Assembly (NCBI GenBank): GCA_014905635.1
Contig: CM026547.1
Location: 3,658,001 to 3,722,000 of the forward strand
DNA length: 64,000 nucleotides
Origin: Scenedesmus sp. PABB004
Lineage: Eukaryota
Reading direction: 5' to 3'
Each line of letters opens with the position of its first letter. Position 1 is the first letter of the stretch. Position numbers and translations under genes: made by a program. This document shows, in pieces, positions 1-64,000 of the stretch. A model generated the notes under the pieces. It was given only the letters and a program-made list of their open reading frames with translations, made no database searches and was not told where the DNA came from.

Positions 1-95
1 GCGCCGCCGCGCGCATCAGCGACGACCGCGCTGCGCCACGCGCCGGCGACGCGCTCCGACAGGCAGGATCTCTCGCGCCCCGCGCCGGCCGCGCC

Positions 96-1373
96 ATGGC
101 GTTCGCGCCCAGCCTGCGTAACGCGGCGCCCGCCGCGCGCGCGGGCGCGCGCGGCGCGTGCAGCGGCAGCAGGCGGGCCAGCTGCCGCGTGGCCCGCCCC
201 CGCGCAATTGCAAAGGTGCGGCGCCCAATGGGCCGCCGCCACGCGCTCAGCGCACCGCTCGCACGGCGCCGCGGCCGGCGTCGCGCCCGGCGGCGGCGTC
301 TGCGCGGCGCGGCGCCGGCTCCCGCTGCTGCCGCCGCTGCTCCGCCGCGCGGCGCGCCGGCGCGGCCGCCGCATCCGCCCACCGCGCGCCCACCGCGCCG
401 CGTTGCGCCGTGCAGGAGGAGGCGCCGCCCGCGGCGGCGCCCGCGGCCGCGCCGGACGCGCCGTCGACGTCGAGCGACGCGGGCTACCGCCGGCGCCTCA
501 CGACCGAGGAGTGGCGCGCGCTGTACGAGAGCGACGGCTACGTCGACCTCTTCCTGCAGGACGACTTCAACTCGGGCGCAAAGATCGTGGTGCGCCGCCG
601 CCGCCGCCGCCACGCAGCGCCCGCGCCCGCGCCCGCGCCCCGGCCTGCCGCCGCGCCCCGGCCGCGCCGCCTCTCGCCTCACCGCCGCCGGCTGCTCCCC
701 CTGCCCCCTCCTCCCGCTGTCCCCGCGCCACCAGGACGGTCAGGTGGTGTACCCCGAGTACGGCGTGGGCACGGGCGAGGGCCGCTCGCTCGGCGCGGCG
801 CCGCGGCACAAGGTGCGCATCATCAACCACTACGCCGACCAGGAGATCGAGGTCGAGGTGCCCGAGGACAGGTGCGGCGACGCGCAGCGCGCGGCGCGCG
901 GCGCGCGGCGCGCGGCGCGGGCGCGCGCGGGGCGGCCGCGGGCGCGCGGGGCGGCCGCGGGCGCGCGCGGGGCGCGCGGGGCGCGCAGTGCCCGCCTGGC
1001 GCGCGGGCGCCGACCGCGCCCCGCCGCCGCCGCTGCCCCTCTCAGGTACATCCTGTGGGAGGCGGAGGACCAGGGCCTGGAGCTGCCGTGGAGCTGCCGC
1101 ATGGGCTGCTGCACCGCGTGCGCGGTGCGCGTGCGCGAGGGCGCTGTGTCGCAGCCGCAGGCGCTCGGCGTGAGCGAGGAGCTGCGGCGCCAGGGCTACG
1201 CGCTCATGTGCGTGAGCTTCCCCGAGAGCGACTGCCTGCTGGAGACGGTCCCCGAGGATGAGGTGTACGACCTGCAGTTTGGCCGCTACTTTGCGGCGCA
1301 GGCGCTCAACCCCGACGCGCCGAGCGTCGAGCGCGACGACTTTGCGCTCGAGATTGCGCAGATGGACGAGTGA
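96..1373 (+). CDS. FDX6: Plastid 2Fe-2S ferredoxin with C-terminal extension (FdC2/FDX6-like), 4 exons
   Basis: Transit-peptide-like exon 1 (donor at 216, acceptor ending 415). Spliced VEVPEDR|YILWEAEDQGLELPWSCRMGCCTACA 2Fe-2S motif, ALMCVSFP, and tail FGRYFA...ERDDFALEIAQMDE typical of FdC2. TGA at 1371-1373. Confidence 0.88.
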   Translation: MAFAPSLRNAAPAARAGARGACSGSRRASCRVARPRAIAKVRRPMGRRHALSAPLARRRGRRRARRRRLRGAAPAPAAAAAAPPRGAPARPPHPPTARPPRRVAPCRRRRRPRRRPRPRRTRRRRRATRATAGASRPRSGARCTRATATSTSSCRTTSTRAQRSWCAAAAAATQRPRPRPRPGLPPRPGRAASRLTAAGCSPCPLLPLSPRHQDGQVVYPEYGVGTGEGRSLGAAPRHKVRIINHYADQEIEVEVPEDRCGDAQRAARGARRAARARAGRPRARGAAAGARGARGARSARLARGRRPRPAAAAAPLRYILWEAEDQGLELPWSCRMGCCTACAVRVREGAVSQPQALGVSEELRRQGYALMCVSFPESDCLLETVPEDEVYDLQFGRYFAAQALNPDAPSVERDDFALEIAQMDE

Positions 1374-1774
1374 CGGCGGCCCCGCGGCGGCGGCGGGAGC
1401 AGGGGGAGCGGCGGCGGGGAGCGGCCGGCGGGCTGTGGGGCAGGGAGCGGCGGGGGCGCGTGTGCGCGGGCGGGCTGGCGCGCGTGCCGGGGAGGGGGAG
1501 GGGCGCCTCTTCAGCAGGCGCAACGACGGGGGACGCAGGATGGCGAGCTTGCGCCACGGCGCCGGCGGCGGGGGTGGGCGAGCAGCGGCGGGCTGCGGCT
1601 TTGCGGTGACGCGGCGCGTGCGGCGGTGACGGCTCTTTTCCCTGCGTCCTCGCGCGCTTTCCCTCGCTTTCCCTCGCTTTTCCGCGGAGCGGCGCGCCAT
1701 TCCGCTTCACGCGCGCATCGAATTCGCGCCAAACGCCGAGTCGCGCGCAAACCGGCCTGCGCTCCGCGCGCGCC

Positions 1775-2158
1775 ATGGGCGGCCACGCGCCGGAGCCCGA
1801 CTGCGTGGCGCAGGCCAGCGAGGCTGTCACAAGCGTGCGAGAGCTCAACTCCGCCGCGTGCGGGCTGGAGCACTCGCTGCACGCCGTGCTGGTCGGCGCT
1901 CACAGGCTGGAGGTGCCCCTGGCGGCCCGGCAGCTCTTCCACCAGCAGCAGCACTTCAACGAGCTCGCCGCGGCGGTCAGGCAGCACGCCGACGGCGCGC
2001 GGCGCTGCGCTGCGGCAACCGCGGCCACCCTGCGCGACGACGCCGCCGCAACGCGCAAGGTCCTGCGTTGCATGGAGCTGGAGCGTGGAGCGGAGCTGCT
2101 GCAGCCTCACCTGGCGCGCAGCAGCTACGCGCGCCTGCACCCGCGCTACGCGGCGTGA
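1775..2158 (+). CDS. Hypothetical single-exon protein (127 aa, helical/coiled-coil-like)
   Basis: GCCATGG start context and protein-like composition unlike neighbouring shadow ORFs. No recognised motif. Confidence 0.45.
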   Translation: MGGHAPEPDCVAQASEAVTSVRELNSAACGLEHSLHAVLVGAHRLEVPLAARQLFHQQQHFNELAAAVRQHADGARRCAAATAATLRDDAAATRKVLRCMELERGAELLQPHLARSSYARLHPRYAA

Positions 2159-2262
2159 GCAACGGCGCGCGCGACGGCAGGTTGGCAGAGCGTTGCTGCC
2201 GATTGGCGAGCGCTGCCGGCGTCGATTTGTCGCGGCACGGTGTGAGGGCGGGGACGACCCGG

Positions 2263-2267
2263 TTACA
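2263..2267 (-). promoter_or_regulatory. Chlorophyte-type poly(A) signal TGTAA for the NAD kinase gene
   Basis: TTACA on + strand, about 490 nt downstream of the NAD kinase stop and on the coding strand. Confidence 0.5.
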
Positions 2268-2758
2268 GGCCCAGCTTCTCACGCGCCCGCTCGGGGCGGC
2301 GCATGCTGCGCCGCCCTCGTCGCGCTAACTGTACAGCCCCTCGTCGGCGGCGGCTCACACCACACAGCATCACCAACACACGTGAGAGTACAAACGAATG
2401 GCGGGCCCGAGCCCCCAAAACACTCGAGCAAACACCGGCCGCCGCGCGGCCGCTGCAGCCGCCGCAGGCGCGGCCGCGGCCCGCCCCTCCAGGCGTGCGC
2501 GCCAGCGCGGGCAGCTGCCGGCGCAGCGTTCGCGCCCGCCGCGCGCCCAGGCAGCACGCGCCAGCCCGCCCCACTCCGTCCGTCCACGACACACCGCCGC
2601 AACACGACTCGCCCGCCCCTGAAAACCCACGCGCCCCGGCGCTGGCGCAGCGCCGAGCACGTGCGACCGCGCCCTCCCGCCCTCGCGTGCGTGTGCGCGC
2701 ACGCCCCTCGATGCAGCGTCAAGTTCAAGAGTGCAGGGATTCTGCCACACACGGGCGC

Positions 2759-2892
2759 TCAGGGCTGGTGGGCGTGGGGCTGCAGCTCAACGTCCATCGC
2801 CGCCACGCCGCCGCTGCTGCCATTTGACGAGGACGCCGCGATCGCCGCCGCGACCGCGCTCACGCCCGTGGCACTGCTCGAGCTGCTGCTGG

Positions 2893-2928
<36 letters not shown>

Positions 2929-5299
2929 CGGCGGCGGCGGCTGCGGCGGCGGCGGCTGCGGCTGCGGCGGCAGCGGCCCCGCCGCTGCTCGTGCTGATGC
3001 CGATGCTGGCGCTGACGCCGCTGCTGGCGCTGACGCCGCTGCCGGCGCTGACGCCGCTGCTGGCGCTGCGCTGCGCCTCCGCCAGCACAAAGTCTTCCTG
3101 GAAGGGCTTCTGCTCCGCGCGGTTGCTCCAGCGGAAGCAGCGCTCCAGGCTCTCAAACCTGCGCGCGCGCGCACGCCGGCCGGGCGCCGTCAGCCCGCGC
3201 CGCCGCGCGTGCCCCGCGCCGCCGCGCCGCCGCGCCGCGCGCCCGCCGCCGCCGCACCAGTCGGTCGTGAGGTCGGCGCGGTTGATCGTGGGCACCGGGT
3301 TCTCGCTCATGCGAATGAACACGCTGTCGCCGCGGTGCAGCTCCTGGCGCGCCTTGCCGTCGAAGCAGACCCACGCGCTCACGCGCGCGCTGTCGGGGAC
3401 GCGCAGCTCGACCTCCACGTAGTCCGGCAGTATGATGGGCCGGAAGTTGAGGCTGTGCGGGCAGATGGGCGTGAGCAGGATGGCCTGCACGTTGGGGTGC
3501 ACCATGCTGCCGCCCGCGGCGACGCTGTAGGCGGTCGACCCCGACGCCGTCGCGAGCATGATGCCGTCGGCCTGCGGCGCGCACGGGGGCGGCACGGCGG
3601 CGGGCGGCTCAGCACGCGGCCGGGCGAGCGCGCGGGCCGCGGCGCGGCGGGCGCGGCGCGGCGGGCGCGGCGGGCGCGGCGCGGGCGCAGCGCGGCGCGG
3701 GCGCGGCGGGCGCGGCGCGCCTGCACGCGCGTGATGAAGCGGCCGCCGATGTAGGCCTCTATGTTTGTGAGGAACGAGTTGCTGCCCCGGTCAACGACAA
3801 TCTCATTCAGCACCTCATACGCCTTGAGGGGGGGGAGGGTGAGACAGTGAGACGGTGTGAGTGCCACGGGCGGTGCGAGGGCAGAGAGGGCAGCAGGGCG
3901 CGCGCGGCCCCGCGGCCCGGCGGCGCGCGCACCGCACCTGCTCCGGCTGCGTCGTGCCCGCGCGCACGATCGCGCAGCGCAGCCGCATGCGCAGCGTGAT
4001 CATCACGCCGAGGCTGTTGCCCGTCGGCCCCAGGTCCTTGCTGTCCATGCTGCAGCTGCCGAGCTTCTCGCAGCCGTAGATGACCTGGCGCAGCTCCTCC
4101 CTGAACTCAGGGAAGGGGTGGTTGGTGAGGAAGCCCATGGAGCCGAGGTGGAACGACACGACCGGCGGGATGGCGGTGCGGAAGAGCGAGCTCGCGTGCA
4201 GGATGACGCCGTCGCCGCCGAGGCAGACCACAAAGTCGACAAAGTCCGCCAGCCTGCGCGGCGCGGGCGCGGGGGCGTGGGGGTGGGTGCGGGCGCGAGG
4301 CGCGAGGCGCGGGGGGGGGGGGGGGGGGCTGCGCCGCGCCGCGCCGCGCCGCGCCGCCGCACCGCTCGCCCTCCTCGCCGGACCAGGTGAAGACGCGCTT
4401 CATGGGCAGGCCGTCGGCGCTGAGCTCCGCGTGCATGGCCGGCTCGACGACGACGTGCATGTTCTCCACCTCCGCCAGGTACCGCACCACCTGCGCGCGG
4501 CGCGGCGCGGCGCGGGGTCGGGCCCCGGCCGCGGCTGCGCGCGCGGGCGCCGCCGCCCGCCGCTGCGCGCGCTGGCGCCCGCCGCCGCGCCCGCGGCCAG
4601 CGCGCGTGCCGCGCTCGTGCCTCGATGAACTGGGGCTTGAGCTCGGCGCCGAGCTTCTTGATGACCATCACCACGCGCGGGCGGTCGCGCCAGACGAGCA
4701 TCTGCTGCTGCGTGCTCGGGTGCGCAAAGTGGAAGCGCCCCGTGCCCGTGACGAGCTCCCGCGAGCAGGACATGCCGTCCGTGCGAAAGAGGAAGAGGCT
4801 GCTCTTCTGCGGCCAGCTCGGCCCGCTGCGGGCGCGCAGCAGCGGCAGCGGCAGCGGCGCCGCCGGGTCGGCCGGGGGCCAGGGGGCCGCGCGGGCCCGG
4901 CGCGGCGAGATCAGCTGCACGCGGGCCGCGACCAGCGCGCTGGCGGTGCAATGCACCGCCACAGCGCGCGGCCGCGGCCGATGAAAGCGCTCTCGAGCAG
5001 TGGCCCTGCTCGCCCGGCGAGATCGGCCCCCCTCTCCCCCAGCTGCGCCCCCAGGCGTGCATGCGCGGCCAATGTGCTCACGTCGCGCGCCGCACGCACC
5101 TGAGGCCGGCCCGGCGCCCCTCCGCGAGCGCGCCGTGCTCCGGCACGCCCTGCGCGGGCGCCTCAGCGCGCACGCTCACGCTACCGGCTCGGCAGCGTCT
5201 CGAGCAGCGCGCCCGGGTCCGCGCTGCCGCCGGCGCCTCGCGCGGGGCGGCGCACGGCCCGCCGCGCGGACACTGCTGCCGCTGCGCGTGCATAAACAT
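2759..5299 (-). CDS. NAD kinase (NADK2-like, probably plastid-targeted), multi-exon
   Basis: Motifs CLGGDGVILH, FHLGSMGFLT, VLNEIVVDRG, QADGIMLATASGSTAYSVAAGGS, TPICPHSLNFRP, FAHPSTQQQML. The start ATG at 5299 is inferred. Confidence 0.92.
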
Positions 5300-5561
5300 G
5301 GCGCCGCGCTGCTGGACCGCCCTCACGCGCGCATGGGCGCGCCACGGAGCTGGCGGGCCGGCCTGGCGTCGCGTGCTGGCGCAGGCGCCCCTGCGCGAGG
5401 CTGCTGCTGGTCGGCGGCGGCGGCGACTGCGGGCGTGCTCAAGGGACCGAGGGAGGGTGTGCCAGGCGGCTGAGGGGTGTGCACGCGTCCTCACCTGCGC
5501 ATGCACCCGACGCTGCGAGCGGCGGGGCGCTGCGCTGAACCCGAAGTGAGGGGTTCAGGGC

Positions 5562-5592
5562 TCAGCGGGCCCACGCCTCGGCGACCGCCCAC

Positions 5593-5632
<40 letters not shown>

Positions 5633-8600
5633 CGCCGCCGGCGACCGCGACCGCGATGCCCACGACGGGCACCCACGCCACTGCCACGCGCGGCGGCAGC
5701 GCGGCCTCGAACGCCGCCCGCCACACGGCGCCCCCGTCCGCGGCGGTCTGCCAGCAGCGCACGCTGGCCAGGCCGCCGGGCGCCGCCGCTGCCGCCGCCA
5801 GCTGCCGCGCCGCAGCCGCCGCGTGGTCGGGCGCGGCATCGGCCCCTGGCGGCGGCGCCGTCAGCTCCAGCAGCACGCGCCGCCAGCCGCCGCCGGCGGC
5901 GTCGCCGCCCGCCGTGTGGTGCACGCGCCCCGGGCCAACGGCGCCAGTGGCGTCGGCGCCTGCCGCGCAGCTGCCTGGCTCCGCGCCGTCCTCGTCGTCG
6001 CTGCCGCGGCCACTGCTGCCGCTGCTGCTGCTGCTGCCGCCGGGCGGCGCCGCCGCCGCGTGGTCCAGCAGCACCGGCTGCACTTCCAGCAGCGCCCTGC
6101 GGGGCGCGGGGCGGGCGGCGGTCACCTGGAGGGGCGCGCCGGCGCTGCGCCCCGCGTGGCGCGTGTGCGGCAGCCGCTCACCCGCGCGGCAGCGCTGGCA
6201 CGGTGACGTACGCGACCGCCGGCGGACGCAGCGGCGGCTGCACGACCGGCGGGCGCAGGTAGTCATCAATGTGGCCGCTGCCGGGCTCGCTGGCAGGGCC
6301 GCTGCCGGCGTCGCTGCCGGCGTCGCTGCCGGCGTCGCTGCCGGGCTCGCCGCCGCCGCCGCCCGCCGCGCCCGGCGCCGGCTCCCGCGCGCCGCCGGCG
6401 GCCGCGTCGGCGGCCGCCAGCACCGCCGGCGGCACCGCGCCGGCGTCGGCGAGCAGGCTGCGGTCGGCCCAGCAGGCCTCCAACGCGGCCTGCACGATGC
6501 GCGCTCCGCCCGCCGCTGCCGCGGGCGCGGTGAGGTAGACCGTCCAGCCCAGCGCGCCGCTCGCCGCGCAGCCCCGCACCGCGACGGCGACCGCCTGCGT
6601 GCTCGCCAGCGCGCGCCACGCCTGCGCCGCGAGCGCCCGCGCCAGCCCCGCCTCGCCCGGCGGCGGCGCGACGAGGGCCATGCTCGCGGGGTCCAGCGGG
6701 ATCTGGCCCGCCATGTGCACCAGCCCGCAGCACGCGGTTGCCTGCGAGCGCGCGCGCGCGCGCGCGCGGGCAGCATGAGCCCAGCGGCGGCGCGGCGCGC
6801 CGAGGACCCCGGCGCGCGGCGGCAGGCTGCCGTGTCGTGTGGCGTTCCGTCTCCGAGGTGCGCCGCACCCACCTGAGAGTAGGGTCCGATGCAGCTCGGC
6901 GCCCAGCTGGAGATGCTCTGCACGTGCAGCACGCGCCGCTCCGGGCCGGCCCCGCCGCCGCCGCCGCCACCGGCCGCGGCGTCTCCGGGCTGCCCCGCCG
7001 GGCGCGCGAACAGGACGTCAAGCTGCACGGGGCAGCCCGGCGGCAGCGGGACCTGCACGCACGCGCGCGAGGGCGGGTTGAGGGCGGGCAGGTGCCGGCA
7101 GTACTCGGCGTTGGCGGCACCAAAGTGGGCCATGTCCGCCAGGTAAAGGTGGACAAAGCAGCTGTCGCCCCAGCCCAGACCGAGGCCCGGCAGCGCCGAT
7201 GTCACCGCGGCGAGCGCGGCGCCCAGCGCGGCCGCCGTGTCGGCCGGCGCCGGCGGCGCGCCGGCGCCGTCGGCGTGCAAGGCGCGCGCGACCGCGTGGA
7301 CGTGCTCCGTCGAGTGTGCGAGCTGCAGCGCGGCCGCCCAGCTGCCGCCCGCGCCAGCGGCGCCGGCGTCGGCAGGCGCAGGCGGCGCCGCCTCGGGCGG
7401 CTGCCAGTCCGGCGGCACCACGGTGACCTCCGGGGGCGGCGCGGCGATGGCCTCACCGCCGCCGCCCTCGGCCGCCGCCGCCTGAGGCTTTGGTGCGACG
7501 CGAAACGCCACCGGGTGCAGCACGCCCACGGGCGCGATGCTGTCCGGCGAGTGCAGCACCACCTGCGCGCCGGGCGGCGGCCGGCAGCCGTCGGCAGCCA
7601 CTGACCGCGGGGCGCCGGCCGACGCCGCGCCGTCGACCGCCCTGCCACGCCGCGCCGCGCCGCGCCGCGCCGCGCCGCGCCGCGCCGCGCCGTGCCGCGC
7701 CGGCCCGGCGCGCACCTCCCAGTCGTCAAGCACGATGCGGCCGCGCACAAACGCGGGGCAGTCCAGGGTGAGCGTCTCGTACTCGCCGCCCTCGCCGCAC
7801 ACGTTGCAGCCGAAGCGGTCGCGCAGCGCGCGCAGGTGCGGCTGCAGCGCGCGCAGCGGCTGCCCCAGGTGGCGGTGCGGGTCGAGCCCGATCGCCGCGA
7901 CCTACGCCGCCGCCGGCGCCGGCGGCGGGTCGGCGCGGCGCGCACGCGGCCGGGCCTCGTCCGACCGAGCGCCCAGGCGCGCGCGCGGCGGCGCACCTTG
8001 ACCAGCACCGCCTCGATGCCACACGCGATCATGGCACTGCGCGCGTCACGGTGGGCCGCGGGGCTCAGCCCGGCGGCGGTTCGGGCGCGGGCGGCGCGCG
8101 GGGGCCGCCGCCGCACCTCAGCAGCGCGTCCTGGGGCTGGTGCCACAGGTAGCTCAGCGACACCAGGCCCAGCCGCGAGCACACCTGGCGCGGCGGCGGG
8201 CGGGCGGCGCGCGTGGGCGGGCGCGGCGGCGGGGTGCCGCGCGGGCGCGGGCGCCGTGCGGGACGGGCGTCGCGGGGGCGGCGGGGCGTTCTCACGCTCT
8301 CCACGCGCAGGCGCTGGTAGTCAGACGCGATCGCGCCCGACGCGACGCCGCCGAGGCCGGGGTGCGCGCGCTGGACGTACGCGAGCAGCGCCGCGAGGTC
8401 CTCCACCTCGTCGCCGGGCGTCGCACTGTAGGCCAGGCCCTGACCGCGCGTGCGCGCGGCGGCGCGCGCCCGGGCGCGCGCGGGCCTGGGGCGCGCGGGC
8501 GCGGCGCGGCGGGCGCAGCGCGGCGCGGCGCGGCGCGGCGCGCGGCTGGCGGGGCGCTGCCCGCGTCCCACCTGGCTGGCGCTGCTGCCCTGGATGGCCC

Positions 8601-8982
8601 GCCGGTAGAGGGGCAGGCCGGTGCATGCGGCGTACGCGGCGACGAGCTGGTGCCCCACGGTCTGGAACATGTAGCTGTCGAGCTCGTCGGTGGACGCGTC
8701 TGGCGGGACCAGGTTGGCCAGCGCGACGACCTGCCGCCGGCAGCCGCGTCGGCCGCGCGCTCGGCGGGCCCGCTGCAGCGCCGCGGGGCGGCGGTCGGAG
8801 CGCCGCGCACCTCGTGGCCGTGCAGCCCGGCCAGGTGCATGCTGTAGCAGGAGTCCTTGCCGCCGCTGCGGGGCGCAAGCGTGAGCAGCTGCGCGCGGCG
8901 CCGGCGGCGCGGGCGGCGGCGGCGGCGCGCGGCGGCGGTGGCGCCGGCGGCGTGCGCACCTGACCAGCGCGACCACCTTCAT
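5562..8982 (-). CDS. DPH6: Diphthine-ammonia ligase with two C-terminal RidA/YjgF-like domains
   Basis: MKVVALV|SGGKDSCY PP-loop, YMFQTVG, GDEVEDL, GAIASDYQRLRVE, CGEGGEYETLTLDCP. RidA-like segments LHVQSISSWAPSCIGPYSQ and MAGQIPLDPASM. Confidence 0.93.
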
Positions 8983-9404
8983 GGCGGCACCACCACCAGC
9001 GTGGTGAGGGGGAGCGGCACGCCAGCTGGACCCGCCGGCGGCAGCGGCGCCACGCGCCGGCAGCGGCGGCGGCGCGCGCGTGCCGGCCACGGCTCGCAGC
9101 CCGGCGGGTGACAGAAAATGGGTAGCGCGAGCGATCGAGCTGGCGGCTGAGTCTTTTTCGACGCGGCAGGCGGCGAGCCGCAGAGCAGAACCGCGAGCTG
9201 CTGCTGCACTGCGCGAATAGCATCGCCCGCCGGCCCCCCACTGCCAGGACCCCGCGCCTTCGCACGACACACCAGCCCGCGTGGCGCGCCAGCCAGCACG
9301 ACCGGCGGAGCGGCGGCGGCAGCGGCAGCAGCGGCAGCGGGCCTCGTCGCGCGTGTGGCGCGCCCAGGGATGCTGCGGCCCTAGCGCCGCGCCGGGGCGC
9401 TGAG

Positions 9405-19070
<9,666 letters not shown>

Positions 19071-19700
19071 CGCGGAGGACCCCAGGCAGCTGGGGCTGGG
19101 CGGGCTGGCGGGCGGGTTGAGGGGGCAGCCAGGCCAAGGAGTCAAGCAGGCATCAGCCGCCGCCCAGCGGCGGTGTCGTGTGTACTTGAGCCATCTAGCA
19201 GGTGTGTGTCTACCGTCAGCAGCAGCAGCAGGTGGCGACAGCGGCAGCTGTACAGACGCTAGCGTCTGTAGACAGCGCACCGAGGCTCGCAGGGGGGTTC
19301 CGAGGCGCGGCGCGCGCGCGGGTGGCTTGAGCGCCCGCGGCGCGGGCTGCCGGCCTCTGGGTAGCCTGCGTTGTTGGCGGCGTGCGTGTACGTGTCACTC
19401 TTCGCGCGCCGTCGGCCGCCCGCTCAGCCGCTCGTGACTCCTCGGCCGCCGCCGTCGCCGCTCGTCCACGCGCAGCCAGCGGAGCCGCCACTCCAGCGCC
19501 TCCGCCGAACTCGCCACGCACGACCACACAGCGCACCCCTGCGCTCGCACTCCCGAGCAGCAGCAGCGCGTCGCCTGATCGCACGCCAGCAGCAGCGGCG
19601 GCTCTGCCCGAGCTCGCACCGCGAAAGCGCGCCTCTGCGCTCACCGACGAGCAGCAGCGCGTCCCTGATCGCGTCTGACGCAGCAGCAGCGGCAGCAGCC

Positions 19701-21900
19701 ATGGCGACGAGCGCGCACGGCATCGGCACGCGCGCCGTTCATGGCGGCGAACTGCCTCGCGTCGACGGCAGCGCGGTCGCGCCGATTTTCCAGTCAGTGA
19801 CCTTTGAGATGCCGGGTGCGCCCCGCTGCTGAGCACGGCGCCGCAGACGGCGGGCTGGGGGGCGGCGGGCGGTGCGGCGCGTCACCCACCGCGGCGCGCG
19901 CCCGCCCCGCGCGCGCAGCCGGCGTGGAGCAGGACTACGATAGCGTGCGGTACACGCGTTGCAACAACAATCCCTCCCAGGAGCGCGTCGCGGCCAAGAT
20001 GGCCGCGCTCGAGGGAACGCCCGACGCGCTGGTGCTGGCGAGCGGCATGGCGGCGATCTCGACCACGCTGCTCACGCTGCTGCGCGCCGGGGACCACATG
20101 CTTATCCAGGCGCGCCGCGCCGCTGCGCCGCGTCACGGGGGCCGCGCCGCGCCGTGCCGCAGGAAGGGGGCCGCGGACGGCGCGCGAGCGCGGGCCGGCC
20201 GCCGACCGGCGCCCCCTCGTGCGCGCGTGCGCCCGGCTCGCAGGAGGCTGCTTATGGCGGGACGTACGACTTTGTTCATTCTGAGCTGCCCCCGCTCGGA
20301 ATCTCCGCGTCGATGATCGACATCGCCCAGCCGCCCGCCACCTGGGCGGCGGCGCTGCGCCCGACGACCAAGGCGCGCGCCGCGCGCGCCGCGCCGCGCC
20401 TGCCCCCGCCGCGCCGCGCGCCGTCGGCGTCTCACGCGCCGCCGCCCCCGCTCGCACCCCGCCCGCGGCGCAGCTGATCTACGTCGAGGCCATCAGCAAC
20501 CCGCTGATGCAGGTGCGCCGCTGCGTGGACGGCGACCGACCGCGGCGGCGCGGCGCAGCCGCCGGCGCGGGCCGGCTGCAGCCTCCGCCCCGGCGCCGCC
20601 GCGCGCGCGCAGGTGCCCGACCTGCCCGGCGTCGTCGCGTTTGCGCGGGAGCACGGCCTGGCGTCGGTCATTGACGCGACCTTTGCGACGCCGGTCAACC
20701 TCCGCCCCGCGCCCGAGCTGGGCTTTGACGTCGTGCTGCACAGCGCGACAAAGTTCCTCAACGGACACTCGGACGTCATCGCGGGCGCGCGCCGCACGCA
20801 GGGGCACCGCCAGGGCGGGCGGGCGGCCTGGTGGGCAGGCGGGCTGACGCGGCGCGCTGCGCCGCCCGCTGCCGCGCCGCCGCGCGCAGGCGTGGTCGCC
20901 GGCAGCAAGGCGCTGGTCGCCAAGGTGCGCGGCGCGCCGGCGCGCCGCGGCGGGCGCGGCAGCCCTGGCCGCGGCGTGCGGCGGCTGACGCGCCACCGCC
21001 CCCCCCCCCCCCACACACACACACACACGCACACACGCACACCGCGCGCGGCGCGGCGCTCAGGTCCGCAGCAAGGCCAACCACTTTGGCGGCAGCATCG
21101 ACCCGCACGCCGCGTTCCTGCTCAACCGCGGCGCCAAGACGCTCGCGCTGCGCGTGGAGCGGCAGAACGCCAACGCACTGGCCCTCGCCACGGCGCTCGA
21201 GGCGCACCCGCAGGCGCGACGCGCGCGCGCGCGCCCGCGCCCTGCGCCGCGCTGCACCCGTGCCGGTCAACGCGCGCGTGTTTCGACCGCAACGGCGCCG
21301 CCTCAAACCCTGCCTCCACACCACCACACCCAAAAGGTTGAGGTCGTGCACTACCCCGGCCTTCCCAGCCACCCGCGCGCCGCGCTCGTGGCGGAGCTCT
21401 TCCGCGGCGCGGGCGGCATGCTGGCGTTTGAGGTCAAGGGAGGCGTGGCCGTGGCGGACGCGGTGCTCGCGGTGCGCGGCGCACGCGGGCGTCCAGCCGT
21501 GGCCGGCGCGGCCGAGGCCCGCCCCCACGCCCCCGCCCCGCCCCCGCGCCGCGCCGCGTGCGCGCGCAGCGCCTGCGCCTGCCGCTCGTGGCGCCGAGCC
21601 TGGGGGGCGTCGAGTCGCTCGTCACGCGCCCCGCGACGTCGTCGCACGTCGGGCTCAGCCGGGAGCAGCGCTACGCGATCGGCATCACCGACGGCCTCGT
21701 GCGCGTCGCGGTGGGGATCGAGGACACGCAAGATCTGGTGAGGCCCGCGCCAGCCGCCGGGCGCCGGGCGCGTGCCCCGCCCCGCCCTGACGCGCCCCGC
21801 CCCCGCCGGCTGGCCGCAGGTGGACGACTTCATGGCTGCGCTGGACGCGGCGGCCGCCGACGCGGGCGCGAGCGCGCCTGCGCAGGCCGCGGTGGTCTAG
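19701..21900 (+). CDS. Cys/Met metabolism PLP enzyme (cystathionine gamma-lyase/synthase or methionine gamma-lyase family), 10 exons
   Basis: PIFQSVTF, YTRCNNNP, ASGMAAI, IDATFATP, HSATKFLNGHSDVIAG (PLP lysine), HYPGL, SLGGVESL, LVRVAVGIEDTQDL. TAG at 21898-21900. Confidence 0.92.
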
Positions 21901-22273
21901 GACACGCGCGCCGGACGCGCGCGGCGGCTCGCCGAGGTTACTCGCCGGCCGCGCCCGCGCCCGCCCCCCCCCGTCGCCGGCTTGCTCGCGTGGCCCCGCC
22001 TCCGCAACCGCTCCCGCAGGGCTCGCCCAGAGTCGCAGCAGTCGCAGGACAGATCCGGAACCCAGTCCGCCCTAGCGCGGTTCCACGCACACGCACACCA
22101 CACAGCAACGGTGCTCACGTCAGGTCACGCCGCCCCCGCAGCGGTCGCCCAGCCCAGCCCCAGACCGGTCCGCCGGTGCCGCCCCCCACCAGGTGCCGCC
22201 CCCCGCCAGGTGCCGCCGACTCCTCCGGCTCGCTCGCTTGCGCAGCAGGCCGGCTCGCTCGCCTGCGGCCGCC

Positions 22274-25200
22274 TCACAGCAGGCCCTGCTCAAAGATGTG
22301 GTCCCGGCTGCCAAAGTTGTAGCTCGACCCCAGCGCGCGCCCGCCCCTGCTGCCCGGGCGGTCGTACATCGACAGCCGCCCGCCGCCCGCATCCGAGCCG
22401 GCCGGCACCGCGGGGTACAGCCGGTCCTGCGTGGCGCGCCACGCGCACGGCGGGCGGCGGCGTGCGTGAGTGTGCGCGCGCGCGTGTGTGGTTGGGGGGG
22501 GGGGGCAGCCGCGCCGCCGAGCCGCGGCCGCGCGCGCCGCGCGCCGCGTCGCACCGGCTGCGCCGCGCCGCGGCCCTCGAGCTGCAGTATGTCTGCAACG
22601 TGGTCGCGCGCGTTGCTCGGGCGCCACACGCCCGGGCTGCGCGCGCGCACCGCCACCTCGCTCGCGAGCCGCGGGCTGCGCAGCTCCGCGGCGAGGTCGG
22701 CGACCTCGCTGCGGTTCAGCGGCTCCTCCCCCACCTGGCGGCCGCGGCGGCGGCGCAGCCGGGCGCGGCGGCGGCGCGTCAGCGCGCGCGCGCGCGCGCT
22801 TGCAGCCCGCGCTCCCGCCCCCGCCCCCGGCGCCGCGGGCCGCGCCTTTGGCGTGATGGCGCGCTTGTCGCGGGCCCGCAGCTTGCCAAAGTGGAAGCGG
22901 TTGAACTCGTCGTGCTCGGCGCGCGAGCGCGGGCTGATCATGTTTTGGAGGTAGTGGTTCAGCGGCACCACCTCGCCCGGCGCGCCCACGCCGTCGGCGA
23001 GCCCGCCCTCGAGCATCACCGGGAGGCCGTTGAGCTGCGGCGCGGGCGGCGTGGCGCGGGCAGGGCGGCGCGTGGGCGGCGCGCGCGGGCGGCGCAAGTG
23101 GGCGGCACGGCAGGCGGGGCCGGCGCACCAGCGCGACGTGCGCGTCGCCGCCGAGCAGGGGCTCCAGGTCGTCGTCCGGCAGCAGCCCCTGCTGCACCCC
23201 CGCCGCCTCCTCCGCGGCGTCCTGCTGCTGCTGCACCCACGCGAGCGGCGCCGGGCGCAGCCGCTGCTGGCCGGCAGCAGCGGCGTGGCCGCCGGGCAGC
23301 GGCGACGCGGCAGGCGTGGCGTACGCGGCCGCCGCCGCCGCCTCCACCGCCTCGGCGCCGGGCGGCGCCGCCTGCGCCGCGCGGGGCGGGGCGGCGCGGC
23401 GTGGGCGTCGGCGGCGGCCACTGCCGCAGCGGGGCCCGCTCACGCGCCGCGCCGCGTGGCCGGCCAGCAGGCGCGCTGCGCTGCGCGCGCGTACCGCGGC
23501 GCTGCGTGTGCCGGTCATCACAATCTCCTCCAGCTCCTGCACCAGGCTGCCGTACTGCACAAAGCGCCCACTCGTGCCTGGGCGAGCAAGGCGCGGCGGC
23601 GCTCAGCTCAGCTGCGGGCGGGCCGCCCGGCCGCGCGGCGCGCCGCGGCCCGGCGCGCGGGCGCTCGCACGCGCGCGCGTGCGCACCAAACGTGTGGGTG
23701 AGCAGCAGGTCCAGCATCGTCGCGGCGTCGACCGCCGACAGCAGCGCCCGGCAGTGGCTGGCCAGCCAGCCCTCCAGCTGCGCGCGCGGCACCGCGCCGA
23801 CCTGGGCCCTGCGAGGGGTCGGCGGCGTGGGCGGGGCTGCCGCAGCCTTGCTGCGCTGCGGCCCTGGCGCCCGCCTGCACCCCGCGCGCGGCACCTGTCG
23901 CACTCCTTGCACAGCCGCAGCAGCGTGTGCAGGCAATCAATGTAGTTGTGCGTCGCCTGGGGCGAGGGGCTGAGCGGCCGCATCGGCTGCACGCCCCCGC
24001 GCGGCGGCGACTGCTGCGCCGCGCCCAGCGGCAGCGGGCTGGCCACGCGCGCCTGCTGCTGCGCCGCGACCGCGGCGGCCGCCGCCGCGGCGGTCGCCGA
24101 GACTGCGGCGCTGATGGGCCGCATGCGCGGCAGGGCGCGGCGGCGCGGGCTGCGTCAGCGCGGCGCACGAGCGGCCGGGCGGCGGGCGCTGCGCGGCTGT
24201 TGCTGCTGCCGCCGCTGCTGCTGCCGGCGGCGCACCGCGAGGCCGCCGCCGCAGCGTCGTACCCCATGCTCCATGGCGGCGCGGTCTGCGACGCAGCGGC
24301 GGCAGGACGGCGCGCCCGCGAACGTCAGGCGCCACTGCGCCGCGCCGCGCGCCCGCGCCGCGCCGTGCGCCCGCGCCGCGCCGTGCGCCCGCGCCGCGCG
24401 GCGCGCACCGGTCCCAGGCCCAGCTCCAGCGCCTCCACCAGCTGCTGCTCAAACAGAAACTCGATGCGGCCGGCGCGGTTGCGCACGAGCTGGCCCACGC
24501 CGGGGAAGCCGACCTGTGTGCCGTCACGGGGCGGGGCGACGGCGGCAGCGGGCGCGCGTTGGCGGCGCCGGCCGGGCCGCCGCGGCCGCGGCCGCGCCGC
24601 GCCGCCGCTCGCTCGCCCTCGCACCCGCACGGCGTGGCCCGCGACGATGTGTGCCGCGAGGCGCTGCAGCATCTCGCCGATGAGGCGCTGCGCGGTGGAG
24701 CGGTGCAGCTGCGCGTCCGCGGCGACCAGCTGGTAGTTGAGCTGCGCCACGGCACCGCGGTCTGCGCGGCGCGGCGGCGTCGGCGGCGGCGTCGGCGCGG
24801 CGGCAGCCGCCGTGGGGCGCTGCGCCGGGCGGCACGGGCGCGGCGGCGGCGCCGGGGCGCCGGGGCGGCGGGCGCGACGCACTGAGCAGGCGGAAGCGGC
24901 TGCGCTCCTGGCTGACGCCGCCGAAGCGCCCGTCGAGGAGGCTGAACGTCACGCGGTAGCGCTTGTACGTCGCGTAGCGGTCCTCCAGCGCCTGCCCCAC
25001 CACGAAGGTGCCCAGCGCCGGCAGCAGCACGCCCTGCGCCCCGGCGCCGCGCGACCGGAGCAGCACGTGGGCGACTGCGGCGGCCGCGCCCGCCGCGCCG
25101 GCGGGTGCGCACCTTGTGGGACTTGAGGCTGACGGCCAGGAAGTTGCCCAGGCCGTGCCAGAGGTGTCGGACGCCCGCGGGGGTGACGTGGTTGCGCACA

Positions 25201-25280
25201 GCGTAGAGCGAGTTGGCTACCTCGGTCACCAGGCGCTCCGTGTCAAACACGAACAGCGCGCCCCGACCCACGGACGACAT
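22274..25280 (-). CDS. CCDC81-like protein (two N-terminal HU-like domains, then an EF-hand-like region), multi-exon
   Basis: [30 protein letters not shown] and LNYQLVA...[29 protein letters not shown] resemble the tandem HU-like domains of CCDC81. Exons are bounded by plausible splice sites. Confidence 0.6.
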
Positions 25281-25566
25281 GGCGTCGTCGACGGGAGATC
25301 CCCGGGCCCGCTAGCGGGAGAGCATGGGCGCCTGCCGAGCGAGGAGGGGCTGATGGCGCGAGGACAGCCACTGCCGGACAGCAGGTGGCGCGGGCGCTGC
25401 GGCGAGCGGGCCTAATCACGGCTGTGGGCCACCAGGCAGCACGCAGGTCGGCGCAGCGGCGGCAGCAGCACCGCCGCCCGCCGAGCTAACAACGACGCAC
25501 GCGGCGGCGCAACCGCCCACCCAGACCCTGCGCGCCGGCGCCAGGCGGCGCCGCCAGACCCCTGGT

Positions 25567-25598
<32 letters not shown>

Positions 25599-25643
25599 CC
25601 CACCGCCGCCGCGCTGCGTCCGGGGTTCGCGAGAGGCCCGCCC

Positions 25644-25677
25644 GCGCGTCCCGCGGCGCGCGCGCCGCGGGACGCGC
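25644..25677. repeat. Perfect 34-bp palindrome
   Basis: GCGCGTCCCGCGGCGCG|CGCGCCGCGGGACGCGC, checked base by base. It ends just before the start of the duplicated segment at 25679. Confidence 0.9.
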
Positions 25678-25678
25678 A

Positions 25679-26984
25679 GCGCGCGGCGGCCGGATCGGCG
25701 CCCCCCGCCGCGCCGCGAGCGCCGGCCGGCGTGCGGGCGCGATGCGCGCGTGGCGCCGCGCGCGGACGCCCCGGCGCCGGCCGCCGGCGGCGGGGGCGGT
25801 GGCCCGGCACGTGCGTCGCCCGGGCGGGATCGGGGCGCGCCCGTGCCCGCCCGGGGCGCCCGCGCGGGCGCGGCGCATGTCGGGGCCGCCTCCCGCCGCC
25901 GTGGGCCGCCCGCGCCGCGCGTGCGGCCGCCCAGGCGCCGCGCTGACGCGTCCCGCGCCGCCACGGGCGGCAGCGCAGGCGCCCGGGCCGCCACGCGCGG
26001 GGCGCCGCACGCACGAGACGCGCCACCACCCGCCCGCGCGTCCCGCGGGCCCCACCTGCCGTCTCCTCGCTGCGCGGGCTGCCGGACGAAGCGGTCATGC
26101 CGGGCCGGCGGCGGCGCGCGCCCGGCGCATGCGCGGGCGGGCGTGGGCTGTGAGCGGCCGGCCTCCTGGCCTGGGGCGGCCCGCGGCGCGCTGGCGGGGC
26201 CTGCCGGGGCGTCGCGTCGCGCAAGCTGCGCCGACTGGCGCGCGCGCGGGCCGGGGCGGCGCTCGCACGCGCAGGCGCGGCGGGCTGTTAAGCAGAGAAC
26301 CCCGCGCGCGCCCGCCAGCCCGCGCGCCGCGCCGCCACGCGGCCGCGGCGGCCGCCGGCACCGCGCACGCTCGCGCACAGCGCGCCGGGCGGGCGGCGCC
26401 GGCGCCGGCGCGCGGGGGGACCGGGGGTCACCTGACCGCCCCCCGGGCCAGCGGCGCCCAGCGCGCGTGCGTGCGTGGCTTCCGGGGTGCTCCACGCACG
26501 CGCAGCGGGCAGCGCCTGCGATCTGGCCGGTCGTCGCTGACGCGGCCGCGCGGACTCTCTTTTGCTTTTGTTGCGACGACCGCGTTCGCGTCCCGCGACC
26601 GGCAGGTGCCGCTCACGCAGCGCGCTGGTCGCGGCGCCGCCGCCGCCAGCCGGCGCCGCCGCGCAGCGGGGCCGCTGCGCGTCGGCCGCTGGCACGCCGG
26701 CGCGCGGCGGCACGCCCACACCAGTGAGCACCAGCAGCAGCTCTCACGCCACGTCACAGACCCGTGGTGCTGCTCGTGCTCGCCGCCGCGACGCCGCCCG
26801 GCCGGTGCTGGTGCCAGCCTGGGCGCGCGTGCTGCTCCTGCTGCGTGCTCTCCCGCCGCGGCGCGCGGGGCACGCCGCCGTCCAGCGTCATCGGAGCCGC
26901 GTCCGGCGCCGCCGCTGCGAGCGTGAGCACCTCACCCGGCGCCACGCCCCGCAGCCCGGGGAACGCCGCTGCGCTGGGGGCGTC
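25679..26984. repeat. Direct segmental duplication, copy 1 (about 1.3 kb)
   Basis: Near-identical to 34129-35436. About 4 differences seen by eye (2 substitutions, 2 single-base indels). Confidence 0.95.
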
Positions 26985-27253
26985 TCAGCCGCCGCCCTCG
27001 TGCCGCTCCGGCAGCGCCTCCAGCAGCAGCGCCTGCTGCTGCCCGGCGGCAAAGCCCGCGCCCGCCAGCGTCTCCCCGCCGCCGTCGCTGCCGCCGGGCG
27101 GCAGCACGCGGCGGGGGAACTGCTGGACCAGCGCGTACGTGCCCGGCCACAAGCCGCCGGCGCCCTGCGCGCGGCGCGGCGCGGCAGCAGAGGCGTCGGC
27201 GGCGCGCGGCAGGCCGCCGCGCCCCCGCGGCGCCCTCGCGGCCGTGGGCTCGG

Positions 27254-27301
<48 letters not shown>

Positions 27302-28911
27302 CCGCCGGCCCACCTCGCTGTCGACAAAATCGTACAGCTCCTGCAGCCGCTGCTCCAGCAAGAAGCGCCGCGACAGCCGCGCGCCGTCTGGCAGCCGGAA
27401 CAGCAGCGTCGCGGCGGGCTGCCCGCCGCCGGCCGGCGGCTCCGGCGCGACGAGCGCCGCCTTTTCCGCCCGCACCGCCAGCCGCCGCGCCTGCTCGGCC
27501 GCGACGCGCTCCGCCGCGGCCGCCGCGGCCGCCTCCTCCGCCGCCAGCGCCTGGGCAGCGGCGGCGGCGTGCGTGCGGCGGCGTAGGCGCGGGCGCAGCC
27601 GCGCGCGCCCGCTGGCCCGCCCCCGCGCGGCCGCCCGCGCCCGCCCGCCCACCTGCGCCGCCGCGCGCGCGGCCTGCTCGTGCAGCTGCCGCGCGCGCTC
27701 CGCCTCGCGCGTCTCCGCCTCCTCCCGCGCGCGCATGTATCCCTCCGTCTCGATGCTCGGCCCCACGTCTGCCGCGATGTCCGTCTCCAGCACGCTCACC
27801 GCAGGCGCGGGCTGCAGCTCCAGCACGCGCAGGTTGAACAGCTCGCCCGCGTACGGCACCTGTGGCGGCGAGCGACCGGGGCAGGGCCCGCGGCGGGCTG
27901 GGCCGCCCCCCACCCCAGCACACACCGCGCGGCAGAGGCCCGCGGCGGCGGGCGCCGCACCTGCACCCAGTCGCCCTCGCTGAGCGTGGCGCAGCCGCGC
28001 AGGCACTCCTCCAGCGCGCCGCGCAGCGCGTCGGGGTCGGACCCGACCACGTCGTGGAAGGCGCGCAGCTCGGGCTGCAGGCGCACGTACGTGCCCGTTG
28101 GCAGGCGCTTGTAGCGCACGTGCACTGCGCAGCCAAACCGGCCGCCGCTCGCGCCGCCGCCGCCGCCAGCGCCGCCGCCGTCGTCGCTGCCGCCCGCGCC
28201 GGGCAGGCCCCAGAGGCAGTTTGCCACCTGCGCGGGCAGCGGGCGGGCCGCAGGCGCGGCGCGTCGGCCGTCTGCCGCCGGGGGCGGAGCGGCGGGGGGT
28301 CGCAGGCGTGCCCGCGGCGCCGCGGCCGGCGCGCGGCGCCCACCTTGGCGGGCAGCAGCACGACGCCCTCGGGGGCGTTGAACTCCAGCACACCCGCGTG
28401 CGTGCTGGCGCCGTTGCTGGCAGCCACCTCGAACAGCATCGCGCCGTTCTTCGGCGCGCCCTGGTCCAGCAGCGCCGCGCCGACGCTCGGCGGCAGCACC
28501 AGCTTGTCGGCGGCGCGCCGGATGCCGCGCGCGGCCGCCTCGCCCTCGCGCGCCGGCGCCGCCGCGAGCGACACGCGCAGCGACACGCCGCGGTTCTCCT
28601 CGAGGTCGGCCGCGTGCCGCGCCTCCTCCTGCGGCGGCGGCAGCGGCGGCGGCGGCGCATGCATGGGCGGTTGCCGGCGGTTGCATGCGCATGTGCGCGC
28701 GCCGCGGCGCCCCCGCGCGCGCGCCCCCGCTCACCGCTGCGGCGGCGGCCGCCGCCTCGAGCCGCCGCGCGCGCGCCGCCGCCTCGCGCGCCTCCTCGCG
28801 CGCGCGCTGGCGCTCCGCGGCGACGCGCTCCTTCTCGATCCGCTGGCGCTCGCGCTCCGCCCGCGCGGCCTGCTCCTTGCGCAGCTTGTCGGCGGCGGCC
28901 TTGAACTCCAT
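26985..28911 (-). CDS. UFD1-family protein with N-terminal coiled coil and C-terminal UBX domain
   Basis: MEFKAAADKLRKEQ coiled coil. UFD1 motifs DKLVLPPS, STHAGVLEFNAPEG, YKRLPTGTYVRLQP, LRVLELQPAPAVSVLETDIAADV. UBX motifs LLFRLPDGARLSRRF, QELYDFVDS, QQFPRRV. Confidence 0.87.
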
Positions 28912-29437
28912 GGCCCCACCGGCACACGCCCCGCAGGCGGGCGGCCCCGCAGGCGGGCGGCTCCTCGGGAGCGCCGCGCGGCGTGCGCCGCGCCCCCCGC
29001 CGCTGCTCGCTGCCGCGCGCGCCCCGCCGCCGCCGGCGCGCCGCTCGATGCCCGCGGGCGTTTGGAGGGAGTCGCCAAGCACGCCGCGCGTGGAGGGTGC
29101 CCGGGCGCGTGCGCGTGACGTAAGGCCGGGTGCTGCTGCTGCTGCTGCGCGCTCCTACGCGAGCGCTGCGCTGTGGGTGACGCGGCGGGAGCGGCTGCTG
29201 TGGAGCTGGAGCACCGTGGTCGGGCGTCGGGACTGGAGGAGCCCCTGAGCCCGAGTTTGAGCCTCCGCAGACGGGGCTCTCGCAGAGTCTGCGCCCGCCC
29301 CTCCTGGCCCGGCAGCGCACCACCACCGCGCAGATGGCCCGGCTCACGCGCCGCTGTCGCTGCGGCCGCACGGTGCTCGCTCAGCGCGGAGCAGCAGCGG
29401 CGGCGGGCCGCGTGCGCCGTCGGCCCGTGGCACACGC

Positions 29438-30833
29438 ATGAACGCCCTGCCGGCGGCGGCGCTGGGTCGTGGCGCTGGCGCGCCGCAGGGGCGCCGCGGC
29501 GTGGCCGCCCGTGCAGCGCAGCAGCAGCGGGAGCAGCAGCAGCGGGAGCACCAGCAGCGGCCACGGCGCTCGTCGACGGGCGCGCAGGACTGGCAGCAGG
29601 CGCTGCCGCCGCCGCCCAGCGCCACGGTGCGCCGGCGGCGCGCCGCGTTTGCGCCGGACCGGCAGTTTGTGAAGCCCGCGCGCCCGGCGCGCGAGGCCGC
29701 GCAGCAGCTGCCGCCGCCGCCGCCGCCGGCGCAGCAGCCGCCGCGGCCCCCGCCGCCGCTCGCGCCCGACCCGGCCGCGGACGACCTCGACGCGCTGGCG
29801 GCGGCGGCGGCCGCGGTCGCCGCCGGCGGCGGCGGCAGCTGGGGCCGCCGCGGCGGCGGCGGGCGCGCGCCGCCGCCGCTGGCGGGCGCGGCGCCGGTGC
29901 CGCTGCCGGGCGCGCCCGCAGCGCCGCGCTACGCGGCGGCCGACAAGCTACAGCTCACGCGCGAGGAGGCGGCCGACGTGGCGCGGCGCCTGCGCCGCGC
30001 GGGGCCGCCGCGGCCGGGGCGGCCCGTGCTGCGCGTGTTCAGGTGCGGGCGGCGGCGCGGCCGCGGGGGCGCCGCGCGCCGCCGACGGCGCGGCACGCGC
30101 GCCCACGCGCCCCCCCCCTCCCCGCCACACACCGCGCGCGCGCAGGGTCGGCATCGACGACCTGCGGCTGTTCAAGGCGCTCGAGCTGGCGGGCCTGGAG
30201 GGCCGCGTGGTGGTCGTGGACAGCGCGGGCTTCTCCGACGCGGTGCTCGCCGCGCGCACCAAGCGCACGGGCGCGGCGGTCGACCTCGGCGCCGCGCGGC
30301 GCGCCGCGGCGGCCGCGGGCGTGCCGCTCGTTGCGCTGCGCGCGGTCTCGCCGCAGCGCCTGCTGGAGGGGCTCGGCCCGCTGCTCGGCCTGCGTGAGCC
30401 CGGCGGCACCGGCGGCGGCGGCGAGCCCGGGGGCGCCGCCGGCGGCGAGCTGGCGCCGCTGGTCGGGGCGGCGCGCGCGCGCCGCGCGGCGCCGCGCCTG
30501 CTGCGCTGGGACGAGGCCGAGGGCGACGGCAGCGAGGAGCTGCTGGCGCTGCTCTACGGCGCGCCCCGGCCCGGCGACGCGCCGGGCGCGGGGCCGCGCT
30601 GGCGCGCCTGGCGCGCCGCGCAGGCGCGCGGCGGCGGCTGGGCGGACGCCGCGCTGGCGCAGGTGCGCGGCGCCGACGTGGAGGACGCGCGCGCGCGGCT
30701 GGTGCCGGCCAACCCCACCGCGCGCGCGGGCGCGCGCGACGCGCTGCCCGCGAGGCCGCCGCCGCGCCGCGGCGCGCGCGTGCGCCGGCGGCGGCTGCGG
30801 CGCGACCTGGCGCGCGCGCGCGCGCCCTGGTGA
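29438..30833 (+). CDS. Hypothetical protein, 2 exons (29438-30042, 30146-30833), with a Ycf45/SPD1-like C-terminal subdomain
   Basis: GT-AG splicing joins LRVFR|VGIDDLRLFKALELAGLEGRVVVVDSAGFSDAVLAARTK...AAAAGVPLVALRAVS in frame. It resembles the pre-R3H domain of Ycf45-family proteins. Confidence 0.6.
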
Positions 30834-30917
30834 GCGAGCAGCGAGCAGCGGCGGAGCGAGCGAGGGATGGGCGCTGCGAGACGCGCCCGGCGGGGGAGTG
30901 CGTGAGGGGCACCGCGG

Positions 30918-30922
30918 TTACA
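30918..30922 (-). promoter_or_regulatory. Candidate TGTAA poly(A) signal of the SAND gene
   Basis: TTACA on + strand, about 1.15 kb downstream of the stop at 32070. Confidence 0.35.
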
Positions 30923-32069
30923 CGCGCGCGCCACCACCGAGCTCGAAAGAATGGGGCGCGCCGGCGGCGCCCGGGCGTGCGTTGCAGTGGCCAGGGCGGC
31001 CCTGGCAGGCCGCGCAGAATCCGGGGAGAGGACAACAGCGTACAGAGCGCGCGGCGACGCGCGCGCCTTGATTCCGCCCGGCGCGAGCGGCCTGCCGGCG
31101 CGCCTGGTGTGCAGGCGGCGCCTTGGTCGGCGGCGGCGCGGCGCGGCCGGGACGCAGCGCAGCAGTGCGGTCAGGACAAAGACAGGTCGGGAACCACCAC
31201 CCCTGCTCGGGGGCCCGGTCACGCACACCTGCGTGCGCGCCGACGCCGCCACATGGGGGAGACGGATGGGCACGCGCGGAACACACAAGAACATACACGG
31301 TAGCTACGGCCGGGCCCGCGAGCAAGAGAGGTCCCCCCGCAAAACAGACGCCCACCAGCACCCAGCGGCGCGCGCGGCGCCCCGCGCGGCTGATCATGTG
31401 AGCGACGAGAGCGCCCGGTCTCGGGGCGCGCGCCGGCGCCGCCGCGCGCCGCGCTGCGTGGTCCGCTGTCCGCGGTCGGCGTCGTCGTCGTCCGTCCCGC
31501 TTGGTCCCCCGGCCAGCCTTCCCGCTCCCCGAGCGCGGGCAGCAGCGCCCCCTGCCCCCTGTCTGTGTGGGCCCCGGCGCGCCGCGCCACGCCCGCGCGT
31601 GACGCGCGGCGCGACGCGACGCCGAGAGCAGTGCTGCTGGTTGTGATGTACATGCACGTGGGCAAAAAGAAGGCCAGCGGCCGTGCGGCCACACGGGCCG
31701 GCGATGCCCCGCGAGCCCCCATCGCCGCCGCGCGCGGCGCGGGCGGCGGCGCCCCGCCCGCCCGGCAAAGCGCGCGCGCGCGCGCGGCGCGGACGCCGCA
31801 GCTCTTCCACACAGCGCGGCAGCGCGCAACCCAACCCCCTCCTGCAGCGCGCCGCGCGCGCCGCGCGCGGGGTCGGCGGCGCGCCAGGCCGGCGTCAGAG
31901 CCCCCGCGTTTCCCAACGCCGTCGCCATCCCCCCCCCGCCGGGCCCCGCGCGCCGAGAGATCAAAACCGGCCGCGGGCGGTCAGAGCAGTGCCAGGCCGC
32001 GGCGGCGGGCTCGCCGCGCCGGGGCGCGGCGCGGCGGCCGCGCCGGTGAACGACCGCGCGGCGGCGGCC

Positions 32070-33959
32070 TCAGCGGTCCTGCACGAGGCCGACGATGCGC
32101 GTGAAGTGGCCGAGCTTGAGCAGCGCGCTGTTGGGCTCGCCGTTCATGGTGTAGCCTGCGGCGGCGGCGCCGGCAGCGGCGCGCGGGCCGTCAGGCGGCG
32201 GCGGCGCGCGGCGCGGCGGCGGCGCGGCGGCGGCGGCGCGGCGGCGCGGCGGCGCAGCCTGCGGCGCGCGCGGCCACACGCACCCACGAGGCGGATGCTC
32301 TGCTGCCAGTTGCGCGCCGTCTTCTTGCCCGCGAGCTCCTCAAACTTGTTGGGCGTCACGACCTCGCCGCTGCTCGCGAGCTTGATGAGGTACTCGCCCG
32401 CGGGGTTGACGTAAAACGTGCCCCCCAGGTCGGCGCACACGACGGGCATGCACTGCTGCGCCCCCCAGTCCGTCGCGCACGCCTGCTGCACAGACAGCGG
32501 GATCTTCTCAGCGATCTCGGTCTGAAACTGCGGCGGCGCGCGCGGGGAGGGAGGCGCGGGCGGGGCACGGCGGCGTCAGCGGCGGCGTCAGCTGACGGCG
32601 GCGGCGGCGCGCGCGCCGCTTTAGCGCCGTCCGGCCGCGCCCGCGGCGGGCGCTCACCCACGACTGCTTGCGCGCGCGCGAGGGCGCGCCCATGCTGCCG
32701 CTCCGGCCGGCGCCCCAGCTCTCGGCGCGGCGCAAGGCGCCGCCAAACTGCGGCAGGGCCTTGGGCGCCGGCGCGGCCTGCTGCGCGGCCTGCGCGCTGA
32801 ACGCGCTGGGCTTGCGCGGGTGGCTCGCCGAGCGCAGCGACTCGAACGCCTCCGCCGGGGCGGCCTGGGCCGCGGGGTAGGCCTGGTGCTGGTGCAGGAG
32901 CTGTGCCTGCAGCGCGCCGAGGCCGGCGCTGCCGCTGCTGGCGCTGCTGCCGTGCAGGCCCGCGCCCGCGGGGCCGCCCGGCCGGCGCGTGACGCTCGAC
33001 CCGCTGCGCCCGCCCGTCGGCAGCAGGTGGCTGCCGCCGCCGAGCAGCGCCGCGCGCGGCGGCGCCGGCTCGGGGCCGCTGCTCATCGCCAGCTGCTGCA
33101 GGCACTCCGCAGCGTCGAGGTCGTCCTGGCTCTTGTCGTCCTCCTCCTCCTCCTCTTCCTCCTCCTCGGCGGGCCCGCCCTGCCCGCACATGTCGCCCTC
33201 GCCCGGGCTCACGCGCGCGCTGCTGCCGGGGCTGCGCTGGCGCTTGGAGCTGAGGCAGCCGCCCGCGGTGCACTCGCAGTCCACCTCCTCGCCGCCCTCC
33301 TCCTCGTCGCCCGACAGCGGCTGCCGGCTGCTGCTGCTGCCGCTGCCGCCGCTCGTGGCGCGCTTGGGCGCCGGCCCCGCGCCGGCGCTGCCGGGCGCCG
33401 CCGGCGCGCCGGGCGCGGCGTCGCCGCCGCCGCTGCCGGTCGCGCTGCAGAGGCGCGCGCGCTTGGCGCCGATCATCGTCGTCACGCCCGCGGGCAGGCG
33501 CATGCCGCCCCCCGCCGCCGCTGCCGCCGCGCCGCCGCAGGCGCCGGCCTCGGCCGCCGCTGCGGCGTTGTGCTGCTGCTGCTTGAGCGCCGGCAGGCGC
33601 GGGAGCTCCTGGCCCAGCAGCGCCTTGGCGTCGGGGAACGGCGCGGCGGCCGCGGCGGCGCCCGCCGCGGCGGCCTCGTCCGCGAGCGCCGACGCGAGGC
33701 CGCCGAGGCGCGCGAGGCGGGCGCGCAGCTGCTCGATCACGCGCGCCTTGTCCGCCAGCTCCGCGTCCTGCGCCTTGATGACCTGGGCCTTGGCGCTGAC
33801 GCTGGCCTCCAGCGCGCGCGCGCCCTCCCGCAGCGCGCACAGCTGCGCGCGCAGCTCGCCGTTCTTTCGCTCCAGCGCCGCCACGACCGCGGCGCGGTGC
33901 TGGTCGTCGGCGGCCGCCGCTGCCAACGGCGCGCCGCCCGGCGCCTTGTCGTGCGCCAT
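32070..33959 (-). CDS. Coiled-coil plus C-terminal SAND-domain putative transcription factor, 3 exons
   Basis: N-terminal heptads (LERKNGELRAQLCALREG). SAND-like segment MPVVCADLGGTF...VTPNKFEELAGKKTARNWQQSIRLV. Confidence 0.82.
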
Positions 33960-34128
33960 CGTCACGGCCCGCTGCGGCGCGGGCGGCTGTGCGTCGACCG
34001 GCGCGGTGGTGCTCGCGGCGCGCTCGCCGAGGACTGCGGGCGTGCGTGGCAGGCGGGCGGCGCGGCGTGGGCGACGCGCCGCGGGCGCCGGCGTGGGGGA
34101 CGCAGCTTCAAATCGAAGCCCCGTCGCC

Positions 34129-35436
34129 GCGCGCGGCGGCCGGATCGGCGCCCCCCGCCGCGCCGCGAGCGCCGGCCGGCGTGCGGGCGCGATGCGCGCG
34201 TGGCGCCGCGCGCGGACGCCCCGGCGCCGGCCGCCGGCGGCGGGGGCGGTGGCCCGGCACGTGCGTCGCCCGGGCGGGATCGGGGGCGCGCCCGTGCCCG
34301 CCCGGGGCGCCCGCGCGGGCGCGGCGCATGTCGGGGCCGCCTCCCGCCGCCGTGGGCCGCCCGCGCCGCGCGTGCGGCCGCCCAGGCGCCGCGCTGACGC
34401 GTCCCGCGCCGCCACGGGCGGCGGCGCAGGCGCCCGGGCCGCCACGCGCGGGGCGCCGCGCGCACGAGACGCGCCACCACCCGCCCGCGCGTCCCGCGGG
34501 CCCCACCTGCCGTCTCCTCGCTGCGCGGGCTGCCGGACGAAGCGGTCATGCCGGGCCGGCGGCGGCGCGCGCCCGGCGCATGCGCGGGCGGGCGTGGGCT
34601 GTGAGCGGCCGGCCTCCTGGCCTGGGGCGGCCCGCGGCGCGCTGGCGGGGCCTGCCGGGGCGTCGCGTCGCGCAAGCTGCGCCGACTGGCGCGCGCGCGG
34701 GCCGGGGCGGCGCTCGCACGCGCAGGCGCGGCGGGCTGTTAAGCAGAGAACCCCGCGCGCGCCCGCCAGCCCGCGCGCCGCGCCGCCACGCGGCCGCGGC
34801 GGCCGCCGGCACCGCGCACGCTCGCGCACAGCGCGCCGGGCGGGCGGCGCCGGCGCCGGCGCGCGGGGGGACCGGGGGTCACCTGACCGCCCCCCGGGCC
34901 CAGCGGCGCCCAGCGCGCGTGCGTGCGTGGCTTCCGGGGTGCTCCACGCACGCGCAGCGGGCAGCGCCTGCGATCTGGCCGGTCGTCGCTGACGCGGCCG
35001 CGCGGACTCTCTTTTGCTTTTGTTGCGACGACCGCGTTCGCGTCCCGCGACCGGCAGGTGCCGCTCACGCAGCGCGCTGGTCGCGGCGCCGCCGCCGCCA
35101 GCCGGCGCCGCCGCGCAGCGGGGCCGCTGCGCGTCGGCCGCTGGCACGCCGGCGCGCGGCGGCACGCCCACACCAGTGAGCACCAGCAGCAGCTCTCACG
35201 CCACGTCACAGACCCGTGGTGCTGCTCGTGCTCGCCGCCGCGACGCCGCCCGGCCGGTGCTGGTGCCAGCCTGGGCGCGCGTGCTGCTCCTGCTGCGTGC
35301 TCTCCCGCCGCGGCGCGCGGGGCACGCCGCCGTCCAGCGTCATCGGAGCCGCGTCCGGCGCCGCCGCTGCGAGCGTGAGCACCTCACCCGGCGCCACGCC
35401 CCGCAGCCCGGGGAACGCCGCTGCGCTGGGGGCGTC
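34129..35436. repeat. Direct segmental duplication, copy 2 (probable source copy)
   Basis: Matches 25679-26984. Here it is continuous with the terminal coding exon of the MBL-fold gene. Confidence 0.95.
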
Positions 35437-36475
35437 GCAAGCAGCGCCGTAGCCGTACACGCACAGTTGTGCGCCGCCAAACAGCCCCGACGCGGCTGCG
35501 GCGGAGCGGGCAGGGCGCGCGGGGCGCCCCGCGGCGGCGCGTCATCAGCATGCACGCGCACACGCCCGGGGCGGCACAGCGGCGGCAGCGGAGCGCGGCG
35601 CCGCGCGCGCGCGCGCTGCCGGCGTCGTCCGGCGCACCCACCTGCTGCCGCGAGCTGCGCAAATCCGGCGTGCTCCGAGCTCGCCCCGGGTCGGCCGTCA
35701 AGCAGCAGCAGCGGCGCGGCGGCCAGGGACGCATAGAGCCTCGCGTCGTAGCCGCTGTCGCCCGACCACCCCAGCACGGGCGCGCCGCGCCAGAACAGCA
35801 GCAGGCCGAAGCAGCGCTCCGCGTGCCGCGCGCGCAGCGGCAGCAGGCCGAGGCCGCCCCCCAGGTCGTGCAGCTGCCCCGCCGCGCAGGGCGTGAGCGC
35901 GGCAAAGGCGTCGAGCGGCCGGCCTGCGCGCGGCGGCGGCGGCGAGGTGCGCGCGTGCGGCGGCGTGCGCGCGCGCGGCGGCCGCAGAGCGCGCGCCGCG
36001 CCTGTGCTCGCCAGCTCGGCGAGGCGGTGTGTCGTGAGCGTCCGCAGCACGCCCGGCTCGGCCAGGACCTTGAGGCGCCGGCCCCGCTGGCTCTCGACCG
36101 CGAGTACAACAGGGAGCTCGCCGGCGTGGTCTGTGTGGTTGTGGCTGACATAGATGGCAGGCGCGACCTCGGCGGCGCCCGTCGCCCGCGTCGCACGCGT
36201 CGCGCCCAGGCCCTGCGGCACGTGCCGCGGCGCGGTCGGCGCGTGCCGCGGCGCGTGCGGCGCGTCGGCCGCGGCGGCAGCGCCGCAGCGGCGCCGCTGG
36301 CGGCTGCGCAGCTGCCCCTGCCGTGGCGAGGCTGGCGCACCAGGTCGAGCTGGAGCAGCGGGCGCCCCCCGTGGAGCAGCAGGAACGCGCTGGAGCAGCT
36401 CGCGCCGCCGCTGCCGTCGCCGTAGACTGCGGTCGCCCCTGCTCCCACGCCGAGAACCACCAGCTCCAGTGCCAT
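35206..36475 (-). CDS. Metallo-beta-lactamase-fold hydrolase (RNase Z/phosphodiesterase-like), about 4 exons
   Basis: LVVLGVGAG, LQLDL|GLG, YVSHNHTDHAGEL (HxHxDH), ARHAERCFG, GWSGDSG, SSEHA. The 3' end is inferred. Confidence 0.8.
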
Positions 36476-36845
36476 GGTGCCGACCCTGCTCTGTGTCCTG
36501 TGCGGCGAGGGCTGCGCCTGGTGCTCGCGGGCGAGGGGCGCGGCGGCGTTCTTTCGTCGCGACGCGACGACGTTGCTTTGGGGGCTTCCTCAGCCGTGTC
36601 AGCTGCGTGGAGCGTGCGCCGTCCTGCTCGGGCCCCAGCGACAGGCACGCACCCGGCACGCCTGGCGCCGCGCAGCCGGGCCCACGCGCGCCGCCGCTGC
36701 CCGCGGCCGGATGCGCGTGGCCGGCCAGGCCGTGCTCCGCCGGCCGCACACCACCGGCCAGCACAGCGCTGCACCTGCCTGCGCGCTGCTCCGGCGCGAG
36801 CGCCGCCCGGCGCTTGCGCGTGCGGCGGCTCAGTCGTCGGCGCCG

Positions 36846-39800
36846 ATGGCGGAGGTCGTCAAGCCGCGCTGCGACCGCCGCGCGTTCGCGCACGCCGTAC
36901 TCGCCAACGGCGTGCGCGTCCTGGCGATCAGCGACGTGGACGCACAGCACGCGGCCGCGTGCGCCAACGTGCAGGTCGGTCGGCCGCCGCGCGCAGCGCG
37001 CGCCCGCCCGCGCCGCCGCCGCGCCGCGCGAGCCGCCGCGCCGCGCGAGCCGCCCCGCCCGCGCCGCGCCGCGCAGGCCGGCTACTTTGACGACCCGCCC
37101 GACCTCCCCGGCGCGGCGCACTTCCTGGAGCACGTCGTGCACCTCGGCAGCGCGGCCTTCCCCGACGAGCGCGAGTACAAGGCCTTCCTCGCGCAGCACG
37201 GCGGCAGCAGCAACGCGTCCACGTCCATGGTCCACACGCGCTACCACTTCCGCGTCCACGCGTCCGCGCTGCCGGGCGCGCTCGACCGCCTCGGCGCGGC
37301 GCTCGCGGCGCCGCTGATCGCGGGCGAGAGCGTGGCGCGCGAGGTCGAGAACGTGCACGCCGAGTTCAGCCGCAACACCAACAGTGACAGCCGCAAGCTG
37401 CTCCAGCTGCGCCGCGGCCTGTGCGCGCCGCCCTACTCGAGCTTTTCCACCGGCAACCTCGACACGCTGCGCACGCAGCCGGCGGCGCGCGGCGCCGACG
37501 TGCCGGCCGCGCTGCGCGCGCTCTGGGCGCGGGGCTACTCCTCGCATCACACCTGCCTCGCGCTCGTGGGGCCGCAGCCGTGCGAGCAGCTGCTCGCGTG
37601 GGCGGGCGACGCGTTCGGCGGCATGGCCGGCGCCGGCGGCGCGGCGGGCGGGGCTGGCGCGGGCGGCGCCGACGCGGCGCCACTGTCGCCCCGCTACCCA
37701 TCGGACGCGACAGACCCGGACGCTGGCGGGGCGCTCGTGCTCGTGCGCCCGCAGCGCGAGCTGCGCGAGCTGGAGCTGACCTGGTACGTCCCGGCGGGCG
37801 TGATGGCGCACAGCGCGTGCAAGCCCTGGGCCTGGGCGGCGCACCTGCTGGGGCACGAGGGCCCGGGCAGCGTCGCGCACCTGCTCAAGGCGCAGGTGCG
37901 CCCGGCGCGCGCGGCCACGGGCGGCGGGCCCACGCGCGGGGGCGGGGGCGCAGCACTGCGCGGCAGCGCCGCCGCGCACGAGCCCGCCGCCCGCGCACGC
38001 GCGCAGGGGCTGGTGCAATCGCTGGAGGCGGGCATGGGTGACGAGGTGCGCCTCGGGCGGGGCTGGATGTTCTGGCGCGTCCGCGTTGCCCTCACCGCGG
38101 TGGGGGAGGAGGACGCCGCGGTGCAGCACGTGGTCGCCAGCGTGCTGCGCGGCGTCGCGGTGAGCGCGGCGCGCCGTGCCGGGAACGCGCGTGGCCGCGT
38201 GCGCCGGCGGCGCGGGCGCAAAGGGCGAGCGCCGCCCCTCCGACGCCGCCGCGCGGCCGCCGCCGCCGCACGCGCGCCGCAGATGCTCCAGCGATGCAGC
38301 GACGCGCAGCTTGCGCAGACGTGGCACGAGGCGGCGGAGCTGGCGGCGCTGCGGTTTGACTGGCGCGAGGCCGCGGAGCCGCTGCCGGCGGCGCAGGCGG
38401 CTGCGTATGCGTTGCACTACTACGACCCCGCGGCGGCGCTGAGCGGCCCCGCGCTGATGACGCGCTTTGACGCGCCCGCGCTGCGCTGGTTCGCGGCGCA
38501 GCTCGCGCCCGCGCGGATGACCGCGTTCTGGAGCAGCCGCCGCCACGCGCGCGGGCCCGGCTGGGCGCGCGAGCGCTGGTACGGCGCGGAGCACGCAGTG
38601 CAGCCGCTGCCGGCGGCGTGGCTCGAGGCGGCCGAGCGCTACGCCGCCGCCGACGCCGGCGGCGGCACCGAGGACCAGCCGGCGGGCGCGTGGGCCGCGG
38701 CGCCGGGCGAGCTTCGCCTGCCTGAGCCCAATTGGGCGCTGCCGCAGGACCTGGAGCTGCGCGCGGCGCCGGCAGGCGCCGGCGCGGCGCCGGGCCGGCC
38801 GGCCGCGTCGTACGACGGCGCGACGCCGCCGCCGCAGCTGCTGGTGCAGCGGCCGGGGCTGTGCGCGTGGCACGCGCCCGACGCCAGCTACGGCGTCCCC
38901 AAGGTGCACCTGCGCCTGCACGCCGCCACGCCCGCGGTCTACTCCTCGCCCGAGGCCGCCGTGGCCGCGCGGCTGCTCGTGCGGGTGCTGGAGGATGTGC
39001 TGCTGCCGGCCACATACCCCGCCGAGCTGGCGGGCAGCGAGTACAGCCTCTCTGTGGAGCAGGGCGGCCTCACCCTCAAGGTCACAGGCTTCCTGGGTGT
39101 CGCGCAGCGCCTGCTGGGCATGGTGCTGGACGGCCTCGCCGGTGCGTGCTCGCGGCCGCGCGCAGGGGATGCGCGCGGGCGTGGCGCCCGGCGCCGGCGC
39201 TCCTGCCCTGCCCGCGCTGACCGCGCGCGCCGCCGCCGCCGCTGCCAGACCTCACGGTGGCGCAGGTCGAGGAGAGGTTTGGGACCATGGCGGGCCGCCT
39301 CACGCAGGCCCTGACCAATTGGTCGAACAACAACCCCAGCAGCCACGCCGAGTATGCTGCGCACCACCTCCTCCAGCCGCGCCACCACCACAACGCGCAG
39401 CTGCTCGCCGCGGCGGCGGCCGCCACGCCCGCCCAGCTGCTGGCGCTGCGCGCGCAGCTCGTCGGCGGCGCGCCGCTGCACGTCGACCTGCTCGCCGCCG
39501 GCAACATCAGCGCGGCAGAGGCGGCCGAGGTCGCGGCCGGCGTGCAGGCGCGGCTGGCGCCGCGGGGGCTGCCCCCGGGCGCGTGGCCGCCCGCCGGCGG
39601 CGTGCTGAGCCTGGGCGGTGCCCCCGCGCTGTTTGCGCACCTGCCGGCCAACCCGAATCCCGCAAACGGCAACCACGCGCTGCACTACCTGGTGCAGCTC
39701 GGCGGCGACGACGCGGCGGCCTGCGCGCTGCTGGACCTGTTCGTGCAAGTTTCGGCCAAGCCGTGCTTCCACGAGCTGCGGACGCGGCAGCGCCTCGGCT

Positions 39801-40354
39801 ACAGCGTTGCGCTGACCAGCGCGTTGCTGCACCGCCAGCTAGGGCTCGTGCTGCGCGTCCAGTCGCCGGCGACGCCGCCCGACGCGCTCGCGTCCGCGGC
39901 GCGCGCCTGGCTGGGCGGGTTCCGGCCCGAGCTCGCCGCCGCGGCGGCGGGCGCCCTGCTGGACGCGCACAAGCAGGCGCTGCGTGACAAGTACCTGGAG
40001 CCGCCCAAGACTCTCGCCGAGGCGGCGCGCCGCACGTGGGGCCCGATCGCGGCGCGCCACCTCGACTGGGCGCGGCGGCGGGCCAAGGCCGCCGCGGTCG
40101 CGGCGCTGACGGCGGAGGACCTGCTGGCGTTTTATGACGACGTGCTGCACCCCGATGCGCCGCGGCACGCGGCGCTGAGCGTCCAGCTCTGGGGCGGCGC
40201 GGGCGGCGGCGAGGCGGCCGTCGACGCGGCGGCGGCGGCGGGCGCAGCCGTGGTGCTGCCGGAGCAGGTCGCCGAGTTCAGGGCGGACCGGGGCCTGCTG
40301 CCCGCCGCAGAGGTGGTGCTGCCGCCGGCCGCCCCCGGCGCGGCGGCGCTGTGA
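36846..40354 (+). CDS. M16A zinc metallopeptidase (insulin-degrading enzyme-like), 5 exons
   Basis: LANGVRVLAISD, GAAHFLEHVVHLGS (inverted HxxEH), HGGSSNAST, REVENVHAEF, FSTGNLDTL, LLGHEGPGS, FHELRTRQRLGYSV. Confidence 0.93.
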
Positions 40355-40552
40355 CCGCGGGTGTCAGATGACGTGGGGAGGGCGCGGGGTTTTTGCGCCG
40401 TGACGTGCGGCCGCGCTCGCTCCCTGCGTGCGCTGGGGGCAGGCGGCAACCATTCCTCTGCAGCATCGCAGCACGTCTCCCCCCGCCCCGCCGCCCGCGC
40501 CGAGCCAGCAGCAGCAGCAGCGCCGGGCGCGGCAGCGCCGCCGCCGCGCGAC

Positions 40553-42229
40553 ATGAGGAACGCGCTGCACAGCCTGTACAAGCAGACCGCGGAGAAGGTG
40601 CTGCCGCCGCGGTCGCAGTCGGCGTTCGAGGACAAGCGGGTGCGGCGCGGGCGGGGGAGAGCGGCATGCGCCGTTTGCTGCCCCGCCGCGCGCCGCCGCG
40701 GCGCCGCGGCGCCGCCTCACGGCCGCCTGCGGTGCCGCAGGTGCTCACTCCCGCGGAGTTCGTCGCGGCCGGCGACTACCTCGTCCGGGCGTGCCCGACC
40801 TGGTCCTGGTGCGCCGCGCCGCCCGGCGGGTCTGCGGCGCGCTCCCCGCGGCCGCGCCGCCGATCGCTGGCGCCTCCCCGCGCCTGCCGCAGGGAGACCG
40901 GCGACCCCGCGAAGGCGCGCAGCTTCTTCCCCATCGGCAAGCAGTTCCTGGTCACCCGGCGCGGTGCGGTTGCGCAACCGCCGCTGCAGCTGTGCCAAGC
41001 CCGGCGCGCGGCGCCGCCGACGCGCGCGACGGGGCGCGCGCCTCTCCCTCACCGCCGGCGCCGCCGCGCGCGCGCAGTGCCGTGCCTGAGCCGCGCCGCG
41101 GAGCTCGAGCGTTACGACCCCGGGAGCGAGTTTGCGCTCGCCGGCGACGACGACGGCTGGGTCGCGACGCACCAGGACCCCCAGGCCGACGCCGCCGCCG
41201 CCGGCGCGCGGGAGGAGCTGCCAGACCTGGACGAGCGCGACGACGCGCCCAGCGCCAGCCACGCAGGCGCGCCGCGGCGGGCGCGCAGCGGCGGGGGCGA
41301 GCGGCGGCGAGTGGCGGACGCGCGCACACACGGCCGGCGTCGCCCGCAGGCACGCGCGGCGACGACGAGGTGCCTGACATCTCTGAGCTGGAGCTGGCGG
41401 ATCCAGACGACGAGGTGCGCGCGGGCCAGCCCGGCGGCCGCGGGCGCGGCCGGCCGCCGCCCGCGCCGCGCGCGGGCGCCCACACCCGCGCGCGCGCCCG
41501 CGCAGGCCGCGCTGCCCCCCGGCGGCGCCGCGGCGGACGACGACGAGGCCGCCGCGCCGCCGGGGGCGGCCATCCGGCGCACGCGCACGTACGACCTGTA
41601 CATAACGTATGACCAGTACTACCAGGTCCCGCGCTTCTGGCTCGTCGGCTTTGACGAGGCGCAGCAGCCGCTGCGCCCCGAGCAGGCGCGCCCCGCGGCG
41701 CCGCCGCTCCAGCGCGCCAGCTTGCCGATGCGCCGGCGCTCTGCGCGGCTGTGTGCCCGACCGTGACCGCGCCCGCGCCGGGCTGCGGGCGTGCGGTGCG
41801 GCACAGGTGCTGGAGGACGTGTCTGAGGAGCACGCGCGCAAGACGATCACGCTCGACCCGCACCCCCACCTCGGCGTGAACGCCGCGTCCATCCACCCCT
41901 GCCGCCACGCCGAGGTCATGAAGAAGCTCGCCGACAACCTCGCCGCGGGCGGGCAGGCGTTCAAGCTGGAGCAGTGCGCGCGCCCCGCGCCACGCCCGGC
42001 CGCTGCCGCCGCGCCGCGCCGCGTCGCGCACACGCACCCCCCCCCCAACACACACACACACACACGCACACACGCACGCTCTCTCTCACACGCGCCAACA
42101 CGCACGCGGCGCGCGCGCCATGGCCGCGCGGCGCCGCCCAGGTACCTGGTGCTGTTCCTGAAGTTCATCGCCTCCGTGGTGCCGACCATCACGTACGACT
42201 ACACCATGTCCGTCGGCGGCGGCGAGTGA
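40553..42229 (+). CDS. ATG3: Autophagy E2-like enzyme ATG3, multi-exon
   Basis: [59 protein letters not shown] (catalytic Cys), [21 protein letters not shown]. Confidence 0.96.
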
Positions 42230-42444
42230 GGCGCGGCCGCGGGCGAGCGGGCGCGCTGCTCGCGTCGCGGCGGCAGCGGCGGCCGCCGCCGTATCTCGCG
42301 CGTGCGGCGTTGCAGCGGCGCCGCCGGTGGCCGCCGCATGTACAACAAGCAAGGGCTGGGCGGGCGGGGGTATTCCAGGCAACGCACACACGCGCGCGCT
42401 TGTCTCAGCGCGCGCCCCGCGCCCGCCACGCCGCCGCCGCGCGC

Positions 42445-44755
42445 TCACGCCAGCGCCGCCGCGCCCGCGGCCAGCGCCGCCGCGCCCGCGGCCAGCGCCG
42501 CCCAGCCGCCGCGCGGGCGCGCCGCGGCGCCGGCGCCGCTGGGGCTCGCCGCGCGCACGACGCGCGTGCCGCCGGTGGCACCGGTTCCGGCCTCGAGCAC
42601 GGCGCCGGCGCCGCCATAGTCGCCCAGGTCGACCGCCGCGGCTGAGCTCTGCGGCGCCTTGGTGAGCCGGTAGCCCCACGTCCCGTACGCGGCCTCCATA
42701 GTGCGGTTGACGGCGCAGACGTCCTCCAGCATCACCGTCAGCGTGTGGTTCTTCGCGTCGCCGAGCACGAGGCTGACCGGCGGGCGGCACGTAAAGTCGG
42801 CGTCGTTGTAGTAGCGCAGGCCGTCCAGGAAGCAGAGCTGCGCGGCGCGGCGCGGCCGGCGGCGGCGGCGGCTTGCGCGCGGGCCCGGGCCCGCGCTGGG
42901 CGCGCGGGTCCCCCAGCAGCGCGCGCGCGCAGAGAGGCGCGCGCGCCTGGCGGCCGAAGCCGTCCCAGGCCCAGGAAAATGAGAGCTCGCTGCCGACTGG
43001 GATGGCATCAAAGTCGGGGCCCTCGAGCGACACAAAGCGCGTCGGCGCCGACTGGACGCCCGCCTGCCGGGGGCCGCCGGTGGCGGCGCAGCGGCGCCGG
43101 CGGGGGTCGCCTCCGCGGCCAGCCCACGGGCTGGCCAGCCCACGGCGGCTGCTCGCGGCCGCGCTGCGCGCGCTGCTCGCCCCGCGTGCCCGCCCGCACC
43201 AGCTTGCCAGAGGGCCAGTGGTTGGTGGGCAAGAATTTGAGCTGGCCGCGGACCTCTTCGGGCGCGTCCTCCTCTGTGTAGCGGTCAATGCCGGCGACCC
43301 CCAGCGAGATGAGGCTCGGGTGCGCGGTCGCCAGCCCCGAGCTCAGCCGCACGTTCCACCAGCCGTCGGGCAGGTCCGAGGGGGGCGTGATGACGAGCGG
43401 CCGCGCCGCCTGCGCCGCCGAGTCGAGCACGACCCACTGATCCAGCCGCGGCGGCTCGCCCTCGGGCCACGCCCCGCTCGCCGTGCGGTTGAGGTCGCTC
43501 ACGAGGTGGAAGACGATGCGGTAGAGAGGCTCAGACGCGCCCGGGTAGAGTGGCACGGGCGCGGGGCCCATGCCGGTGACGTTGATGGTCACTGCGCGGC
43601 ACGCGCGTGCGAGCGGGCGTCGGCGGCGGTGCGCGGTGCGGGCAAGGGCGCGGGGCGTGGCGTGGCGAGCGGCACGCACGTGGGTCGCCGCACGACCGGA
43701 ACACGATGTCAGCGCTCGCCGAGACGGCGTCCAGCTGCAGGAAGCACACCTGCATGCAGCAGCGCGCGCGGGCGCTCGGCGCGCGCGCGCGCGCGCGAGC
43801 GCGCGAGCGCAGGTTGCGGCCGCTGCGGCGTGGCGCGGCGCGCGGCGCGCCTGCGTGGTGGCCCAGAGGTCTGTCGCCGGCGCCGCGGTCGTGCCGACGA
43901 GCCCGCTGAACGCCACGATCGTGAGTTTGATGCTCAGGCAGTAGTAGCCCTGCGCGCAGCGCCGGCAGCGGCGGCTCGGCGGACCAGGCCAGCCAGGCCG
44001 GCCGCCAGGCCAGCACATGAACACACAGAACTCCCGGCCTGCCCCAACCTCACGTCTGGCAAGCCTGCGAGCTCGGTCAGGTTGATGGCGGGCGCCGGCA
44101 CGGCGCTCTTGAACTCGCCGAGCTCGGTGACGGGGCCGGTCCGGTTGAGCGAGTAGCTGATGCGGAAGCGCGCCGGCGACGTCACGACCGCCGCGCCCTG
44201 CAGGCGCCGCGACGCGGTCGACGCGCCCTCCCCCGCGGCGGTCGCGGCGATCGCGGCGTCGGCCCTGGCTGCGGCGGCGCCCAGGCCTTGGCAGGCGCGC
44301 GACGGGCTCGCGCCGAGCGTGAGCAGGTCGTGCACGGGGGCCAGCTGCAGCCGCGGCGCTGTGGCGTTGGCGTCGATGCCAGGCAGGTTGCGCGTGGACG
44401 TGAGCGCGATGGTCCACAGCGCGTCGGACCGCGTGTTGCCGGCCTCCTGCTGCGCCGTGCGCGTCCAAGCCGCCGGCAGGCTGCCGTCGGGCGCGGCGCC
44501 GGGGAAGAAGTTGAAGCCCGGCGGGCAGACGCTGCCGGTTGCCTGCGCCGACGCGAGCGCGGCGGCACCTGCGCGGCGCGCAGGTCGCGGTGCGTCGGCG
44601 AGCAGCGGCGGCGGCCGGCCGTCGCCGGGCGCCCCGCTGAGCTCAGGAGCGCTTTTCCGTCGGCTGACGGAGCTGGAGGGCTCGAAGCCCTGCCCGGACG
44701 AGCCGTGCTTCGCACCCGCGAGCAGGAGCGCGGCGAGCAGCGCGCTGGCCGCCAT
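42445..44755 (-). CDS. Hypothetical secreted, probably GPI-anchored protein, multi-exon
   Basis: Signal-peptide-like MAASALLAALLLAG|AAALASAQ, several protein-like exons (e.g. LYRIVFHLVSDLNRT, SDLPDGWWNVRL, NHTLTVMLEDVC), and a terminal hydrophobic tail SPSGAGAAARPRGGWAALAAGAAALAAGAAALA. Confidence 0.7.
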
Positions 44756-44981
44756 CGCGCCGCGGCCGCCTGGCCGCCTGACCGCGGAGGGCTGCTCGGT
44801 ATGGCGCGTGAAAGCCGCGTCGCTGGGTCGGCTGGCGTCCGCGCGCCGCTGCGGGAGGCGCGCGCGCGGCGGCGGTCGGCGGGGGTGCAGCGGGGCGGGG
44901 CGAGCTCCGCTGGTGCGCTCGAGCGAGTTGGCGGACTGCTTGACGAGCTGGAGCGGTCGGGCAGAAGCCGAGCCGGCGCGG

Positions 44982-46753
44982 TCACACCCGCTCGGCCGCT
45001 CCGCTCGCCTGCTCGCCGCCCGCCGCCGCCTCTGCCCCCGCCGCGGCTGCCGCGGCCGTGAGGTTGTTGTACAGCGCCGCAAACTGCTGCACGTCCAGCT
45101 CCTGCGCGCGCGCGTCGGGCCGCACGCCCGCCGCGACGAGTGCCGCCTCGACCGCGGCCGCGCTGTGCAGCGACTGCAGCGTGTTGCGCAGCATCTTGCG
45201 CCGCTCCGAGAAGCCCTTGTTCACCTGGCGGCAGCGGCGGCAGCGGCCTGGGCTCGGCAACGGGCGCGCCGGGGGCGCCCCCTGCCACACCCCCTGCTGT
45301 GAGGCCCGCCGGCCGCGCCGCCGCCGGCGCCGCAGCCGCTGCGACTGCCGCGCACCAGGGCCACGAAGCCGCGCTCGTTCGCGACCGGCACGCGCCGCGC
45401 GGGCGGCAGCAGCTTGAACGTAACGAGCGCGCCGTCCACGCCCGGCACCGGAAAGTACTTCTCCTTGGGGATCCTGCAAGCCCACCCGCGCGCAGGCGCG
45501 CCGCCGGCGGCGTCGGCGTCGGCGTCGGCGCGGGGCCCACCACGCGCCGGCCGTCAGCAGCGGCGGCGCTGCGCGTGCGCGTGCGCGTGCGCGGGCGCTG
45601 CGCGTGCGCGTGCGCGTGCGCGCGCGTGTGCCGTGCCTGAAGCGGTAGAGCGGCCTGCTGTAAAAGTGGGTGAGCACGCTCATCGCCCGGTAGTCGGGCC
45701 GCCCCGGCGTCGCGTCGCAGAGGCGCTCCGCGACCTCCTGCTGGATCATGACGCTCAGCTCGCCCACCGTGCTGCCCTGGGGCAGCAGCGCGAGCAGGAA
45801 GTCCTTGGTGATGTTGTACGGCAGGTTGGCGACGACCTTGACGCCGCCGCCGGCGCCGCGGCGCCGCTGCTGCTGCTGCGGCGGCGGCGGCGGCGCGCCG
45901 ACGCCGTCGGCGCCAGCGGGCGCGTCGGGCGCGCGCGCCGGCGCGGCCGCGGCCATGCTGGCGACGAGCGCCGCGAGGTCCAGCCGCATCACGTCGCCGT
46001 GCACGAGCTGCAGGTTGGGCGCCTGGAGCGGGCGGCGGGCGGCGGCGGCGCGGCCAGTCGGCGCGCGCAGCGCTCGGCACGCGCCGGGCGCCGCGGGCAC
46101 CGCGCACACCCCCCGGCGCGTGGCGCCGCGCACCGCCGCAAACTCCTCTCGCAGGCGCTCAACCAGCGTGTCGTCCTTCTCGACCGCGACGACGCGGCCG
46201 GCGGCGGCGAGCAGGTGGCGCGTGAGGTTGCCCGTGCCGGGGCCGACCTCGATCACCGCGTCGCCCGCGCCCACGCGCGCCGCGGTCACGATGTCCGACA
46301 GCACGGCGTCGTCGGTGCAGAAGTTCTGGCCCAGCGACCTGGCGGCCATGGCGGCGGGCGGCGGCGGCGGCGGGCGGCGGCGGCGGCGGCGGCGGCGGGC
46401 GGTGGCGGCGGCGGCACGCCGCGCAGCTGCAGCTACGGCGGCGACAGCGACGGCCGCAGCGGCCTCGCTACGCCGCCTCACTTCTTGGCCTTGATGTTGG
46501 CCGCCTTGAGGCTGGCCTGGGTGGCAGCGGCGCCGCCCTTGCCCGCCTCCCACATCCAGCCCTGCTCCGGCACGGCGAAGTCCTCCTGAATCACCGGCGG
46601 CACCACCACGCGCGCGCGGCGCTCCTGGGGCCGCCCCGAGCCGCGGCGTGGCGGCCTGGCTGCTGCGCATGCGAGCGAGGCCCGCCCCGCCGCCAGCTGC
46701 GCGGGCCAGGCGCGCGGGCCCGGCGGGGAGATGCTGTCAGCGCGCAGCCTCAT
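44982..46753 (-). CDS. ksgA: Organellar 16S rRNA adenine dimethyltransferase (KsgA/PFC1-like)
   Basis: KAKK|SLGQNF, VIEVGPGTGNLT, VAVEKD, KVVANLPYNIT, MIQQEVAERL, FSERRKMLRNTL. Transit-peptide-like N-terminus. Confidence 0.92.
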
Positions 46754-47015
46754 GGCGCCTGGCGGGCGGGGCTGCGGCGGCGCGTGCGGCGCGGGGCGCG
46801 GGCGGCTGCCGCCGCTGCTGCCGCGGGCGGCGGAGCGGTGGCCGTGCGCGCAGAAGGGGCGTGAGGTGGCGAGGAAGTGCGTGTGGTGGCAGCCGCATGG
46901 CGAGGGCCGGCAAACACGCCGCACACGACGCGGCTCGCGCAGGGCTGAGCCCTGCGCCAAGAAGCGCGCCTGACGGTCACCGGCGGGGCGTCGTCGTCGC
47001 TTGCGCGCATGGCTT

Positions 47016-47020
47016 TTACA
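47016..47020 (-). promoter_or_regulatory. Candidate TGTAA poly(A) signal of GH9 copy A
   Basis: TTACA on + strand, about 600 nt downstream of the stop at 47618. Confidence 0.45.
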
Positions 47021-47617
47021 GGCCGCGCCCGCCTCTCCGGCCGCCGAGCTCGGCGGCCGCACATAAAAGAATCAATCAACGGAGCGCCGCCCCGCGCGGG
47101 TGGCGCGGTGCCGCCGCGCCGGTCCACCACACGACGCGCGCTGGCGTCATGCGCGCTGGCCACCACACTCCAGCGCCGCCCACGGAGGCCGCGCTGCACA
47201 CATGCTGCAAAAACAACTGGCGCCCTGGTGGTTACGGGCCAAGTGCTGCCCGCTGGTCAAGGCAGGCGGCGGCATGCGGCCGGCGCGAGCAGCCGCCTCG
47301 GCGTTGCCGCCAGGGGCCCACATGCTCCGCGCGGCCGCTCTGCCGCGCTGCACCCCCCCCCCTGCAGAGATGCTCACGCGTGCACGGATGCGTGCAGTGT
47401 TAAGCGTGTGCCATGGTGGCGTGCCGCGTGCGGTGCTCTGTGCTATGCGTCGGGCGTGATGCGCCCCCCTACCTGCATCGATGACGCTGCAACATGTGTG
47501 CCGGCGGCCACGCCGGCCGCGCGGCACGCCGCTGATCACGCGCGTGCGTGAGTTGAGTTTGGGCGCTCCGGTACGGGCGCTGCCGTGTGCACGTGCGTGT
47601 GCATGTGCGCCGCGCAC

Positions 47618-50600
47618 TCACTCCCACGCGACGGGCACGTCGAGCGCGCTCACGGCGATGGTGCCCTTGACGCCCACGGCCTTGCCGTCGGCCGTGATCG
47701 CGCTCACCAGCGAGCTGCTGCCGGGCGCGCCGGCGGCCTCGGCGGGCAGCTCCGCGCGCGCGACGCCGTCGGCGCCGGTCACCGCGCGCACGGTCGCGGA
47801 CGGCGCGCCGTCCGCAGAGGCGCTGACGGCAAACTCCACCTCGGCGCCGGCCACGGGCTCGCCCGCGCGCATGAAGGTCGCGGCCACGGGCAGCGGCGCG
47901 CCCGCGGGCGCGGAGGGCGGCGCGGCCACGGACAGCGCGTCGACGCTGCCGGCGGCGACGACCGCGGCGGGCGAGGCGCCGCCGCCGCTGAAGGGGCTCG
48001 CCATGGCCAGGGCGGCGAGGGACTTGGTGCCAGGGACGCACATCCAGAAATAGGGATTGTCGCGCTTGCAGATGGTGCCAGCCGCGCAGCACGAGCCCTG
48101 CGCCGCGGCGTGCGCGCGCGGTGGCGAGGTGAGTGCTCGCCGGCGGCCAGGCGGGCGGGCGGGCGGCGGCTGCGGCGGAGCCCGGCGGCGGCGGCGGGGG
48201 CGGCTCACCGCCCAGGGCGCGTCGGTGCACGAGCCGCCAGGGCAAGCGGGGTCGATGCCGCCGCACTTCTGCCACGCGGCCACGGGCTTGCAGCCGCCGC
48301 CGCCTCCGCCGCCGCCGTTGGACGGGGGCGACGGGGTGGGCGCGGGCGCGGGGGTGGGAGGGGGTTGGGCGCGGGGGTGGGCGCGGGGTTGGGCGCGTTG
48401 CCGCCGCCGCCGCACGCGGAGAGCGCGCCCTGGCGAGCAAACTGGACGAGGCCCGCCGCGGCGCCGGTGAAGCCAGCGTTGTAGTCAAACGCGACCTCGC
48501 TCTGCCGGTAGTCGTTGCGGATGTCGGGGTAGTTGTCCGACTGGTCGGGCCCGCCCACGAGCCCGCCGCGCAGCACGATCTGCGCCGGGTGGCTGGCCAT
48601 GAAGTTGGACTCGTCGCAGCAGCCGCCGGGGCCAGTGCCTGCGCGTGCGTGCGGGGTTGTGCGTGCGAGGTCGTGTGAGCGAGCCGTGTGAACGAGCTGT
48701 GGTGGACGCCGCGGCGTGTTGGTCAGCGCAGCGGCTGCTGCGCGCGGCGCCAGGCTCACCCTGCTCGCCGGCGCAGCAGGTGCCGCCGTTGAAGGGCGTG
48801 CACGGCTCGCTGTACTTGGCGGAGCACGCGCTCTGCCTGTGGTGGGGGCGCTGGGGCTGGTTGGGGCCGTAGCCGATGAGGAAGGACCTGCCCGTGGACG
48901 CGCCGGTGATGACGCGCATCTGGGACCGCACCCAGCAGATGTGGGCCTGGCGGCTGTCGCCGTACTTGCCCATGAGCGCAGCAATGAACATCATGTTGCC
49001 TACCACCAGGCGGGCAGGGCAGGGCAGTCACGCGGGCGGGGTCAGCGCGTGAGTGACGTGGGGAGCAGGGCTGGGCGCCAGCTGCAGCTGTGCGTCGCAC
49101 GCGGCCGCGGCGGCGCGCACCGTTGTTGCGCAGCGTGCCCCAGTCGCTGTAGTAAGCCATGCCCTTGGGCGTGTAGCACACGGTGGAGTAGGAGGGCGCA
49201 GGGCACTTGTTGTTGACGTCCTGCGGGGAGGGCGGGGAGCGACGACGGCCGGCGGGGAGGCTTGTCAGGGTGCCGGTCGCACTGGGCGACACTCGTCGGC
49301 CGACCGGCCAGCGTTCAGTCTGCAGCGGCGGCGGCGCACCTCCCACTTGGCCAGGATGTAGCCCTCCAGGTAGGTCTTGGCCGCGGCGGCCTGGGGCAGG
49401 CCCAGGCTGACCGCGAGCGCGGCGGCGCCGGGCATGACGCTGTCCCAGTCGTAGCCGAGGCCGTAGCGGAGGTTGTTGACGCCCATGGCGGTGTCAAACC
49501 ACTTGCTCGCGCTGGGGCAGGCCGAGGCATCATACTTGCACATCCAGCCCGCCGCCCAGGCGAGGTGCGCGATGTAGCCGTCGGGCCAGTACGACGCGTA
49601 CGCCTGGAACACGCCCGGCGGCACCTTCCAGCTGCGGCCGCGGCGGGCGCGGCGGGCGCGGCGCGGTCGGGGCACGCCGGGCGGCGGGGCGCGGCCGCTG
49701 GCCCGGCGCGCGGGCTGTGCGCGTGCTCACGTGTTGGGGTGCGCCTCGGCAAAGGCGAAGGCCTGCTTGGCGTGCTTGTACAGCGTCGCGGCGTACGCGC
49801 CGCGGCCGACGCTCTTGAAGAGCACCGCGGCGGCCGCGTACGCGGCGGCAAACTCGCCGACCAGGTCGGCGCCGCCGGTGGTCGTGTCGGCGATGTAGAC
49901 TGGCCGCGCGTTGGTCGCGTGCTCGGGGCGGCCAAAGTACTGGTGGTCGTTCTTGCCGGACAGCTACGGCCGGGAGCGACGCGTGCGCGCGGCGCCGCGG
50001 CGGGCGGGCGGCGTTGAGCCGCCGGCGGCGCGGCTGCGGCGCGGCCGGCGGCCCGGACCAGCCCGGCACACGGCGCGGCGCGCGCGGCGCCAGCGCGTGC
50101 GTGCGCGGCCGGCGGCGCGGCGCACCTGGCCGACGAACACGTTGGCGGCGGGGTCGTCCGACGCGGTGATGTGTGCCTTGATGAGCCAGTCAGCAGCCCA
50201 CTCGATGTCGCGCAGCGCGATGTCCCACTGCCCCGCCGCCTCGTACGCGGAGCGGAACTCCAGCATGGAGAAGACCAAGTTGGCCGTGCCCCAGGCCAGC
50301 GGGTGGGAGATCTTCAGGTAGTCTGCGGCGGCGGCACAGCGGGGCGTGGGATGAGCACACACGCGGGGTGAGTGAGGTCATGCGCACGCATGCTGGCCAG
50401 CTGACGGCCAGCGGCGTGCGCGCAGCCGGCGGCTCAAGCGCGCGCACCGCCGGCGTCGTAGTAGCCGCCGGAGAGGTCCTTGCCGATGTCCTTGCCGTCG
50501 TCGAGGTGCGCGGGCTTCTTCCAGCCGCCCGGCTTGCTGTAGAGCAGCTGGTTCCACGCCGGCAGCACGCCGCTCATCTGGCCCTCGTAGAACGTGTAGG

Positions 50601-50949
50601 ACATGCCCAGGATCGAGGCGTAGTCGTCCTCCTGCGCGGCGCTCAGCCGCACGGCCTGCGGCGGCGGCCGAGCAGCGGCGGTGGCCGCACGCGGGTGAGG
50701 CGGCGGCGCGCGTCTGCGGCGCGCGGCGCGCGAGCAGGAGGTGCAGGGGCCCGGAACAACGCGTAGATCCGCGCGTGCGTGGGGGCTGTACCGCAGCCGG
50801 CGCGCGGGGGCGGCCGCTTCCCGCGCAGCGAGTCGTTGCGGCCCGCCCGACCAGCGCCGCAGCTGGCCCCGCAGTGCGCAAACGAATGCGCTCAGTCTCA
50901 CCGATACACACAGCACCAGCAGCGCCAGTGCGCTCGCGCGCGGCGCCAT
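47618..50949 (-). CDS. Secreted GH9 endoglucanase, copy A (GH9 + Pro/Thr linker + CBM1-like + Ig-like domain)
   Basis: Signal peptide; DLSGGYYDAG|DYLK; PQRPHHRQS; GGLVGGPD..YPDIRNDYRQSEVAFDYNAG. CBM1-like WQKCGG...C...NPYFWMCVP. Confidence 0.93.
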
Positions 50950-51651
50950 GGCGGGGCGGCGAGCGGGAGGCCGCGGCGCGGGCTGGCGCGTCGGGCTGGG
51001 GGCGCAGCGACCAGCTGACTGTGATCCCGCGACCCTCGGTCGGGCTGACGTTGTGCCGCTGCGATGGGAGGAGGCTGGGCGCTGCTGGTGGTGGTTGGTG
51101 GGCGTGAACCTCGAACCTTGCTGGCTCGCATGGCCGCGGCGGGATCGTTATGCTGCCTCCACGGTTCGCTTTATGGCCAGCGCCGCGCGAGAGAGTGAGA
51201 CGCGCGGGCGGCGGAGGGTCGTGACAGGCTCCGCCAGCCCGGCCCGCGCCCAGGGCGCGCGATCGCGGCTCGCGTGCCGGTGTGATGGGTTATTTAGATG
51301 GGAAAACATCGCTGGCGGGGTCATGCGTGTGGTACTTGCGCGGCCACGCCGGGGCGGCGCCGGCGACCGCGCGACAGCTCGGCGCGCGGCGGCCGGCGGG
51401 CGCAAGCTGCCTGGCCGCGGCCTGGCCCGGACACTGCGGCCGCGGCGGCCCGGAGCGGCCAGGCCGACGCGGCCGTGGCCGCGGGGGAGCGGGTGCAAGT
51501 GTTTGGGGCGTCCCCGGTCATCTCCCGACCGTCCCGCGACGCGCAAGCCTGCACGCAGCTCCCCACAAGCCGTCACCCTCCTTTCAGCGTGTTTCCGCCC
51601 GCCGCGAGGCCCCAGACGAAGAGCCCGTGCGCGCCCAGGGCCGCGCGAAGG

Positions 51652-54600
51652 ATGCCCGCGATTGCCTCGCTCCGCCAGCGGCGCAAGCGCGCGGCGCTGC
51701 TCGCAGCCCTGCTGGCTGCGCTGGTGGCTGCCGCCTGGGCGCGACCCGCGCGCGACGCGCAGGCGATCAGCGTCCTGCTCTGCGCCACGAACGACGCGAC
51801 CCCGCCCGCCAAGTACACGGCGCAGTACTACGCTGACCTGATCTACGAGCGCGGCAAGGGTGTGTGGCACTGTGGGTGACGGGAGGCGGCGACCGCCGGC
51901 GCGCGATCGAGCTCGCCGCCGCCGCTGCGCAGGTGGCCTTGCCGACTACTGGGACGCGGTGAGCTACGGCAACTACAACAACGTCGGCTCCACCGTGCGC
52001 GACTGGTCAGTCGCGGCCACAGCCCGGCGACCAGAGCGCCGCTCTGTGCGGCCAAAACCAACACTCGCGCGCCGCCGCCGGCGCTGTCGTCGCCGCCGCC
52101 AGGGTGACGATGCCCTTCACGGCCGCGCAGGAGCTGTGCCCGCAGTCGTGCATCGACGACAACCAGTGCAACAAGGCGTGCGACCTCGGCACCGCGTGGC
52201 CGGACTGCCATCGCTGCATCCGCTTCACGCGCGCGACGCACTGCGAGCAGGCGCACCAGCGCGCGGGCTACTCGGTGCCTGCCGGCTCGCTGCGCCTCTT
52301 TGTGGTGCACCCGGCGCTCGATTTCTGGGGTTCCAGTGGCTACGGCGCGTACATGGGCTTCGACCAGGTGTCGGTCACGGGCCTCGCGCACGAGCTGGGC
52401 CACGGCATCAGGCTGCAGCACTCGTTCAGCAACGACCCCAACTATCGCAACACTGACGGGGCGACACCGGGTGCGGGGCGCTGAAGGGGGGGGGGGGCGG
52501 CGGCGCTGGCCGCCGCGGTCGCGCCGGGCCGTGCCGGGCCACGCTCACGCGCGCGCCCTGCCTCGTGCGTGTGTCTGTCCGGCCCGAGCCAGGCGAGTAC
52601 GACGACCCGTGGGACATGATGAGCGCTTTCAACGTCTATACAATCAACTCCCCGCTCGGCGGGCTCGCGGGGCCGAGCCTCATCGCGTACCACATGGTGC
52701 GGCGGGGCGGCCCGCGCGCGGCGTTGCGCGCGCGGCACGGGGCGCCCGCCAGCCGCCGCCGCCGGCGCCGCCAGCCGCCCGCCGCCACCGCCGCCGCCGC
52801 CACCGCCCGCCGCCGCCGCCGCCGCCGCAGGAGCGCATGGGGTGGCTGCCCTGGCCGTACATCTACACCATGGGCGCCCGCGGCGAGACGTCCGCCAAGG
52901 TGCTGATCAAGGCGACCAACGCGTTTGCCCCGGTCAAACCTAGCTTCATGCTGCCCACGTGGAACACGCGCGGCAACGTCTTCCCGCCCGCCGGGCGCAG
53001 CGTGTGCGAGGACGGCCTTGGCGACGGCACGGTCGGGGCGGCCGCGGCGGCGCTCCCGCCTGAGTTCGCGCAGCGCCGCGCGGCCGGCACCGACGGCGCC
53101 GACTGCCCCGGCGGCTTCTGCCCGTCGAGCCACTTCGGCCGCCCTGGGCCAGACACCATCGCCGCGTCCGCAGCGGCCGCGGCCGCGCCCGCCGCCCAGC
53201 CCGCGGCACAGCCTGCTGGCGGCACCGAGCCCGACGACTACTACGTGCGTGCCCGCCCTTGGGCACGCGGCTGCGCGCGCCTCAGCGCACGGCACACCCA
53301 CTGCGCGCCGTGCGCCGTGCGCAGCTCATGGTGCGGGTGCCGTTTGATGGCAAGGACCCCAACCATTATCTCACTGTGGAGTACAGGTGCGCGGCCCCTT
53401 CACGCGCGTGCTGCACGTCGCTGCCGGGCTGCGGCAGGCACGGGCTGCGAGCGGCGCCCACGCTGGCCCGCGCGCGCGGCGTGCACACGGCGCCCGCAGG
53501 CGCAAGCAAGGCTACGACGCTGGCATTCCCGCCGACAAGCAGGTGCGCCGCGGCGCGCATGCTCTCGTCTGCGCCCCTCTGCCGCGCCCCGAGCTGCGCG
53601 CCTGCGCGGCGCCGCGCGGCGGTGCTGAGCCGCGCGCCTGCGCGGCGGGCCTCGCGTGTGCCGCCAGGTGCTCATCCACGAGATCAAGCCCCTCTACAAC
53701 GCCGCCGGCCAGTACCAATGCCACGTCGCCTATCTGCTGCGCGACCTCAAGAAGCCAGGGAAGCCGCCCGCGACCGCGTGGACGGTGACGCTCGACGGCG
53801 TGACGGTGCGCGTCAAGGTCGCGCCCGCCTCCGACCCGGACTACGCGACTGTGACCGTGAGCTCCGACTTTTCGAGGCGCTGCCAGCAGGTGCGAGTGCC
53901 CGGCCGGCCCGGGCCGGGCCACGCCGGGCCGGGCCGGGCGCGTATGCACGGCACGGCGACCCGCCGCGGCCCCGCCATGACCCGGGCGCCGCCGCTGCCG
54001 CCCCGTGTGGCCGGCCGGCCCCTGATCGCAGGGCTTTGTGTGGCGCCAGGCCTGCGCGGGGGACTACGTCTGCGTCGACCCGGCGGAGCGCGCTGCCAAC
54101 CGCGCCGCCAATGCAGCGCCCAACTTTGACGGCACACGCTGCACGCAGGGCACTTACCCGCGCCTGGTGCGCGCCGGCAGCGGCGCGCCGCACGCGCGGC
54201 CGCGTGGCAGGCCCCCAGGGCACACCGGGTGCGCGCTGATGGCTCGCGCCGGCACCCCGCCCCGCTCGCCGCCGCGCTGCGGCGCAGGCCTGCGGCGCGC
54301 TGGACGCGCGTGTGTGCGTGTCCAAGGCTGCCAAGGCACGCGTGTCAGCCGACAACGCGGCTGCGCCAGGGCGCGTCAACAACCTGGCCGCCGCAACCTA
54401 CGGGCCCAACACCTGCAAGCCCGGCTTTGTCTGGCGCCAGGCAGACGCGTTTGACTATGTTTGCGTGCTGCCTGAGAGCCGTGCCGCGGTGTGGCAAGCA
54501 AACAGCAACAGGTGCGTGCGGCCTGCAACGCTCGTGCCGGGGGGAGCCCCCCACGAGCCCTGCTGCGAGTGCGCGCGGGGGCGCCGGGGGGCCGCTCGCC

Positions 54601-54825
54601 GCGGCGCGTGGACCAGGCCGGACCCCGCCGCGGGCGCGCAGGTGGTTGAGCTTCGACCCCGCTGCCACGCCCAAGAGCGAGTACGGCGAGTTCATGTGCC
54701 GCGTTGGCCTGGTCTGGCGGGGCGCATTCTTCTACGACCTCACCTGCGTGGACGCCTCTGTCCGCACCGCGGTGACGGAGGAGAACAGCAAGTCGGAGGA
54801 GCGCCTGCTCAACGTGCTCGCCTGA
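51652..54825 (+). CDS. Secreted metzincin-type metalloprotease (M11 gametolysin/M6-like) with four C-terminal Cys-pair repeats
   Basis: Signal peptide; GLADYWDAVSYG; AHELGHGIRLQHS zinc motif; EYDDPWDMMS Met-turn; ERMGWLP; repeats CxxGFVWRQAxxxDYVCV. Confidence 0.82.
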
Positions 54826-55179
54826 GCTGAGGCGGGGCGGCGGCGCGACCGCGACGCGCCGCCTGGCCGGGGGCCCTGGGGATGAAGGGGGGGGGGGCGA
54901 TCTGGCGCCACGACTGCACTGCGCTGCGCTGTTGCGACGGCACTGCTCTGCCACGGGGTGCGGAGGAAGGGGAGGTGCGGCAGCGCCTAAAACTGGTTTG
55001 CCGCGTTGGCCGCCTCTCAAGCTGAAAAAAATTGGTTTGGGAGGGGGGGAGGCGTGTGGAGGATGCCTGACCTGGTTTTGGACATCACCCCCGCGTTTGG
55101 TCTGCGCGCGTCATCGCAACATAATACAGCCAGTGTGCGGCGGAACGGGGACGTTGCGGTCGAACATGTGTGGGTTGGG

Positions 55180-55590
55180 GTGGGTGTGGGGCGGTGGGAG
55201 GCTCGGCTCAGCCCGCTGGCGGCACAACTCTCACAGTGGCGGCAACTCTCGCGTGAAGATTGGCATGCATTGGCGGCAACCTGTGGGGGTGTGGGTGTGG
55301 GGCGGTGGGAGGCTCGGCTCAGCCCGCTGGCGGCACAACTCTCACAGTGGCGGCAACTCTCGCGTGAAGATTGGCATGCATTGGCGGCAACCTGTGGGGG
55401 TGTGGGTGTGGGGCGGTGGGAGGCTCGGCTCAGCCCGCTGGCGGCACAACTCTCACAGTGGCGGCAACTCTCGCGTGAAGATTGGCATGCATTGGCGGCA
55501 ACCTGTGGGGGTGTGGGTGTGGGGCGGTGGGAGGCTCGGCTCAGCCCGCTGGCGGCACAACTCTCACAGTGGCGGCAAATCTCGCGTGAA
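55180..55590. repeat. Tandem repeat, 111-bp unit, about 3.7 near-identical copies
   Basis: TGGGTGTGGGGCGGTGGGAG recurs at 55181, 55292, 55403 and 55514. Confidence 0.95.
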
Positions 55591-56047
55591 CTAATACGCG
55601 CGTTGCGAGTGTCTTGGTGGCGCCGCTTCCCGCGTGTGGAAAACAGCTGAACTTGCTGGTCTGGTTCTCACCGATCTGCTGCAAAATTGCCCTCTGCTGT
55701 GTGTGTGAGCTGGCATGGTGCCAGCATGGTGCCAGCATGGCTGGCCGGTGCTCGGTTTGCGTGCAGGCGCGGTGGCGTGGCGGTGGCGGTGGCGGTGGCG
55801 GTGGCGGTGCCCACACCCGGGAGCGCGAGTTGTGGTGGCGTAACTCACAATCACACGGCCACGCCGCGCGGCTGCAGCAGCAGCAGCAGCTGGTTATGCA
55901 GGCGCTCTCCCTGGGGCTCGAGTCAGGCCCCTCTTATTGATTTTTATTCCGCCTTGCCTGCCCTGCGCGGGCCCGCGCCGAGGCTGCGCGGGCGGCCTCG
56001 GCGCACATATGCGAGCGCAGCGCCCGCTCGCCGCCGTCCGGGGCTCA

Positions 56048-59033
56048 TCACTGCAGCAAGACGACGCGCGCGGCCCCGGACCGCAGCGCGACGCTGCCCT
56101 TGACTCCCAGCGCGCGCGCGTCAGGCGTCAGCGCAGTGACCCCCAGCTCGCCGCCGCCGGCCGCCGCTGCGGCGACCGCGCTTGCTGGCAGCGTCGCCGC
56201 GGCCCGGCCGGCGGCGTCGGTGACGGCTGATAGCTCCACGCGCGGCGAGCCGGCCCCCGCGGCGGCGCCCACCGCAAACACCACCGCCGCGCCCGGTACG
56301 GGCGCCCCGCCGCGCGTCAGCACGGCGGCCAGCTCCAGCGGCGCGCTGGCCGGGGCGGCGGCGGGCGCGACCAGCTCCAGCGCATCCAGCGCGGCAGCGG
56401 CCAACGCGACGCCGGCGCCCGCGGCGATCGCGGCCCGTCGGCGGCAGCGGCCGGTGCGGCGCGCGAGGCGGGCACGCACGCCCACCACCAGGCGTTGTCA
56501 CGGCGGCAGACGCTCCCGGACGCGCAGCAGAAGCCCTTCCACGCTGCGTCGGCGCACCCGCCCGCCACTCCGGGGCAGGCGTCGTCCTGGCCGCCGCACT
56601 TTTGCCACGCCTGGACGGTCTTGCAGCCGCCGCCGCCTCCGCTGGGCGGGGGGCTGGGCGCCGGCGCGGGTGGCGGCGTTGGGGACGGGGACGGCGGTCG
56701 CACGATGACGCCTGCGCGCGCCGAGTGCAGCATGTCAGGTGCGGGAGCACGGCCGCGGCTGCCGGGATCTCCGTGCGGCCGCCTGGCCCCGCGGCGCGCA
56801 CACGCACTCGGGCCGCCGCAGTCGCTGAGCTTCACGCCGTCCGCGGCAAACTGGACGAGGCCCGCCGCGGCGCCGGTGAAGCCAGCGTTGTAGTCAAACG
56901 CGACCTCGCTCTGCCGGTAGTCGTTGCGGATGTCGGGGTAGTTGTCCGACTGGTCGGGCCCGCCCACGAGCCCGCCGCGCAGCACGATCTGCGCCGGGTG
57001 GCTGGCCATGAAGTTGGACTCGTCGCAGCAGCCGCCGGGGCCAGTGCCTGCGCGTGCGTGCGGGGTTGTGCGTGCGAGGTCGTGTGAGCGAGCCGTGTGA
57101 ACGAGCTGTGGTGGACGCCGCGGCGTGTTGGTCAGCGCAGCGGCTGCTGCGCGCGGCGCCAGGCTCACCCTGCTCGCCGGCGCAGCAGGTGCCGCCGTTG
57201 AAGGGCGTGCACGGCTCGCTGTACTTGGCGGAGCACGCGCTCTGCCTGTGGTGGGGGCGCTGGGGCTGGTTGGGGCCGTAGCCGATGAGGAAGGACCTGC
57301 CCGTGGACGCGCCGGTGATGACGCGCATCTGGGACCGCACCCAGCAGATGTGGGCCTGGCGGCTGTCGCCGTACTTGCCCATGAGCGCAGCAATGAACAT
57401 CATGTTGCCTACCACCAGGCGGGCAGGGCAGGGCAGTCACGCGGGCGGGGTCAGCGCGTGAGTGACGTGGGGAGCAGGGCTGGGCGCCAGCTGCAGCTGT
57501 GCGTCGCACGCGGCCGCGGCGGCGCGCACCGTTGTTGCGCAGCGTGCCCCAGTCGCTGTAGTAAGCCATGCCCTTGGGCGTGTAGCACACGGTGGAGTAG
57601 GAGGGCGCAGGGCACTTGTTGTTGACGTCCTGCGGGGAGGGCGGGGAGCGACGACGGCCGGCGGGGAGGCTTGTCAGGGTGCCGGTCGCACTGGGCGACA
57701 CTCGTCGGCCGACCGGCCAGCGTTCAGTCTGCAGCGGCGGCGGCGCACCTCCCACTTGGCCAGGATGTAGCCCTCCAGGTAGGTCTTGGCCGCGGCGGCC
57801 TGGGGCAGGCCCAGGCTGACCGCGAGCGCGGCGGCGCCGGGCATGACGCTGTCCCAGTCGTAGCCGAGGCTGTAACGTATGTTGTTGGTCGCCATCGCGG
57901 TCCCGAACCAGCGCCCCGCCGTGCTGCACTGCGTGCTGCTGTACCGGCACATCCAGGCGGCTGCCCACGCCATGTGCGCGATGTGGCCGTCGGGCCAGTA
58001 GGTGGTGTAAGCCTGGAACACGCCGTCTGGCGTCTTCCAGCTGCGGCGGCAGCGGCGGCGGCGGCGGCGGCGGGTGTGCTCTTGCGCAGCGTGCGCAGCA
58101 CCACATGCTCGCCCGCACATGCAGCCGTGGCGCGCGCCGCGCGCACTTGCTGGGGTGCGCCTCGGCAAAGGCGAAGGCCTGCCGCGCGCGCCGGTACAGG
58201 CGCGCGGCGTAGCGGGTGTCGTTGGCCTGCCGGAACAGCACCGCGCCGGCCGCAAACGCGGCCGCATACTCCGCGGCCAGGTCGGCGCCGCCGGTCGCGG
58301 CATTGGCGACGTACGTGGGCCGCGCGTTGGTCGCGTGCTCAGGGCGGCCAAAGTATGAGTGGTCTACCTTATCCGCCAGCTGCGCAGGGGGGGGGGGGGG
58401 AGCGGCGCGCGGGGCGCGTGGGCCTCGGGGCCGCGCCCTACGCGGTGCGCGCGCGCCCCTCGGGCCGCGCCTGGCCGACAAACACGTTGGCCGCGGGGTC
58501 GTCCGACGCGGTGAGGTGGGCCTTGAGCAGCCACGCGGTCGCCCAGCGCACGTTGCGCAGGCCGACGGCCCACGCGCCCGCCGCCTCGTACGCGGAGCGG
58601 AACTCCAGCATGCCCAGCACCAGGTTGGCGGTGCCCCAGGCCAGCGGGTGAGGGATCTTCAGATAGTCTGCAGCGGCACAACGCCCGGTTTGAGGTGAGC
58701 GCATGCTGGCCAGCTGACAGCCAGTGCGGCGCGTGCGCGCAGCTGACGCCCGCGGCTCGCGCGCGCGCGCGCACCGCCGGCGTCGTAGTAGCCGCCGGAG
58801 AGGTCCTTGCCGATGTCCTTGCCGTCGTCGAGGTGCGCGGGCTTCTTCCAGCCGCCCGGCTTGCTGTAGAGCAGCTGGTTCCACGCCGGCAGCGCGCCGC
58901 TCATCTGGCCCTCGTAAAAATTCCAGCTCAGGCGCAGCAGGCGGGCGTGGTCGTCTTCCGCTGCGCGGACCACGGCGCCTGCGGCGGCGAGCGCCAGCAG
59001 CAGCGCGGCCGCCGAGGCGCGGCGGTGGCCCAT
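56048..59033 (-). CDS. Secreted GH9 endoglucanase, copy B (GH9 + linker + CBM1-like + Ig-like; frameshift before the Ig-like domain)
   Basis: MGHRRASAAALLLALAAAGAVVRA signal peptide and the same catalytic motifs as copy A. CBM1-like WQKCGG...DNAWWWACVP. The Ig-like domain is in another frame after about 56435. Confidence 0.9.
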
Positions 59034-60493
59034 GCCTCCGCACAGTACACGTTGGGTGTCGTGCAGCTGTGACGGTGCCGCCGGAGCCGCGCGCGGGCTG
59101 GGCGCGGCCGCACGAGTCGCGCGGCAGGCTCGACGAGCCCGGGCCAGCTGCCCCGACTTTCGCAGCCGGCGGGCGATCGAGGCGCTGGGCGCGAAGCAAT
59201 CGCGTGGATGCAGACTGTCGCTTTGGCGGTGCGGCGGGCGGATTGCGTTGGAGGCACTCGGCGCCGCCGCTTTGCACGCGGCGGTCGTCACTCTCGGCAA
59301 CTTCCGGCCGCTGCCCCTGGTGCTGCTGCCCCCGCCGAGCGACTGAGTGCCGCCGCGGTGGCGAGCGCGCGTGGGCCGGCTGGCGGGCGCGGGGGTGTGC
59401 GGGGTGCGGGGGTCTGTTGCGTTGACCGGCCTGCACTGCGTGGGCGCGCGCGCGCCCACGTGCACGCGGAGGCTGCAGCAGTGCGCCGAGCTGGCGCGCG
59501 AACCACAAACACTCGAAGTGACTTGACCGCCTCTCTGGGCGCACAAGGGGGACGGGGACGGAGGGGACACACTCGCGAGCGCATCGCGAGCGGATCGGAG
59601 CGGCGCGCAGTGTGCCGCGCGGCATGTGAACGCACTGCACTGATGTTCTCAGCGGCGGAGGGCGACGGGCGCGGTGGGGGCGTCACACTCGAGAACACAG
59701 CCCGCCCGCCGCCGCCTCCCTCGTCGTCACGCCCTTGCCGCCAGGATGCCGGCGACGCCGATGCCGACCGCCGTGCTGATGAACGCGCCCGCCACTGCGA
59801 TCGCCACGCCCGTGCCGGCGAGGCCCCCGACATCGCCGTCGCCGCCCGCCGCGCCGGCGCGCGTTCGCGCCGCGAGCAGCGCCTCCACAAACGCGACGCT
59901 GCCGGCCCGCAGCGCGTCCTTGCCGCCGGAGTCGATGACGCTGCCGTGCGCCAGCACCACGCGGTCAAACTCCCACCGCGCCAGCAGGTCGTCAAAGCAC
60001 GCCTTGAGCGCGCCTGCGCGGCGGTTGCGCGGCGTGCTCGGCCAGTGGGCCCCTCGCACGCGGCAGGGCCCTGCCCAGCCCGCAGCGCACGAGGACGGCC
60101 GCCGCCGCCGCGCCTGTCCGGTGCCGCCCAACCCGGCCGCGGCCCCCGGGCGGGCAGGTCACCTGGGTCTGTGATCAGCCACCGGAACGGCCGCGCCACG
60201 CAGCAGCGCCGCCGCCCGCCCGCGGCGGCGAGGTACGCGGCCAGCAGCGGCCCCGGCGGGCACGCCGCGGCGCTGGGGGCGTCGAGGTTGAACGCCAGGT
60301 CGGTCAGCAGCAGGCTGCGCGAGGGCCGGTGCAGCAGCGCGAGCTCGTCCAGCGTGTCGCAGCCCTGCATCTGCGCGGCGGCGGCGCGCGCGCGGGGCGG
60401 GCGCGCCGCCGTGTCGGCGCGCGCCGGCGGCGGTGCGCGCCGCCGCCGCGGCGCCGGCTGGCGCGCACCGGCAGCAGGTCCAAGCCCCGCGCC

Positions 60494-61427
60494 CTAGCCG
60501 CGCGCCGCCGGCGGCCGCCAAGGGCACCTTCACCGCCGCCAAGGGCAACAAGAACGGCCTGCGCGTCGACTTTGCCAAGTGGGACATGCGCGTCGGCGTG
60601 CAGACCTTCAAGACGCAGGACGACGCGGACAAGGCCGCCGCCGCCGGCCACAAGGCCATGAAGGCCAAGATCGGCGAGCTCTTCAAGGGCCGCGAGCGTG
60701 AGTGCGCCGGCCGCGCGGGGACGGGACGCCCCAGGGCGAGCGAGCGAGGGGCGGCCGGGGCGGCGGCGCGGGCAGCGTCGGCCGCGCGGCGCGCACTGCC
60801 CCCCCACCCCCGACCACGCCTCTGGCGCTGCGCGGGGCACGCGCCGACGCTGCCCGCGCCGCGCCGCGGCTTGGCGAGCATCGGGCGCGGCCCTGCCTTG
60901 ACTGCTCGCCGCCGCCCGCGGCGCTGCCCGCCGCCTTGCCCCGCCGCCGCCCCGCAGTGTCGCTGGCAGAGAAGGAGGACGCGCTGGCCGCGGCCCGGAC
61001 GGCCGCGCTGGCCGTGCGCAACGCGGCGGCCGGCGGGGGCGCCGGCGAGGGCGCCGGCGAGAGCGAGGCGCCGGCCAAGGGCAAGCGCGGGCGCGGCAAG
61101 GCGGCACCCGCCAAGGAGGGCGCGGCGCCGGCCAAGAAGCGCAAGTGAGCAGCAGGCAGCGGCTGGCGGCTGGCGGCGGCGGGGCCCGCAGCCGGACCTG
61201 GCCGCTGCCAGCAGCGCCGCCCCAGGCCCCGCGCCCGGCAGCAAGGTCGGCGGGGCGGGCGAGGGCTGCAGGCGGGCGGGGTGGACCATGCACAGCGGCG
61301 TGGGTGTGCAGCTGCACAGATCGTGCGTAAACCCTCGGCTCGGCGCGAGCCAAAGTAACGCGCTGCCTCGGCCCCCAGCGCTCTCTCAGCGCTCTCCCAG
61401 ACTGGGCGGCGCCGCCCAGACCTCTAG
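60494..61427 (+). mobile_element. CTAG-bounded inserted segment with a captured two-exon gene fragment (Helitron-like 3' end, unproven)
   Basis: CTAG at 60494-60497 and 61424-61427 coincide with both DUF4336 breakpoints. An 18-bp palindrome (61402-61419) lies just before the right CTAG. No transposase is present. Confidence 0.45.
60502..61148 (+). pseudogene. Start-less fragment of a small Lys/Ala-rich nuclear protein gene (2 exons)
   Basis: APPAAAKGTFTAAKGNKNGLRVDFAKWDMRVGVQTFKTQDDADKAAAAGHKAMKAKIGELFKGRE|LSLAEKED...PAKKRK*. Strongly biased codon usage and a GTGAG..CAG intron. No upstream in-frame ATG. Confidence 0.65.
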
Positions 61428-62295
61428 AGGTGGTGCAGCTGGCGGCGCGGCGGCGGCGGCGGCGGGCGAGGTACGTCAGCTGCGCGCTGCGGCCAGGCGC
61501 GCGCTGCGCGCTGCGGTGGGCTGCGCTGGCGCGCAGCAGCGCGGGGCTGGGCGGTGGACCTTGTTGGGCGCGACGATGAAGCACACGTCGCCGCGCGTGG
61601 CCAGCCAGGACAGCACGCCGGGCGTGGGGCCAAGCGGCGAGACCACGACCAGGCCCGTGCCGTGCGCCGCGCCGGGGAGCGGGTAGCCGGCGACGACCAT
61701 GCGCACCTGGCGTGTGTGGTGGTGGTGGTGGTGGTGGTGGTGGTGGTGGTGGTGGGGGTGGTGGTGGCTGGCTGGCCGCCGCGGGCGGGCGGCGAGTGCG
61801 CGGCACCACAGCGGCGCGGCGCCACCAGCAACGACGCCAGCAGCGGTGCGCGCTCCTCACCGGCATCCGCGCCAGGCCCAGAGCCCACGTGAGCGACCCG
61901 TCCCAGCACCAGAGCAGCTCGCCGCTGTCGCCGAGCTGCACCGGCGCCGGCGCCAGCCGCAGCGACATGGCGGCGAGGGCGCAGCGGCGGGCGCGGCGGC
62001 GGGCGCGGAGCTCAGTTCACCGAGCCGAGCGACGCCGCCATGTTCTCCTGGCCTAGCGGCTCCCACTGAGATGACGGGGCGCGATCGAGCTGCGGCCTGC
62101 TGCCAGGACGAGCGGCGGCAGCGGCAGCGGCAGCAGCGGCGGCGCGCGGAGCGGGACCACGATCGCGGTTGCGGCAGTGGCCCCTCAAGCTCTCCCGGCG
62201 ACCACCCCGTTCACTGGGCCACTGCGCGCCGCCGCAGCCCACCGCCGCTGCGCCCCGCCGCGCCCCGCCGCTGCGCCCTCGCGGCCGCCACATCG

Positions 62296-62600
62296 TCACG
62301 ACTCCAGGAGCTCGCGCAGCCCGGGGATCACCTCGCCCAGGGCCGCCTCGACGCCGGCGTCGCGCCAGCGCAGCGTCTTGATCGCCCAGACCACCTTTGC
62401 CGCCGCCTCGGTGTCGGACTCGAGGCTGAGCGTGCGCGCCGGCAGCACCTGCGGCGGCGCGGCGGCCGCGGCGGCCCTCGGCGCCCCGCCGCCGCGGGCC
62501 GGGCGTCGCGCTCGCGCCGCGCGCGCCCACCACCCACCTGCGCCACGGCGGCCAGCAGCGCGTCGTCGCGCAGGCCCAGGCTGCCCCCGCCGGTACCGCG
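62296..62600 (-). pseudogene. Orphan 3' gene fragment (2 exons, helical-repeat/OPR-like)
   Basis: SLGLRDDALLAAVAQ|VLPARTLSLESDTEAAAKVVWAIKTLRWRDAGVEAALGEVIPGLRELLES*, joined by a GT-AG intron. An in-frame TAA lies upstream and there is no ATG. Confidence 0.45.
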
Positions 62601-62674
62601 CTCGCACGGACCTCCAGCTCTGCGTTACCGCGGCGCGCCTCCCGCGCACGCGCACGCGCACGTGCGCCGCGCGC

Positions 62675-64000
62675 TCAGCTCGCCGCGGCGTTGAGCTCAA
62701 ACCACTGCCGCAGCAGGTCGGCGAGCGTCGCCGGCAGGGCCGCGATGTCGCGCAGCACGATGTAGTAGGGGAAGGGGAAGGTGTCGAGGTAGCGCTCAAA
62801 CACGGGCTTGCCGCCGACAAACTTGACGCTCTGCATGTCGAGCAGCGACGACGACCCGCCGCTGCCGCCGCGCGCGCGCCGCCGCCGCCGGCAGCGGCGG
62901 CGGCCGGGCCAGAGGGGCCCCCGCCGCCGCCGCCGCCGCCGCCGGGCGCGCTGCCGCCGGGCGCGCTGCCGCTGGGCGCGGCGTCGAGGGCAATGAAGAC
63001 GGGGCACACGCCCTGCGCCTCCACGAGCCGCCGCACGCCGCCGAGCAGGGCCTCCTTCTCGTGGAAGCGGCCGTCGCCGAGGACGAGCAGCAGCTGCCGC
63101 AGCTCGCCGCCGCCGCCGGCGCCCGCGCCCGCCGACGCACGCGCGCGCGCGGCCTCCAGCATCGCCTGCGCCGCGTCGACGAGCTGCAGCATCGGGCGGT
63201 CGGTGATGGTGTTGTCCTGGTCGAAGCGCAGCGCGGCCATGATGCCCGCGCCCGCGGCGTCGCTGAACGGCGCGTCGAGCGGCAGCAGCGGCGACACGCC
63301 GCCGCCGCCGCCGTATGCGAGCACGCCGAGCTCGCCGACCTCGAGCCGGCTCATCGCCTTGCACAGCAGCGCGAGCGCCTCGAGCGCAAACACGCCCGCG
63401 CGCGTCTCGGCCATGCTGCGGCTGTCGTCGACCGCCAGCAGCACCTGGTAGCGCCGCTTGTCGGGCCGCGCGCGGCGCATCCAGATCTTGTCGCGCCTGA
63501 ACTGGCTCGCGATGTAGCCAATCACGCGCCGCATGTTGAGCCGCTTGCCGCTGCGGAACTCGCCGCCGAGGCGGCTCGCGAGGCTCGGCTCCAGCAGCAG
63601 GCGCAGCTGCTCGCTCAGCTCGCCGGCCAGGCCCGACACGAGCGCGTCGCAGCGCGCCCACATGTCGCGCCCGTACGACGCGGCGGCGCCGCCGTCGCCG
63701 CCGTCGCCGCCGGCGCCCGCCGCCGCCGCGGCGTCGCGCAGCCGCGCGTCGAGGTCGGCGCGCAGCGCCTCGGCCGCCTCTGCCGGCATCTCCCTCGCCA
63801 GCAGCGCCGCGGCGTCGCCCTCGAGCCCCGCCGCGTCGTCGTCGTCGGCCAGCTGCGTGGCCGCCAGCCGCGCCGCAACCAGGCTGGGCAGCTCGCCCGC
63901 GTCGGCGGCGGCCGCGCCGCCCGCCGCCGCCGCGCCCTGCTCCAGCAGCTGCTGCCGCTGCGCCGCCTCGGCAGACGCGGCGTCCTCGGCCGGCTCGCCG
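62675..64000 (-). CDS. MDN1: Midasin/Rea1 C-terminal VWA (MIDAS) domain, 5' truncated by the window end
   Basis: LSEQLRLLLEP...GEFRSGKRLNMRRVIGYIASQFRRDKIWMRR..PDKRRYQVLLAVDDSRSM and YLDTFPFPYYIVLRDIAALPATLADLLRQWFE. Frame change near 62870. Confidence 0.95.
   Translation of the reverse strand, partial: RRAGRGRRVCRGGAAAAAAGAGRGGGGRRGRRRRGRAAQPGCGAAGGHAAGRRRRRGGARGRRRGAAGEGDAGRGGRGAARRPRRAAARRRGGGGRRRRRRRRRRRRVVRARHVGALRRARVGPGRRAERAAAPAAGAEPREPPRRRVPQRQAAQHAARDWLHREPVQARQDLDAPRAARQAALPGAAGGRRQPQHGRDARGRVCARGARAAVQGDEPARGRRARRARIRRRRRRVAAAAARRAVQRRRGRGHHGRAALRPGQHHHRPPDAAARRRGAGDAGGRARACVGGRGRRRRRRAAAAAARPRRRPLPREGGPARRRAAARGGAGRVPRLHCPRRRAQRQRARRQRARRRRRRRRGPLWPGRRRCRRRRRARGGSGGSSSLLDMQSVKFVGGKPVFERYLDTFPFPYYIVLRDIAALPATLADLLRQWFELNAAAS

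Follow-up and report, generated by a model that had tools for sequence, protein, structure and literature searches.

How does a piece of one gene come to lie, in opposite orientation, in the middle of another? The question is raised by a stretch of 64,000 nucleotides (the window, G000:C1:3658001-3722000) from a eukaryotic genome assembly, G000, of 40 Mb in 80 contigs. One protein of this genome bears a source label of the green-algal genus Scenedesmus. The genes of the window have GT-AG introns, and its GC content runs at ~70-83% along its length (79% overall). CTAG is scarce in it, with 15 sites against 67.8 expected, and two such sites 930 bp apart were therefore worth a look. A preliminary description took these two sites as the ends of a hairpin-terminated insert in a DUF4336 gene, and offered either an atypical rolling-circle-like capture element or a templated break repair as the cause. 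We think it likely that the locus is a nested product of double-strand-break repair, in which ectopic DNA was captured and the joins were sealed with templated filler, and that it is not a transposon. The structure itself is very probably real.

A search of the same genome with window positions 59650-62050 is informative about what was there before. It brings up an uninterrupted copy of the host gene on contig C25 (G000:C25), 99% identical, and it is in this form, on another contig, that the intact version which the preliminary description proposed to look for was found. Measured against it, 153 bp, or 51 codons, are lost from the middle of the exon LHHLFAAPWK...SAALDLLP, where about 40 codons had first been estimated, and 943 bp (60483-61425) stand in their place. 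The reading frame, on the minus strand, does stop at LHHL-TAG as first read; it restarts at DLLP and not at ARGLDLLP, since the ARG belongs to the cargo. The name of the host gene survives as a tentative one: a single exon of the five C25 exons scanned, each taken singly, matches DUF4336 (PF14234), with E=0.012 and 15.2 bits against a cut-off of 28.5. A search of the assembly for the family gave a match only at a different gene, on C13, and searches with the host exons gave no annotated full-length protein. The copy on C1 is a truncated pseudogene, and was probably tolerated because the C25 copy stays uninterrupted. Relative to the window (59823-59825 and 62339), the C25 coding exons carry homopolymer deletions of 2 nt and 1 nt; the window frames look intact, and the deletions may be polishing errors or real frameshifts.

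Table 1. Features of the interrupted locus, in window coordinates
Feature	Position	Strand	Remark
Left copy of 13-bp target-site duplication	59325-59337		13-mer occurs in the window only at 59325 and 62580
Extra A, outer left junction	59338	+	Absent from both the target repeat and the C25 donor
Left arm	59339-60482	-	Copy of G000:C25:94187-95329; 99.0% over 1145 nt, 8 substitutions, 2 indels
Extra A, true inner left breakpoint	60483	+	In neither the arm nor the cargo alignment
Cargo part 1, 3′ piece of orphan gene X	60484-61020	+	93% to G000:C13:952475-953014
Cargo part 2, basic C-terminal tail and shortened 3′ UTR	61021-61385	+	Related to RCC1-repeat gene, G000:C22:208198 onwards
Right junction filler	61386-61425		T and second CAGCGCTCTC (CC), AGA, 18-bp palindrome 61402-61419, ACCTCT
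Right arm	61426-62582	-	Copy of G000:C25:92866-94033; 98.5% over 1169 nt, 5 substitutions, 2 indels
Right copy of 13-bp target-site duplication	62580-62592		3 nt at its start shared with the C25 donor (microhomology)

Judging by the alignment, the interrupted gene is itself not native to C1. It sits in a 3.24-kb block (59339-62582) that is an intron-bearing copy of 2.46 kb of C25 (C25:92866-95329). From the DUF4336-like gene, the left arm has the 3′ flank and the 3′ exons with their introns; the right arm has the 5′ exons, with the ATG at 61968, and reaches across the intergenic region into the final exons of the gene upstream on C25. All introns are retained. On C1, the block lies between what we take, from the translations, to be a GH9-like gene on the left and a midasin-like gene on the right, and a Pfam scan of one exon of each gave no match. 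The block is flanked by the 13-bp target-site duplication, and a flanking repeat of at least 10 bp was found for 12 of 20,000 random intervals of 3.24 kb. The arms diverge from C25 to a similar extent, together by 13 substitutions in ~2300 bp (0.6%), which fits one recent duplication. Both left junctions, outer and inner, carry one additional A. There are no terminal inverted repeats at the ends of the block or of the cargo (9 of 30 positions match in each case), and no A or T run or poly(A) is found close to the block ends.

A target-site duplication could also be left by a LINE or Penelope-like enzyme that had copied an unspliced read-through transcript, an RNA-mediated route that we consider very unlikely here. 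In its favor, the length of the duplication varies, being 13 bp at this locus and ~21 bp at a locus on C13 considered below, and Chlamydomonas non-LTR elements are described as making duplications of variable length, with long ones from Dualen LINEs (PMC9977147). The gene fragment copied on C13 also lacks exactly one GC-AG intron of its donor. However, an intron gained later, or a deletion at microhomology, could account for that difference, and at the present locus the block keeps all introns of two genes as well as intergenic DNA, has no poly(A), and holds a cargo in the opposite orientation.

The claim that both breakpoints fall on CTAG did not survive alignment. The left break is between 60482 and 60483, 11 bp ahead of the CTAG at 60494-60497, which is internal to the C13-like cargo (the alignment runs from 60484) and reflects a single C>T difference from C13 at position -3 of an intron acceptor, CAG having become TAG. 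The right break is between 61425 and 61426; here, CT comes from the insert and AG from the host, being present in C25, although an end of the insert's own that overlaps the host by 2 nt is conceivable. In C25, CTAG is found neither within nor beside the replaced stretch. The 12-bp GC palindrome at 60504-60515 is present as described, but it is cargo coding sequence rather than a special left end. It differs from C13 by one base, and is unremarkable because the window, at its high GC content, holds 220 perfect palindromes of at least 12 bp and 24 of at least 18 bp, with overlapping centers counted. The z-score for folding is +0.13 at the left end and -1.59 at the right. A CTAG-bounded element was thus dismissed by the alignments with C25 and C13, and a restriction or ligation chimera at CTAG is ruled out, as C25 has no CTAG at either break. 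Elsewhere in the window, a 20-bp, AT-richer perfect palindrome (19251-19270) is centered on another CTAG and is possibly a comparable repair scar.

The right end is as the preliminary description had it, with the 18-bp palindrome preceded by two copies of CAGCGCTCTC, at 61376-61385 and 61387-61396. The order at this join is the donor end, a 10-nt direct repeat of the donor end, the palindrome, and a mirror of the host end, ACCTCT, which is the exact reverse complement of the first 6 host bases. The junction is therefore a short direct repeat followed by two back-to-back zero-loop palindromes. Zero-loop palindromes of 12 bp are centered at 220 of 63,988 window positions, and the chance, from composition, for the letters of ACCTCT is 7e-5. 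For the 27-nt filler, we found no convincing distant template; the longest matches, of 8 to 9 nt, are at chance level for 79% GC. The 18-mer palindrome has three genomic sites, and those at C4:227144 and C4:293542 were dismissed as sibling elements because their flanks are unrelated.

Break repair would be expected to leave joins of this kind. They are abrupt, with 0 to 3 nt of microhomology, the donor copy is unlinked and retains its introns, and the junction insertion repeats both of the break ends, the host's as a 6-nt mirror and the donor's as a 10-nt direct repeat. The alignment with C25, the repeats in the filler, and the kept introns all support the templated break repair that had been offered as one of two options. 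We imagine that a staggered break occurred on C1, that its overhang was filled in, and that C25 DNA was captured and end-joined there, giving the 13-bp duplication. A second break, or a template switch in a single event, would account for the loss of 153 bp and its patching with a fragment of a chimeric donor in the opposite orientation. Synthesis of the polymerase-theta type (SD-MMEJ), with rounds of loop-out and snap-back, could have made the junction repeats and palindromes, with the right CTAG as a by-product of snap-back filler synthesis. The palindromes would have arisen at the join itself, since a donor contig in a public run, X5, runs on without them. The simplest account would take two rounds of repair, or a single one in which the template was switched.

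In SD-MMEJ as described, loop-out or snap-back synthesis makes the insertion part of new direct or inverted repeats (PMC5728401), and templated insertions in Chlamydomonas have been ascribed to POLQ (PMC8495919). The insertion here resembles those in its new repeats by the break and in a filler of ~27 to 40 nt, near the 3 to 30 bp quoted in the second of these reports (PMC5728401; PMC8495919). Unlike those insertions, its palindromes are loopless, and a role for polymerase theta is one that we propose. Zero-loop palindromes can also be obtained by hairpin opening. Weighing against break repair are the want of a distant filler template, the missing donor, the lack of any contig across a junction in the runs aligned, and the fact that palindromes of at least 18 bp are common, with 24 in the window.

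Comparable captures are on record. Genes in Oryza are described as moving mainly through break repair (PMC3615480), and in a Chlamydomonas polQ mutant a Cas9 break took up 85 bp of another gene, so that capture need not be POLQ dependent (PMC8495919). The present locus shares with the non-collinear genes of Oryza and the Chlamydomonas fragment the copying of intron-bearing DNA to an unlinked site through joins of little or no homology, and also, from what those reports describe, a target duplication of short length, a loss of host DNA at the site, and the lack of element termini (PMC3615480, PMC8495919). It differs from them in that the patch is nested within a duplicate and that the cargo is an older chimera with its direct donor missing from the assembly.

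Could the insert instead have arrived as a unit, ending in a hairpin and CTAG, through a Helitron-like, Replitron-like, or other transposase-driven capture element? We regard this as unlikely. Canonical Helitrons are described as starting with TC, ending in a hairpin and CTRR, and inserting at A^T, whereas members of a second group (HLE2) carry short terminal inverted repeats and target T^T (PMC11417382). The locus is like both groups, as they are presented there, in carrying a gene fragment as DNA and in having a palindrome close to CTAG (PMC11417382), which here is found at one end and with a motif as rare in the window as CTAG. The cargo is also unexpectedly well represented in environmental runs. 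Yet the insert starts with AGCC (AGAG on the other strand) and not TC, it is flanked by A on either side on the + strand and not by A^T or T^T, and 153 bp of the host are gone. With the left CTAG internal and the right one half host, no CTRR of its own follows the 3′ hairpin, and the X5 donor contig continues without hairpin or CTAG. Short terminal inverted repeats, as for HLE2 or Pack-type elements, are absent (the 9 of 30 noted above). The termini are single-copy, with no other match in G000 over either end, and this is a finding that the preliminary description had itself named as telling against its rolling-circle-like capture element, along with which the two CTAGs as termini have fallen. 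When G000 was searched for Rep-Hel genes, Helitron_like_N (PF14214) gave no candidates, although the control was silent too, and PF05970 gave one PIF1 locus, an exon-by-exon search of this sort being a weak one.

With Replitrons, the locus has the green-algal setting in common, and Replitron-1 is described as giving variable target duplications and fuzzy right ends (PMC10288648). In contrast to Replitrons, no short direct terminal repeats are seen on inspection at the ends of the insert, which has no sibling copies; the word "capture" is absent from the main text on these elements (PMC10288648). A duplication by itself does not set the locus apart, as variable target-site duplications and extra end sequence are reported for Chlamydomonas Helitron families as well as Replitron-1 (PMC10288648), and given the variable duplications of Helitrons, Replitrons, and LINEs (PMC10288648, PMC9977147), a transposase- or retro-mediated origin keeps some probability. 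The cargo, a chimera from several loci beside a target duplication, is also of a kind with Pack-MULE-type elements. Those elements carry chimeric gene fragments from several loci and make a target duplication of ~10 bp; unlike them, the insert has no terminal inverted repeats and is present in single copy.

As to the cargo, it was right to describe it as antisense to the host, with its intron retained and its start codon absent, and the kept introns also support its capture as DNA. Its first part, the 3′ piece of gene X, consists of an intron remnant with a TAG acceptor (60495-60497), an exon (60498-60697), an intron of 260 nt (60698-60957), and the last exon, from 60958. The second part joins it in frame at about 61021 and runs to a stop at 61146-61148; BLAST pieces align it with C22 at 72-85%, with several long internal gaps, and the C22 gene matches RCC1 families in Pfam. 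The gene X exon has two copies in G000, in the C1 cargo and in the C13 paralog. By the divergence of its parts, the joining of gene X to the tail and UTR of an RCC1 gene long predates the duplication with its 0.6% of changes, which makes the cargo a chimera of greater age; it follows that the direct donor is neither C13 nor C22.

Gene X itself is an orphan. It has no Pfam family at E<=1, and its relatives among longer proteins are limited to the C13 paralog. A weak PPR-like match among 50% representatives was judged to be chance, two loci in JGI metagenomes were spurious and of low complexity, and a match on C8 to the intron of the cargo (75%) was put down to GC-rich background. Viral contigs gave no relatives, and the Atlas gave nothing usable except a possible AP2 (PF00847) connection through a cluster with 53% AP2 members, at rank 15 and with a score of 0.80, a level that shuffled proteins often reach. 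A single-sequence structure model has a pLDDT of 57. The AP2-like look is only a lead. Between window positions 60499-60696 and L011:4491-4691, with one extra C13 codon set aside, 11 of 11 differing codons are non-synonymous, and at several of these differences K or R in the window copy corresponds to neutral residues in the C13 copy. Environmental copies of gene X are of the window type.

G000 yielded no direct donor for the cargo, so that the search for an intact donor gene and sibling elements, as first suggested, ends with an absent donor and single-copy termini. Public sequencing runs offer a further view. Six were listed, each with a small word share (0.06-0.15) and picked using the window stretch, and none of them is an RNA run, so the set carries no information on expression. 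Four of the six were aligned to window positions 57500-64000 at 85% likeness, and all four have pieces of the cargo at ~99%. Three of these (X1, X2, and X4) are freshwater metagenomes from two studies in which the cargo exon is nearly unchanged: X1 covers 60495-60778 with 2 differing letters and a 4-nt gap (depth 2.8), X2 covers 60489-60737 with 2 differing letters (depth 15.8), and X4 covers 60595-60734 with none (depth 8.7). Among the matches listed, pieces of the flanking genes in X1, X2, and X4 are shorter than 60 nt and have several mismatches, and X2 has no long flanking-gene piece.

The fourth run, X5, from organism A, has one contig (depth 3.8) that matches 61267-61385 with one difference (99%) and goes on with 33 other letters. 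This continuation begins with CC, like the second copy of CAGCGCTCTC, and has no palindrome or CTAG. Another X5 contig has a 28-nt exact match to G000 at a C4 paralog, which places organism A in the same species or very near it, and organism A is perhaps not independent of G000. X5 was considered as a spliced RNA run, but in the genome, too, the intron in question is absent from the matching C4 paralog, and the idea was given up. The continuation has no match in G000 at 2 or fewer mismatches and none in viral contigs. A shorter core of it has three one-mismatch matches in G000; two, taken at first as terminal inverted repeats, are arms of an 872-bp inverted duplication, and the third falls in coding-like sequence. 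We infer that a direct donor exists in the lineage, without the hairpin end and absent from this assembly. It may be multi-copy, contig depth being a poor measure of copy number.

The same runs bear on whether the locus is an assembly chimera, a long-read or ligation artefact joining sequences of C25, C13, and C22, which strikes us as highly improbable. Such an artefact would be consistent with the lack of a contig bridging either junction in 4 of 4 runs aligned, with a right end that reads TCTAGA, and with the homopolymer deletions of 1 to 2 nt in C25, which mean that the assembly may carry polishing errors. The runs, however, hardly cover the flanks, so that neither the missing bridges nor the absence of the empty-site joint from all 4 runs counts as evidence. 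Against an artefact, there are 13 substitutions between the arms and C25 and a difference of ~7% between the cargo and C13, which makes them distinct sequences rather than re-used reads. A 13-bp duplication, together with C25 sequence that continues on both sides minus 153 bp, is hard to get by mis-joining, C25 has no CTAG at either break, and the cargo pieces are ~99% alike to independent environmental contigs.

The more interesting question is the identity of the missing donor. One can envision, as a tentative reading that we would not expect to hold, that the cargo derives from a mobile or extrachromosomal element of the algal lineage, multi-copy and so far undescribed, from which the break was patched, perhaps with DNA from another cell. 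Such an element would carry an orphan, lysine-rich, possibly AP2-like gene with an acquired RCC1 3′ end (basic tail and UTR), and would be plentiful in freshwater populations in the wild, whereas this strain would lack it or have it unassembled. This is suggested by the ~99% cargo pieces in three metagenomes (X2 at depth 15.8), by the X5 continuation unmatched in G000, and by the lack of a long, near-identical flanking-gene piece among the matches listed. If true, the donor would be an element new for algae, and might show that breaks in nature can incorporate the DNA of other strains.

If break repair is the right explanation, as seems likely, the locus is a clear natural chlorophyte example of gene-fragment movement by that route. 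It would also mean that snap-back filler can mimic a Helitron end, with a palindrome and CTAG, and that structure-based Helitron finders could miscall it. Two other rearrangements were counted for break repair as similar events. The first is on C13 (L011:2515-3388, ~950500-951400), where a 0.83-kb partial copy of a PLP-enzyme (threonine-dehydratase-like) gene lies upstream of gene X, with its donor gene 3 kb downstream, a flanking direct repeat of ~21 bp, and the other introns kept. The second is a recent 1.3-kb duplication within the window (25675-26987 and 34125-35439; 99.5%, two genome copies), which has no flanking direct repeat; the left junction of its first copy adjoins the longest palindrome in the window, 34 bp at 25644-25677. 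As three or four rearrangements of this kind came from reading only a few loci, duplication through break repair may be a main source of gene shuffling in this genome.

Several further features of the genome are of note. The public annotation of the C13 locus merges four genes or fragments into one protein of 1201 aa (P0003). On C1, the 872-bp inverted duplication (L039:2507-5373, 1927.5-1930.4 kb), which can be added to the similar events above, is 98.4% alike, with arms ~1.1 kb apart. Within the window, 48437-50688 and 56846-59012 are tandem paralogs (pieces at 89% and 78%), presumably glycoside-hydrolase-9-like, and a further paralog on C4 lacks one intron. A short tandem array at 55169-55590 has a unit of ~112 bp, with copies 95-99% alike.
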